A stretch of DNA of 64,000 nucleotides from Octopus vulgaris (taxonomy: Eukaryota): the NCBI GenBank assembly GCA_951406725.2, contig OX597822.1:94488001-94552000 (forward strand), read 5' to 3'. Below the pieces are notes generated by a model. That model did not search any database, had not been told where the DNA came from, and saw nothing but the letters and a program-made list of their open reading frames with translations. This document shows positions 1-64,000 of the stretch, one piece after another. The first letter of the stretch is position 1; each line of letters opens with the position of its first letter. The position numbers and the translations under genes were made by a program.

Positions 1-1401
1 TCATGTCCAGTGTCTCTTATTAGGATTCCTGTGCTTCTTTAATCCATACACTGAGACACAAATGTATCATTAGAAGTAGGTCTGACAATTGCAGCCTGTG
101 TTTTGGCTAAATTTTCAACATTAAAGTCACAAAATTACAGCAAATAGTGTCACAACTTTTACCTTTTTCAATTAAGATAATTTCTCATGATAAGTCCTGG
201 ATCCTGGTGTGTTTATTGTACTTCTTGACATGAAGGAGAAACTTAATCTGCCTTCATCTCTTCATTAGCAAAAATATCTGATTTTTCTCTTCACCTTCTC
301 CTGGGTTATCTCTAGTAGCAAAGAAATTCTGTTGGATTTTACAAAATTCTTCCATCTACCATTCCTTGTTGTGATACATGGGCAAATTGTTAGAGTGTTG
401 GAGAGATTGTCTCACTGTATTTATTCTGACACTTGGGGCTATGAGTTCAAATCCTATAGAGGTCAACTTTGCAGTTCATACTTTTGGGGTCATAAAAAAA
501 GTACCAATCTAGGATAGTGGACTGGCAGAACTGTAAGAACATTGGACAGGATACCATACATTCAGTTTCTGCATCTTGGGTTCAAATCTAACCATGGCTT
601 ATTTGAGTGGTGAACTTAATTCATTACTTGGTTGAACATCACTGGCTGATACCTTGCACCCTTTCAGCAAAGTCTACTTTGTTGTGAGCATTTAGGCAGG
701 TCAACACCTTCCTTTTTACTAGTCTTGGAGGTATTGTAACAGGTCATGGGAACTGCCTTTTCTCCTGACTAAAAAGATAAAAAATTTGCTATCACTTCCA
801 TTACTGCATTGCTTCCCCTTTAATCACCCTCTCTACCATCAGTCATTCTCTTTTCTCTCCTACCTCTCATATCACTTGATATTTTTCTATTCAATTTCCT
901 TACCAACAACCGTCATGTAGCTGTTACTGTCTCTCTTTCATTACTCCCTCCTCTATCACACTCTCAGTTTTATCACTTTGTTTCTCCCATCATACTCTCT
1001 CTTCTATAACACTCTCAGCCTGGTTCTTTATCTTTCATTTCTCTTTCTTCTATACAGACTGTTAACCATGTTGCACATTTACTATATGGTCAATGCCCTA
1101 AGCAATCAATGCCATAAGTAATGTCACCATACTCTAATATGTCTGTCTGTCTGTATGTATGTATGTATGTATGTATGTGTGTATGTATGTATCTATCTAT
1201 CAATTTATCTGTCTATCACACCCACACACATGCGCACTAGCACATACACACACACACACAACTACATATATGTTTTGTATTCTCTGAGTGTATGAAGATT
1301 TGAAGCATATAATTTGATAGAATATCAATGCCAATCCTTAAGCAGATCAAGCTACATATGCTGATGTATGTATTAATATGTATATTGTACATACGTATAT
1401 T

Positions 1402-1452
<51 letters not shown>

Positions 1453-1579
1453 TATAGACATGCATGTAATATCCAACTGTTAAAGAGATTGTCAATATAT
1501 CTTCGGTATTAGTCTCAACTTATGTTTTTTTAAACAAGATAAGAAATATCACATGCTGACGAAACAAATCATAACCAAT

Positions 1580-1666
1580 ACCATCCCCTCATCACCACCA
1601 CCACCACCATCACCCTCACTACCACCACCACCACCACCACCACCACCACCAACATTGTCGTCATTG

Positions 1667-1705
<39 letters not shown>

Positions 1706-1748
1706 CCATCACCATCATCATCATCATCATCATCATCACCATCACCAC

Positions 1749-1788
<40 letters not shown>

Positions 1789-1839
1789 TTCATCATCATC
1801 ATCATCATCACCACCACCAACACCACCAACACCACCACC

Positions 1840-1873
<34 letters not shown>

Positions 1874-2425
1874 TCGCCATCATCACCACTACTGCCATTA
1901 TTGCCTTTGACATTATCAGCATTATTACAATCTTCCTTTTCTACTCCTCATCATCATCCATATCGCATCACCCTCATCATCATCATCATCATCATCATCA
2001 TCTTCAGCATTGATCCTTGCTTACTAATAGATTTCTACTTTCTTTTCTATTTTACTAGATAAAAACGAACCGGATGCATCCGTAGTACAACTCTAAACTG
2101 TTACTATTACTTCCATAGTTAATATGTAAAGACTTGTATTTCTGAGATCTAAATCAATAAAACATAGCTGGATGCCATGAGTTAACTCCAAAGATTTTAA
2201 TATAAATCATCATCAACATCATCATCATCACCATCATCATCACCATCATCATCATCATCATCGTCATCATCATCATTATCATCATCACCACCACCACCAT
2301 CATGTCATCATCAATATCATCACCATCATCATCATCATCATCATCATCACCATCATCATCACCATCATCATCATCATCGTCATCATCATCATCACCATCA
2401 CCATCATCATCTCATCATCGTCACT
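1580..2425. repeat. (CAT)n/(CAC)n compound microsatellites
   Basis: Direct inspection. Similar tracts at 5660-5848, 18170-18385 and 50121-50372; (ACT)n at 11801-12015. Confidence 0.95.
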
Positions 2426-2451
2426 ATTTTATATCTACTCTCCATGCTGGC

Positions 2452-2762
2452 GTGGAGACGCAATGGCCCAGTGGTTAGGGCAGCAGACTCGCGGTCGGAG
2501 GATCGTGGTTTCCATTCCCAGACCGGGCGTTGTGTGTGTTTATTAAGCGAAAACACTTAAAGCTCCACGAGGCTCCGGCAGGGGGTGGGTGGGGGTGGGG
2601 TGGCGACCCCTGTTGTACTCTTTCGCCCCAACTTTCTTTCACTCTTTCTTCCTGTTTCTTGAGTAACGCTGCGATGGACTGGCGTGCTGTCCAGCTGGGA
2701 GGAACACATAAGCCACAGAAACCAGGAAACCGGGCCCATGAGCCTGGCTAGGCTTGAAAAGA
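2452..2762 (+). mobile_element. SINE family B, tail type 1
   Basis: tRNA-like head tggcccagtggttagg...ggtttc.attccc. Tail gcgatggactggcg...ggaaaccgggccc. Relative at 45988-46278 (-). Confidence 0.85.
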
Positions 2763-3214
2763 ATTTGAATGTGACAAGAAAGTATTACAATTCAGATTTT
2801 TCAAGCCAAACCAGCTGGCAGAAGACCTAGAAGTAGACTGTGAATGAGATGTTTGGATAATATTCATATTCTCAGTAAAGTGGCAAGCTGGCAGAATCAT
2901 TAGCATGCTGGGAAAAATGCTTAGCAACATTTCAACCATATTTACATTCTGAGTTCAAACTCCACCAAGGTTAACTTTGCTTTTCATCAGTTCAGGGTTG
3001 ATAAAATATGTACTAGGCTTCACTTTTACATTTCCATGCTGGCATGAGTAAGATGAGTTGGTATAGTCCAAGGTATCTATTATTGAGAGAAACTGCTCCA
3101 TTAGAACAGTGCTCATTCATGACCTTTGTCTTGATTTCTATGGCTGGATGCCCTTCCTATTGCCAAGAAATGATATTAGATATTTTAAGTATTAATTTAG
3201 AACAGTAAAAATAA

Positions 3215-3547
3215 TATGGAAAGTGTAACCTCTCGAAAGAGCTGTTCTTCACTCCTGCTCCAGAGCGTTGGCTGCGGGGTCATTCCAAAAAGCTCTATCT
3301 GTGACGATTTCATCTCAATCGAAGGAGAGGGGCTTTCCCCGTCCGGGTTGCGGATCCGTGGAATAAGCTGCCGGACGAGATGGTGAAGATGCCGACGACC
3401 GCTCGGTTCAAAGTCTCCCTTGACCACAAGTGGCCTGAACTCTTTACATGAACACCACCCTGTATATAACTCCATGTCCACCTACATGGCCTTGCTTTTT
3501 GCTTTTAGAGCCAAAAAATTAACTAACTAACTAACTAACTTACTAAC
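3215..3547 (+). mobile_element. CR1-like LINE 3' end
   Basis: LRGHSKKL...F..RV.DPWNKLP.EMV......FK..LD* followed by an (AACT)n tail. Confidence 0.8.
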
Positions 3548-3966
3548 AGTCTTGTTGGCAGGGCAGGTATACAGAGGGCTTCCCACTTCCATTTGATGTA
3601 ATTAGGTTCTATAATTGTTTTTGTCATGCATCAATCATATAATTGTTTTGTCATGCATCAAACCAAGGTCAGGACATTCAGCGATATGGAACATTAACAG
3701 AATAAACTATTCTGCAAGCATTAACCAACAGACTAATTATACTCTTTTACTCTTTTACTTGTTTCAGTCATTTGACTGCGGCCATGCTGGAGTATTGCCT
3801 TTGGTTGAGCAACTCGACCCCAGGACTTATTCTTTGTAAGCCTGGTACATATTCTATCGGTCTCTTTTGCTGAACCGCTGGGTTACGGGGACGTAAACAA
3901 ACCAGCATCAGTTACCAAGGGATGTTGGAGGGACAAACACAGACACACAAACAAATACACATACAC

Positions 3967-4001
<35 letters not shown>

Positions 4002-4189
4002 TATGACGAGCTTCTTTCAGTTTCCGTCTACTAAATCCACTCACAAGGCTTTGGTCAGCCCAAAGCTATAGTAGAAGACACTTGCCCAAGGTGCCACACA
4101 GTGGGACTGAACCAGGAACCATGTGGCTGGTAAGCAAGCTACTTACCACGTAGCCACTCCTACACCTATGAACAAAATTTTTATTTTTA

Positions 4190-4826
4190 ATTTTTTTGTC
4201 TTTGAGCAGTGTTATTTCCTATTTGCTTCAATCTGAAAATCAAAGAAAATGACAACTATTCCCTTCAAACTTTGCTTTTGTGACCTGGACATCAATGCTC
4301 AGAAACTGACCTATTTTTCAATACCTTTCAGACAGATTCAGCACTGAATTGCTGAAGCAGAAATACCGTTATAACAAATATTCTGCTCAATACTACAGAT
4401 TTGCATGTTAGTTGTTTGACCTTAATCACTTGAGCATGTTCCTCAGTGGCTGACAATATGTGAATCTCTGATCATGAGCAGGAGTAGTAGGGGAGTATCA
4501 TAGCCATGTGTTGAGGGAGATTCTTTGGGGTCTGAATAAATGAACAAAACCAAAGTTTGAAGGAAATATTAACCATTTTATATACTTTCTAGGGGTTATA
4601 ATAATAATAATAATAATAATTGTGTACAGTGCTCAGGTGCACTACAACTCATCTAAAGTGTATATATAATCAGGTGTAGTTTCGGTGGATTTCAGAAAGC
4701 ATGAGGGCCTTAAAGGATGCAGTGTCATGGCAGTCAACAACTGACGCAGGCAGTTTATTCCATGCTTCAGCAACTCTGAGCGTGAAATAACAGTTTCTAC
4801 CCAAGGACAAAAATTAAGTTACCCCT
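4190..4826. mobile_element. Sister MITE copy with a nested CR1 tail (4600-4790)
   Basis: Reverse-complement homology to 30520-30965. Confidence 0.6.
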
Positions 4827-4827
4827 A

Positions 4828-5249
4828 GGCGCAGGAGTGGCTGTGTGGTAAGTAGCTTGCTTACCAACCACATGGTTCCAGGTTCAATCCCACCGCGTGG
4901 TACCTTGGGCAAGTGTCTTCTGCTAATAGCTTTGGGCCGACCAAAGCCTTCTGAGTGGATTTTGTAGACAGAAACTGAAAGAAGCCTGTTGTATATATGT
5001 ATATATATGTATGTATGTGTATGTATGTGTTTGTGTGTCTGTGTTTGTCCCCCCAACATTGCTTGACAACCGATGCTGGTGTGTTTACGTCCCTGTAACT
5101 CAGCGGTTCGGCAAAAAAGACTGATAGAATAAGTACTAGGCTTACAAAGAATAAGTCCTGGGGTCGATTTGCTCGACTAAAAGGCGATGCTCCAGCATGG
5201 CCACAGTCAGATGACTGAAATACGTAAAAAAGTAAAAGAGTAAAAGAGT
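4828..5249 (+). mobile_element. SINE family A (tRNA-like head, internal (TA)n/(GT)n, stem-loop + (GTAAAAGA)n tail), representative copy
   Basis: Head ggctgtgtggtaag...ggttca.tccc. Copies at 7028-7395, 9935-10287, 23783-23940, 35092-35488, 50672-51081, 54702-55082 (+) and 3741-4166, 10587-10985, 13250-13410, 15402-15835, 16756-17102, 20079-20527, 20654-21039, 31892-32305, 43403-43815, 51505-51911, 51920-52300 (-). Confidence 0.92.
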
Positions 5250-5769
5250 GTTATCTTTGAGCGATAAAATACTACCACATTCAGTTATCATTATCATATA
5301 TCATTCTTTCCCATTCTAGTTAAATATGACCAGGATGATGATTGATTTTTGAGGCAGAATTTTATGGTTGGATGCTCTTCCTGTTCCCAATCTGTTTTAC
5401 AGATAAGTGGTGGGGGGTTGTTTATATTTCAAAAGCATTCAAAAGCACTCAGTGGCCAGTCATAATCTCACACAAGGAACATCATTCTCAGCACTATTTC
5501 GTGCACATGGTAATCTGAAAAATATCAATATTCATACATGTTTCCATACACACGTATGCACATGCGTGCACGTGTGTGTGTGTGTGATACAGACAGTGTG
5601 TATGTGTGTGTGTGCGTGTGTGTGCATGCGTGTATGTACACGTACATGCATGTGTGTGTCATCACCACCGTTGTCGTCGTCGTCATCATCATCATCCTCC
5701 TTGTTGTTGTCATTGTTGTCGTCGTCATCGCCGTCATTGTCGTCATCACCGTCATCGCCGTCATCGTTG

Positions 5770-5835
<66 letters not shown>

Positions 5836-6022
5836 GCATCACCATCATTTAATGGCTGGCTTTCAGGCTGGCCTGGCTTTGACAGTCCGACAGGGTCTAA
5901 CAAGTTGAAGGACTGCATTATGCGCTAACATCATCTTTGGCATTGCTTCTATCTTTGAGTGCTCTTCTTAATGCCAACCACTTTACAACCCCCCCCCCCC
6001 CCATATAAACCCCACACATATA

Positions 6023-6280
6023 TATTTCTTTACTACCCACAAGGGGCTAAACACAGAGGGGACAAACAAGGACAGATAAACGGATTAAGTCGATTATATC
6101 GACTCCAGTGCGTAACTGGTACTTAATTTATCGACCCCGAAAGGATGAAAGGCAAAGTCGACCCCGAAAGGATGAAAGGCAAAGTCGACCTCGGCGGAAT
6201 TTGAACCCAGAACGTAATGGCAGACGAAATACGGCTACGCATTTCTCCCGGCATGCTAACGTTTCTGCCAGCTCGCTGCC
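6023..6280 (-). mobile_element. SINE family C, representative copy
   Basis: Head ggcgagctggcagaaacgttagca...gagttcaaattcc. Copies at 26086-26311, 26780-27005, 33551-33766, 40323-40535 (-); older fragments at ~380-590, 2880-3015, 13070-13190, 43000-43180. Confidence 0.9.
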
Positions 6281-7742
6281 TGTTACCCCAACACACATCC
6301 CATACCTACATAAATGCTCGAAAAGGTTTAACCAAAGAATTTAATCAAAACATACAAAAAGCACTCAAGCAAACATACAGATGTTTATGTGGCCTTTGGG
6401 CACCAGCCCAACAATCCCCACCCCCTCCAAAAATGCTACACATATAGTACAAATGCATACATTCATACTCTACCAGAACATCAACCCTAAAACAAACACA
6501 TTTCCCATACACACTTTTCCAGAAAACTCTTGTCGCTGCCTAGCAACACCAAGCAGAGACAGTGTTTTGGTGCCAAGGGACATAACTCTTAACTTAAATC
6601 TTGCTCTGTTCATTTTGTCGTCTTCTTCACAGCAACCACAATAGAGAACAGTCACCATATTTCATTTCATAACTGCTACCTCTAAGGAGCATAGGGTTAC
6701 ATAATCAGGCTGTTATCTAACACTCTGTTGACTTCCTAGTGTGAAACTGATTAGTAAGATCAACCATAATGGATATATTATTCTGTACTCTTTGATTAAT
6801 ATATATATATATATATATACACACTGCATAAATAATATTTTTATAAACAAACTTGAAAGGCTTTGCAAGTTAGCTCATCATTATTTAGACATTTTTTTTA
6901 TATCTAAAAATTGTCACTTCAAATTGGAGAATAAATATCATTATGATATATATATTATATACAATTATTATATATAAAAATATATATATACACACATATA
7001 CATACATACATCACTTTGTTATATATAGACATAGGTATAGCTTTGTGGTAAGAAGCTTGCTTCTCAACTAAATGGTTTTAGGTTCAGTTCTACTCTGTGG
7101 AACTTTGGGTAAGTCTTCTATTGTAGTTCTGGGCCAAACAGAGTCTTGTGAATGAGTTTCATAGATGGAAACTGAAAGTAGCTCGTCATGTGTGTATGTG
7201 TGCCTTTGTTTTGTGTTCATTCTGCATCACCACTCAACAGCTTGTGTTGGTGTGTTTACATCCCTGTAACTTATCAGTTTAGCCAAAGATACCAATAGAA
7301 TAAATACAAGGCTTGAAAAGTACAGGAGTCAATTTGTACTCCAGTATGGCTGCAGTCCAGTGACTGAAACAAGTCAAAAATAAAAAAATAAAAGACATAT
7401 ATAGTGATATATAGTAATATAAAGTGCATTAAAATATATTTAGCATAGGGCAGACATTATCTCATAGAACTCAGTATGTTGAACAGGGTGGATAAATATG
7501 TTATTTATATCAATTTTTGATATACTAAACATGCACAGATACACATATACGTGTGTGTGTGTATATATATCATCATCATCATCATCATCATCGTTTAACG
7601 TCCGTATGTATATATATTGATTTTAATCACCTTATTTTGAAACTGTATGGATAATACCGTATTAAATTCTGGGGCCTCAACTTAAGTACTTAATTCATTT
7701 GAATCTAAATTTTTGCTATATAAATATATATATATATATATG

Positions 7743-7806
<64 letters not shown>

Positions 7807-7808
<2 letters not shown>

Positions 7809-8144
7809 AAAGAATGGAGTTGAACGACTAGTTAACAAATATCCTTTATTCTCGACATATGTTTCGAAGGCTGCATATTCCTAATTCCAAAGGAATATGG
7901 ATTAGGAATATGCAGCCTTCGAAACATATGTCGAGAATAAAGGATATTTGTTAACCAGTCGTTCAATTCCATTCTTTCATATACTTATAATTTTAAAATA
8001 AACGTACAAATTTCCGCACGAAGACACGTAGTCTATGCCCTAGAGACGTAGCTTCAACCGTGTTCTTTCTGATGTGAATTTGCTACCTAGGTATCGGTTA
8101 TCTTTCGAATTATCCTTAATAAGATAATTCATTCAACTACTCAA

Positions 8145-8145
<1 letters not shown>
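7807..8145 (+). mobile_element. Non-coding fold-back element in (TA)n carrying the 3' half of a hammerhead (Penelope/retrozyme-like)
   Basis: 79-bp inverted arms 7807-7885 / 7901-7979 (2 mismatches). GAAAC-AUAU-GUC^ at 7921-7932 followed by AATAAA. (TA)n on both sides. Confidence 0.7.
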
Positions 8146-8195
<50 letters not shown>

Positions 8196-8196
<1 letters not shown>

Positions 8197-8693
8197 TAGC
8201 AGTATCGCCCGGCGTTGCTCGGGTTTGTAAGAGAAATAACTATATAAGCATTTTTAGAGAGTTACTTCCCTTATAGATGCCAATTCGGGCTTTCTTAGCC
8301 ATTTCTGTTTTGGTGTCTTCAAGCCATGAAGTCGTTGTTCTAAAAGAACGCTGGTCTCCTTGACAACACTTTACAACGTTGATTTCCTTACACTCCTTTC
8401 CCCACAGCTTCACGAGGGAGGGAAGAAGAGGGAGAAGCAAACAGGTGCAGGTGTGACCATGGACGCCAACTCCGCCACCATCGGCACACGAAAAATTATG
8501 CATTAAAATGGAATAAAAAATTATGTTAAATTATTTTTAAAATCGTAGACTCATCGTAGATGCACGCTAATACTCAGATGGGCTTGATATGAATCACGAC
8601 TATAAGATACCCAAATTTGGTTAAACTGCACCGCAAAATGTGGGAGTAGTTAGGAATCTAAATCGAAGGGGACAGACACTCACACAACTACAG

Positions 8694-8700
<7 letters not shown>
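8196..8700 (-). mobile_element. Non-autonomous Helitron-like element in (TA)n
   Basis: Minus-strand 3' end is hairpin CCCG-AGCAACGC-CGGG, then a short spacer, then CTAG, the Helitron 3' signature. Confidence 0.65.
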
Positions 8701-8756
<56 letters not shown>

Positions 8757-8757
8757 G

Positions 8758-8800
<43 letters not shown>

Positions 8801-9111
8801 ATATGTATGTATGTATGTATATATATATATATATATTGTTGTAGTTCATTTGCCGCATTGCAGAATAGAAAATGGTGATTTAGAAAGCCATGACAATGCA
8901 GTTAGTAAAAATATTTTTCTGTTTTAAAAAAATCAGAAAAACGTAAAAATTTTACCAGAAATACTAATATTTTTTTTTCTCAACTGCATTGCTGTGGCTT
9001 TTGAATTCAATGTCTATGCACACACACACACACACACAAACACACACATATATATGTGTATACATATATATATGTGTATATCTATATATCTATCTTATAA
9101 TATATATTATA

Positions 9112-9240
<129 letters not shown>

Positions 9241-10298
9241 CATTGTCCTTATCATCACCATCATTATCATATACATATAAATATATCTATATATCAGGAA
9301 TAGCTGACCTTTCACACACATTATATTGTAAACAAAATTATTTTCATATTTGCTTTGAAACAATAATGTTTCCAAGTTAATTCATGTTCCAAGGCCTACA
9401 CAATCAGATCTTCTGAATAAAGTAATGATTTTTTTTTCTAAATCTTTTTTTCACTTATTTCAGCCATTGGACTGCGACCATGCTGCAGCTCTGACATGAA
9501 GGATTTAGTTGAACAAATTGATCCCAGTGCTTATATTCTTTTTTTAAGTTTGGTACTTATTCTATCCATTTCTTTCTGCCAAACTGCTAAGTCATGGGGG
9601 ACGTAAACAAACCAATATTGGTTGTCGCTGGTGGTCAAATGGGACACAAACACAAAACCACTCACAGACACAAGCACGGACACACACACATGCATGCACA
9701 CACTTGCACACACACACAAGCACTGACACACACACGAATGCACACACTTGCACACACACACACACAAACACACACCCACACACATTTATCTATCTATCTG
9801 TCTACCTGAAAGCATGATACATGCCACTAGGTAGCATATATATATTGTTTCAGCTTTTGGCTTATATGTATGTATGTGCTTGTTTGTGTGTATACTGGCT
9901 TCAACCAATAACTTTTTCAAAAGTTAACAGATAACTGCGTGGCATCTTGGGCAAGTGTCTTCTGCTATAGCCCCGGGCCGACCAATGCCTTGTGAGTGGA
10001 TTTGGTAGATGGAAACTGAAAGAAGCCTGTCGTATATATGTATATATGTATATATATATGTATGTGTTTGTGTGATTGTGTGTCTGTGTTTGTCCCCCTA
10101 GCATTACTTGACAACCGATGCTGGTGTGTTTACATCCCCGTCACTTAGCGGTTCGGCAAAAATAGAGTAAGTACTGGGCTTACAAAGAATAAGTCCTGGG
10201 GTCGAGTTGCTCGATCAAAGGCGGTGCTCCAGCATGGCCGCAGTCAAATGACTGAAACAAGTAAAAGAGTAAAAGAGTAAAAGAGTAATATATCAGAA

Positions 10299-11170
10299 AT
10301 GATTTTTCCATCAATTAACAGAACAGTCAATCAAGATCAGGCTGTTCAATACCCTGTTGAATATCGGAACATGCTTAAACCCACTGGGATGCCACTGCAT
10401 AACTTGACACTAAAGCTAGATGCTCCCATTATGTTGCTTAGGAATCTTGACCCACCTTGCCTGAGTAACGGAACTCACTTAATTGTTACTTCCATGAAGC
10501 CCCGTGTCCTACAGGCAACAATCATAACAGATAGTCACAAAGAAGAAAATGTCTTTATTCCAAAATTTCCGCTCATAACTATAGATACTCTCTTTACTCT
10601 TTTACTCTTTTATTTGTTTCAGTAATTTGACTGCGGCCATGCTGGAGCACTGCCTTTAATCGAGCAAATCGACCCCAGGACTTATTCTTTTGCAAGCCCA
10701 GTACTTATTCTATCGGTCTCTTTTGCCGAACTGCTAAGTAATGGGGACATAAACACACCAGCATCGGTTGTCAAGCAATGCTAGGGGGACAAACACAGAC
10801 ACACACATGCATATATATATATATACATATATACGACGGGCTTCTTTCAGTTTCCATCTATCAAATCCACTCACAAGGCTTTGGTCGGCCCGAAGCTATA
10901 GCAGAAGACACTTGCCCAAGGTGCCACGCAGTGGGACTGAACCCAGAACCATGTGGTTGGTAAACAAGCTACTTACCACACAGCCAGATGTTCCATTTGA
11001 ATTTAAGATGCTTCAGTTTCCAGTCAAACTATGTTTTGGTATTTCAATTAACAAATCCCAGGGTCAATCCTTCTAGGTAGTTGGACTGATCTCTTTACTG
11101 CATGCTTCTCCTGTGGTCAACTCTATGCTGGTTGCTCACAAGTTGGAAGCAGCAACAATTTATTCATTTG
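10299..11170 (+). pseudogene. Helitron RepHel Pif1-helicase C-terminal remnant split by a SINE
   Basis: YPVEY.N.L.P.GMP.HNL.LK...PIMLLRNLDPP.L.NGT.L.V ... FIP..PLI | PFEFK.LQFPVKLCF.ISINKSQGQS, then frameshifted GQLY.GCS. SINE at 10587-10985. Confidence 0.9.
10587..10985 (-). mobile_element. SINE family A copy inside the Helitron helicase remnant
   Basis: Flanked by agat (10583-86 / 10986-89). Confidence 0.9.
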
Positions 11171-11229
11171 GACACCATGTATATATATGGGGGTGGGTAA
11201 AGTATCTCATTCTTATGGAATTCTGCATT

Positions 11230-11792
11230 CCAGAGAATTTTGGTGTAATGCAGAATTCTACAAAAGAAAGCCTATTTTTGTATTGACTGTCATGCTTATT
11301 AATTGAGATTCATTTCCCAGTGAAATTAGTATCAACACTGCATCAATACTGGCAGCTTATCCTGTCATATTTATTTTATAGAAAAAGAAAAAAGTGTCTC
11401 TCAAACTTTTCAGACCTGTTTTTATTGGTCTGAAAAGTTTTTACATCAGAAATTACACTTTCCATTCTGTTTGCAAATTATCCTAGAAACTTTTGACTTT
11501 TGCTTGAATGGTCATTGTGTTTATGAACACATTATGATCAGTCTGATTGTTGATCCTCCTACTCAAGAACCATTCCATTTAAAGTATTACTTCAGATCTG
11601 TGAAAAAAATCAATATCTAGACGTTTAGAGTAACTATGTGAATGCATTACTTTAATTTTAGCTTTTTATCACATTTTATTTCCATTTTAGTTGTTGCGAG
11701 TTTTATTGTTTTTATTCCATGATTGAGTTTGTCTCCCACATCAACCCTTTGTAAAATATCAAGTTTGATGTCCAACATAACCCCTTTATGAC
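11230..11792 (-). pseudogene. Tigger/pogo transposase N-terminal remnant
   Basis: KRSHKGVMLDIKLDILQRVDVGDK (HTH-psq-like), ME..L...I.NQ...N..I....IQAK (CENP-B HTH-like) and TG*AASID, with stops and frameshifts. Confidence 0.7.
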
Positions 11793-11801
11793 TTCTTTTC
11801 A

Positions 11802-11852
<51 letters not shown>

Positions 11853-11936
11853 AACTACTACTACTACTATTACTACTACTTCCACCACCACCACTACCAC
11901 TACTACTACTACTACTACCACTACTACTACTTCCAG

Positions 11937-12008
<72 letters not shown>

Positions 12009-12122
12009 TACTACCTTCACTTCCATTTGATGGACTCTTTCCAGCCATCCTGATTGTGAGTAATGTATTATACTACCTGTTTGTAGTTATCACAACAGTA
12101 TCCTTAAACCCTTAAAAATGTT

Positions 12123-12265
12123 TTAGCCCAATGGCTGCGGCCATGCTGGGGCACCACCGCTGGGCACCACCAGTAGCTGGGGCACCACCAGTAGCTGGGG
12201 CACCACCAGTAGCTGGGGCACCACCAGTAGCTGGGGCACCACCGCTGGGGCACTACCAGTAGCTG
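12123..12265 (-). repeat. 18-bp tandem array derived from a LINE/SINE 3' tail
   Basis: (gctggggcaccaccagta)n attached to tagcccaatggctgcggccat. Confidence 0.85.
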
Positions 12266-12632
12266 TCATAAACAAAGAAATCCACACCAAATTGTAAAAA
12301 AAAAAAGCAGAATCCAAGGCCATAGTAGAAGACACTCGCCCAAGATGCCATGCAGTGGGACTGAGCTCAGAACCATGTAGTTGGCAAGTAAACTTCTTAC
12401 CACCTATGCCAACAGAAGAGAAATATATAATACATTACATAATGAGATACACTGTGCACAATAACCAAAGAAGAAAGATGGTAGCAAGTTAATCTTCCTT
12501 GTTTTATACATATTCCCCAATAAGTAATTCTATTTTTTCATTCATATAAATGCATTTGAAGGTATGAAAACTATATTGTTTTTTCTTGCTATTGTTTGAT
12601 GTCTCTAATCAGTTCTATCTGTGATATAAAGT

Positions 12633-13023
12633 GGTGGATGGAAGCACTCCGTCGGTTATGACGACGAGGGTTCCGGTTGATCCGAATCAACGGAACAGCC
12701 TACTCGTGAAATTAACGTGTATGTGGCTGAGCACTCCACAGACACGTGTACCCTTAACGTAGTTCTCGGGGATATTCAGCGTGACACAGAGAGTGACAAG
12801 GCCGGCCCTTTGAAATACAGGTACAACAGAAACAGGAAGTAAGAGTGAGAGAAAGTTGTGGTGAAAGAGTGCAGCAGGGATCACCACCATCCCCTGCCAG
12901 AGACTCGTGGAGCTTTAGGTGTTTTTGCTTAATAAACACTCACAACGCCCGGTCTGGGAATAGAAACCAAGATCCTATGACTGCAAGTTCGCTGCCCTAA
13001 CCACTGGGCCATTGCGCCTCCAC
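12633..13023 (-). mobile_element. SINE family B, tail type 2
   Basis: Same head, different 3' half. Second copy at 52442-52805 (-). Confidence 0.85.
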
Positions 13024-14199
13024 TGATATAAAGTAGTTAACTATGCAATGGCAATGAATTGGCAGAGTTGTTAAAACACTGAATAGAATGACTCATGGCT
13101 ATCTGCTCTGACTGCCAAGACTCTCTGAGTCCAAATACCACTGAGGTCAGCTCTGCTTTACTCCATTTCAAGATTGATTTTAAAAAAGTACCTATCCAGA
13201 CATTACGCACACATACACACACACATTACATCTGCACACACACATATACAACAAGCTTCTTTCAGTTTCTGTCTATCAAATTTACTCACAAGACTTTAAT
13301 CAGCTCTGGACTATAGTAGAAGACACTTGCCTAAAGTGACAGACAGTGGGATTGAACTGAGAACCACTTGACTTGGAAACAAGCTTCTTAACCACACAGC
13401 CACAGCTGCACATCTTACATGATTATATAAATGAAAAAATGGAAACATAACAGTTCAAGATATTTGGCTACTTTACTCTATGAAAATAACCAGACCACTC
13501 AGTCTACATCATTGGGTCAAACCACATATTTACAAAGGGATCAGATCTGAAATTCCTTGAGTAATTTAAGACTATACCTAGTACCAGATTTAGTTATAAA
13601 CTAAACATGCTGAACCTTACAGACTTATAATACATATGGTTTTGGATTCAGTTCCACAGAATGGCACCTTTGGCAAGTGTCTTCTATCATAGCTTCAGGA
13701 TGCAGATGGATGCCAACAGGTCTATAATGAAGTGTCAATCTCTCAAGGTAGATGGAACACGTGGAAGAGGGAAACCCAAGAAGACATAGGACAAAATACT
13801 GAAGGACAACCTCAGGATGCTGAACCTTTCAAACAAGATGACAAAGGGTCAAGATATCTGGTGCCTTGTTGTACTCAAGAAAACCCATACTCCACAGCAG
13901 GTGCACTAAGGATGCTCCTCGCTGGTGAAGAGGCTTGGCCTGCAAGAGTCTTGTGCCGGTGCCATGTAAAAAGCACTCATGTAATAGCACTTGTGTGGTG
14001 CCACGTAAAAGCACCCAGCACACTCTGTAGAATGGTTGGTGTTAGGAAGGGCATCCAGCCATAGAAACCATGCCGAATCAGACAGGAACCTAGTGCAGCT
14101 CTCCAGCTGGCCACCTCTAGTCAAACTCTCCAGCCCATGCCAGCATTGACAACAAACGTTAAATGACGCTGATAATAAATCGTATGTGTGTGCATGTGC

Positions 14200-14252
<53 letters not shown>

Positions 14253-14683
14253 AGTGTGTGTGTGTGTGTGTGTGCACATATATGTATGTGTACGTACTTG
14301 TATTTGTTTCTCCCACCAGTTGGCAACCAGTTTGGGTTTGTTTAAATCCCCATAACTTAATGTTTCAGCAAAAGAGATGGGCAGGAAAAAAAAAGGCTTC
14401 AAAATAACTTTTAAACAATATTTTCAATGTCTTTGAGACCTTAGAGTGTAATTTTCTAACAAGGGACCTTCCTTACTTTATATAACTTCTTGAAGTTATA
14501 CCAAGAGTTTCCTGAAGTGGTTCTTGAAGGATAAATCTGACACGGCCAACACAAATGAAATATTCATCCTTAAAGTCAGCGTTTATATTCATAATGTCTA
14601 AAAATTATTGAATACAAAGTTGGTGCCATGCCATTGTCTGTTCTGGGAACTCTGCTAAAGAGTCATAACCTTGTCTTAGAAGT

Positions 14684-14798
14684 CTTTTGGAATTCAATAA
14701 AATCATACAGTGTTTTGGAATTTAATAGAATCAGTCAGTATTTTAGAATTCAATAAAATTAATCCAGTGTTTCTGAATTCAATAGAACCAACCAGTGT
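14684..14798. repeat. 28-bp degenerate minisatellite, ~4 copies
   Basis: Unit tgttttggaattcaatagaatca.ccag. Confidence 0.7.
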
Positions 14799-15612
14799 AA
14801 GTGGATAAGTAAAAATATATCTATTATTGTAAAATGAGGTGCAGACTGGAAATAATCGCCAAAATTATTTCTTAATTCAATTTCTATAAATGATAGGGAG
14901 ATAAGATATTTCCATAAGATTCTATTTTCGTCAAGAATTTTTGAATCAACACTTTTGAATCAAAGCAGTGTTATGTCTGGACCAAAAAAAAAAAAAAAAA
15001 AAAAAAATGAATGAAGAATAGTGAAATAAAGAAAGGAAAAAAAATAGAAATAAAAAATTTAAAAAAACTTATCGGTATCATAATTTCCTTCCGATGCTAC
15101 TATTATTGTCAACATCAAGACAATCATCCTCATAAACATTATCATCATCATCATCATCATCATCAAGATCGCTGTCTCTTGTAGCTGACAACATCGACAT
15201 AGTTGTTGCCTTAGTCATCATCATCACTATCATCAGCATCATTCATTATCATAATTCTCATCGGCATTATCTTCTTCATCACTGTCATGGTCAGCATTAT
15301 CATCATCATCATCATCATCATCATTCTCATTATCAACATCATCATCATCATCAATACTGCCACCATTATCATTACCATTATTATCACCATCATTATTATC
15401 ATACTCTTTTACTCTTTTACTTGTTTCAGTCATTTGACTGCGGCCATGCTGGAGCACCGCCTTTAGTCGAGCAAATCGACCCCGGGACTTATTCTTTGTA
15501 AGCCCAGTACTTATTCTATCGGTCTCTTTTGCCGAACCGCTAAGTGACGGGGACGTAAACACACCAGCATCGGTTGTCAAGCAATGCTAGGGGACAAACA
15601 CAGACACACAAT

Positions 15613-15672
<60 letters not shown>

Positions 15673-16345
15673 CATATATACGACAGGCTTCTTTCAGTTT
15701 CCGTCTACCAAATCCACTCACAAGGCATTGGTCGGCCCGGGGCTATAGCAGAAGACACTTGCCCAAGATGCCCCGCAGTGGGACTGAACCCGGAACCATG
15801 TGGTTGGTTAGCAAGCTACTTACCACACAGCCACTCATCATCATCATCAATATTCTCCTCTTCTTCTTCTTCTTCTTCCTCATCATCACCATCATCACCA
15901 CCACCACCACCGCTGTCATTATCATGGCCACCTACTCTTTTTACTGCAATTAAGTTCCCCATTCTCTTTTCTATCTATCAATTCTTTTTCTGCAACTCAC
16001 CGCCGCCATCATCATCATCATCGCATTTCCGGCTGAAAAGCTTCCACCCTTTTCTTCTTCATTCACCTCTCTTCTATAAGACCAACACCTACACACACAC
16101 ACACACAAATATACACATGAACACACACACACATTCACACATGCACTCACACACAAACACACACAAGCATACATACTTACACACAAACACACACGTACAC
16201 AAACACACACAAACACTCACACACACACACAAACATACACAAACACTCACACACACAAACACATACACATACAAACACACATACACACATACACGCACAC
16301 GCACACACAAACACATACACATACAAACACACACAAACACACACA

Positions 16346-16388
<43 letters not shown>

Positions 16389-17405
16389 ACATCACATGCA
16401 CTTACACTTGGCAATATGACTGACTGAATGCAGATGTATTCATATGTATAAATGCAATTGAAAATATGGTTGATGTTTCAATACCAAAATCTTTAAGTCT
16501 TTTGAACTTTAGTATTGGTAATGTTCCCAGTACTCACTAGTACTCTCAGGGAGCATAGTGTGGGTTGCCAATGTCTGGGGCAAGGCAAGTATTGTGGGAA
16601 GAAGGAGCTGCTTCTTTCATTTATTATTACCTCTACCAAGGAAGGAGGTTATGTTTTCATTGGCATTGGTTCGTCCGTCTGTCCGTTTGTATGCAAAATA
16701 ACTCCAAAAGTTGTAAACAGCATTTGATGAAACTTGTAGAAAAAGTTGGTAATGACAAATCGACCCCGGGACTTATTCTTTGTAAGCCCAGTACTTATTC
16801 TATCGGTCTCTTTTTTTGCCGAACCACTAAGTAACGGGGACGTAAACACACCAGCATCGGTTGTCAAGCAATGCTAGGGGGACAAACACAGACACACAAA
16901 CACATACACACACATACATACATATATATACATATATACGACAGGCTTCTTTCAGTTTCCGTCTACCAAATCCACTCACAAGGCATTGGTCGGCCTGGGG
17001 CTGTAGCAGAAGACACTTGCCCAAGATGCCACGCTTTGGGACTGAACCCGGAACCATGTGGTTGGTTAGCAAGCTACTTACCACACAGCCACTCCTGCAC
17101 CTAGGGTCAATAAAATTAAGTACCAGCTGAACACTGGGGTCGATGTTATCATCTCACCCCTACCCCAAACTTGCTGGCCTTGTGCCAAAACTTGAAATCA
17201 TTATTACTATATCATTTAACCTATTAGTTACCATATTCCTTTTGAGATGCTCTGTGTTTCGTTCAATTAATTTTGAATATAAGAAAGAATTTAGTAAAAT
17301 AACTTAGATATCATTAAGCTAGTGTTACCCAATATTTACACAACATTAATAGTTTTTTTCTACTTTTACTTTCACTTTTATGAATGACTTATAATAGTAT
17401 TGTGA

Positions 17406-17740
17406 AGGCACGTGGCTCAGTGGTTAGAGCGTCGAGCTTACGATCGTGAGGTTGTGAGCTCGAATCCCGGACCTGGCTGCGTGTTGTGTTCTTGAGCAAG
17501 ACACTTTATTTCATGTCGCTCCAGTTCACTCAGCTGTAGAAATGAGTTGCAACGTCACAGGTGCCAAGCTGTATCGGCCCTTGCCTTTCCCTTGGACAAC
17601 ATCGGTGACGTGGAGAGGGGAGACCGGTATGCATGGGCGACTGCTGGTCTTCCATAAAAACAACCTTGCCCAGACTTGTGCCTCAGAGGGTGACTCTCTA
17701 GGTGCAAACCCATGGTCAGTGTCTGACCGAAGGGGGTCAC
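17406..17740 (+). mobile_element. SINE family D (CORE-like)
   Basis: A/B boxes tggctcagtggttagagc / gagctcgaatccc and CORE-like gtgttcttgagcaagacactt. Copies at 34149-34495 and 39303-39610. Confidence 0.85.
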
Positions 17741-18188
17741 AAAAAAAAATAATAGTATTGTCTCTAGTATTCTTGAGAGTAGAGATAGCTCTTTCTCACA
17801 TTGATGCTGTCTCTGGTGCTCCCAAGAGTAAAGACTGCTATCATTCACATGCTGGTATTGTTTCTAGTACTCCTGAAAGAAGAGATAACTATCACTCTCA
17901 GGCTGGCACTGACTGTGACTTTGCTGGATGAAGTCTACTTAACCATAGCTAGAGACAAACAAGTGAGTAAGTAAAAATATATATCCATTTAAAATATCTT
18001 CACTTCAAGACAAGGTAAGCAATTGTAACTAACTCCGAATAAAAAGGGGAAATCATCTCAAGAATTGATATGCCATTAAGGGTTTTAAAAAAACCCAGTT
18101 TTTTTTACAAAATTGATATAAAATGAGCTTAAAGAAATAACTCAGAGTGGCCTGTGACACGAAATTTATCACCACCACCACCACCACC

Positions 18189-18364
<176 letters not shown>

Positions 18365-18634
18365 CATTATTATTATTATTATTATCAATATAGTGCAGCG
18401 CACAACAACCTTTTTTCACTTGCGGTACACTTATATTCTTTTCAAAATTTGGCAGCACACCTGAATGAAAAATATATAACTAAAAGTATAGGGGGGAAAA
18501 AATTATATTCAGGTTACATTGCAGCACACCTAGCATCATCTCATGGCACACTTGTGTGCTGCAGCATACAGGTTGCGGAGCATGAGAACGGAAGTCTTCC
18601 ATGGAAGTAGCAGGGCTTTCTTTTTCCTAGTTCT

Positions 18635-19702
18635 GTATGTCCTCAGAATCCAGCCAACCACTTGCTACTGTTTGTGGTGGCCCTCTCAGACATGCCCTCC
18701 ATGTCAGCGAATCTGACCAGCTATGCTGACAACACAAAACTATCACAGGAAGTTAGGAACCCAGAGGATATCATAGAACTGCAGAAGGGCCTGAACGAAA
18801 TCTACAAATGGGCTAACAAAAATAACGTGCAGTTCATTGCTATGAAATTTCAGGCACTCCACTATCGGTCCAACACCAGGCTAAAATTGGAATACACTGG
18901 ACCAGAATGTAATATGATCCCAGAGTCAGAGTCGGTGTGTGACCTGGGGGTTCACATGAGCAGTGATGCAACATTCTATGTGCATATTACCAAGATGACA
19001 ACACTGTGTAGGCGAGTGGTTGGCTGGATTCTGAGGACATTCAGAACCAGGAAACGGGAAGCCCTGCTACCCCTATGGAAGACTTTCATTCTCAGCTGCT
19101 TGGACTACAGAGCCCAACTTTGGTCCCCAAAGAGTGTGAAACAAACTGTGGAACTTGAAGCGATCCAGCACCAATACACAAAGAAGACTGACTTGATGCA
19201 AAAGATGGGTTACTGGGAGAGGCTAAAGGAGCTGAGTCTCTATTACCTGGAGAGAAGATGAAAGAGGTATACAATGATATATATTTGGAAGACCTTGGAG
19301 GGTTTAGTTCCTAATTTTGGAATTGACAGCTATACCAATCCTTGAACTGGATGGCACTGCATCATATCAAAGATCCTGTCTTCCCCATCTAAAATAAGGA
19401 CACAGTACTGCAATAGTCTGGGTTTCAAGGGCTCGCAATTGTTCAACATCCTTCCAGGCAGCCTTAGAGATCTACATGGTGTTGATGTGGAAGTTTTCAA
19501 GGAACGTCTGGACAAGTTACTATCAAAGATACCAAATGAACCCACATCACTGTAGGAGACGCAAAGAATAGCAGCTCTATCCAACTCGCTACTTCACCAA
19601 AAACAATATTGGAAACAACACCAAGTAACTACAGATTGTGCACCAGCATGACCTCAGCCCTGGGCTGAAACCAGTAAGAGATAAAAGATAAAGTATAAAA
19701 GA
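18635..19702 (+). pseudogene. 5'-truncated CR1-group/jockey-like LINE: RT C-terminal region plus 3' tail
   Basis: YADNTK (YADD), DLGV.MS, LDY.AQLWSP, Y.ERLKEL.LY.LERR, and downstream G.QLFN.LP..LR / FK..LD..L..IP.EP. Tail ccagcatgacct-cagccc-t-gggctg-aaac-(agataaa)n. Confidence 0.88.
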
Positions 19703-20302
19703 TATATATATATTATTGGATCGTAGGGTGACCTTGGTTCGTAGGATGACCTGCTGTGCTTGAGGAGACCTATTGAGTCAAGTACATCAATATCAAAATA
19801 AATATCAAATGGAAATTGTAGTTACAATACCTGTGCTGGTGGCACATAAAAAGCACCATCCGAACGTGGCCGATGCCAGTGCCACTTTGACTGGCTTCTG
19901 TGCCGGTGGCACGTAAAATGCACCCACTACACTCATGGAGTGGTTGGCGTTAGGAAGGGCAGATCAGACTGGAGCCTGGTGCAGCCTTCTGGCTTCCCAG
20001 ATCCCCGGTTGAACCATCCAATCCATGCTAGCATGGAAAACGGATGTTAAACGATGATGATGATGATATACATATATATCTTTCTCTCTTTTTTCTTTTA
20101 CTTGTTTCAGTCATTTGACTGCGGCCATGCTGGAGCACCGCCTTTAGTCAAGCAACTCGGCCCGGGACTTATTCTTTGTAAGCCCAGTACTTATTCTATC
20201 GGTCTCTTTTTACCGAACCGCTAAGTGATGGGACATAAACACACCAGCATCGGTTGTCAAGCAATGCTAGGGGGACAAACACAGACACACAAATACACAC
20301 AC

Positions 20303-20365
<63 letters not shown>

Positions 20366-21271
20366 TACAGCGGGCTTCTTTCAGTTTCCGTCTACCAAAT
20401 CCACTCACAAGGCATTGGTCAGCCCGGGGCTATAGCAGAAGACACTTGCCCAAGATGCCACACAGTGGGACTGAACCCGGAACCATGTGGTTGGTTAGGA
20501 AGCTACTTACCACACAGCCACTCCTGTATATATATATACTTTAAAGGCCACCCTATTGGGTGACTTTTAAGCTAGCTCCTGTGGTGGGCTCTACATTAGG
20601 CCTTGAGTACAACAGTGACACTTCATGCATTGAGTATATTAAATTTTATTACACTTACTCTTTACTCTTTACTCTTTTCCTCTTTTACTTGTCTCAGTCA
20701 TTTGACTGCAGCCATGCTGGAGCACCACCTTTAGTCGAGAAAATCGATCCCAGGACTTATTCTTTTTAAGTCTAGTACTTATTCTATCGGTCTCTTTTGC
20801 CGAACCGCTAAGTTACAGGGACGTAATCACACCAGCATCAGTTGTCAAGCAATGTTGGGGGGGGGGGGACACAGACACACAAACACACACACATATATAT
20901 ATATGCATATACATATATACAACGGGCTTCTTTCAGGTTCCATCTACCAAATCTACTCACAAGGCTTTGGTCAGCTCGAGGCTACAGTAGAAGACACTTG
21001 TCCAAGGTGCATTGCAGTGGGACTGAACCCGGAACCATGCATATGCTGGTGTCATGAAACTGGCACCGATGTTGCTGGCATGTAAAAGCGCCCATTAGAC
21101 TCTTGGAGTGGTTGGCATTAGGAAAGGTAGCCAGCCATAGAAAGCATGCCAAATCAAACTAGAGTCTGGTACAGCCCCTCAGTTTACCAACCCTGATCAA
21201 ACCTTCTAACCCATGCAAGCATGGACAACGGTCGTTAAATGAGGATGAGGATGATGATGGTATATATGTAA

Positions 21272-21686
21272 GGCGGAGAGCTGGTAGAAACGTTAGCACG
21301 CTGGACGACATGCATAGCCGCATTTCGTCTGCCGTTACGTTCTGAGTTCAAATTCCGCCGAGGTCGACTTTGTCTTTCATCCTTTCGGAGTCGATAAATT
21401 AAGTACCAGTTACACACTGAGGTCGATGTAATCGACTTAATCCGTTTGTCTGTCCTTGTTTGTCCCCTCTGTGTTTAGCTCCTTGTGGGTAAGAAAGAAA
21501 TAGGTATTTCATCTGCCGTTACGTTCAGAGTTCAAATTCCGCTGAGGTCGACTTTGCCTTTCATCCTTTCGGGGTCGATTAAATAAGTACCAGTTACGCA
21601 CTGGGGTCGATGGAATCGACTTAATCCGTTTGCCTGTCCTTGTTTGTCCCCTCTGTGTTTAGCCCCTTGTCGGTAGTAAAGAAATA
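21272..21686 (+). mobile_element. SINE family C partial dimer
   Basis: Full unit followed by a 5'-truncated unit starting gtatttc.tctgccgttac. Confidence 0.88.
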
Positions 21687-22010
21687 GGTATATATGTACG
21701 TATATGTATCCACACACACATATATTTATATTCACTGGAAGTTCAAAATGTTTTTCTGCAGTCATTCTTTTACTTCCCTGAGCAAGGTACATAACTCTGT
21801 TTCCTCCAGTTTGCTTGAGCACACCAACCAAAAAGCAGGCTTTCTTCCTACTTCACAGGTAAATAGTTACTATTAGCAAATAGCATTTAGCTTTAAATAT
21901 AACAGAGGATGAAAAACATTCTAGTACCTAAAGAAATTGCTGATGGCCCATATAAAAAAAAATATCCACAAACATTTGATACAAAAATTTATAAAGATAA
22001 TAATGAACTT

Positions 22011-22520
22011 ATAATAATAATAATAATAATAATGAAATTATTGTATACAGTGCTCAGGTGCGTCACAACTTGTCAGAAAGTGCGTATAAAGTATATGCAG
22101 TAATGTACAAATGTCTAGAAAGCGAACAATGTATGAGTCAGTTACATGCTTGTGTGTGTATGGAGGGGAGAAAATCAGGTGTAGTGTTGGCGAATCTCAG
22201 AAAGCATGGAAGTTTTGAAGGATGCAGTGCTCCTACAACTAACAACTGATGCCGGCAGTTTGTTCCATGCTTCAGCAACTCTCAGCATGAAAAAAATGTT
22301 TCCTAAAGTCATGGGAGCTGTGCTGTTTTCTGACTTTGTAAATATGTCCACGGGTGTTAGACAGGTGGAGTTTGAAAAGGTGCTCAGAGTTATTGTTTGT
22401 AAGATGGTTAATAATTTTATGGGTGTCTGCCAAGTCAGCTGCCAGACGTCGGAGTTTCAATGTGTCAATGCCCAGGGAAGTAAGGCATTCAGAATATGGC
22501 AAATGCCTGATGGAGGGTAT
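22011..22520 (-). mobile_element. CR1-like LINE 3' end, (TTA)n tail
   Basis: Y.E.L..LG..TL..RR...DL...KI ... TRGH.YK ... FF..RV..AWNKLP. Related copies at 22522-22820 (-), 4600-4790 (-) and 57707-58000 (+). Confidence 0.85.
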
Positions 22521-22521
22521 T

Positions 22522-22820
22522 CTTTATTGTATACAGTGCTCAGGTGCTCTACAACTCACCTGAAAAAGGAACCAAAACTGCATGAACAGTACAGAAAATA
22601 TGCACAGGAAGTGAACAGTGAATAAGTATTTAAAAAAAACCAGAGTGGGGGCAGGGCATCAGGTGTACTGTTGGCAAATTTCAGGAAGCATGGAAGTTTT
22701 GAAGGATGTAGTGTCACTACAGCTAACAAGGGATGTGGGTGGTTTATTCCATCCTTCAGAAATTCTGAGCATGAAACAATGCTTCCAAAAGATACAGGTG
22801 TTGTGTTGGTTTTTAATAAA
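22522..22820 (-). mobile_element. Second, older CR1-like 3' end in tandem
   Basis: HCFMLRISEGWNKPP.S.VSC..T.SFK. Same UTR motif tacagtgctcaggtg. Confidence 0.75.
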
Positions 22821-22836
22821 TGTTTTTTCTTTACAG

Positions 22837-22985
22837 ATGGTCCAATACATCTAACTGGATTTCTCCTCTATTCTCATGCATTCTCTACTGAGACTGGACC
22901 AATTCTGAATCTCCGCTACGTGTATATAACACCATCTTACAGGAAAAAGGGATCAGCAAAAGAAATGTGGAAGTACTTCCTAAAG
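22837..22985 (+). CDS. Internal exon of a divergent diamine/spermidine-spermine N-acetyltransferase (SSAT)-like GNAT gene
   Basis: Acceptor tttttctttacag|AT and donor AAG|gtttgt; 149 bp (phase 1 to phase 0). Translation (D)GPIHLTGFLLYSHAFSTETGPILNLRYVYITPSYRKKGSAKEMWKYFLK aligns by eye to the SSAT pattern GF.LY...YSTW.G..(L)EDLYV.P.YRG.G.G, including acetyl-CoA motif A (R-x-x-G-x-A). Confidence 0.8.
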
Positions 22986-23302
22986 GTTTGTTTTCTGCAC
23001 TCTGTCTTTCTCTCTCTCCTCTTTCTTATTAAATCTAGCCATTTTGCTAAAAACCAACTGAACTTTTTTTTAAAAATAACATAACATTATAGGTACAAAT
23101 ATGGCGATGTGGTTCAGAAGAAAGACAGATTCTTGGGTTTGCTTCTATGTGTGTATTGTGGCTTATGAAAACTGTCAAAAGCTTCATGTGTCTATGTATA
23201 TATGTGTGTAGATAAATATAAATCTATATATATGCATACATATATGTGTGTGTGCTTATGTGTGTGCATGTGTGCCTGTATATGTATGAATATATATATA
23301 TA

Positions 23303-23658
23303 TAATGGTTGTATACTGTCAATCTCACAAGAACGTGACAGTAGGGGGTACACCACCGTTATATAGCCCTAGGAGGCATCGAACGCCTCCTGACAGCTTC
23401 GACACAATGATCCTGAAACACGGTGTCCCTAGATGCAGTTCCGGCAGTTGGGGGTGTTTGTCTCCCCTTCGTATGTGTATATAAGGACACAGGATAAAAT
23501 GTGTCGAAGCTGTCAGGAGGCGTTCGATGCCTCCTAGGGCTATATAACGGTGGTGTACCCCCTACTGTCACGTTCTTGTTAGATTGACAGTATACAACCA
23601 TTATATCGCTCCACCACCATACACCTCTCTACGAGAGATTTAGAAACTCAATATTTCT

Positions 23659-23660
<2 letters not shown>
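23303..23660 (+). mobile_element. Non-coding fold-back element in (TA)n with a half hammerhead
   Basis: 104-bp inverted arms 23303-23406 / 23500-23603 (1 mismatch). GAAACAC-G-GUGUC^ at 23415-23427. (TA)n flanks. Confidence 0.72.
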
Positions 23661-23717
<57 letters not shown>

Positions 23718-23721
23718 CACA

Positions 23722-23783
<62 letters not shown>

Positions 23784-24073
23784 GAGGTGTTTGTTTCCCA
23801 ACCACATGGTCCTGAATTCAATCCCACTGCATGGCACCTTGGGCAAGCATCTTTTACTATAGCCTTGGGCTGACCAGAGCTTTGTGAGTAGATTTGATAG
23901 ACAGAAACTGAATGAAGCCTATCGTGTGTGTGTGTGTGTATGTATATACATATACACATATATCTCTGTATATTTTCAGAGAGAGAGAGAGAGGAATAGA
24001 GATAAATATATATACATACATACATATATATTTATCTTTATATCTATATATATTTTTAAAGACAAAGATAAAT

Positions 24074-24107
<34 letters not shown>

Positions 24108-24211
24108 ACATACACATACACACACACAAATATACATATCGTTTTTTCAGAAAAACATAAATCTAGAGAAGAAGCACATTCTAAGAAGTAGAGCAGTCAA
24201 TATTTATTAAT

Positions 24212-24338
24212 AGTGAAGGTCAGTTGATAGAGTTACCCTGGATTTCTTGCCTTTATAGTGTATCTTCAGACCCTAAGACCTATTGGCCTATGGCCTATTT
24301 AAAATGCTCAGGGTAACCCTATAGACCAACCTTCACCA
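24212..24338. mobile_element. Older fold-back hammerhead element
   Basis: Imperfect inverted arms gtgaaggtcagttgatagagttaccctg / cagggtaaccctatagaccaaccttcac around a decayed HHR. Abuts (TA)n. Confidence 0.55.
24228..24275 (-). ncRNA. Decayed hammerhead motif
   Basis: Minus strand: UAGGGU-CUGAAGA-UAC.CUAUAAAG.GCA-A-GAAAUCC-A-GGGUA^ACUCUA. The inverted arm at ~24309-24323 preserves GGGUAACCCUA, which restores stem I. Confidence 0.55.
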
Positions 24339-24358
24339 TATATATATATATATATATA

Positions 24359-24951
24359 TGACGTATATTTGCCATTTGAATATATATATATATATATATA
24401 TAATGACGTATATTTGCCATTTGAATATGGCTAACCCCTAAGGGTGGATGCTACTGTAGTTTGTTGCCCCAGGAGGACACCTCCTCCAGCTGGCTATAGA
24501 CACACTTTCTGTGCCCTATCAGTATTTGCAAAGGGAAGCCATCCCTCCCCTCTTCAACTTATGATACACACGGACTCGAGTTTCTGGGTATTGACCCGTC
24601 ATCGGCGTGTGACAATCATAGTTGTCGATGAGAAGTTGGTTCCCTTCACAAATACATATACTTTTTCCAGTATCGATTGACACTGATATCGAAAAAGTGA
24701 AATCAAACAATGATAAATCTCAGAGCGAGTTATAAACAGTAGCAGCAACACATCATGACGTATATTTGCCATTTGAATATGGCTAACCCCTAAGGGTGGA
24801 TGCTACTGTAGTTTGTAGCTAGAGGAGGTGTCCTCCTGGGGCTACAAACTACAGTAGCATCCACCCTTAGGAGTTAGCCATATTCAAATGGCAAATATAC
24901 GTCATGATGTGTTGCTGCTACTGTTTATAACTCGCTCTGAGATTTATCATT
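24359..24951 (-). mobile_element. Retrozyme-like element, 352-bp partial tandem plus terminal fold-back
   Basis: Direct repeat starts at 24403 and 24755 (period 352). 111-bp inverted arms 24709-24819 / 24841-24951. HHR at 24567-24611. An extra ~25-bp end fragment at 24359-24384 is separated by (TA)n. Confidence 0.8.
24567..24611 (-). ncRNA. Type-I hammerhead ribozyme (CCGAUGA core variant)
   Basis: Minus strand: CACACG-CCGAUGA-C-GGGU-CAAU-ACCC-A-GAAAC-UCGA-GUC^CGUGUG. 6-bp stem I, palindromic stem III ACUCGAGU. Confidence 0.8.
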
Positions 24952-25003
<52 letters not shown>

Positions 25004-25006
<3 letters not shown>

Positions 25007-25946
25007 TCATCATCGTTTAACGTCCGCTTTCCGCGCTAGCACGGGTTGGACGGTTTGACCGGGTCTGGGAAGCCAGGGGCCGCTCCAGGCTCCAGTCTGA
25101 ATCTGGCAGAGTTTCTACGGCTGGATGCCCTTCCTAACGCCAACCACTCCGTGAGTGGATTGGGTGCTTTTTACGTGCCACCTGCACAGGGGCCGGAGGG
25201 TCCGGCATCGTCACGATCGGATTCGAGCATTTTAACGTGTCAGCGGCACGGGGGCAACGAGGTCCGGGGTACTTTGGGGATTGGGGTATTTTGGGGATCC
25301 AGGGTACTTTGGGGATCCGGGGTACTTTGGGGATCCGGGGTACTTAGAATGGGTAGGGGGGTACTTAGAATGGGTAGGGGGTATGTGGAATTGCTGCAGA
25401 AAGCAGCCCGGGTCTTTGTAGTCACAGCATATCTCCAGAGATCTCGGTCCTTCGCCATTGCCTCAGTGAGGCCCAATGCTCTGAGGTCATGCTTGACCAC
25501 CTCATCCCATGTCTTCCTGGGTCTACCTCTCCCCCTGATACCTTCAACTGTTTGGGAGTGGCACTTCTTCACACATCTCTCTTCATCCATCCGCAGCACA
25601 TGACCATACCATCGCAAGCGTCGCTCTTGCACACCACATCTGATGCTTCTTATATCCAGCATTTCTCTCAGGATACTTACACTCTGTTTTGCGTGCACAC
25701 TGACACTACACATCCAGCGGATCATGCTAGCTTCATTTCTTTCAAGTCTACGCATGTCTTCTGCAGTCACAGCCCATGTTTCATTACCGTGAAGCATGGC
25801 AGTTCGCACACATGCATCATATAATCTACCTTTTGCTCTGAGGGAGAGGCCTTTTGTTGCCAGTAGGGGTAGGAGCTTTCTGAACTTTGCCCAGGCTTTT
25901 CGTATTCTAGTGGTGATACTCTCTGTGCATCCACCTCCGCTACTAA

Positions 25947-25947
<1 letters not shown>
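25004..25947 (-). mobile_element. 5'-truncated RTE-clade LINE (ORF2 C-terminus, 3' UTR and (GAT)n tail)
   Basis: HGNETW...RLERNEASMIRWMC...RRLRWYGHVLRM...RGRGRPRKTW (ORF 25240-25809). UTR ends ggacgttaaacgatgatgat. Confidence 0.92.
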
Positions 25948-25988
<41 letters not shown>

Positions 25989-26309
25989 CATATATATTAA
26001 TAACATCAAATGGTAATCTGGAATATTAGAAATTTCCATTACCTCTTATGTGTTTAAATGTAATTTATATATATATATATATATGTTTCTTTATTACCCA
26101 CAAGGGGCTAAACATAGAGGGGACAAACAAAGACAGACAAAGGAATTAAGTCGATTATATCGGCCCCAGTGCGTAACTGGTACTTAATTTATCGACCCAG
26201 AAAGGATGAAAGGCGAAGTCGACCTCGGCGGAATTTGAACTCAGAACGTAACGCCAAACGAAATACCACTAAGAATTTCACCCGGCATGCTAACGTTTCT
26301 GCCAGCTCG

Positions 26310-26392
<83 letters not shown>

Positions 26393-27003
26393 ATGTATAT
26401 ATATACCCACACATAAAAAAACACATATATAAATAGATATATAGATATATGTAGACATATATATCTATATATGTCTATATATGTGTATATATATATATAT
26501 ACATATATATGTACCGCCTGACTGGCCCTCGTGCCGGTGGCACATAAAAATACCCACTACACTCTTGGAGTGGTTGGCGTTAGGAAGGGCATCCAGCTGT
26601 AGAAACTCTGCCAGATCAGATTGGAGTCTGGTGCAGCCATCTGGTTCGCCAGACCTTATATATATATATATATATATACATACATATATATTAATAACAT
26701 CAAATGGTAATCTGGAATATTAGAAATTTCCATTACCTCTTATGTGTTTAAATGTAATTTATATATATATATATATATGTTTCTTTATTACCCACAAGGG
26801 GCTAAACATAGAGGGGACAAACAAAGACAGACAAAGGAATTAAGTCGATTATATCGGCCCCAGTGCGTAACTGGTACTTAATTTATCGACCCAGAAAGGA
26901 TGAAAGGCGAAGTCGACCTCGGCGGAATTTGAACTCAGAACGTAACGCCAAACGAAATACCACTAAGAATTTCACCCGGCATGCTAACGTTTCTGCCAGC
27001 TCG

Positions 27004-27088
<85 letters not shown>

Positions 27089-27351
27089 ATGTATATATAT
27101 ACCCACACATAAAAAAACACATATATAAATAGATATATAGATATATGTAGACATATATATCTATATATGTCTATATATGTGTATATATATATATATACAT
27201 ATATATGTACCGCCTGACTGGCCCTCGTGCCGGTGGCACATAAAAATACCCACTACACTCTTGGAGTGGTTGGCGTTAGGAAGGGCATCCAGCTGTAGAA
27301 ACTCTGCCAGATCAGATTGGAGTCTGGTGCAGCCATCTGGTTCGCCAGACC
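25948..27351. repeat. ~0.7-kb near-identical tandem duplication
   Basis: 25948-26656 repeated at 26657-27351. Only microsatellite-length differences seen. Junction microhomology ctta. Confidence 0.9.
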
Positions 27352-27903
27352 TTAGTCAAATCGTCCAACCTATGCTAGCATGGAAAACGGACATTAAACG
27401 ATGATGATGATGATGATGATGATCATCATCATCATCGTTTAGCGTCCGTTTTCCATGCTAGCATGGGTTGGACGGTTCTACCAGGGTCTGTGAAGCCAGA
27501 AGGCTTCATCAGGCCCAGTCAAATCTGGCAGTGTTTCTACGGCTGGATGCCCTTCCTAACGCCAACCACTCCGTGAGTGTAGTGGGTACTTTTTACGTGC
27601 CACCTGCACTGGTGCCAGACAGAGCTGGCAAATGGCCACGAACGGATGGTGCTTTTTATGTGCCACCAGCACGAGGGCCAGGCGAGGCTGGCAACGGACA
27701 CGAAACGGGGCGGTGCTGGCAACGGTCGCGAAACGGAAAGTTCTCTTACATGCCACCAGCACTGGTAACACATCTGCAATTTCCATTGATCGATTTCCAT
27801 TGATCGATTTCGATTCTGATCCTCACTTGCCTCAACGGGTCTTCACAAGTAGAGTTTCGACATGCCACCGGCACTGGTAACACATCCGCAATTTCAATGA
27901 TGA

Positions 27904-27943
<40 letters not shown>

Positions 27944-28308
27944 TTTAATCCTTTAGCATTCAGTAATGCTTATTTATTCACATTCTTTTGAATTAATCAT
28001 GTCTTATCTCGTAACTTCAAGATTTCAATGATATGATTGTTTATTTTCAGCATGACATTGTAGGGTAGATGAGAGAGACCAGACCTGGCCCATTGGAACA
28101 TAAAACATATAGACTATTTGGGTATGAAATATAAGTCCTGGGTATAAAATCAAGCTACTATTAGTTCCATGGTGCCAAAACAAGGTGGTTGGACAAACTT
28201 GTATAGTGCACCAAGTGTTTCCAAGCAATATTTCAGGCCTAAATACACATCATGGCTGAGTGTTTTGGAGCACTTGTTTTGTTGATTCCACCAATAACAG
28301 AACAGTAC

Positions 28309-28339
<31 letters not shown>

Positions 28340-28752
28340 CACCGTGATCACCGTGACCGACGAGGTTATCAGATGTTACTACACATCGCTAGTCACAATG
28401 CACTTCGCATTGCTTTAGCCTTCAAATGACGCCACCCCGCTGGCTAAGCGAGCAGGCCAACAGAAGAAAGAGTGAAAGAAAGTTGTGGCGAAAGAGTACA
28501 GCAGGGATCGCCACCACCCCCTGAAGGAGCCTCGTGGAGCATTAGGTATTTTCGCTGAATAAACACTCACAAAGCCTGGTCTGGGAATCGAAATCGCGAT
28601 CCTACGACCGCGAGTCTGCTGCCCTAACCACTGAGCCATAAATGTGTGTGCATGTGTTTCTTAAATGGCTTATAAACACCTTCTATGCTGCAATTGTTTT
28701 CATTCCAGCACACAATCTCAGATCAAGTCACTCGCTATGCAAGTACATCTCC

Positions 28753-28800
<48 letters not shown>

Positions 28801-28801
28801 T

Positions 28802-29386
28802 GTTGAGGCAAGTGAAAATCAAACCAAATCAAAATAGATGAACATCAATGGAATTTGTATCTTTGTGGTACCAGTGACGGTGGCACATAAGAAAACCATC
28901 CGAACATGGCCGTAGCCAGTACCGCATCGACTGGCCTCCGTGCTGTGGGCACGTAACAAACACCATCCGATCGTGGCCGTTCGCCAGCCTCGTCTGGCAC
29001 CTGTGTCAGTGGCACATAAAAAACACCATCCAAGCGTGGCCGTTCGCCAGCCTCGTCTGGCACCTATGTCGGTGGCACATAAAAAACACCATCCGAGCGT
29101 GGCCGTCTGCCAGCCTCGTCTGGCACCTGTGTCGGTGGCACATAAAAAACACCATCCGAGCGTGGCCGTTCGCCAGCCTCGTCTGGCACCTGTGTCGGTG
29201 GCACATAAAATCAACCACTACATTCTCGGAGTGGTTGGCGTTAGGAAGGGCATCCAGCTGTAGAAACACTGCCAGATCTGACTGGCCTGGTGCAGCCTTC
29301 GGGCTCCCCAGACCCCAGTTGAACCGTCCAACCCATGCTAGCATGGAAAGCGGACGTTAAATGATGATGATGATGATGATGATGAT
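28802..29386 (+). mobile_element. RTE 3'-UTR-derived repeat with internal ~60-bp tandem array
   Basis: Same terminus as 25004-25200. Further copies at ~13690-14170, 19740-20066, 21045-21260, 26513-26656, 27208-27423, 29610-30017, 58003-58512 (+) and 27424-27900, 38495-39180, 49634-49792, 50370-50510, 56370-56930, 57078-57470, 63450-63640 (-). Confidence 0.85.
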
Positions 29387-30519
29387 ATATACATTTTATT
29401 TATTAGGGAATATAAATTCTGGTGTCACAGGGATTCAAATAAAATGAATTATTCTCGATAAGGAAATATATGTTATTTAGAGATAGAAGTCCCCATGCAA
29501 TTCATCAAATCCTGATATACATCACACCATATAATAGAATTTTATTTTAATACTTACTAATCATTTCTAAATTTCTCTGCAACATGTATGTATATATATA
29601 TATATAAGGGATAGACTCAAGAAGATGTAGGTTAAGGTAGTGAGCAAAGATCTACAGACATTGGAACTCACAGAGGGGATGACAGAGGACTGACACTCCT
29701 GGCTGTTTGCTGTGCTTGAAGTGTGGTTGTCCTTGCATACAGGCTCCCACCCACCCCCTGCATCCTTCTTCAGTTGAGCATCCTTTATCTTGCAGGCTCC
29801 TAGGTGCTGGTGTCACATACAAAGCACCTGTACTGGTGCTGTACAAAAGCATCCAGTACACTCTGTAAAGTGGTTGGTGTTAGGAAGGGCATCCAGTCAC
29901 AGAAACCCAAATAGACGGGGAGCCTGAACAGTCCTTCAGCAGGTCATCTCCTGTCAAACCATCCAATCCATGCCAGCAGGGAAATCAGACGTTAAATGAT
30001 GATGATAATGATGATGATACACACACACACACACATATCATCACCATCATCAATCCATTTTTCCATGCTTGCATATGGTCGGATGGAATTCTTTGCAGCA
30101 GATTTTTTATAGCTAAGTGTCTTTCAAGTTGCCAACCCTCACTTGGTTCCAGGCAAAGTAATACTTTTTCATGGAAAACTGGGAACGTGTGTGTGTGCAT
30201 GTGTGTGCATGTGTGTGTGTGTGCATGTGTGTGTGTGCATGTGTGTGGTGTGTCAGGGTGTGCACACGTGTGTGTGTGTGTGTGTGTGTGCTCCTCTTGT
30301 CTTAATGTAGTTTTAATGTACTGCTTCAAAACATAATCATCATCCATAAAAAAGATGAGGACAATATGTCAGGAAAACATGTCCAGCCATTGAGCTGTTT
30401 GTTATTCGAAGAATCAAGTGAAATATCACCTTAACTAGAAAGCAGTGAATATTGGTTCAAATTTTAGCTGACCTATGCAAGAATGGAAAAGTTGATGTTA
30501 AAATGATGATTACCCTGTG

Positions 30520-30965
30520 TAACACAATTTTTGTCCCTGGGTAGCAGCTTTTATTTCCTATTTGCTTACCCCTAGAAAGTACGAAAAATGGCCAATATTT
30601 CCTTCAAATTTCGCTTTTGTTACATTTATTCAAACCCCAAAGAATCCCTCTCAATACATAGTTATGACGAACCTTCGCTACTCCTGCTCATCATCAGAGA
30701 CACACATCTTGTCAATCACTAAGGGACATGGTTAATGTCAAGTGGTTAATGTCAAGCAACTAACGTGCAAATCTGTGTTACTGAGCAGAATATTTGCCGT
30801 AATGATATTTCAGCTTCAGCAACTCAGTGCAGAATCTGTCTGAAATGTAATGGAAAATGGGTCAGTTTCAGAACATTGATGACCAGGCGACAAAAGCAAA
30901 GTTTGAAGGGAATAGTAGTCATTTCTTTTGATCTCTAGATAGAAACAAATAGGAAATAACACTTA
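30520..30965. mobile_element. MITE-like element carrying a captured piece of the 31123 LINE UTR
   Basis: Imperfect TIRs (atttcctatttg...ccttcaaa.tt.gcttttgt / acaaaagc.aa.tttgaagg...caaataggaaat). Inverted sister copy at ~4190-4826. Confidence 0.6.
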
Positions 30966-30997
30966 CAGATCAAAGACCAAAAATAATAATAATAATA

Positions 30998-31043
<46 letters not shown>

Positions 31044-31122
31044 CGACGACGACGACAACGACGACGATGGCGAAGACGACAACGAAGATGAAGACGTCGA
31101 CAATGACGATGATAATAATAAT

Positions 31123-31687
31123 GCAGTACCATGCAGTGGCTCTCATGGCTTCTGATCTTAACTGATTGGAAGTGTTATCATGTACATTGTTTTGTCTTGG
31201 TATAAAAGATGGGCTACAGCAAATATTCTGCTCAATACCACAGATTTGCTTGTCAGTTGTTTGACCTTAACCAGTTGAGCATGTCCCTTAGTGGCTGACG
31301 ATATGTGCATCTCTGATCACGAGCAGAAGTAGTCAGGGAGCATCATAGCCAAGTGTTGAAAGAAATTCTTGGAGGTTTGGATAATTCACCTTTGGAAACA
31401 TGGGTGGTTCATTCAACATCCTTAAACAATCCTTATTCAGGGACCTTTTGAGCGGGATGGTCTACTCAACCAGAAGAAAATTCTATCTGTACCCCACCTG
31501 CAAGGCCATGCGCTGTTTATCTTGATATGAGATCACCATGTCACGCACATATGGTTGTGATGCATGTGCCTAGTGTACCCTAATCAGACGGGTAGTCATG
31601 ATGGGCATACTGGGCTTTGTATATTTTACCCCAGTGTCACTTTGATGGCATGCACTGCTCTCTCACTCAATAATAATAGTAATCATC

Positions 31688-31722
<35 letters not shown>
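31123..31722 (+). mobile_element. LINE 3' UTR inserted in (TAA)n, probably Dong/R4 clade
   Basis: ~550-bp non-coding unit with (AAT)n on both sides. TAA-repeat targeting is characteristic of Dong/R4 elements; the clade call is inferred, with no ORF present. Confidence 0.5.
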
Positions 31723-31725
<3 letters not shown>

Positions 31726-31779
31726 TTTGCTACACAGTGTTATTTTAGTGAAAAGTTATGACATATAGGCTTAGTTAAA

Positions 31780-32373
31780 CCCTTTAGCACTTAAACTGGC
31801 CATATCTGGCCAGATCCAACCTCTCAAATCTCCCATACAGTGTTAGTCTAAAAAATGTAGTCATCTTATCGAAATCCCAAGGCTACAAGATTACTCTTAC
31901 TCTTTACTCTTTTACTTGTTTCAGTCATTTGACTGTGGCCATGCTGGAGCACCACCTTTAATCGAGCAACTCGACCCCGGGACTTATTCTTTGTAAGCCC
32001 AGTACTTATTCTATCGGTCTCTTTTGCCGAACTGCTAAGTGACGGGGACATAAACACACCAGCATCGGTTGTCAAGTGAAGCTAGGGGGACAAACACAGA
32101 CACACAAACATATACACACACACTTATATATATATACATATATACGACGGGCTTCTTCCAGTTTCTGTCTACCAAATCCACTCACAAGCCTTTGGTCGGC
32201 CCGAGTCTATAGTAGAAGACACTTGCCCAAGGTGCCACGCAGTGGGACTGAACCCGGAACCATGTGGTTGGTAAGCAAGCTACTTACCACACAGCCACTC
32301 CTGCACAGGTTAAATTCAAAACAATGTGAATAAATAGTGTTACATTTGATGGAATATCCTGGTTGCTAAAGGG
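31780..32373. mobile_element. piggyBac-type MITE with nested SINE
   Basis: TIRs ccctttagca / tgctaaaggg, TTAA at right and TTAAA at left. SINE at 31892-32305 inside. Partial relative at ~27946-28130. Confidence 0.75.
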
Positions 32374-32399
32374 TTAAATAGTGCTGATCTCTGGAGTAA

Positions 32400-32745
32400 C
32401 GTTACTCAACAGGGTTGTGTAACTCAGAGAACAGGGAGTCTCTCCAGGTGGAGCCACTACTCCTCTGTATTGAAAGATCACAGCACTGGTACTACAGACA
32501 TGTGATTAGGATGTTACAGGAAAGAATCACAAGATGGATACTTCAAGCCAAAGCCAATCAGCAGGAAATCTAGGGGCAGACCACGTTGGATAATGTTCAT
32601 AATATCAGTTGGTCATACTTTGAAGTCCAGCTGGAAAATGTAATGACGGTTGCTTTCGATAGGGCCCTATTGAGTGAGAGCTTGAAGACTCTACTCCCAT
32701 GAGACTTCCAGAAATAGTAGGTGGAGAAGATAGATGGATGGATAC
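32400..32745 (+). mobile_element. RTE (Expander-like) LINE 3' remnant
   Basis: ESLQVEPLLLCIERSQH.YY.HVIRM ... RGRP, ending in (GGAT)n-like gatggatggat. Confidence 0.6.
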
Positions 32746-33289
32746 TTAATGCAGGGAACATTAAATATCTATATAGTAATCTGAAGAAAAAAGACAGCAT
32801 TGCTCAATGACTAAAATTATTATTTTTCTGGCAACAGTCATGGGAGATAACTCCAGGTATGTTTGAATCTTATTCGCACCTTATTAAGAAAGCATACCTC
32901 TATGGTAAAGGAAACAAGCTTTAACAAAGACATTTTCCAATACCTTGCATCTTCACCTCTAATAACCACTAGTTTGGTTTCTACAAAGCTATATTCATCA
33001 GTGACCTGCTCTCTTCTGAGACCCCCCCAATGAATTCTTGGAGGAACTTGGTGAAAGTAATGATCCACCTTCAACAGTAGGAAAGCCATTGAACATGTTT
33101 AGCATGTGAATCTCCTCTCAAAAGTGCCTATCTATGGATGCCAACTGTCTCGTCTTTTGATTCAGCAGCTTCTTTTCAGCTCACATAATCACCAATTCTT
33201 TTTACAGAGCTCTCTCTGTTTTTCTTTCTATCAAGTCTGATGTGTCCAAGAGTTTAGTTTCATCTTCCGCTCTCTTCCTTTGATACATA

Positions 33290-34030
33290 AAATAATTTTA
33301 TTTATCTCCACATCTAGCAACGATCACTTTTACACTTTTCTCTGGAGAAAGCACATCTTTAACATAACTGGGATCATACCCCAACAACTAGCCCTACTCT
33401 TCAGGGCCAGTAGGTATTTCAGCTCCCTTATTGACACTTTACAAATCTCAGATGCGGACCTCAATGGAGTATTGCACTCACATATGGGACAGTACTGTTG
33501 ATACATGTACAAACATCCTGGATCACATCCTGAAAAGGGTTATCCAAATATATTTCTTTACTACCCACAAGGGGCTAAACACAGAGGGGACAAACGGATT
33601 AAGTCGATTACATCAACCCCAGTGCGTAACTGGTACTTAATTTATCGACCCCGAAAGGATGAAAGGCAAAGTCGACCTCGGCGGAATTTGAACCCAGAAC
33701 GTAACGGCAGACGAAATATGGCTACGCATTTCGCCTGGCGTGCTAGCGTTTCTGCCAGCTTACCACCCAAATAATAGGTATAAAGTCATTCATGGTAGCT
33801 CTCTGGTTTCCACAAGTGTACTGCTGCTTCTCTCTGCCTTTTCTACCACTACTATAATGGTCCTTGCTCCTGGGACCTAACAGGACTCATGCCACCTCTA
33901 TTCAGGCATTCACAACTCATTCATCTCCCCTCCTTTCATCACTCTTGTCATGTCCAACCCACCTTAACCCTAACCTACACTAATCACATTTTCTTCCAGA
34001 ATGCCAGCCATCTGGAATTCTGTCTTTAAT
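33290..34030 (+). pseudogene. Jockey/CR1-group LINE ORF2 remnant split by a SINE
   Basis: LYKSQMR..MEYC.HIW ... LD.I.KR.I.I | ASL.LFY.YYNG.CS. The SINE insertion is flanked by the target duplication ccaaata (33544-33550 / 33767-33773). Confidence 0.7.
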
Positions 34031-35050
34031 AATGTCTTTCATACAGGTGCCGCAGTCTAGAAGTGCCTGTGAAGACCATGGGCACTGCCTCTTCTTCCAG
34101 ACCCAGCAAGTTAAGAGAGCTCCTTTCAACAAACTTGTCAAACCACGAAGGCTCATGCCTCAGTGGTTAGAGCATTGGGCTCACAATCATAAAGTGGTGA
34201 GTTCGATTCCCAGACTGGGCTGTGTTGTGTTCTTGAGCAAGACACTTTATTTCATGTTGTTCCAGTTCACTCAGCTGTAGAAGTGAGTTATGATGTCACT
34301 GGTGCCATACTGTGTCAGCCTTTCCCTTTCCTTTGTATAACATTAGTGGCATGGAAAGGGGAGACTGCTGGCCTTCCATAAAGACGAGCGACTGCTGGTC
34401 TTCCATAAACAACCTTACCCTGACTCGTGCCTCAGAAGGTAACTTTCCAGATGCAATCCCATGGTCAGTCATGACTTAAGACAGTCTTTACCTTTTTACT
34501 AGTCAAACAGTGATGAATCAAATTAAGATTGCATACTTAGGGACATGGAATAATATGATTTTTTTTTTTTGTGATTAACTAATTAATAATTCATTAAGCA
34601 CAGTTTCAATGTCTTTCACTGTGTAATTAACCACTTTAATTGTGTGAAATTTACTGCTAATGAATCGAATTAGCAATATTTAACATGAATGAGAGTATGA
34701 AGTCTCTTACATGTAGGATTAACTCCCTTGGTTGTAGAATTAATTTTACTATTTGGCATATCTCACCTCTCTCTCGCCTCTCTCCACTATTCTTTCTCCT
34801 TCTCCCTTTCTCTCCTCTCTGATCTTTCTTTCCTTTTCCTTTCTTTCTTTCACTTCTCTTAGAAATTGGATTAGCCCATAAGGTTAATTAGATTTTAGAA
34901 GTAGAATCAGTACCAGGGTGAATAAGAAATGAGCCATTCAAACATGTCTGATTAACTTCTTTGACAAAGAAATACCTATTCTAATAAGCTTTTGCCTCTC
35001 ATTTATAACTCTCCATCTCTTTCTCTTTGGCTCCCCTCCTCTCTCTCTCT

Positions 35051-35093
<43 letters not shown>

Positions 35094-36388
35094 GGAGTGG
35101 ATGTGTGGTAAGTAGCTTGCTTACCAACCACATGGTTCCAGGTTCAGTCTCACTGCATGGCACCTTGGGCAAGTGTCTTCTACTATAGCCTCAGGCTGCC
35201 CAAAGCGTTGTGAGTGAATTTGGTAGACGGAAACTGAAAGAAGCCCGTCATATATATGTATATATATATATGTGTGTGTGCGTATATGTTTGTGTGTCTC
35301 TGTTTGTCCCCGCAACATCGCTTGACAACCGATACTGGTGTGTTTAGGTCCCTGAAACTTAGCAGTTTGGCAAAAGAGACCGATAGAATAAGTACTGGGC
35401 TTACAAAGAATAAGTCCTGGGATCGATTTTCTCGACTAAAGGCGGTGCTCCAGCATGGCCGCAGTCAAATGACTGAAACAAGTAAAAATATATATATATA
35501 TATATATATATACACTCACATACACACAAACTTACACTTGAGAATAAAACTGGTGAAATCAATAAACTAGATTAACTAGGGTTATAGTTAATTAATAAAT
35601 TAACTTTTTGAGTGACGATGGATTAAAAGCCTATCTTACATGTAAGAATAACCATAGAAATATCAAGAATTAGTAAATCTGACAAACAAACTTAGCCTTT
35701 CTCATACAAGTAACCAGCCAGGCCAATATCCAGTGTTGGCCATGTAGAAAAATCAATCTAACAGCAGAGTAAAATTAACCAAACTCACTGCCAAATAGCT
35801 CTGAGATTTTATATAATTATATAATATCCTCGAGTGTTATTGTTTGTGTTTATAAGGCCTTGGTCAGCCAGAATTGATTATGCATTTACACATCTATATG
35901 CAGGTCTGGGCAAGATATTTTTTAGGAAAATTAGCAGTTGCCTAGACATACAATTCTCCTTTCTCCATGCCACTGATGTTTATCCAATAGAAAGACCACT
36001 GACTGGGGCTGATACAAATTTTCTTGTCTGACCCTGAAAGAATAAAAGGTAAATTTGACCTTGGTGGGATTTGAAACCAGAGCACAAATAGTTAGAACAA
36101 ATGCCCTGAGGAGTTCTGTTCAACATCCTTATGTCTCTGCTGACTTACCACCCTTAAGAATTCTATGTCTAAAATGGAAAAACAGAAATGTAATCGTTCA
36201 ACTCTGAAGTTTTTCCATGGCCCCCTTAACTTCTGAAATTTACATCAAGCTGAAACTATAGGGTATTGAGCAAGCTACCAGTGAAGGTGCTGTGATTTGT
36301 ATCTTTTACCAGTTTCTAGGTGCAATCTCATGGTCATTCATGACCAAAGAGGGTAAGAATCCTATGTCCAAAAGTGAAAAACAGAAAT

Positions 36389-36675
36389 TGGTGTAGTGGT
36401 TAAGACCGTGGGCCACTAACCCCAAGATTCCGAGTTCGATTCCAAGCAGTGACCTGAATAATAATAATGATGACGATGACGATTTCGACGGCGGCGACAA
36501 TGGCAGCGATAATGATGACGACGACGACATTGAAAAATACCTTAGGAATGAGAATACAGGTTCGATATTTCCCCAAGACACCTGATGAAAGCTGGAGGGT
36601 ATATCAGCCGAAACATTGTGTTAACAACAAACAAGATGAGGACAAATATCGTCAAATGTAAATAATGTAAATAAG
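36389..36675 (+). mobile_element. tRNA-headed SINE-like element containing a hammerhead motif
   Basis: A box tggtgtagtgg, B box gagttcgattcc, internal (AAT)/(GAC) repeats, second B-box-like ggttcgata, HHR at 36578, tail (atgtaaata)2. Confidence 0.65.
36578..36621 (+). ncRNA. Minimal hammerhead motif inside a tRNA-headed SINE
   Basis: ACAC-CUGAUGA-AA-GCUG-GAGGGUAUAU-CAGC-C-GAAAC-AUU^GUGU. AACAUU is probably a CpG-decayed AACGUU palindrome. Confidence 0.65.
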
Positions 36676-37065
36676 GTTTAATTTTCAAATCCTAAAGTTT
36701 TTCTCGGGAGTGTCACAATGTTATTATTGACTCCTTTAACTTCTGAGATCTGCATCAAACTAAAACTTATAAGGGTCAAGCTACCAAGTGAAGGTTCTGT
36801 GATCTGCATCCTGTTATCAGTTTTGTACTGTGTCCATGTCCATTACATGCCAAGTGTCACTAAATCAGTTCAAATAAATGCAAAAAGGTACCATAGGTAG
36901 GTTCATTTCACTGATGTAAAATCATAGAAGTACTTTAATTACGAGCCTAAATCATTACTGAAAAGTACAAAGTGATCTTGCATAACCAATAGTTCTATAA
37001 CGGATGGCAAGGTTTACGATATCGGGAGAATATCGCCTTCCTCCGTTATCTCTTTTTGTTCTTCA

Positions 37066-37446
37066 TGTAGTTCAGGCTCCGGCTGGCGAAGAGGGAAGAC
37101 TTCAAGTACAAATGCTATTTACAACTGGTTTATTTACAGGTTTCACAGGATAGGTGAAGTGTTCTGCCCTCAGCAACCATCTTTAGCTGTGTGTGTTGTG
37201 TAGTAGCTCTGTTAGTGTGTGTGCATTGCCTCTGGAGGTACAGAGTACAGACGGGCCCAGCCAATAGAGTGCGATCAACAAGGAAAGAAAAAGACTGAAT
37301 CTGTTCCTGTTTGCCCTTATATACAGTTTGCCATCACGAGCCTCATCGTGATCTCATACATGCTAAATGGATGCTGGTATGGTCTTGTTCCAATCTCCTG
37401 CCATGAGATCTCATCCAATATGGCGCTGACTGCTTGTGCCGCTACA
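37066..37446 (-). mobile_element. Solo LTR candidate
   Basis: TGTAG...CTACA termini. Minus-strand TATA box (gtatataagg) upstream of AATAAA. No exact TSD seen. Confidence 0.55.
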
Positions 37447-38788
37447 GTTCCACCACTACAGAGAAAAATTATCATTCCTTACCATCTGAGAAGTATCCCT
37501 CCATTATCAGTAAAGTAAAAGATGCCTTTGTATGTCCCATCACCCTACCAGCTCTCTTGATTCTCAGTTTACTACCAGCCTTTTTGATCTGTTCATGAAT
37601 GATAACTGTTAATTTTAGGGAGTCATCTTACACACCCCACTATTCTTCAAACAAGTTTGTTATGCAAGCAGATGAAATTACCACATTTGTTGTGTTCTTT
37701 GCTTCGAGTTCTGCTCTGCATCTCACATACAATAAAACATTTATAACATGCAGCATTTCAGGCCAATTCATCCTACTGTGCTGCACATACCATCAATAGG
37801 TGTGAAAATATTTCTGGTCACTTCTACCCAACAACAAAAACACCATTTGTAACTGACCCCTTCTATTATTCTTAAAAAGCAATTTTCTTAAGTAGTCCTT
37901 ATACACAGTAAGCTTTCCATCAGTCCTCTATCTCCCTCTCTCTCTCTCTCTCTCTCCAAGTATCTACATCAGCTAAGTTTCTCCTTCATATTTCTCACTA
38001 TGCATATCTCTACCTCAATCTATAGAATCATTCAACAATGTATTCTATTCACAATCATAAAAATGCACTTCCTTCCTCACCATAAGTTTTTTTTGCTTCC
38101 TTAAATCTACAAATGTATGTATCATTTGTCACACACCTTTGTCTTTCACTAACCTATGGCAAAAGCAATTTTCCTAGACTTGAAATCAGCAAAACCTTCG
38201 ACCATGTTTTGTACAAAAAAAAATCTCCTTGCTAATTTAGTTGCTCCCAGGGGAAATCCTAAGCAGGTCCCATTGGACCATGAGCTTATGAAATGGTAAT
38301 CAGTTTTATAATGTTATCGATACTTTCGGCTGTCAAACTTTTTAATCTGTAGTAGCCTGGTGAATTGGCGTATTAGATGCCAAGCATATTGGCCACAGAC
38401 ACTGCATAGAAGATATGAACTTCTAAGTCCTTGATTGATTATCCATTACTTTATGTTACCAGCCAACATATTTGTAATGCACCTCTCTTTCATAATCATC
38501 ATCATCATCAATGTCATCCTTAAACGTCCGTTTTTCATGCTGGCATGGGTTGGACTGTTTGACCAGAACTGGCAAGCAGGAGAGCTGCACCATGTGCTTT
38601 CCAGTCTGATTTGGTGCCTTTGGCTGGATGCCCTTCCTAATGCCTAACCACTTTACAGTCTGTGCTGGGCGATTTAAGGTGATACCAGCATGAGCACTTT
38701 TATATGACACTGGTATGAGCGCCTTTTGTGTGGCTGCAGTACAGGGCTCGTGCAGGTCAGTCCACTTCGTCAAGGGGAGTGGTATTAA

Positions 38789-39009
38789 CCCTTTTGTTAC
38801 TGTATTTATTTTGAGATGCTCTGTATTTCTTTCGATTACTTTAAATATAACAAAGAATTTAGTAAAATAATTTTGTTATCTATTCAGTTAGTGTTAGGAA
38901 CATAAATTGTGATTAAGGTTTGGCGGAAGATTTTAATTCAGAACTTATGATAACAAGACATTTGTATTCAGAGCCAGAGCCGGTTTCAGCCTGGTTGGTA
39001 ACGAAAGGG
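38789..39009. mobile_element. piggyBac-type MITE
   Basis: TTAA on both sides (38785-88, 39010-13); TIRs cccttttgttac / gtaacgaaaggg. Inserted in an RTE remnant. Partial relative at ~17216-17330. Confidence 0.85.
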
Positions 39010-39612
39010 TTAACACATCAACTGTGGAGGACGGGTCTTCTTGAGTACAGCAAGGTGTCAGATATCACATTCCTTTTTCATCTTTGTATGCTTGAAATAT
39101 ATTTTCTAAAAGCCATCAAGTCTGTTCTTGAACTAAGTCATTGTTTTTGTCTCAACACTGCTTGATGACCATTGATAACCTCATGCTCTGGTCACTCTAA
39201 GTTCTCTACAAAAAAATATAGAAAGACCATATTAGAAGATGGGTGATATTTACTGATGATATAGATACTGAGGAACCACTGAGCAAGATCTTTGGTCAGT
39301 TTGGTGCATGGCTCAGTGGTTAGAGCATCAGGCTCATAATCATGAGGTAGTGAGTTCAATTCCTGGACCGAGCTGTGTGTTGTCTTCTTGAGCAAGACAC
39401 TTTATTTTATGTTGCTTCACTCAGCTGTAGAAATGAGTTGTGATGTCTCTAGTGCCAATCTGTGTCAGCCTTTACCTTTCATTTGGATAACATCGGTGAT
39501 GTGGAGAGGAGAGGCTGGTATGCATGGGCGACTGCTAGTCTTCCATGGACAATCTTGCCCGGACTTGTATCGAGGAGGGTAACTTTCTAGGCGCAATCCT
39601 ATGATCATTATT

Positions 39613-39684
<72 letters not shown>

Positions 39685-39820
39685 TTGTGTGCGTCCCCTT
39701 GTCTTGATATTGCATGCTAATTGTAAACAAGCTTCACTGTTATACAAGCATTGCTGTTTGTTTGTAATCTGTGAAAACATGTCTGGACTATGGAAAAATA
39801 TTACCTTGCTTGGAACATTT

Positions 39821-39863
<43 letters not shown>

Positions 39864-39989
39864 AACCCACACACATGCACATACACACACACAGGCACAC
39901 ACAGGCACATACATGCACACATACACACACACAATCTCTGTGCTGAAAGCAACTTTTAAGTAGGTATAACTTTTTTATTAATGACTTAG

Positions 39990-41750
39990 GTCATTGAAAT
40001 TGCACATGTTTGTAGAGTAACTCTTCCTCCATACAAAGTTATTACTCAATATAACTTCCAAATTATTCATTCGTGCCATCATTGAACCCAACTCTCAAAA
40101 CCTCTTTGTAAAATTTCAGATGTGCACTGTTGTACCCACCTTTTCAAAGCCACTTTTTACTTCATCTGTGTCATCAAATCATTGTTACCAAAGACTGTTC
40201 TTTACATCAGATAGATGTCAGATAACACCAGATACTAGTTGAATGGAGAATGGGGGACTACTGACCATCCCAGTTTGCCAAATGCCTGAATTTTTGCCAA
40301 AAACGAATGTGGTCACACATTGGTTTCAAATTTTGGCACAAGGCCAGCAATTTCAAAGGAGGGGGTTCATCTGTTACATTGACCCTAGTATTCAACTGGT
40401 ACTTATCTTATCGACTCCGAAGGGATAAAAAGCAAAGTCGACCTCAGTGGAATTTGAGCTCAGTGTGTGAAGATGAATGAAATGTCACTAAACATTTTGC
40501 CCAATATGCTAATGACTTTGCCAGCTTGCTGCCCTACATGTGGTCACACATTGCCACGTTTTCACATTCTTCTTTGATCTCTATTCTCTAATGGCTTCTC
40601 TTTTTGTACTGCTCACTGTTCACAATGCAGCGACATTCCAGAAAATCAAAGAGTTGATGCCTTTGTCTTCCGCCAGAACAGTCACTATGACTTTCTGTAC
40701 TGATCACTGGTTCTTGAACTTCTTACACCTTGGAGAAGTGGTGGAGCATCACTCAGAAGACTGAGTCTTCATTCCTGGATCATAAAGACATGGCCACGTG
40801 TCATTCCTCGTCACCTTCATTGTCAAATACTTCTAGAAGATCAGAGCAGACTTCCACTGTTCTTTCCTTCAAATTGGGTGTCAATAGATGAAGCACCTAC
40901 ATCTATTTCTTTACTACCCACAAGGGGCTAAACACAGAGAGGACAAACAAGGACAGACAAACGGATTAAGTCGATTATATTGACCCCAGTGCATAACTGG
41001 TACTTAATTCATCGACCCCGTAAGGATGAAAGGCAAAGTCGACCTCAGCGGAATTTGAACTCGGAATGTAATGGCAGGCGAAATACCTATTTCTTTACTA
41101 CCCACAAGGAGCTAAACATAGAGGGTACAAACAAGGACAGACAAACGGATTAAGTCGATTATATTGACCCCAGTGCGTAACTGGTACTTAATTCATCACC
41201 CCCGAAAGGATGAAAGGCAAAGTCGACCTCGGCGGAATTTGAACTCAGAACATAACGGCAGATGAAATACGGCTACGCATTTCGCCCGGCATGCTAACGT
41301 TTCTGCCAGCTTGCCGTGAGGTACCTACATCACACACTTTCTGATTTAAAATCTTCCACTTCTGTATTACATTATGACCATAGTCCAGTCGTACAACAAG
41401 GTCATGGATCATAACTGATCTGTCCCTGTCAACCAGTTTATCCATTCAGTGGCGATTCATGTCAGCAGTTGCAGTCGATGGTTTCCCACTGTACGATTTG
41501 TCCTCTGTGCTCTTTTGCCTTTCTTTAAACGTCTCCATCTATCCATGCAGATTGCTTTTGTCAATGATGTCGTCTCTGTAAACAACTGGCAGACTTTGAT
41601 CGATGTCAGACTGCCTGCATCTCTCCTCCATCAAGAAATCAGTTATGGCTCATTGCTTCTCTTTGGAACCCATTATTTGCTTGTAACGACGAAGAAGAAC
41701 AAAAAAGTAGAATTACCATAGAAAATTTGAATGACCTATATAAAGTTAAT
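39990..41750 (-). pseudogene. Mariner transposase remnant interrupted by two SINE insertions
   Basis: Minus-strand fragments DKLVDRDRSVMIHDL, VLHLLTPNLK (cf. WVPHLL), TW..LYDP..K.QS, SPR.KKFK...S..KV..TV and PHSP...L..SD.YL (cf. HPPYSPDLAPSD). Boundaries approximate. Confidence 0.75.
40904..41315 (-). mobile_element. SINE family C partial dimer inside the mariner remnant
   Basis: Same junction (aaagaaata-ggtatttcg) as 21272-21686. acctacatc is duplicated at 40895-40903 / 41323-41331. Confidence 0.88.
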
Positions 41751-41818
41751 AAAAAGTTATGTCTATGCATTGCTCACAGTTCAATGCTTATACATACATA
41801 CATATATCTGTATGTATG

Positions 41819-41850
<32 letters not shown>

Positions 41851-41960
41851 TGTATGTATATATGTAAATGTGTATGAATGTATGTATGTATGTATGTATG
41901 TATGTATGTATGTATGTATGTATGTATGTATGTATGTATGTATGTATGTATGTATGTATG

Positions 41961-41993
<33 letters not shown>

Positions 41994-42056
41994 GTGTATG
42001 AATGTATGTATGTGAATGTATATATGTAAATGTGTATGAATGTATGTATGTGAATG

Positions 42057-42087
<31 letters not shown>

Positions 42088-42659
42088 GTACGTAAGTATG
42101 TATGTATATATGTAAATGTGTATGAATGTATGTATGTGAATGTATGTATGTATGTATGTATGTATGTAAGTATGTATGTGTGTATTTAGATGTTTATGTA
42201 TGTGTATGAGAGGCGGTATAGTCCGAGTGACATGAATCAATTTGCAGCATAGATTTATATAGAACACAGCAGAGATCAATAAATCAATGAGTCAAATCAG
42301 AAACTCCTTGGCAATAGAGATGAGAACCAGCCTGTCTACCAAATAACTTAGTGACTGGAAGACAATGTTTTTGTTGTGGTACACAGCTGTGAGTATGGGC
42401 TGTAGCGGTGATGGTGTTAGCTGTAGTAGCCACAGCGGACGAAGTGATGATGGTAAATGAAGTAAGGGCATAGATATGGTTACAGAGTTGTGTGTATAGG
42501 TTGTAGCAGAATGGTGGTGGTGGTGCTGGTGGTGCTGATGGTAGTGCTGGTGGTAGTGGTGCTGGTGGTGGTGGTGGTGGTAGTGGTGGTGGTTGTAGTG
42601 GTGGATGTGTCGATGGTAGCTGTTGTATTGGTAGTGAATGTTGTGACGGTATAGATATG

Positions 42660-42957
42660 ATGATATAGAGCTGTGTGTATAGGTTATAGTGTTATGGTGA
42701 TACAGAGCTGTATAGGTTATAGCATTATAGTGATACTGAGCTGTGTGTATAGGTTATAGTTGTTATAGTGATACAGAGCTATGTGTATAGGTTATAGTGT
42801 TCTGGTAATACAGAGCTGTGTGTATAGGTTGTAGTGTTCTGGTGATACAGAGCTATGTGTATAGGTTAAAGTGTTCTGGTAATACAGAGCTGTGTGTATA
42901 GGTTGTAGTGTTCTGGTGATGCAGAGCTGTGTGTATAGGTTATAGTGTTATGGTAAT
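42660..42957. repeat. 37-bp minisatellite, ~8 copies
   Basis: Unit ggtaatacagagctgtgtgtataggttgtagtgttct (starts at 42841 and 42878). Confidence 0.9.
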
Positions 42958-43637
42958 AACGGGTGTAATGGTGGGGCTCATTGTGGCCATTACTGTAGTG
43001 GACAAAATGCTCAGCTGCAGTTCTTCTACTTCTTTATGTTCTGAGTTCAAATGCTGTCAAGGTCAACTTTGCTTTTCCTCTTTTAGAAATCGGCAGAATA
43101 AAATACCAGTTGTACACTGGGGTTGAGGTAACTGACTAACCCCATCTCCCATCAAAATTGCAAATTTTGTGCCAAAATTAGAAAAAAAAATTCATGCTAT
43201 TAATGGCGTGCTAGTAGAAGCAGCGATATTACAGTTTAGACATAGTAGTAGTGGTGGGTGATAAAAGTAGAGGCGCCAGTAATTTTGGTAGTTATTTTAG
43301 AGACAGTAGTAGTGGTGGTGGTGGTTTTGATAGTGGTGCAGTGGTGGAAGCAGTGTAATGGTGGAAGCGGTGTAGTGGTGGAAGTGGTATAGTGGTTATG
43401 CTACTTTATCTGTTTCAGTTATTAGACTGTGGCCATGCTGGGGCACAGCCTTGAAGAACTTTTTATTCGAATGAATCAACCTCAGTACTTAATTTTTTTT
43501 AATAACTGGTACTTATTCTATTGGTTTCCTTTTGACAAACCGCTAAGTTATGGGAACGTAAACACACCAACATTGGTTGTCAAGTGGCGGTGGTGGGGGT
43601 GGGACAAACACAGACACAAAGACACACACATACACAT

Positions 43638-43682
<45 letters not shown>

Positions 43683-44069
43683 ATGGGCTTCTTTCAGTTT
43701 CCATTTACTATATCCACTAACTAGGCTTTGGTCAACCCAAGGATATAGTAGAAGACACTTGCCCAAGTTGTCATGCAGTGGGACTGAACCTGGAACCATG
43801 TGGTTGAGAAGCAAGTCTAAGGTTAGGGGTTTGTCATGGCTGTAGTGTATGTGAACAGTTGTTGCAGTAGCAAACATAGATGTGGTGACTGTAGGGATTT
43901 GGAAAAATTAATTCCTTGGGCCTGTAGTTATGGTGGTATTGGTATTGTTGGTGTAGGTAGTGTTAGTGATATAATAATAATTGTCACAAGAGTTGTAGTG
44001 ATAATGAAAGAATATTAAGTCCATTACTCATTCCTTCATCTCCACCTTGCTCTCTCTCTCTCTCTCTCT

Positions 44070-44132
<63 letters not shown>

Positions 44133-44336
44133 GAAATGAGGTACTCAGAAAATCGGATGGTTTATATTTACAGATATTTATTTGTATATTACATTTTTTA
44201 TACATCATATAACTTAGATCATGTATTAGCGCTTTCTCCCATTCTAGTGGGGTTTTCAAATCAAACTAATTTCCTGTGTGAAAAGTTTTGACCATCTTAT
44301 AGTGCTATTGAGTTTGTAGTATATATATATGTGTGT

Positions 44337-44644
44337 GTGGAGACGCAATGGCCCAGTGGTTAGGGCAGCGGACTTGCGGTTGTAGGATCACAGTTTTGAT
44401 TCCCAGACCGGGCCTTGTGAGTGTTTATTGAGCAAAAACACCTAAAGCTCCACAAGGCTCCAGCAGGGGGTGGTGGTAATCCCTGCCGTACTCTTTCGCC
44501 ACAACTTTCTCTCACTCTTTCTTCTGTTGGCCTGCTGGCTTAGCCAGCAGGGTGGCGTAATTTGAAGGCTAAAACAATGCGAAGCGCATTGTGACCAGCT
44601 ATGTATAGCAACATCTGATAGCCTGGTCGGTCACGGTGATCAGG

Positions 44645-44649
<5 letters not shown>
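44337..44649 (+). mobile_element. SINE family B, tail type 3 (ends tcacggtgat then (AT)n)
   Basis: Copies at 28339-28639 (-) and 54261-54573 (+). All three end in (AT)n. Confidence 0.88.
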
Positions 44650-44690
<41 letters not shown>

Positions 44691-44941
44691 GGCATGTATC
44701 TAAAAAAAAAACTTTTTCTTTGGAAAGAAGTCTTTTTTGAGGGGATATGTTATCCAAACGGGCACCAGTTTTGCGCTATTATTGGTTGATGAGTCTGGAT
44801 ATCATTTATATGTTTATGTGATAGTGTTTGTGGTTAGCTTGACCATTTTTAGTACTTCTCACTTCTGAAAGTCCAGTTGTCCCTGTGGAGACTTCATTCG
44901 TTTCTATATAGGAGAAATAATTAATAGTTTAAAGAAAACCT

Positions 44942-45324
44942 GAGAATATACATAAATTAATCACGTTTTTTAATCATAGTGCAGACAAATTAATAAGTTC
45001 TTCATTTTTACCTACGTTACATTTTGGCTATTTGTTAGTATCCATACTTGCACTTTAAAGTGCATTATGATATTATAAACAACGGCCTCTTCTGAGCATA
45101 TTTGGCTGCTATTTATTCAGTTGCAATAATTCTCCATTTGAGAGAAATGGCCAAAATACCAGTTAAGTATTCCCAGAAGAGGCCGTTGTTTATAACATCA
45201 TAATACACTTTAAAGTGTGAGTATGAATACTAACAAATGGCTGAAATGTAATGTAGGTAAAAATGAAGAACTTATTAATTTGTCTGCACTATGATTAAAA
45301 ATGTGATTATTCTATGTATATTCT
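44942..45324. repeat. Fold-back element with ~150-bp imperfect inverted arms inside the Penelope remnant
   Basis: Arms ~44942-45094 / 45174-45324 (e.g. aatcatagtgcagacaaattaataagttc / gaacttattaatttgtctgcactatgatt). Confidence 0.75.
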
Positions 45325-47487
45325 CTGTTTTAATTTCAAAAATGCATGTGGGTGTTTGGGATGGAAATTGTATAGGTGTATGTCTTTTCAGTTGTAGCAT
45401 ATGACATCAATGGTGATAAACCAGGCAAGAGTAACTCACATTAATATTATGCACATTATAAAGTTTATTATATTTATGAGTGCGAGGGAAGTGTTCCTAG
45501 TTATGTTTGTGAAAACATCTAGATTGCATGTAGGATTCAACCTTATTATTTTTTCTCTTCCCAACTTTTTTCAGGGGTGGTGGGGATCCTGTATATGTAA
45601 CGATTTTTTTGCTAAAACCACTTACTAATGTTTCATTATAATGGGCTGCATCCCTATCAAATATATCCCAATATGATGACAGAACTTCTATTAAATTCCT
45701 AATTGTATCTAATAGGGTTAGAACTTTCTTGAATATATACAATCTCCTCATTTCACATTTTTTAGTGATAGTATTAACTTATTTAATTGTATCCCTACAG
45801 AGAAAAGTCTAAAGTAATATCTAAGAAGTTGGTTATGCTTAGATTTGTAGTGATTTTATTTTTTTATTTTTTTTATTTTATCTAGTTTCAGCTCATGAGC
45901 TGCGGCCATGCTGGGGCACCTATATTTTTTGGGTTTTTTTCTCTAGTTTCAGCTCGGGGCTGTGGCCATGCTGATGCACCACCGTTATTGTTGTTTGTTC
46001 CTTCTCGAGCCATGCCTAGCTTATAGGGCCGGTTTCCTTGGCGTATAGGTTCCCAACCTGGATGGGATGCCGGTCCGTCACAGGTGAGCTACAAGAGGAA
46101 AGAGCGAGAGAAAGTTGTGGCGAAAAAGTCAGCAGAAGTTCGCCATTACCTTCTGCCGGAGCTGCATGGAGCTTAGGTGTTTCGCTCATAAGCACACACA
46201 TGGCCTGGTCTGAGATTTGAACTCACGATCCTTCGACCGCGAGTCCGCTGTTCTCACCACTAGGCCATGTGCCTCCACATGGCCTAGTGATTTACACAAA
46301 ACTCTTTGAAGATTTCTAATTTCCTTTAAATTTCTCTTAGATATATTCACAGTGTGGCAGTTCATGATGTTTGAAACTGCAAGACCCTCATTGTATATAA
46401 GACTGAGCCATGAGAGATTGTACACTTCTTAAGCATATCGAGGATAAATAATCCAGTGAGGTCTGTGACCTCATCCTAATCATAACTTTCCATGGAGACA
46501 TCACATTACTCTTTAATGTAGTAGAAGTTATCATAGAACATGATAGACTTTTTGAGCTGTCTTCCTATTGTTAACAGCAGGACTAATTGCAAGTCGTTAG
46601 CTTTTAATATCTTCCGTAAATATTTACTGATATCTTCATAAACCTTGATTTCATAATTCTCTTTTAAGTTTACCAATATAGGAATATCTAACCTGTGTAT
46701 TCTCTAATTAATATTGTCACCATTATTCTAACCCTACCATGATCAAGAATGGAATTAGAAGTAGTAACCAAAAATGGAGAAGAGGAGAGAATACGAGCAT
46801 GAATGTAATGAGTGAAACAGTGATGGAATTGTAGGGGAGTAAGTAATGAGAAAGAGATAATAACAGCTACATATTGGTTGTTGGTAAAGATATTGAATAG
46901 AAAACAAGAGAGTCAGCATAATTAGATATCAATAAAGACAAGTCATGATAGGAGAGAAAGCAAATGATGGGCAGCAGTAGATATGGGTGATGGCAAGTAA
47001 GAATGGTGAATTTCAATGAAGTCACATTAGGGAGAGAGATGGCTGACATTAAGGGGTATTAATAATGGAACATATTTGATCCATTACATGCCACACAAGC
47101 ATTATGATGAAATGAGGTAGAGTGATAAAGGAGATGATGGTGGAAGAGAGATAGTAATAATGGTTGAATACGGATATGTCAAATACCACCCCTCATTATA
47201 CAGAGTGGTGTGATAGAGTGAAAAGAATAAAGGGTGGGTGAAAGATAAGAGTATATTGAAGAGAAGAGAAGATAAAAGCTTAACTGGAATATGGTGAATG
47301 AGAGACCCAATGTAGATGTATGAAACATGGTTAAGTATCTTTATGCCTCTCAGAGCCTCTTACTCCAACCATTTCTCTGAAGTAATGAAATAGCAGTAAC
47401 TCAGATCTCTTACCAAACAGCTCTTTGGAGGAATAAAATAGAAATTGTAAGCGAGAGAGGAAGAAGGAGAGGGTGAGAGCGATAGAA

Positions 47488-47519
<32 letters not shown>

Positions 47520-47835
47520 AGAGAGAGAGAGTTGTTTTCTAACAGATGAGAGTGTAATCCTGTCTAGCTACTCTGTATCAATGCCTAACAATGTTTTCAC
47601 CTGTTTAAGGTGACTACAAAGGATATTGGCTGGTCTCAGTCTTCTTCAGCAAGGTAGCTTATATATATATATATATATATATAAAGTCATTTGACCTTCT
47701 GGAAATAGCAACTAAATATCCCTCAAATAAAACCAACCAAAAAAGATGGGATACTCGCAAACTGGAAATGCTTTCCACCATAAATCTGCTGAATCAGATC
47801 TGATCTGGGACTAAATAACAACAACAACAACAACA

Positions 47836-47884
<49 letters not shown>

Positions 47885-48172
47885 TGTTTATTTCAAGCAG
47901 ATGCGGGAAGGCCTCTACGTGGTTATTTTGATCTGCGAGAAATAGCAGTTTCTTTCAAATCCCACCCTAGCATCTTAAATTAGCAAGGGACACAGAGGAC
48001 AATGTAGTTTATACATAGGTATATATACATCCGTATTAACGCACGTACGTAGGTGTGTGCGTAAATGTATATACATGCTTACGTATGTACGTATGCAGAC
48101 GACGCATGTGTCCGTATGTATAGATAAATAAATACATACACACACATCCATATATGCGTGTGTACATACATA

Positions 48173-48244
<72 letters not shown>

Positions 48245-48245
48245 G

Positions 48246-48453
48246 GTACTACTTAAAAAGAGTGGTCCCGGTGCGCGCACTTGCGTACTCGCGCATCCGC
48301 GCTAGCTAGTCGTGACTAGTCGATCCTACAACGATTACCTAGCAAAGTAAATAAAACACAAAAACACAAAGTAAGGATCGACTAGTCACGACTAGCTAGC
48401 GCGGATGCGCGAGTACGCGAGTGCGAGCACTGAGAGCACTCTTCTTAAGTAGT

Positions 48454-48455
<2 letters not shown>
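48246..48455. mobile_element. MITE-like element with ~82-bp CpG-rich terminal inverted repeats in (TA)n
   Basis: Arms 48246-48327 / 48374-48455 (gtactacttaa...gatcct / aggatc...ttaagtagtac) around an A-rich spacer. Confidence 0.8.
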
Positions 48456-48549
<94 letters not shown>

Positions 48550-49142
48550 CATACATACATACATACACACACATACATATACATACATATACATACATAT
48601 ATATATACATACACACGCGCGTGCGTACATACATGTGCGTAGAATAAAATATGATAGTGTATATTACATAAATAAAGAGGAAACGAACCATAGGGAAGTG
48701 TTACCTGTTGTATATAGATTGTATTAGGATTGTTTTATTTCTACTTAGACATTGCAAAAATTCTAATAAGTCAAAAAAGCACATTATAGTTTTACCTTGG
48801 AATGGCTACGAAGTTATCTCCCTTACTCCGCGTTGAGGCTTTGCGATTTCGCTTTGCATGTTTGACTCTCAGGAAACAGGGCAAGCCCCCTATTCTTTCC
48901 TTGATAGTCTTATGGAATTTTCTATTCACAGCCCTCTCGACTAATAAGCTAATAAGCTCCTGCCTATTCTAAAGGTCATTTATCCATCAGTCTCTATTTC
49001 ACACCCATTAGTCTCTCTCTCTCTTTCTCTCTGCCAGTCTGCCTGCCTTCTGCCTGTCTGCCTGTCTCTCTCTCTCTCTCTCTCTGCCAGTCTGCCTGTC
49101 TGTCTGTCTGTCTGCCTGTCTATCTGTCTGTATGTCTGTCTA

Positions 49143-49210
<68 letters not shown>

Positions 49211-49285
49211 AGTCTGCCTGACTTCTGCCTGTCTGTCTGTCTGCCTGTCAATCTGTCTGTATGTCTGTCTGTCTGTCTGTCTGTC

Positions 49286-49343
<58 letters not shown>

Positions 49344-49433
49344 AGTCTGCCTGCCTTCTGCCCGTCTGCCTTTCTCTCTCTCTTTCTGTATCGGTCGGTC
49401 TGTCTCTGTCTATCTTTCTCTGTCTCCCTGTGT

Positions 49434-49482
<49 letters not shown>

Positions 49483-50267
49483 ATCATGTATCAGGCTCCT
49501 ATGGGCATCATTAATCATAGATCTTCATGTCAAAGTCTAAAGATTCATGATTTTTCTAGACACAGCCGTGGCTGTATGGTTAAAGAGGCTTGTTCCTCAC
49601 CCATGTAGTCTTCAGTTTAATACCACTGCAAAACATCATCATCATCATCATCATCGTTTAACGTCCGTTTTCCGCGCTAGCACGGGTTGGACGGTTCGAC
49701 CGGGGTCTGGGAAGCCAGGGGCTGCTCCAGGCTCCAGTCTGATCTGGCAGAGTTTCTACGGCTGGATGCCCTTCCTAACGCCAACCACTCCGCGAGGTTT
49801 ATCATTGACTGCTAAGTCTGCTGGTCACTTGCTCTCCTGCTCTTGCTCTCCTGCTCTTGCCCTTGTGGCACAAGTTCTACAACCTTTAGATATAGGAACT
49901 AATACTCATGGCATCAGGTCATGTCCATAGTTTTGTGGGCCAGTGTGGACTTGCGCGGGCCAATGTGTCACATGATTAGAGACCATACTTTCAGCCTTAT
50001 GTCCCCCTAACCACAAGAATATCTTGTGCTATTTGACCCTTTTCGAGGCCCTTGAGAAGTGCTGCCACCCGAAACCAGAATGGACCTCAATGTAGACACG
50101 ACTAAGCAAACCAATAACTCCATCATCATCATCATCATCATCACCATCATCATCATCACCATCACCATCATCATCACCATCACCATCATCATCACCACCA
50201 TCATCATCATCATCATCATCATCATCACCATCACCATCATCATCACCATCACCATCATCATCACCAC

Positions 50268-50373
<106 letters not shown>

Positions 50374-50569
50374 TTTATTTAACATCCGTTTTCCATGCTG
50401 GCCTTGGTTAGACAGTTTGGTTAGAGATGGTAATCCAGAGAGCTGTCCCAGACTCCAGTCATCTGTATTGGCTTGGTTTTTTTTTATGGCTGAATGCCCT
50501 TCCTACTAACGCACCCACAAATTTCTTGAACTTCCTAGCTGGGGCCTCACCAGTGGACACAGTCTAGTG

Positions 50570-51176
50570 TAGTGCTTTTCAAACTTTTGCTGGAGCGGAA
50601 CCCCAAGGAAGCATTCCACTGGCTCGAGGAACCCCTGTGCAATAATTTAATAGTCTTATGCACACATATAAGCGTAGGAGTGGCTGTGTGGTAAGTAGCT
50701 TGCTTACCAACCACATGGTTCCGGGTTCAGTCCCACTGCATGGCATCTTGGGCAAGTGTCTTCTGCTATAGCCCTGGGCCGACCAATGCCTTGTGAGTGG
50801 ATTTGATAGACGGAAACTGAAAGAAGCCTGTCATATATATGTATATATATATATAAGCGTGTGTGTATATGTTTGTGTGTCTGTGTTTGTCCCCCTAGCA
50901 TTGCTTTACAACCGATGCTGGCGTGTTTACGTCCCCGTCACTTAGCGGTTCGGCAAAAGAGACCGATAGAATAAGTACTGGGCTTACAAAGAATAAGTCC
51001 CGGAGTCGATTTGCTCGACTAAAGGCGGTGCTCCAGCATGGCCGCAGTCAAATGACTGAAACAAGTAAAAGAGTAAAGAGTATATCGGCACAGGAGATTT
51101 TAAAATTACTGCCGATTTTAGCAGTTTTAGCAGAACCCCTGGACTGTACTGGCGGAATCCCGGTTGAAAACCACTG
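50570..51176. mobile_element. hAT (Charlie-like) MITE with nested SINE
   Basis: 8-bp TSD gtctagtg (50562-69, 51177-84); TIRs tagtgcttttcaa / ttgaaaaccactg; internal gaacccct repeats. Confidence 0.88.
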
Positions 51177-51705
51177 GTCTAGTGTCTTGATTGATTGATT
51201 GATTGATTCTAGTTTCAGCTTATGAGCTGTTCAGGACACCCATTGCTTTTGGATAGAGCAGCCACTTCAGTATTCTATTCAGCTTCATTTCTAATATTTT
51301 CCTTCTGCAAAGAAGCACAAGCAGAAACAATTAGCAAATATGTTAGATTATATGTCTAAATATGGATCGAATATACTATTTGACACCCATATTGAATTCT
51401 TTATTTGAACGGTAGACACTCCGCACTAGACTTTTGCTTAGATGCAGACACACATACACATACATGCACATTTATATATGCATGAATGTGTATGTGTGTG
51501 TGTTTCTTTTATTCTTTTATTTGTTTCAGTTGTTTGACTGTGGCCATGCTGGAGCACCGCCTTTAATCGAGCAAATCGACCCCCCAGGACTTATTCTTTG
51601 TAAGCCTGGTACTTATTCCATCGGCCTCTCTTGCCGAACCGCTAAGTGACGGGAACGTAAACATACCACCATCGGCTGTCAAGCAATGTTGGGGGACAAA
51701 CAAAG

Positions 51706-51737
<32 letters not shown>

Positions 51738-52303
51738 CTCTATATATACGACGGGCTTCTTTCCGTTTCTGTCTACCAAATCCACTCATAAAGCTTTGGT
51801 TGGCCCGAGGATATAGTAGAAGACACTTGCCCAAGGTGCCACGCAGTGGGACTGAACCCGGAACCATGTGGCTCGTAAGCAAGCTACTTACCACACAGCC
51901 ACTCTTGTGCCTGTGAGTTTACCTTTTATCTTTTACTTGTTTCAGTTATTAGACTGTGGCCATGCTGGGGCACCACTTTCAAGGATCTGGTTGAATAAAT
52001 TGACCCTGGTACTTTTTACTTCTTTTTCTAAGTCTGGTACTTATTCTAATGGTCCCTTTTTCTGCTGTACCAGTAAGTTATGGGCATATAAACAAACCAA
52101 CACCGACTGTCAAGTGTGGTGGTGGACAAACACAAATACAAACACACACACATATTTCAGTTTCCGTCAACCAAATCCACTCACAAGGCTTTGGTCAACC
52201 TGGGACTATAGTAAAAGCCTTTTGCCCAAGGTGCCTTGCAGTAGGGCTGAACACAGAATCATTTGGTTAGGAAACAAATTTCTTACCTCCATACCTGCGC
52301 CTA

Positions 52304-52355
<52 letters not shown>

Positions 52356-52820
52356 TGTTCTCTTGCATGACTCAGAATCGTGGATACCCTATAGATGACA
52401 CATTAACCCACCAGACATTTTCCACAAAGGCTGTCTCAGGACAACGGTTCCAGTTGGTCCGATCAATGGAACAGCCTGCTCGTGAAATTAACGTGCAAGT
52501 GGCTGAGCACTCCACAGACACGTGTACCCCTTAATGTAGTTCTCGGGGAGATTCAGTGTGATACAGAGAGTGACAAGGCTGGCCCTTTGAAATACAGGTA
52601 CAACAGAAAGAAACAGGAAGAAAGAGTGAGAGAAAGTTGTGGTGAAAGAGTACAGCAGGGATCACCACCATCCCCTGCCAGAGCCACGTGGAGCGTTTAG
52701 GTGTTTTTGCTCAATAAACACTCACAACGCCCAGGCTGGGAATCGAAACCATGATCCTAACACCACGAATTTGCTGCCCTAACCACTGGACCATTGCACC
52801 TCCACACACACACACACATA

Positions 52821-53139
52821 CTTAAGGGCTTTAAAAAATTAAAATATAGTTTATTGTATTGAATGTTGATAAAGTTATATAAGGGCCTGATGATTGGGGT
52901 TGCATTTTGAGAGGGGTTCCAGGGAAACACGGAGTGGTTTAGGAACCCGAGGATGTACCTCATGAAACACGTGTTGCCAAATAATAAAACAGTAGGTATT
53001 TAAAATAAAAATAAAAATTCTTTTTATATGGTGAGATGTAGGGGCCTACTATCTCTAAATTAAAATATATTTCTTCATTGAGAATAATTTGAACCTCTGT
53101 TATGCCGGAATTTTTATTCCCTAAAAAATATTTAAATAT

Positions 53140-53140
<1 letters not shown>
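52821..53140 (+). mobile_element. Hammerhead-containing non-coding element between (CA)n/(TA)n tracts
   Basis: HHR at 52884-52978, AATAAA just downstream, microsatellite flanks. Boundaries approximate. Confidence 0.55.
52884..52978 (+). ncRNA. Type-I hammerhead ribozyme with long stem II
   Basis: GGC-CUGAUGA-U-UGGGG-UUGCA...GGGUUCC...GGAACCC...UGUA-CCUCA-U-GAAACACGUGUU^GCC. Intact core and palindromic stem III ACACGUGU; stem I is only 3 bp. Confidence 0.72.
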
Positions 53141-53170
<30 letters not shown>

Positions 53171-53171
53171 A

Positions 53172-53381
53172 AGTTAATCCAAACATGAAAACACAAAGAG
53201 AAAATGCAACAACGCGAGGACGTGGAACAAATATAGTATTATTGGATGCTCAGGAAAGAAGGAAAGAAGGAGGGTTTAACGTTTCGGGCGGAGCTCTTCG
53301 TTGGAAGCATAGAAGAAGGAAAGATCCAGAGAAGGGAAGACAGAGGAAAAAAAATCGCCAACGGTACACACGCGGTCACAT
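53172..53381 (-). mobile_element. ~210-bp hammerhead-bearing repeat (copy 1)
   Basis: Reverse complement of 59880-60088, with identical termini atgtgaccgcg...ggattaact. Abuts (TA)n. Confidence 0.75.
53274..53308 (-). ncRNA. Decayed minimal hammerhead motif
   Basis: Minus strand: GCUU-CCAACGA-A-GAGC-UCC-GCCC-GAAACGUU^AAAC. Same element family as 59880-60088. Confidence 0.5.
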
Positions 53382-53854
53382 GACAGGATTCTTTCAGTTT
53401 TCCTCTACCAAGGCTTTGATTGGCCCGAGATTATAATAGAAGACACTTGCCCAAGATGCCATGCAGTGGGACTGAACCCAGAACCATGTGGTTGAGAAGG
53501 AAGTAAAAATTATGTGTTTGTGTGTTTACCATCTGATAGTTGTTAACGATCATCATCTTCATAAAAGTGGTAACCCTCATTTCTCAATCTTCCATGAAAA
53601 CATGTCTGGTCACAGAGAAATATTACCTTGTTTGGAAATCAGTGAGGGGACAGCAGAAGGAAAGGGCATCTGTCCTAAAAATACGCACCATTGAATTGAT
53701 CTAAAAGATAAATCTGGCACTCTTTCTGGTCATTTGTGTTGCTGGAACAAATTTTCGTTTATCTCAGATGTTTATTATGTAACATATGGTATAATTATAA
53801 ACAGGAAAAATTTTTAGCCACTTCTTCATGGACTGGAAAAAAAAATGATGAACA

Positions 53855-53897
53855 GTCTTAATCAATTTTCAAACCTTATTGAGTTCTCATCAGAAGC
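53855..53897 (-). ncRNA. Possible decayed hammerhead motif
   Basis: Minus strand: CUU-CUGAUGA-GAAC-UCAAUAAG-GUUU-GAAA-AUUGAUU-AAG. Stem I is weak. Confidence 0.3.
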
Positions 53898-54183
53898 ATC
53901 TGCACTATGCTGACAGTCTCCAGGAAAACAACCAGCCAAACTGTGTATATACTCAACAAATGCAGCAGTTACTCTATGAAGGGTTTTCTAATTTGCATAC
54001 CAAAAGTATTTAACACTCTATAAATGCATGTATTTAACTCTGCAAATCCAGGACAAATACTTTGCAGTAATTGGTCTATAGACAGTCTGTAGACATAAGT
54101 TTTGATACATAAATAGTTATTTTAACCAAATACTGCCTCAATTACATATACCAGGGTTATATATATACATGTATATGTGTATG

Positions 54184-54260
<77 letters not shown>

Positions 54261-55174
54261 GTGTGGAGGCACAATGGCCCAGTGGTTAGGGCAGCGGATT
54301 CGTGGTCATAGGATTGCAGTTTCAACTCCCAGACCGGGCCTTGTGAGTGTTTATTGAACGAAGAAAACACCTATAGCTCCACGATGCTCTGGCAGGGGCT
54401 GGTGGCGAACCCTGCCGTACTCTTTCACCACAACTTTTTCTCACTCTTTCTTCTGTTGGCCTGCTCGCTTAGCCAGCGGGATGGCGTCACTTGAAGGCCA
54501 AAACAAAGCGCATTGTGACCAGCGATGTGTAGCAACATCTGATAGCCTGGTAGGTCACGGTGATCACGGTGATATATATATATACGTAAATGTCAAACAA
54601 TGGATATGAGTGGTCAACACCTCATTGGTGGACATAATTTCTTTATTTGTGAATTAAGGCTAGGCAAGATTTCCTAAAATTAAAAACTATTAATAATATA
54701 AGTGCAGGCATGGATGTGTGGTAAGAAGTTCTCTTCCTAACCAACTGGTTCTGGGTTCAGTCCCACTATGTGAAACTTTGGGCAAGTGTCTTCTACTAGA
54801 GCCTCGTGCCAACCAAAGCTTTGTGAGTGGATTTGATGGCCTTGTCAATTATGTGTGTGTGTGTGTGTGTGTGTATGTGTGCTTAACAATAGGTGTTGGT
54901 GTGTTTACATCCCTGTAACTTAGCAGTTCAGCAAAGAGACCAATGGAATAAGTACAAGGCTTAAAGAAAAAGAAGCAAATGGGTTCTGGGACCAATTCAT
55001 TTGACTAAAAGTTCTTTAAAGTGGTGCTCCAGCATGGCCACAGTCTAATGACTGAAACAACTAAAGGTTAAACAATAAAAGACATCTTTGAAGAAATATT
55101 TCTGTAAATTAGAAATTATTATTAACGATATAAAAAAGTCTTTTAAACGAAACAGTTTATTGTGCTGACCTCTG

Positions 55175-55270
55175 AGTGTGTGTGTGCGTGTGTGTGTGTT
55201 TGTGTGTGTTTGTGTGTGTCTGTGGGTGTGTGTATGTGTTTGTCTGTGTGTGTGGGTGTGTCTGTCTGTC

Positions 55271-55303
<33 letters not shown>

Positions 55304-55365
55304 GTGTCTGTCTGTGGGTGTGTCTGTCTGTGTTTGTGTGTGTGTTTGTCTGTGTGTGTGTGTGT

Positions 55366-55402
<37 letters not shown>

Positions 55403-55420
55403 TGTGTGTCTGTGTGTGTC

Positions 55421-55453
<33 letters not shown>

Positions 55454-55721
55454 CTGTCTGTCTGTGTGTGTGTCTGTCTGTATGTGTGTGTTTGTGTGTG
55501 TTTGTGTGTGTTTGTCTGTGTGTGTGGGTGTGTCTGTCTGTCTGTGTGTGTGTGTGTGTGTGTGTCTGTCTGTGTGTGTGTGTGTTTGTGTGTGTGTCTG
55601 TGTGTGTGTGTGTGTGTGTCTGTGTGTGTGTGTTGTGTGTGTGTGTGTGTGTGTGTGTCTGTCTGTCTGTGTGTCTGTCTGTATGTGTGTGTTTGTGTGT
55701 GTGTGGGTGTGTCTGTCTGTC

Positions 55722-55760
<39 letters not shown>

Positions 55761-55931
55761 CTGTCTGTGTGTGTGTGTGTGTTTGTGTGTGTCTGTGTGT
55801 GTGTGTGTCTGTGTGTGTGTGTTTGTCTGTGTGTGTGTGTGCGTCTGTGTGTGTGTGTGTCTGTGTGTGTGTGTGTCTGTGTGTGTGTGTGTGTCTGTGT
55901 GTGTGTGTCTGTCTGTGTGTGTGTGTGTGTG
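55175..55931. repeat. Long compound (GT)n/(GTCT)n microsatellite
   Basis: Direct inspection. Other large tracts: (TA)n 9115-9237, (ATGT)n 41810-42205, (CT)/(GTCT) 49012-49480, (CA)-rich 16085-16385. Confidence 0.95.
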
Positions 55932-56069
55932 TTGGTGTAAGTGGTTTGGCACAGTTATTAGAACATCAGACAACATGCATTGCAGTGTTTATTCTGGTTC
56001 TCTGAACTCAAAACCTGCTGAGGTTAACTTTCCTTTATACACACACACACATGTGCGCATACACATACA

Positions 56070-56109
<40 letters not shown>

Positions 56110-56965
56110 TTAGCAAACATCCACTCCTCTGACCTCTCCTGTTTCTAGAACCAACGACACCAAAATCCCACTCCCATTTTATAAACACTTCCACATCACT
56201 TACTGACACTAACCATTCCTCAATGACCTTTTTCATACACTGCCTTCCTGCGCCTCCCCCCTGCCCCCCCCCCCCACCATTTTTGACACTTTACGCCCTC
56301 ACCTTCTCCACCATCATACCCTGTCATTTGTGTATCCAACCATTCTGTACCTATGTATCCATCCTTCTACATCATCATCATCATCATCATCATTTAATAT
56401 CTATTTGCCATGCTGGCATGGGTTGGATGGTTTGACTGGAAGCTGGTAAGCTGGGGAGCTACATGAGGTTCCAATCTGATTTGGCATGGTTTCTATGGGT
56501 GGATGCCCTTCCTGATGCCAACCACTCCGAGATGGTAGTGGGTGCTTTTCTCATGCCACCAGCCGGGTTGCCAGTTACGTAACATTAGCATTAGCCATGA
56601 CTGTGATCTCACTTGGCTTGACAGGTCTTCTCACGCATGGTACATCACCAAGGTATCGGTCACTTGTCACTGCCTCAATGAGGCCCAATGTTCAAACGGT
56701 GTTTTTTGTGTACCACCAGCACAGGTGCCAGCTACACAACACATCGGTCATGACTATGATTTCATTTGGCTTCATGGGGTCTTTTCAAGCACAGCATATT
56801 GCCAAAGGTCCCAAAGGTCTCAGTCACTTGTCATTGCCTCTGTGAGGCCCAACGTTTAAAGATCATGCTTCACCACCTCATCCTATGTCTTCCTGGGTTT
56901 ACCTCTTCCACAGGTTCCCTCCACCATTAGTAGTGATGGAAAACATTAAACATTAGTTAAGGAAT

Positions 56966-57008
56966 TGCTAAATTTAGATTTTTGCTTCTTGGAGTATCAT
57001 CAGTAACA
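56966..57008 (-). ncRNA. Decayed hammerhead motif
   Basis: Minus strand: UGUUA-CUGAUGA-UACU-CCAAGA-AGCA-AAAA-UCUAAAUU^UAGCA. Three G>A reversions give UGCU/AGCA stem II, GAAA and the palindrome AUCUAGAU. Confidence 0.4.
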
Positions 57009-57706
57009 AGTATCCATCCACAATAAACTGCATGCTTAGATAAATTCAGCTATTACTGATACAGAAAAACATTATCATATCATCATCATCATCATCGTTT
57101 AGCATCCGCTTTCCATGCTAGCATGGGTTGGACGGTTCAACTGGGGTCTGGGAAGTCAAGAGGCTGCATCAGGCCCAGTCTGATCTGGCAGTGTTTCTAA
57201 AGCCAGATGCCCTTCCTAACGCCAACCACTCTGTGAGTGTAGTGGGTACTCTTTACGTGCCACTGGCACAGGTGCCAGATGAGGCTGGCAACGGCCACAA
57301 TCGGTTGGTGCTTTTTACGTGCCACCGGCACGGAGGCCAGTCGGGGCGGCACTGGTAACGGCCACGTTCGGATGGTTCTCTTACGTGCCACCATCACTTG
57401 TATCACAACTACAATTTCCATTGATTTTGATCGATTTCGATTTCGATTTCACTTGCTTCAACAGGTCTTCGCAATTAGAGTTTTGTGTCCCAAGAAGGAA
57501 AGGTATACATAAGCGGACTGGCTACATCCCAGGTAGAGGCAACGGGTTATGGGTTGAGAAATCACTGGTATTGCACATAGCTGGTAGGCTGGGTAAAAAT
57601 TTGTTTTTAGTGACAGAAGTAGTACTATCTCCAAATAGCATTCTGCGTGTCTGGCTTAGTGTGTATATTTGTCAAATTATACTCAGAGAAGCAGAAATCT
57701 ACATTA

Positions 57707-57939
57707 TATGGAACAAACTGCCGGCATCAGTTGTTAGTTGTCGGAGCACTGCATCCTTCAAAACTTCCATGCTTCCTGAGATTCGCCAACACTACACCTG
57801 ATTTTCTCCCCTCCATACACATGCAAGCATGTATCTAATTCATACACTGTTCACTCTCCAGACATTTGTACATTACTGCATATGCTTTATACACACTTTT
57901 GACAAGTTGTGGTGCACCTGAGCACTGTATACAATAATT

Positions 57940-58000
<61 letters not shown>
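57707..58000 (+). mobile_element. CR1-like LINE 3' end
   Basis: WNKLPASVVSCRSTASFKTSM, UTR and (ATT)n tail, matching 22011-22270. Confidence 0.8.
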
Positions 58001-58002
<2 letters not shown>

Positions 58003-58523
58003 TGCTTGTGAAGACCAGTTGAGGCAAGTGAAATCGAAGTCGACATCAAACTCGGTGACCAGCATCTGTTGCTAGTGGAGTGCTAAGAGTACCATACGAA
58101 TGAGATTGTTGCCTGAGCAACAAACTGGCCTTCGTGCCGGTGGCACGTTTAAGCACACCATTCGAGTGTGATCATTACTGCGTGTCGCCTTACTAGCACT
58201 TGTGCTGGTGGCACGTGAAACATTCGAGCGAGGACGTCGCCAGTGCCGCTGGACAGGCTCCTGTGCAGGTAGCACGTAAAAAGCACCATTTGGGCGTGGC
58301 CGTTGCCAGTACCACCAAACTGGCCCTTGTGCCGGTGGCACGTAAAAGCACCCACTACACTCTCGGAGTGGTTGGCATTAGTAAGGGCATCCAGCTGTAG
58401 AAACTCTGCCAGATCAGATTGGAGTCTGGTTCACCAGCCCTCAGTCAAAATCGTCCAACCCATGCTAGCATGGAAAGCGGACGTTAAACGATGATGAGGA
58501 TGATGATGATGATTATTATTATA

Positions 58524-58559
<36 letters not shown>

Positions 58560-59003
58560 TAGCCATCCCACTGCCTTTGCTAGACACTTTTCGTCTGCTG
58601 CTGATATTATTCTGCACTTTTTAGGACTGCACATCTATATGAAACACATTCTCGAGACAAACACTGCAGTTTCATAGCTTTCTACAGTATATCCACAATG
58701 TGTGTTATATACAGAATGCTATTTTGATCTAATACTGCTTCTGTTGCTAGCAACGAAATATTTATATATTTTTATCATTTTTCTTTTACTTGTTTCAATC
58801 ATTTGACTGCTCCCAAGCTGGGGCACTGCCTTGGAGAATTTTAGCCAAACAAATTGACCCCAGAACTTATTCTATCTGTCCTTTTAGCCAAACCTCTAAG
58901 TTATGGAGATGTAAACACACTATCACTGGTTGTTAGCAGTTGTAGGGTACAAATACAGACAAAAGGGCACATACATACTGATATATATGTATATATATAT
59001 AAA

Positions 59004-59077
<74 letters not shown>

Positions 59078-59123
59078 CCTACCTACCTACCTACCTACAT
59101 ATATATATCTATATATCTATATC

Positions 59124-59874
59124 TATATAGAAAAGAAAAATAAGTTGGCTAGCAGCGAGCTGTTTCGCCTCATACCGAAGGAATTAGAAATGGCAGTCAA
59201 AGACCGTTTTTTCCATTTCTATAAGTGGAGATTCCAAAAACGAAGGCCCTTGCGGCTCACATACACAAAACCGGAGTGGCAAATATACGGATTCAGTCAC
59301 TTACCGTTAATAGCGAACACGGTGTTTCTGGATCACAAACATATAAAAAAAGGGGAGTTTGAATTCCTTCTTCAGCGCTATATTCGTTAGCTTTATCAAA
59401 TGCCACCAGCCCTCACTTCTGACCCAGCAACATCAGATAGTGGGGGGAAGTGCGCAGATGCTAAAACCAAGTAACGACTGGGAACGTAAATTTTCCCTCC
59501 AAAATTCTGCCATGCGCGCCTTCTGGGTAATCGTAATGGAATGAGGAATCCACATGGTAATACAATAAAAATGGTAAATAATTTTCCTGTGGTTTTTCAT
59601 GTAACCAACAATTATTTACCGGTAAATTTCGGTATGTAAATACGACAAAATAATTGTCAAGACCTTTGTAAGGTTCAGTATATAGTAAAGAAAAATAAGT
59701 TGGCTAGCAGCGAGCTGTTTCGCCTCATACCGAAGGAATTAGAAATGGCAGTCAAAGACCGTTTTTTCCATTTCTATAAGTGGAGATTCCAAAAACGAAG
59801 GCCCTTGCGGCTCACATACACAAAACCGGAGTGGCAAATATACGGATTCAGTCACTTACCGTTAATAGCGAACA
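59124..59874 (-). mobile_element. Retrozyme-like element, 555-bp unit plus 196-bp partial second unit
   Basis: 59124-59319 repeated at 59679-59874 (1 mismatch seen). HHR at 59310-59381. No credible ORF. Microsatellite flank. Confidence 0.8.
59310..59381 (-). ncRNA. Type-I hammerhead ribozyme with extended stem II
   Basis: Minus strand: AUAGCG-CUGAAGA-A-GGA..CAAAC...GUUUG..UCC-A-GAAACA-CCG-UGUU^CGCUAU. 6-bp stem I. Confidence 0.75.
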
Positions 59875-59879
59875 TATAG

Positions 59880-60083
59880 ATGTGACCGCGTGTGTACTGT
59901 TGGCGATTTTTTTCCTCTGTCTTCCCTTCTCTGGATCTTTCCTTTTCCTATGTTTCCGACGAAGAGCTCTGCTCGAAACATTAAACCCTCCTTCTTCCCT
60001 TCCTTCCTGAGCATCCAATAATACTATATTTGTTCCATGTCCTCGCATTGTTGTGTTTTCTCTTTGTGTTTTCATGTTTGGAT

Positions 60084-60088
<5 letters not shown>
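59880..60088 (+). mobile_element. ~210-bp hammerhead-bearing repeat (copy 2)
   Basis: High identity to 53172-53381 in opposite orientation. Followed by (TA)n. Confidence 0.75.
59952..59986 (+). ncRNA. Minimal hammerhead motif (CCGACGA variant)
   Basis: GUUU-CCGACGA-A-GAGC-UCU-GCUC-GAAAC-AUU^AAAC. The sister copy at 53274-53308 keeps the GAAACGUU palindrome. Confidence 0.6.
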
Positions 60089-60128
<40 letters not shown>

Positions 60129-60130
<2 letters not shown>

Positions 60131-60519
60131 TTATCAGTAACAATAAAGGGTGAAATTAATTAATTTGGAATAATTATTAATTACACCAAGTAGATTTCGG
60201 CATGTAAAAGCCTCATTCGAGGAAAATTTAAGTAATACTAAGCAATTAAGGGTTTAGCAACGAATTGCCTCACCACACACCGAATTTAGAAATAGCAGTC
60301 AAAGAGTTATAGCTATTCTTTCTAGTAAAAGGGAGATCTCAGTAAAAACACAGCACTTGAAAGGCAAACACAGACAGGTAAGAGAGAATGAAATGACAGC
60401 AATCTATCATACAATTTTAAGTCACCTACGGACGTACGTTTCGAAATCAAGTTTTAGGAAAGCATAAGAATTAGATAATTCTACCTTACCCAACTTCTTT
60501 TCTCATCAGCGTAGGATAC

Positions 60520-60523
<4 letters not shown>
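60129..60523 (-). mobile_element. Retrozyme-like element with canonical HHR
   Basis: HHR at 60425-60515. Shares collinear sequence blocks with 59124-59874. (TA)n on both sides. Confidence 0.75.
60425..60515 (-). ncRNA. Type-I hammerhead ribozyme, canonical core
   Basis: Minus strand: CCUACG-CUGAUGA-GAAA...UUUC-GAAAC-GUAC-GUC^CGUAGG. 6-bp stem I, stem II closed by GAAA/UUUC, palindromic stem III ACGUACGU, GUC cleavage triplet. Confidence 0.88.
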
Positions 60524-60584
<61 letters not shown>

Positions 60585-60618
60585 TGTATGTATGTATGTA
60601 TATATATATGTGTGTGTA

Positions 60619-60671
<53 letters not shown>

Positions 60672-60735
60672 GTATATATATATACGTATGCATTTGTATG
60701 TATGTATATATATATATAATATATGTATGTATATG

Positions 60736-60767
<32 letters not shown>

Positions 60768-61110
60768 GATGGATATTCAATCACAAGGTGACATGCAGTG
60801 GGATCGAACACAGAACCATGTGCTTAGGGAACAAACTTCTTACCACACAGCTATGCCTGTGCCTATATGTTTAAGATATTTTACGATGTGTGTGCATGTG
60901 TGTATGAACATGTGTATGTGCATGTGTGTGTGCGCGTGTGTGCGTGTGTGCATGTGTGCATGTGTGTATGTGTGTGTGTGTGTGTGTATGTAATTTATGA
61001 TGCGAAAGCAATTTTTCTACACTAACTTCTTTTTACAAAGATGATTGTACAACATCCTTTTAATTGTCTTTCGTTTCTTAATTAATCCTAATTTTTTTAT
61101 TTTTTTCCAG

Positions 61111-61272
61111 CTGGCAATCAAGGGAAATTTCGGCAGAGTTCAGTGGATAGCAAAAGGATCTGATTCTCTGGTCCTGCGATACTCCCAGAACTACGGATTG
61201 AGTAATATTATCAAACGTGAAGGCTGGTACTTGTTTAATATGAGCAAGTCAAAGATTACAGCTATGAAATAA
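61111..61272 (+). CDS. Terminal coding exon of the same SSAT-like GNAT gene
   Basis: Long pyrimidine tract plus ccag| acceptor; phase 0 matches the upstream exon. LAIKGNFGRVQWIAKGSDSLVLRYSQNYGLSNIIKREGWYLFNMSKSKITAMK* resembles the SSAT C-terminus (A....C.R.QW...W...EGW..F.M). Confidence 0.8.
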   Translation: MAIKGNFGRVQWIAKGSDSLVLRYSQNYGLSNIIKREGWYLFNMSKSKITAMK

Positions 61273-61656
61273 TAGACGTGCTTCCTATGTGCTTTCAACA
61301 AGATCCTAATCAGTATTTCAATCACCAAATTACCAAAACTTACCGATTACCAATTTTTACCTCTATAATTTAAGAAGATCATGTAGAAATATACACACAC
61401 ATGGAAACACTTACAAACCTGCACGTAAAAGCAGACACAAAATAATTTACACAAATACACATACACACAAACATACACAGAAACACACACACACATACAC
61501 AAAAATGTATACCAATATATACCCACAAATATATATACATACACACTCAAACATATATGTACATGCTTTTGCAGAAATTCACGCACAAGAGTACACAGAT
61601 ACATAATTTCACAGACACACACACACAGATACACACACACACACTCACACACACAG

Positions 61657-61718
<62 letters not shown>

Positions 61719-62058
61719 GCATATCAATACATATGTACACTGATGTGGACACATTTAGACATTCAGACATAGATGTATGTGTATGTATACTCATGCACGT
61801 ATGTATTTGCATGTGTATATATGTATGCATGTATGTATGTGTATGCACTATTAAAAATGTGAGGATATAGGATATTAATCTGTATGCATATATGCACTTG
61901 TGTGTATGTGTATGATTGTGTAACTACATATATGTGTGCATGTATGTTTATGTACATCCTATCAAATATATAACTATATAGCACATTTAATAGTCTACTG
62001 CCCAATAGAAGTCACACCACTCAAATTGGTATTTTCCACTTTTACACATACACACACA

Positions 62059-62100
<42 letters not shown>

Positions 62101-62365
62101 TACATATACATATATATATATGTACACACATGTAAGCACGTATGCACACTTATATAGCATATGTACATGCACATCTCCAGACATGCATATGTACGTATGA
62201 GTGTGTATACAGATAGGTAGATAGAGAGGCAGACAGATAGATAATCTTTTGCTTAAAATATCTTATGGTCAAAAACTTTTGGGTATTGCATAATTCTCCT
62301 TCTCTCACTCTCTCTCTCTCTCTTTTCTTATAATTAATTTTGTTCATATGTGTGTACATATTAAC

Positions 62366-62407
<42 letters not shown>

Positions 62408-62648
62408 TATAGATAGATAGATAAATTCAGATATATATATATATATAAACATTCACAAATATATCTATACCGATCAACATATATACACACACATGTGTGT
62501 ATATGTGATTCCCTATTTGCATATGCATAATTGTACTTTAAAATTTATACAACTAGTATGCTTACATTTCACATACATTCGCATATATACTAAAAGTACA
62601 CTCCTACACACTCACGCATCCACTTACATATATGTGTGCACACACACA

Positions 62649-62687
<39 letters not shown>

Positions 62688-63202
62688 GCACACATGCATA
62701 CACTTTCCACGAAATATGGAGGGCACAACAATTCTATATTTATCTTATCTTTATTCATCTAACTTAAAACATCTCAAAATTCTTCCACTTTTTTTTTTTT
62801 TTACCCTCTCAAAAAACTATTTTATATCTTCTCTTCGTTTCTTGAATACTAATCAGGCACCAATATAACATTAAATGGAAAAAAAAAAAAAAAAAGAGAA
62901 TTTTCTGAACAAGATCAATGAAATCAATAATAAAGAGAAAGACGGAAACTGCTCTGTAAAAATATTATTGAAGTAGTATATCCTTGTAATTTCTGGCTCA
63001 CCTCACAATGTATCCAAATTATATCATGTAACGATGAGCACTCTCAAGAGGATTAAAAATTATAATCGTTGGCTTCAGTTATTTTTAAGTCATTAGGTGA
63101 AAAGTATGCAACACACACACATACACACACACATACACTCACACACACACACACACACACATACACACACACATACATATGCTTACATGTGTATATATAT
63201 AT

Positions 63203-63248
<46 letters not shown>

Positions 63249-64000
63249 GAGTGTATGTGTATATGCACATGCATGTATATATATATATAGATGTACATGT
63301 ATAAACATGCACACACATTCATATATATATGCATTTATTCATATTTATATATACATGCAAATGTATTCATCCCTATTTCATATAAATATGTATGTCTGTG
63401 TGTGTGTGTGTATGTGTGATCATCATCATCATCATCATCGTCGTCATCATCATCATCATCATCATCACCTTTTCATGTCTGTCTTCCATGCTATCGTCTG
63501 TTGGAGTGTTCAGCAAGATCTTCCAAGCCAGGGGACTATGTCAAGCCCCAATATCTGCTTCGACATAGTTTCTAAAGCAATTTCTCAAGCCATTCACTTT
63601 ACAGAGAGTACAGGCTTTTTTTTTTTATGACACCAGCACTAGTGAGGTTACCAAATCCCTCATAAGACAAAACTACTTGATTGAATAAAGATGTAGTTCC
63701 GAGGGATGTGGCTCAACATAAATACATGCAAAAAATAAATTCATATATATATATATAAACATATATATTATATTTATATATAATTACATATACATACATA
63801 CACATGTATATGCATACATATATGTATATATATATATATGTATATGTATGTGTGCATATTTATGTACATGTGTGTGTGTGTGTGTGTGAGTATATGTGTA
63901 TACCACATAGAGCAAATTATGATGATGATGTATTATTCCATAACATAAACTCTTCCTGTTGCTCAAAACAAGCAGATATAGTAGCAGACTGCTTAATGTG

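Follow-up and report, generated by a model that had tools for sequence, protein, structure and literature searches.

Two hairpins kept by paired base changes in a hammerhead retrozyme superfamily of Octopus vulgaris

P2 and P3, two hairpins located 3′ of the predicted hammerhead cut, are real hairpins which are kept by paired base changes in a large repeat superfamily of Octopus vulgaris. The window, i.e. the whole 64-kb stretch that was analysed (contig OX597822.1, positions 94,488,001 to 94,552,000), lies in a 2.8 Gb genome rich in microsatellites. It contains two elements, A and B, that are copies of this superfamily. Its members are non-LTR retrozymes, non-coding repeats of ~355 nt that carry a type I hammerhead. 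An earlier note on this DNA had proposed that A and B share a module of three covarying hairpins, possibly an unrecognised structured RNA domain. Covariation was found for P2 and P3, which are indeed unannotated, but not for the first hairpin (hairpin 1), and a stand-alone three-hairpin domain did not emerge. P2 and P3 are predicted to be two branches of a fold that spans the whole ~355-nt monomer. New here are the helix-by-helix test, the rejection of the claims on hairpin 1 and on the insertion junctions, and the U1-like distal motif.

Elements A and B in the window

Elements A (23300-23662) and B (24404-24949) each consist of two back-to-back arms inside (TA)n, and all four arm ends in the window adjoin (TA)n. 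Monomer positions are counted from the predicted hammerhead cut.

23300..23415, minus strand: inverted arm of A (monomer 63-179), whose site 1 end abuts (TA)n
23405..23662, plus strand: direct arm of A (monomer -23 to +234) from a 364-nt family A unit, whose site 2 end abuts (TA)n
24404..24837, minus strand: long arm of B (monomer 88-352, then 1-169) from a 352-nt family B unit, ending at site 1
24817..24949, plus strand: inverted arm of B (monomer 82-214), whose site 2 end abuts (TA)n
23405..23433, plus strand: hammerhead of family A, 3′ half with GAAA and stem III, predicted cut 23427/23428, CCGAUGA core strand missing
24567..24611, minus strand: complete type I hammerhead of B with CCGAUGA core and palindromic stem III, predicted cut 24573/24572

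Both elements had been described as hammerhead-bearing. This holds for B with its complete ribozyme, but the window copy of A begins at -23 inside hammerhead stem II without the CCGAUGA strand and is therefore not a complete ribozyme. The units of families A and B contain the CCGAUGA/GAAA core with stems I-III. All six hairpin stretches that had been named in A and B are present where they had been placed. Their similar order and spacing exceeds chance, but it is first of all plain homology, since A32-115 shares 66% identity with B32-109 (E 2.6e-4 when only the two sequences are compared) and the common order thus reflects shared descent. The final ~22 nt of B are duplicated at 24360-24381 (minus strand), past a (TA)n spacer, and resemble a stuttered re-start at site 1.

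A superfamily of at least 13 families

Searches of the own genome yielded 1,829 (A) and 2,520 (B) first-look candidates. The best copies of the two families are 96-100% identical and show a tandem spacing of 364 bp (A) and 352 bp (B); natural cut-to-cut monomers of 352-364 nt were found in arrays. Further families came to light in the flanks of the first loci. The superfamily has tens of thousands of copies in at least 13 families, with identities down to ~47%, and this copy number and divergence amount to a natural mutagenesis; all families stem from a single genome and are related by descent. A pattern for P2/P3 had 18,470 matches in the genome compared to 28 in the control, and a U3-A8 hammerhead pattern had 3,278 compared to 139 with the reversed control. 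Among 133 unique hammerhead-pattern matches from the loci collected then, a sample partly picked for these families, the module was present in 125, and the remaining eight were without proper stems. An HMM alignment gave 448 matches, of which 277 span the module and 208 are unique; the latter were reduced to 50 representatives at 8% distance and to 13 families at 22%. The expectation that the module would recur in further family members was borne out in at least 13 families.

In everything that sequence can show, the elements resemble animal non-LTR retrozymes. None of the loci examined had Neptune RT/EN sequence directly joined to a unit with the module. A scan of metagenomes for the module gave one match that was judged to be chance. 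Among the holders listed for a family F array, none is recorded as RNA, and the contigs aligned to the window reveal neither ends nor strand. The genome also contains a second repeat of ~250 nt (53128-53381, minus strand; 59880-60128, plus strand; locus L202, 1580-1790) that ends in (TA)n and carries a minimal hammerhead (CCGACGA..GAAACG). The family profile did not match its two window copies and the P2/P3 module is absent from them, so the module is not general to hammerhead repeats here.

Paired base changes in P2 and P3

23486..23505, plus strand: P2 hairpin (6 bp) of A
24499..24515, minus strand: P2 hairpin of B
23508..23541, plus strand: P3 hairpin of A with an outer stem of 4 bp, an internal loop and an inner stem of 5 bp
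24465..24495, minus strand: P3 hairpin of B, in which the last outer-stem base deviates from the family

P2 is a 6-bp stem of the GACACA/TGTGTC type, and P3 consists of an outer stem of 4 bp, an internal loop and an inner stem of 5 bp. The outer stem (AGCY/RGCT) had been overlooked earlier, and the third hairpin of B had been given as AGGAGG/CCTCCT; the homologous register of P3 pairs GGAGG with CCTCC around a loop of 6 nt. The P2+P3 segments are more stable than dinucleotide shuffles with z-scores of -5.1 (A) and -2.7 (B).

Covariation was measured on a first set of 26 representatives (31 clusters minus four with deletions or truncation and one that could not be parsed) with pairwise identities of 47-96% and a mean of 63%. 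Canonical pairs filled 377 of 390 cells, compared to 296 ± 19 expected from columns that change independently of each other along the tree (P=0.001). Nine out of the 15 P2/P3 pairs showed two-sided change, where 3.2 were expected. With the 50 HMM-aligned representatives, 711 of 741 cells (96%) were canonical over the 15 pairs. The test of single pairs imitates R-scape by a G-test with APC in which the substitutions are reshuffled over the tree, and is not R-scape itself. Within the proposed set of pairs, it gave E-values of 0.014, 0.029 and 0.045 for three inner P3 pairs of the 50 representatives, while the best P2 pair reached 0.059 (0.004 in the set of 26). When all 17,391 column pairs of the 50 representatives competed, no module pair was found at E<0.05. 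The test is low-powered, as true hammerhead pairs reached E-values of only 0.075-0.14; the C3-G8/U3-A8 pair of the hammerhead covaries across families. RNAalifold on a MAFFT alignment missed P2 owing to misalignment.

The sole significant match in the all-pairs comparison joins cut+7 with +47 (E 0.007; G-C 25, A-T 20, C-T 5). It has no helix around it and lies outside the proposed structure model.

The direction of the changes is informative as well. On internal branches, Watson-Crick pairs changed to another Watson-Crick pair 8.5 times, to G.U 8.35 times, to A.C 1.15 times and to another mismatch 1.3 times. Pairing in P2/P3 was thus kept in ~17 of 19 changes, and the preference of G.U over A.C (~8:1) indicates that the RNA in ribozyme sense is the strand that folds. 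On tip branches the same classes counted 1.25, 19, 13 and 8, and the bias is absent there, as expected from decay after insertion. In some subfamilies of family F, A.C mismatches are fixed in P3.

Scans against Rfam gave nothing relevant and recovered no hammerhead family either: the module of A had no match at E≤10, and that of B had only sub-threshold matches on the opposite strand, with no family at gathering score. A derivation of P2/P3 from U1 or U2 RNA was considered and rejected for lack of likeness (P 0.45-0.58).

Hairpin 1 and the fold of the whole monomer

23450..23467, plus strand: hairpin 1 of A as described earlier, without covariation and predicted only without the upstream rod strand
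24529..24549, minus strand: hairpin 1 of B as described earlier (24533-24549), overlapping a promoter-like conserved motif (24529-24541)
23467..23483, plus strand: 3′ strand of the long rod extending stem I in A, its partner strand being absent from this copy
24640..24655, minus strand: 5′ strand of the distal rod of B, complementary to 24522-24537
23548..23621, plus strand: predicted P4 stem of A, enclosing P5 (23565-23590) and a single-stranded segment with end site 1 (~23606)
23625..23661, plus strand: tail of A with the P6 hairpin CTC..GAG (23625-23637) and end site 2 (~23661)
24416..24431, minus strand: P5 hairpin (GCCA..TGGC) of B, ~12 nt ahead of end site 1

The canonical cells of hairpin 1 amounted to 194 of 236 or 214 of 288 depending on the register, and no pair covaries. 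Its arms paired no better within their own family (-9.6 kcal/mol) than across families (-10.5 kcal/mol). The strand upstream of the hammerhead, paired with positions 12-58, yielded -42 kcal/mol with its own partner and -22 kcal/mol across families, and the rod strand preferred its own partner in 9 of 13 cases of this cross-family duplex test. When eight natural monomers were folded, circular or linear, hairpin 1 had 0 bp, while the rod had 42-47 bp. In the same folds, the probability was 0.98-1.00 for P2 and 0.39-1.00 for the inner stem of P3, which drops to 0.39-0.63 in some F subfamilies. Pairs local to the hairpin 1 region were obtained only when the RNA was cut at 235. In whole monomers, hairpin 1 is thus predicted to give way to the rod of 42-47 bp, a continuation of hammerhead stem I.

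In the predicted monomer, the hammerhead sits on this long rod, which opens into P2, P3, P4, P6 and P8. P4 encloses P5 and a loop of ~20 nt and is the weakest helix, with its own partner being the best in two out of ten cases of the cross-family test. The sequence of the rod changes freely between families; P2 and P3 keep their stem lengths, the internal loop and near-invariant letters, and the letters of the TGGGGCT end of P3 are 72-100% conserved.

Promoter-like signals

23458..23471, plus strand: conserved TGAYCTCCCYT-type motif of A, likely a U1-like distal promoter element, with a weak match in A
24668..24687, minus strand: putative PSE-like element of B with ATCAGTG in the 5′ arm of the predicted P8, with a weak single-copy score

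In hairpin 1, the letters of the 3′ arm are 70-98% conserved and those of the 5′ arm 32-82%, and the rod partner is variable. ATCAGT is found at -57 to -61 in 33 of the 35 U1/U2 loci of this genome, and TT(G/A/C)TCTCCCTT at -249 to -256 in 15 of 15 U1 loci and 0 of 20 U2 loci. For 21 full retrozyme regions, the best PSE match was located at -125 to -105 from the cut in 15 and the best match to the U1 motif at +25 to +43 in 19. The predicted transcription start lies 57-66 nt ahead of the cut and reads ATCG in both A and B (24629 in B, ATCG.., like U2), and the retrozyme distal motif lies ~262-269 bp upstream of it. Across ten related families, the hairpin 1 region resembled the U1 promoter (P=0.005), while P2-P3 did not match it (P=0.945). 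Scored in A and B alone, the promoter motifs were weak (shuffle P 0.09-0.80). The conserved 3′ arm of hairpin 1 is probably read as DNA, as a distal element of the promoter, since it resembles the motif found ~255 bp upstream of the U1 genes of this genome and has a similar distance from the start predicted by the PSE. The pLTRs of the Neptune families N1 and N3 carry the U1-like distal motif twice each.

Two further promoter-like motifs were rejected, as neither is conserved: GTTCGATGC, which resembles a Pol III B-box, is confined to family A, and the octamer-like TTGCAAAT to the B/C group. Locus L310, a U2 array copy, is without a PSE and has an unrelated sequence with an A-rich end ahead, as if an element had been inserted at the U2 start. 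The PSE is also missing at locus L317.

Insertion ends and junctions

In total, 106 inverted insertions were found, 91 of them with both ends classifiable and 15 unclassifiable. One arm ended at site 1 (~165-180) and the other one at site 2 (~215-235) in 89 of the 91, and (TA)3 was present within 20 nt of 129 out of 212 arm ends. A different end site for each arm is the signature of the Penelope 'tail', which is present at one end only. Both end sites lie 55-120 nt further 3′ than P2-P3. The module had been proposed as a priming signal, which this result contradicts: both of the fixed sites at which insertions end are well 3′ of it, and therefore it is not the priming site.

The fold-back junctions had been placed in or beside the module. 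This is correct for both window copies (A at 63, B at 82-88) but does not extend to the 140 arm ends of 70 clean inverted insertions, for which the share of junctions in P2-P3 (55-115) was 0.22 compared to 0.21 expected from the arm lengths (P=0.41). In the range 20-115, 58 of 140 (0.41) were observed against 0.34 (P=0.044, pooled over differently selected sets), and the P values of the single-selection subsets were 0.10, 0.77 and 0.10. Junctions are scattered along the unit, and the module is neither where priming takes place nor an evident hotspot of fold-back.

The two arms stopped at most 20 nt apart on the monomer in 17 of the 70 insertions, where eight are expected if stops are uniform. 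This looks as if two RTs had met on one template.

Autonomous Neptune elements

The genome contains a young, full-length Neptune element of ~4.4 kb (locus L141, 2960-7360) with 400-nt pLTRs and a U3-A8 hammerhead. Its active family has an open stretch of 811 codons with RT and a weak GIY-YIG match, and copies are 91-100% identical. The family ends at +150 and +192, with separate sites for the arms in 12 of 13 inverted pairs. No obvious ATG opens the RT-EN frame of the L141 element. The ATG that follows the pLTR is ~1.2 kb upstream of this frame, which would allow for an intron or a second frame. A second active family, N2 (loci L278, L280 and L285, 3′ of the GIY-YIG ORF), also has a U3-A8 hammerhead; its long pLTR is full of CCAAT/TGACGT repeats, and its tail hairpin CTCG..CGAG resembles P6 of the retrozymes.

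A search of autonomous Penelope pLTRs for the module had been proposed earlier. It was not found in the Neptune ends examined, namely the N1 pLTRs of 30 RT loci and the 3′ ends of 30 GIY-YIG loci, which represent a few of the PLE families of the genome (13,209 and 6,136 first-look candidates). The only matches within the 30 GIY-YIG loci were an unrelated insertion on the opposite strand and a weak one (E 0.038) upstream of the endonuclease match. An N2 end weakly resembles the P2-P3 joint (P 0.003 and 0.007 in eight post hoc tests), and this likeness is absent from the sister N2 subfamily. Locus L202 was rejected as a module-bearing autonomous end, as it is a fragment with another hammerhead repeat inserted.

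Comparison with known systems

Animal non-LTR retrozymes are described from coral, Mytilus (350-390 bp) and axolotl (330/350 bp) in the available text of PMC7229834 and bioRxiv 10.64898/2026.07.22.740005. According to the same portions of these sources, mobilisation by Penelope enzymes is proposed and no cis-signal is named. The octopus elements are alike in their non-coding units of 352-364 nt with one type I hammerhead each, in occurring as dispersed monomers and tandem arrays, in the highly self-paired predicted circle and in the proposed mobilisation by Penelope. Cleavage and circles were demonstrated for the published elements and are predicted for the octopus elements. As far as their available text goes, the animal retrozyme papers give MFE folds of single sequences and contain no covarying non-catalytic domain, internal promoter or analysis of insertion ends. 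No description of a covarying non-catalytic retrozyme domain was found in the literature searched; the supplementary figures S4-S6 and S9 of PMC7229834 may show related folds.

With PLE pLTRs, the retrozymes share back-to-back inverted arms, the tail at one end only (PMC3846280, PMC8557442), two RT start sites 3′ of the hammerhead, AT-rich or (TA)n targets and U3-A8 core variants, as far as described in the accessible parts of these two papers, PMC11167929 and PMC4209133. They differ in having no ORF, a tail of 45-55 nt compared to 30-40 and a hammerhead with a long rod; the autonomous Neptune ends examined here are in turn without P2/P3. For Poseidon of Anolis, PMC11167929 reports that the RNA needed in vitro extends from ORF position +20 to +172, covering the hammerhead cut at +26 and the region 3′ of it, and that RT starts at two internal positions, which the two retrozyme end sites fit.

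The tandem repeat of newt satellite 2 bears a hammerhead (PMC7229834), and an internal snRNA-type Pol II promoter was reported for it (Coats et al. 1994, as cited in PMC2220036); the octopus elements would be alike, their promoter being predicted from matches to U1/U2 motifs, as far as the consulted portions of these sources describe the newt repeat.

Possible function of P2 and P3

Chances are about even that P2 and P3 are part of a docking surface that presents two start sites to a Neptune-type Penelope RT, because they sit between the cut and the two start sites, in the region a Penelope RT needed in vitro. What speaks most against docking is the absence of P2/P3 from the autonomous Neptune ends examined. 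In such a mechanism, an snRNA-type promoter inside the tandem unit would start transcription ~20 nt before the hammerhead, and cleavage would free monomers or circles. The PSE of this promoter would sit at about -115 relative to the cut, and the 3′ arm of hairpin 1 would supply its U1-like distal motif. The 42-47-bp rod would open to a multibranch head, whose first branches in the predicted fold are P2 and P3. The Neptune RT/GIY-YIG protein would bind this head, nick both strands of a TA repeat and copy from site 1 on one strand and from site 2 on the other. The products would be back-to-back arms that stop at arbitrary points, and hairpin 1 would result incidentally from the promoter motif and the rod.

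A more specific form of the docking reading is put forward tentatively, and we regard it as rather doubtful: P2-P3 might be an aptamer that the parasite evolved, that the autonomous elements lack and that captures a dimer of the Neptune RT for twin priming at two fixed sites, in a unit that also encodes an snRNA-type promoter. If true, the 355-base unit would be promoter, ribozyme and RT-capture device in one, and P2-P3 the first cis-acting domain for mobilisation to be defined in an animal retrozyme. Within the superfamily, P2, P3 and the rod, which are read as RNA structure, can be told apart from the U1-like motif and the PSE, which are likely read as DNA, and from the two sites where the RT starts. 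As the genome also has an active Neptune protein, binding and priming can be tested directly.

Of the two main rivals, the first is somewhat unlikely: P2/P3 would bind not the RT but a host protein that stabilises or circularises the RNA, retains it in the nucleus or silences the hammerhead within the circle. The absence of P2/P3 from the autonomous Neptune ends examined would agree with this, the near-invariant stem and loop letters (TGGGGCT) are expected of sequence-specific binding, and PMC7229834 argues in its available text that the hammerhead of the circle is blocked in vivo by something other than self-pairing. The missing likeness to U1/U2 RNA and the missing Rfam match speak against it, as does the position of P2/P3, which matches the region that the Penelope RT needed in vitro (accessible part of PMC11167929).

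The second main rival, a purely architectural role in which P2/P3 keep the circle compact and leave rod, hammerhead and start-site loop free with no factor reading them, is clearly unlikely. The fold of the whole monomer is kept, including the rod, P5 and P8, and PMC7229834 predicts a high degree of self-pairing for the circles of animal retrozymes; but the rod sequence turns over, while P2/P3 hold their stem lengths, internal loop and letters.

It is very improbable that the whole module is an enhancer of the snRNA-type promoter at DNA level with incidental hairpins. The module does occupy the place of the U1 distal motif, 180-270 bp ahead of the next predicted start; the U1 promoter has its match in the 3′ arm of hairpin 1, and one of three U2 promoter types has a marginal one in P2-P3 (P=0.045, uncorrected). 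The compensatory changes and the G.U/A.C bias of P2/P3 require a single-stranded fold of the sense RNA, and P2/P3 are unlike the U1 promoter and the other two U2 types; a reading at DNA level is accepted for the motif in hairpin 1 alone. Finally, a three-hairpin priming signal where reverse transcription starts or folds back is hardly credible: both window junctions at monomer 63-88 and the slight pooled excess in 20-115 would suit it, but the 3′ ends lie outside the module, the share of junctions in 55-115 is as expected, none of the single-selection subsets reaches significance and covariation is lacking in hairpin 1.

Hammerhead cores

The hammerhead core alternates repeatedly between C3-G8 and U3-A8 within this one superfamily. 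The cores with C3-G8 are CUGAUGA, CCGAUGA, CCGACGA and CUGAAGA, and those with U3-A8 are UUGAUAA, UUGACAA and UUGAAAA.
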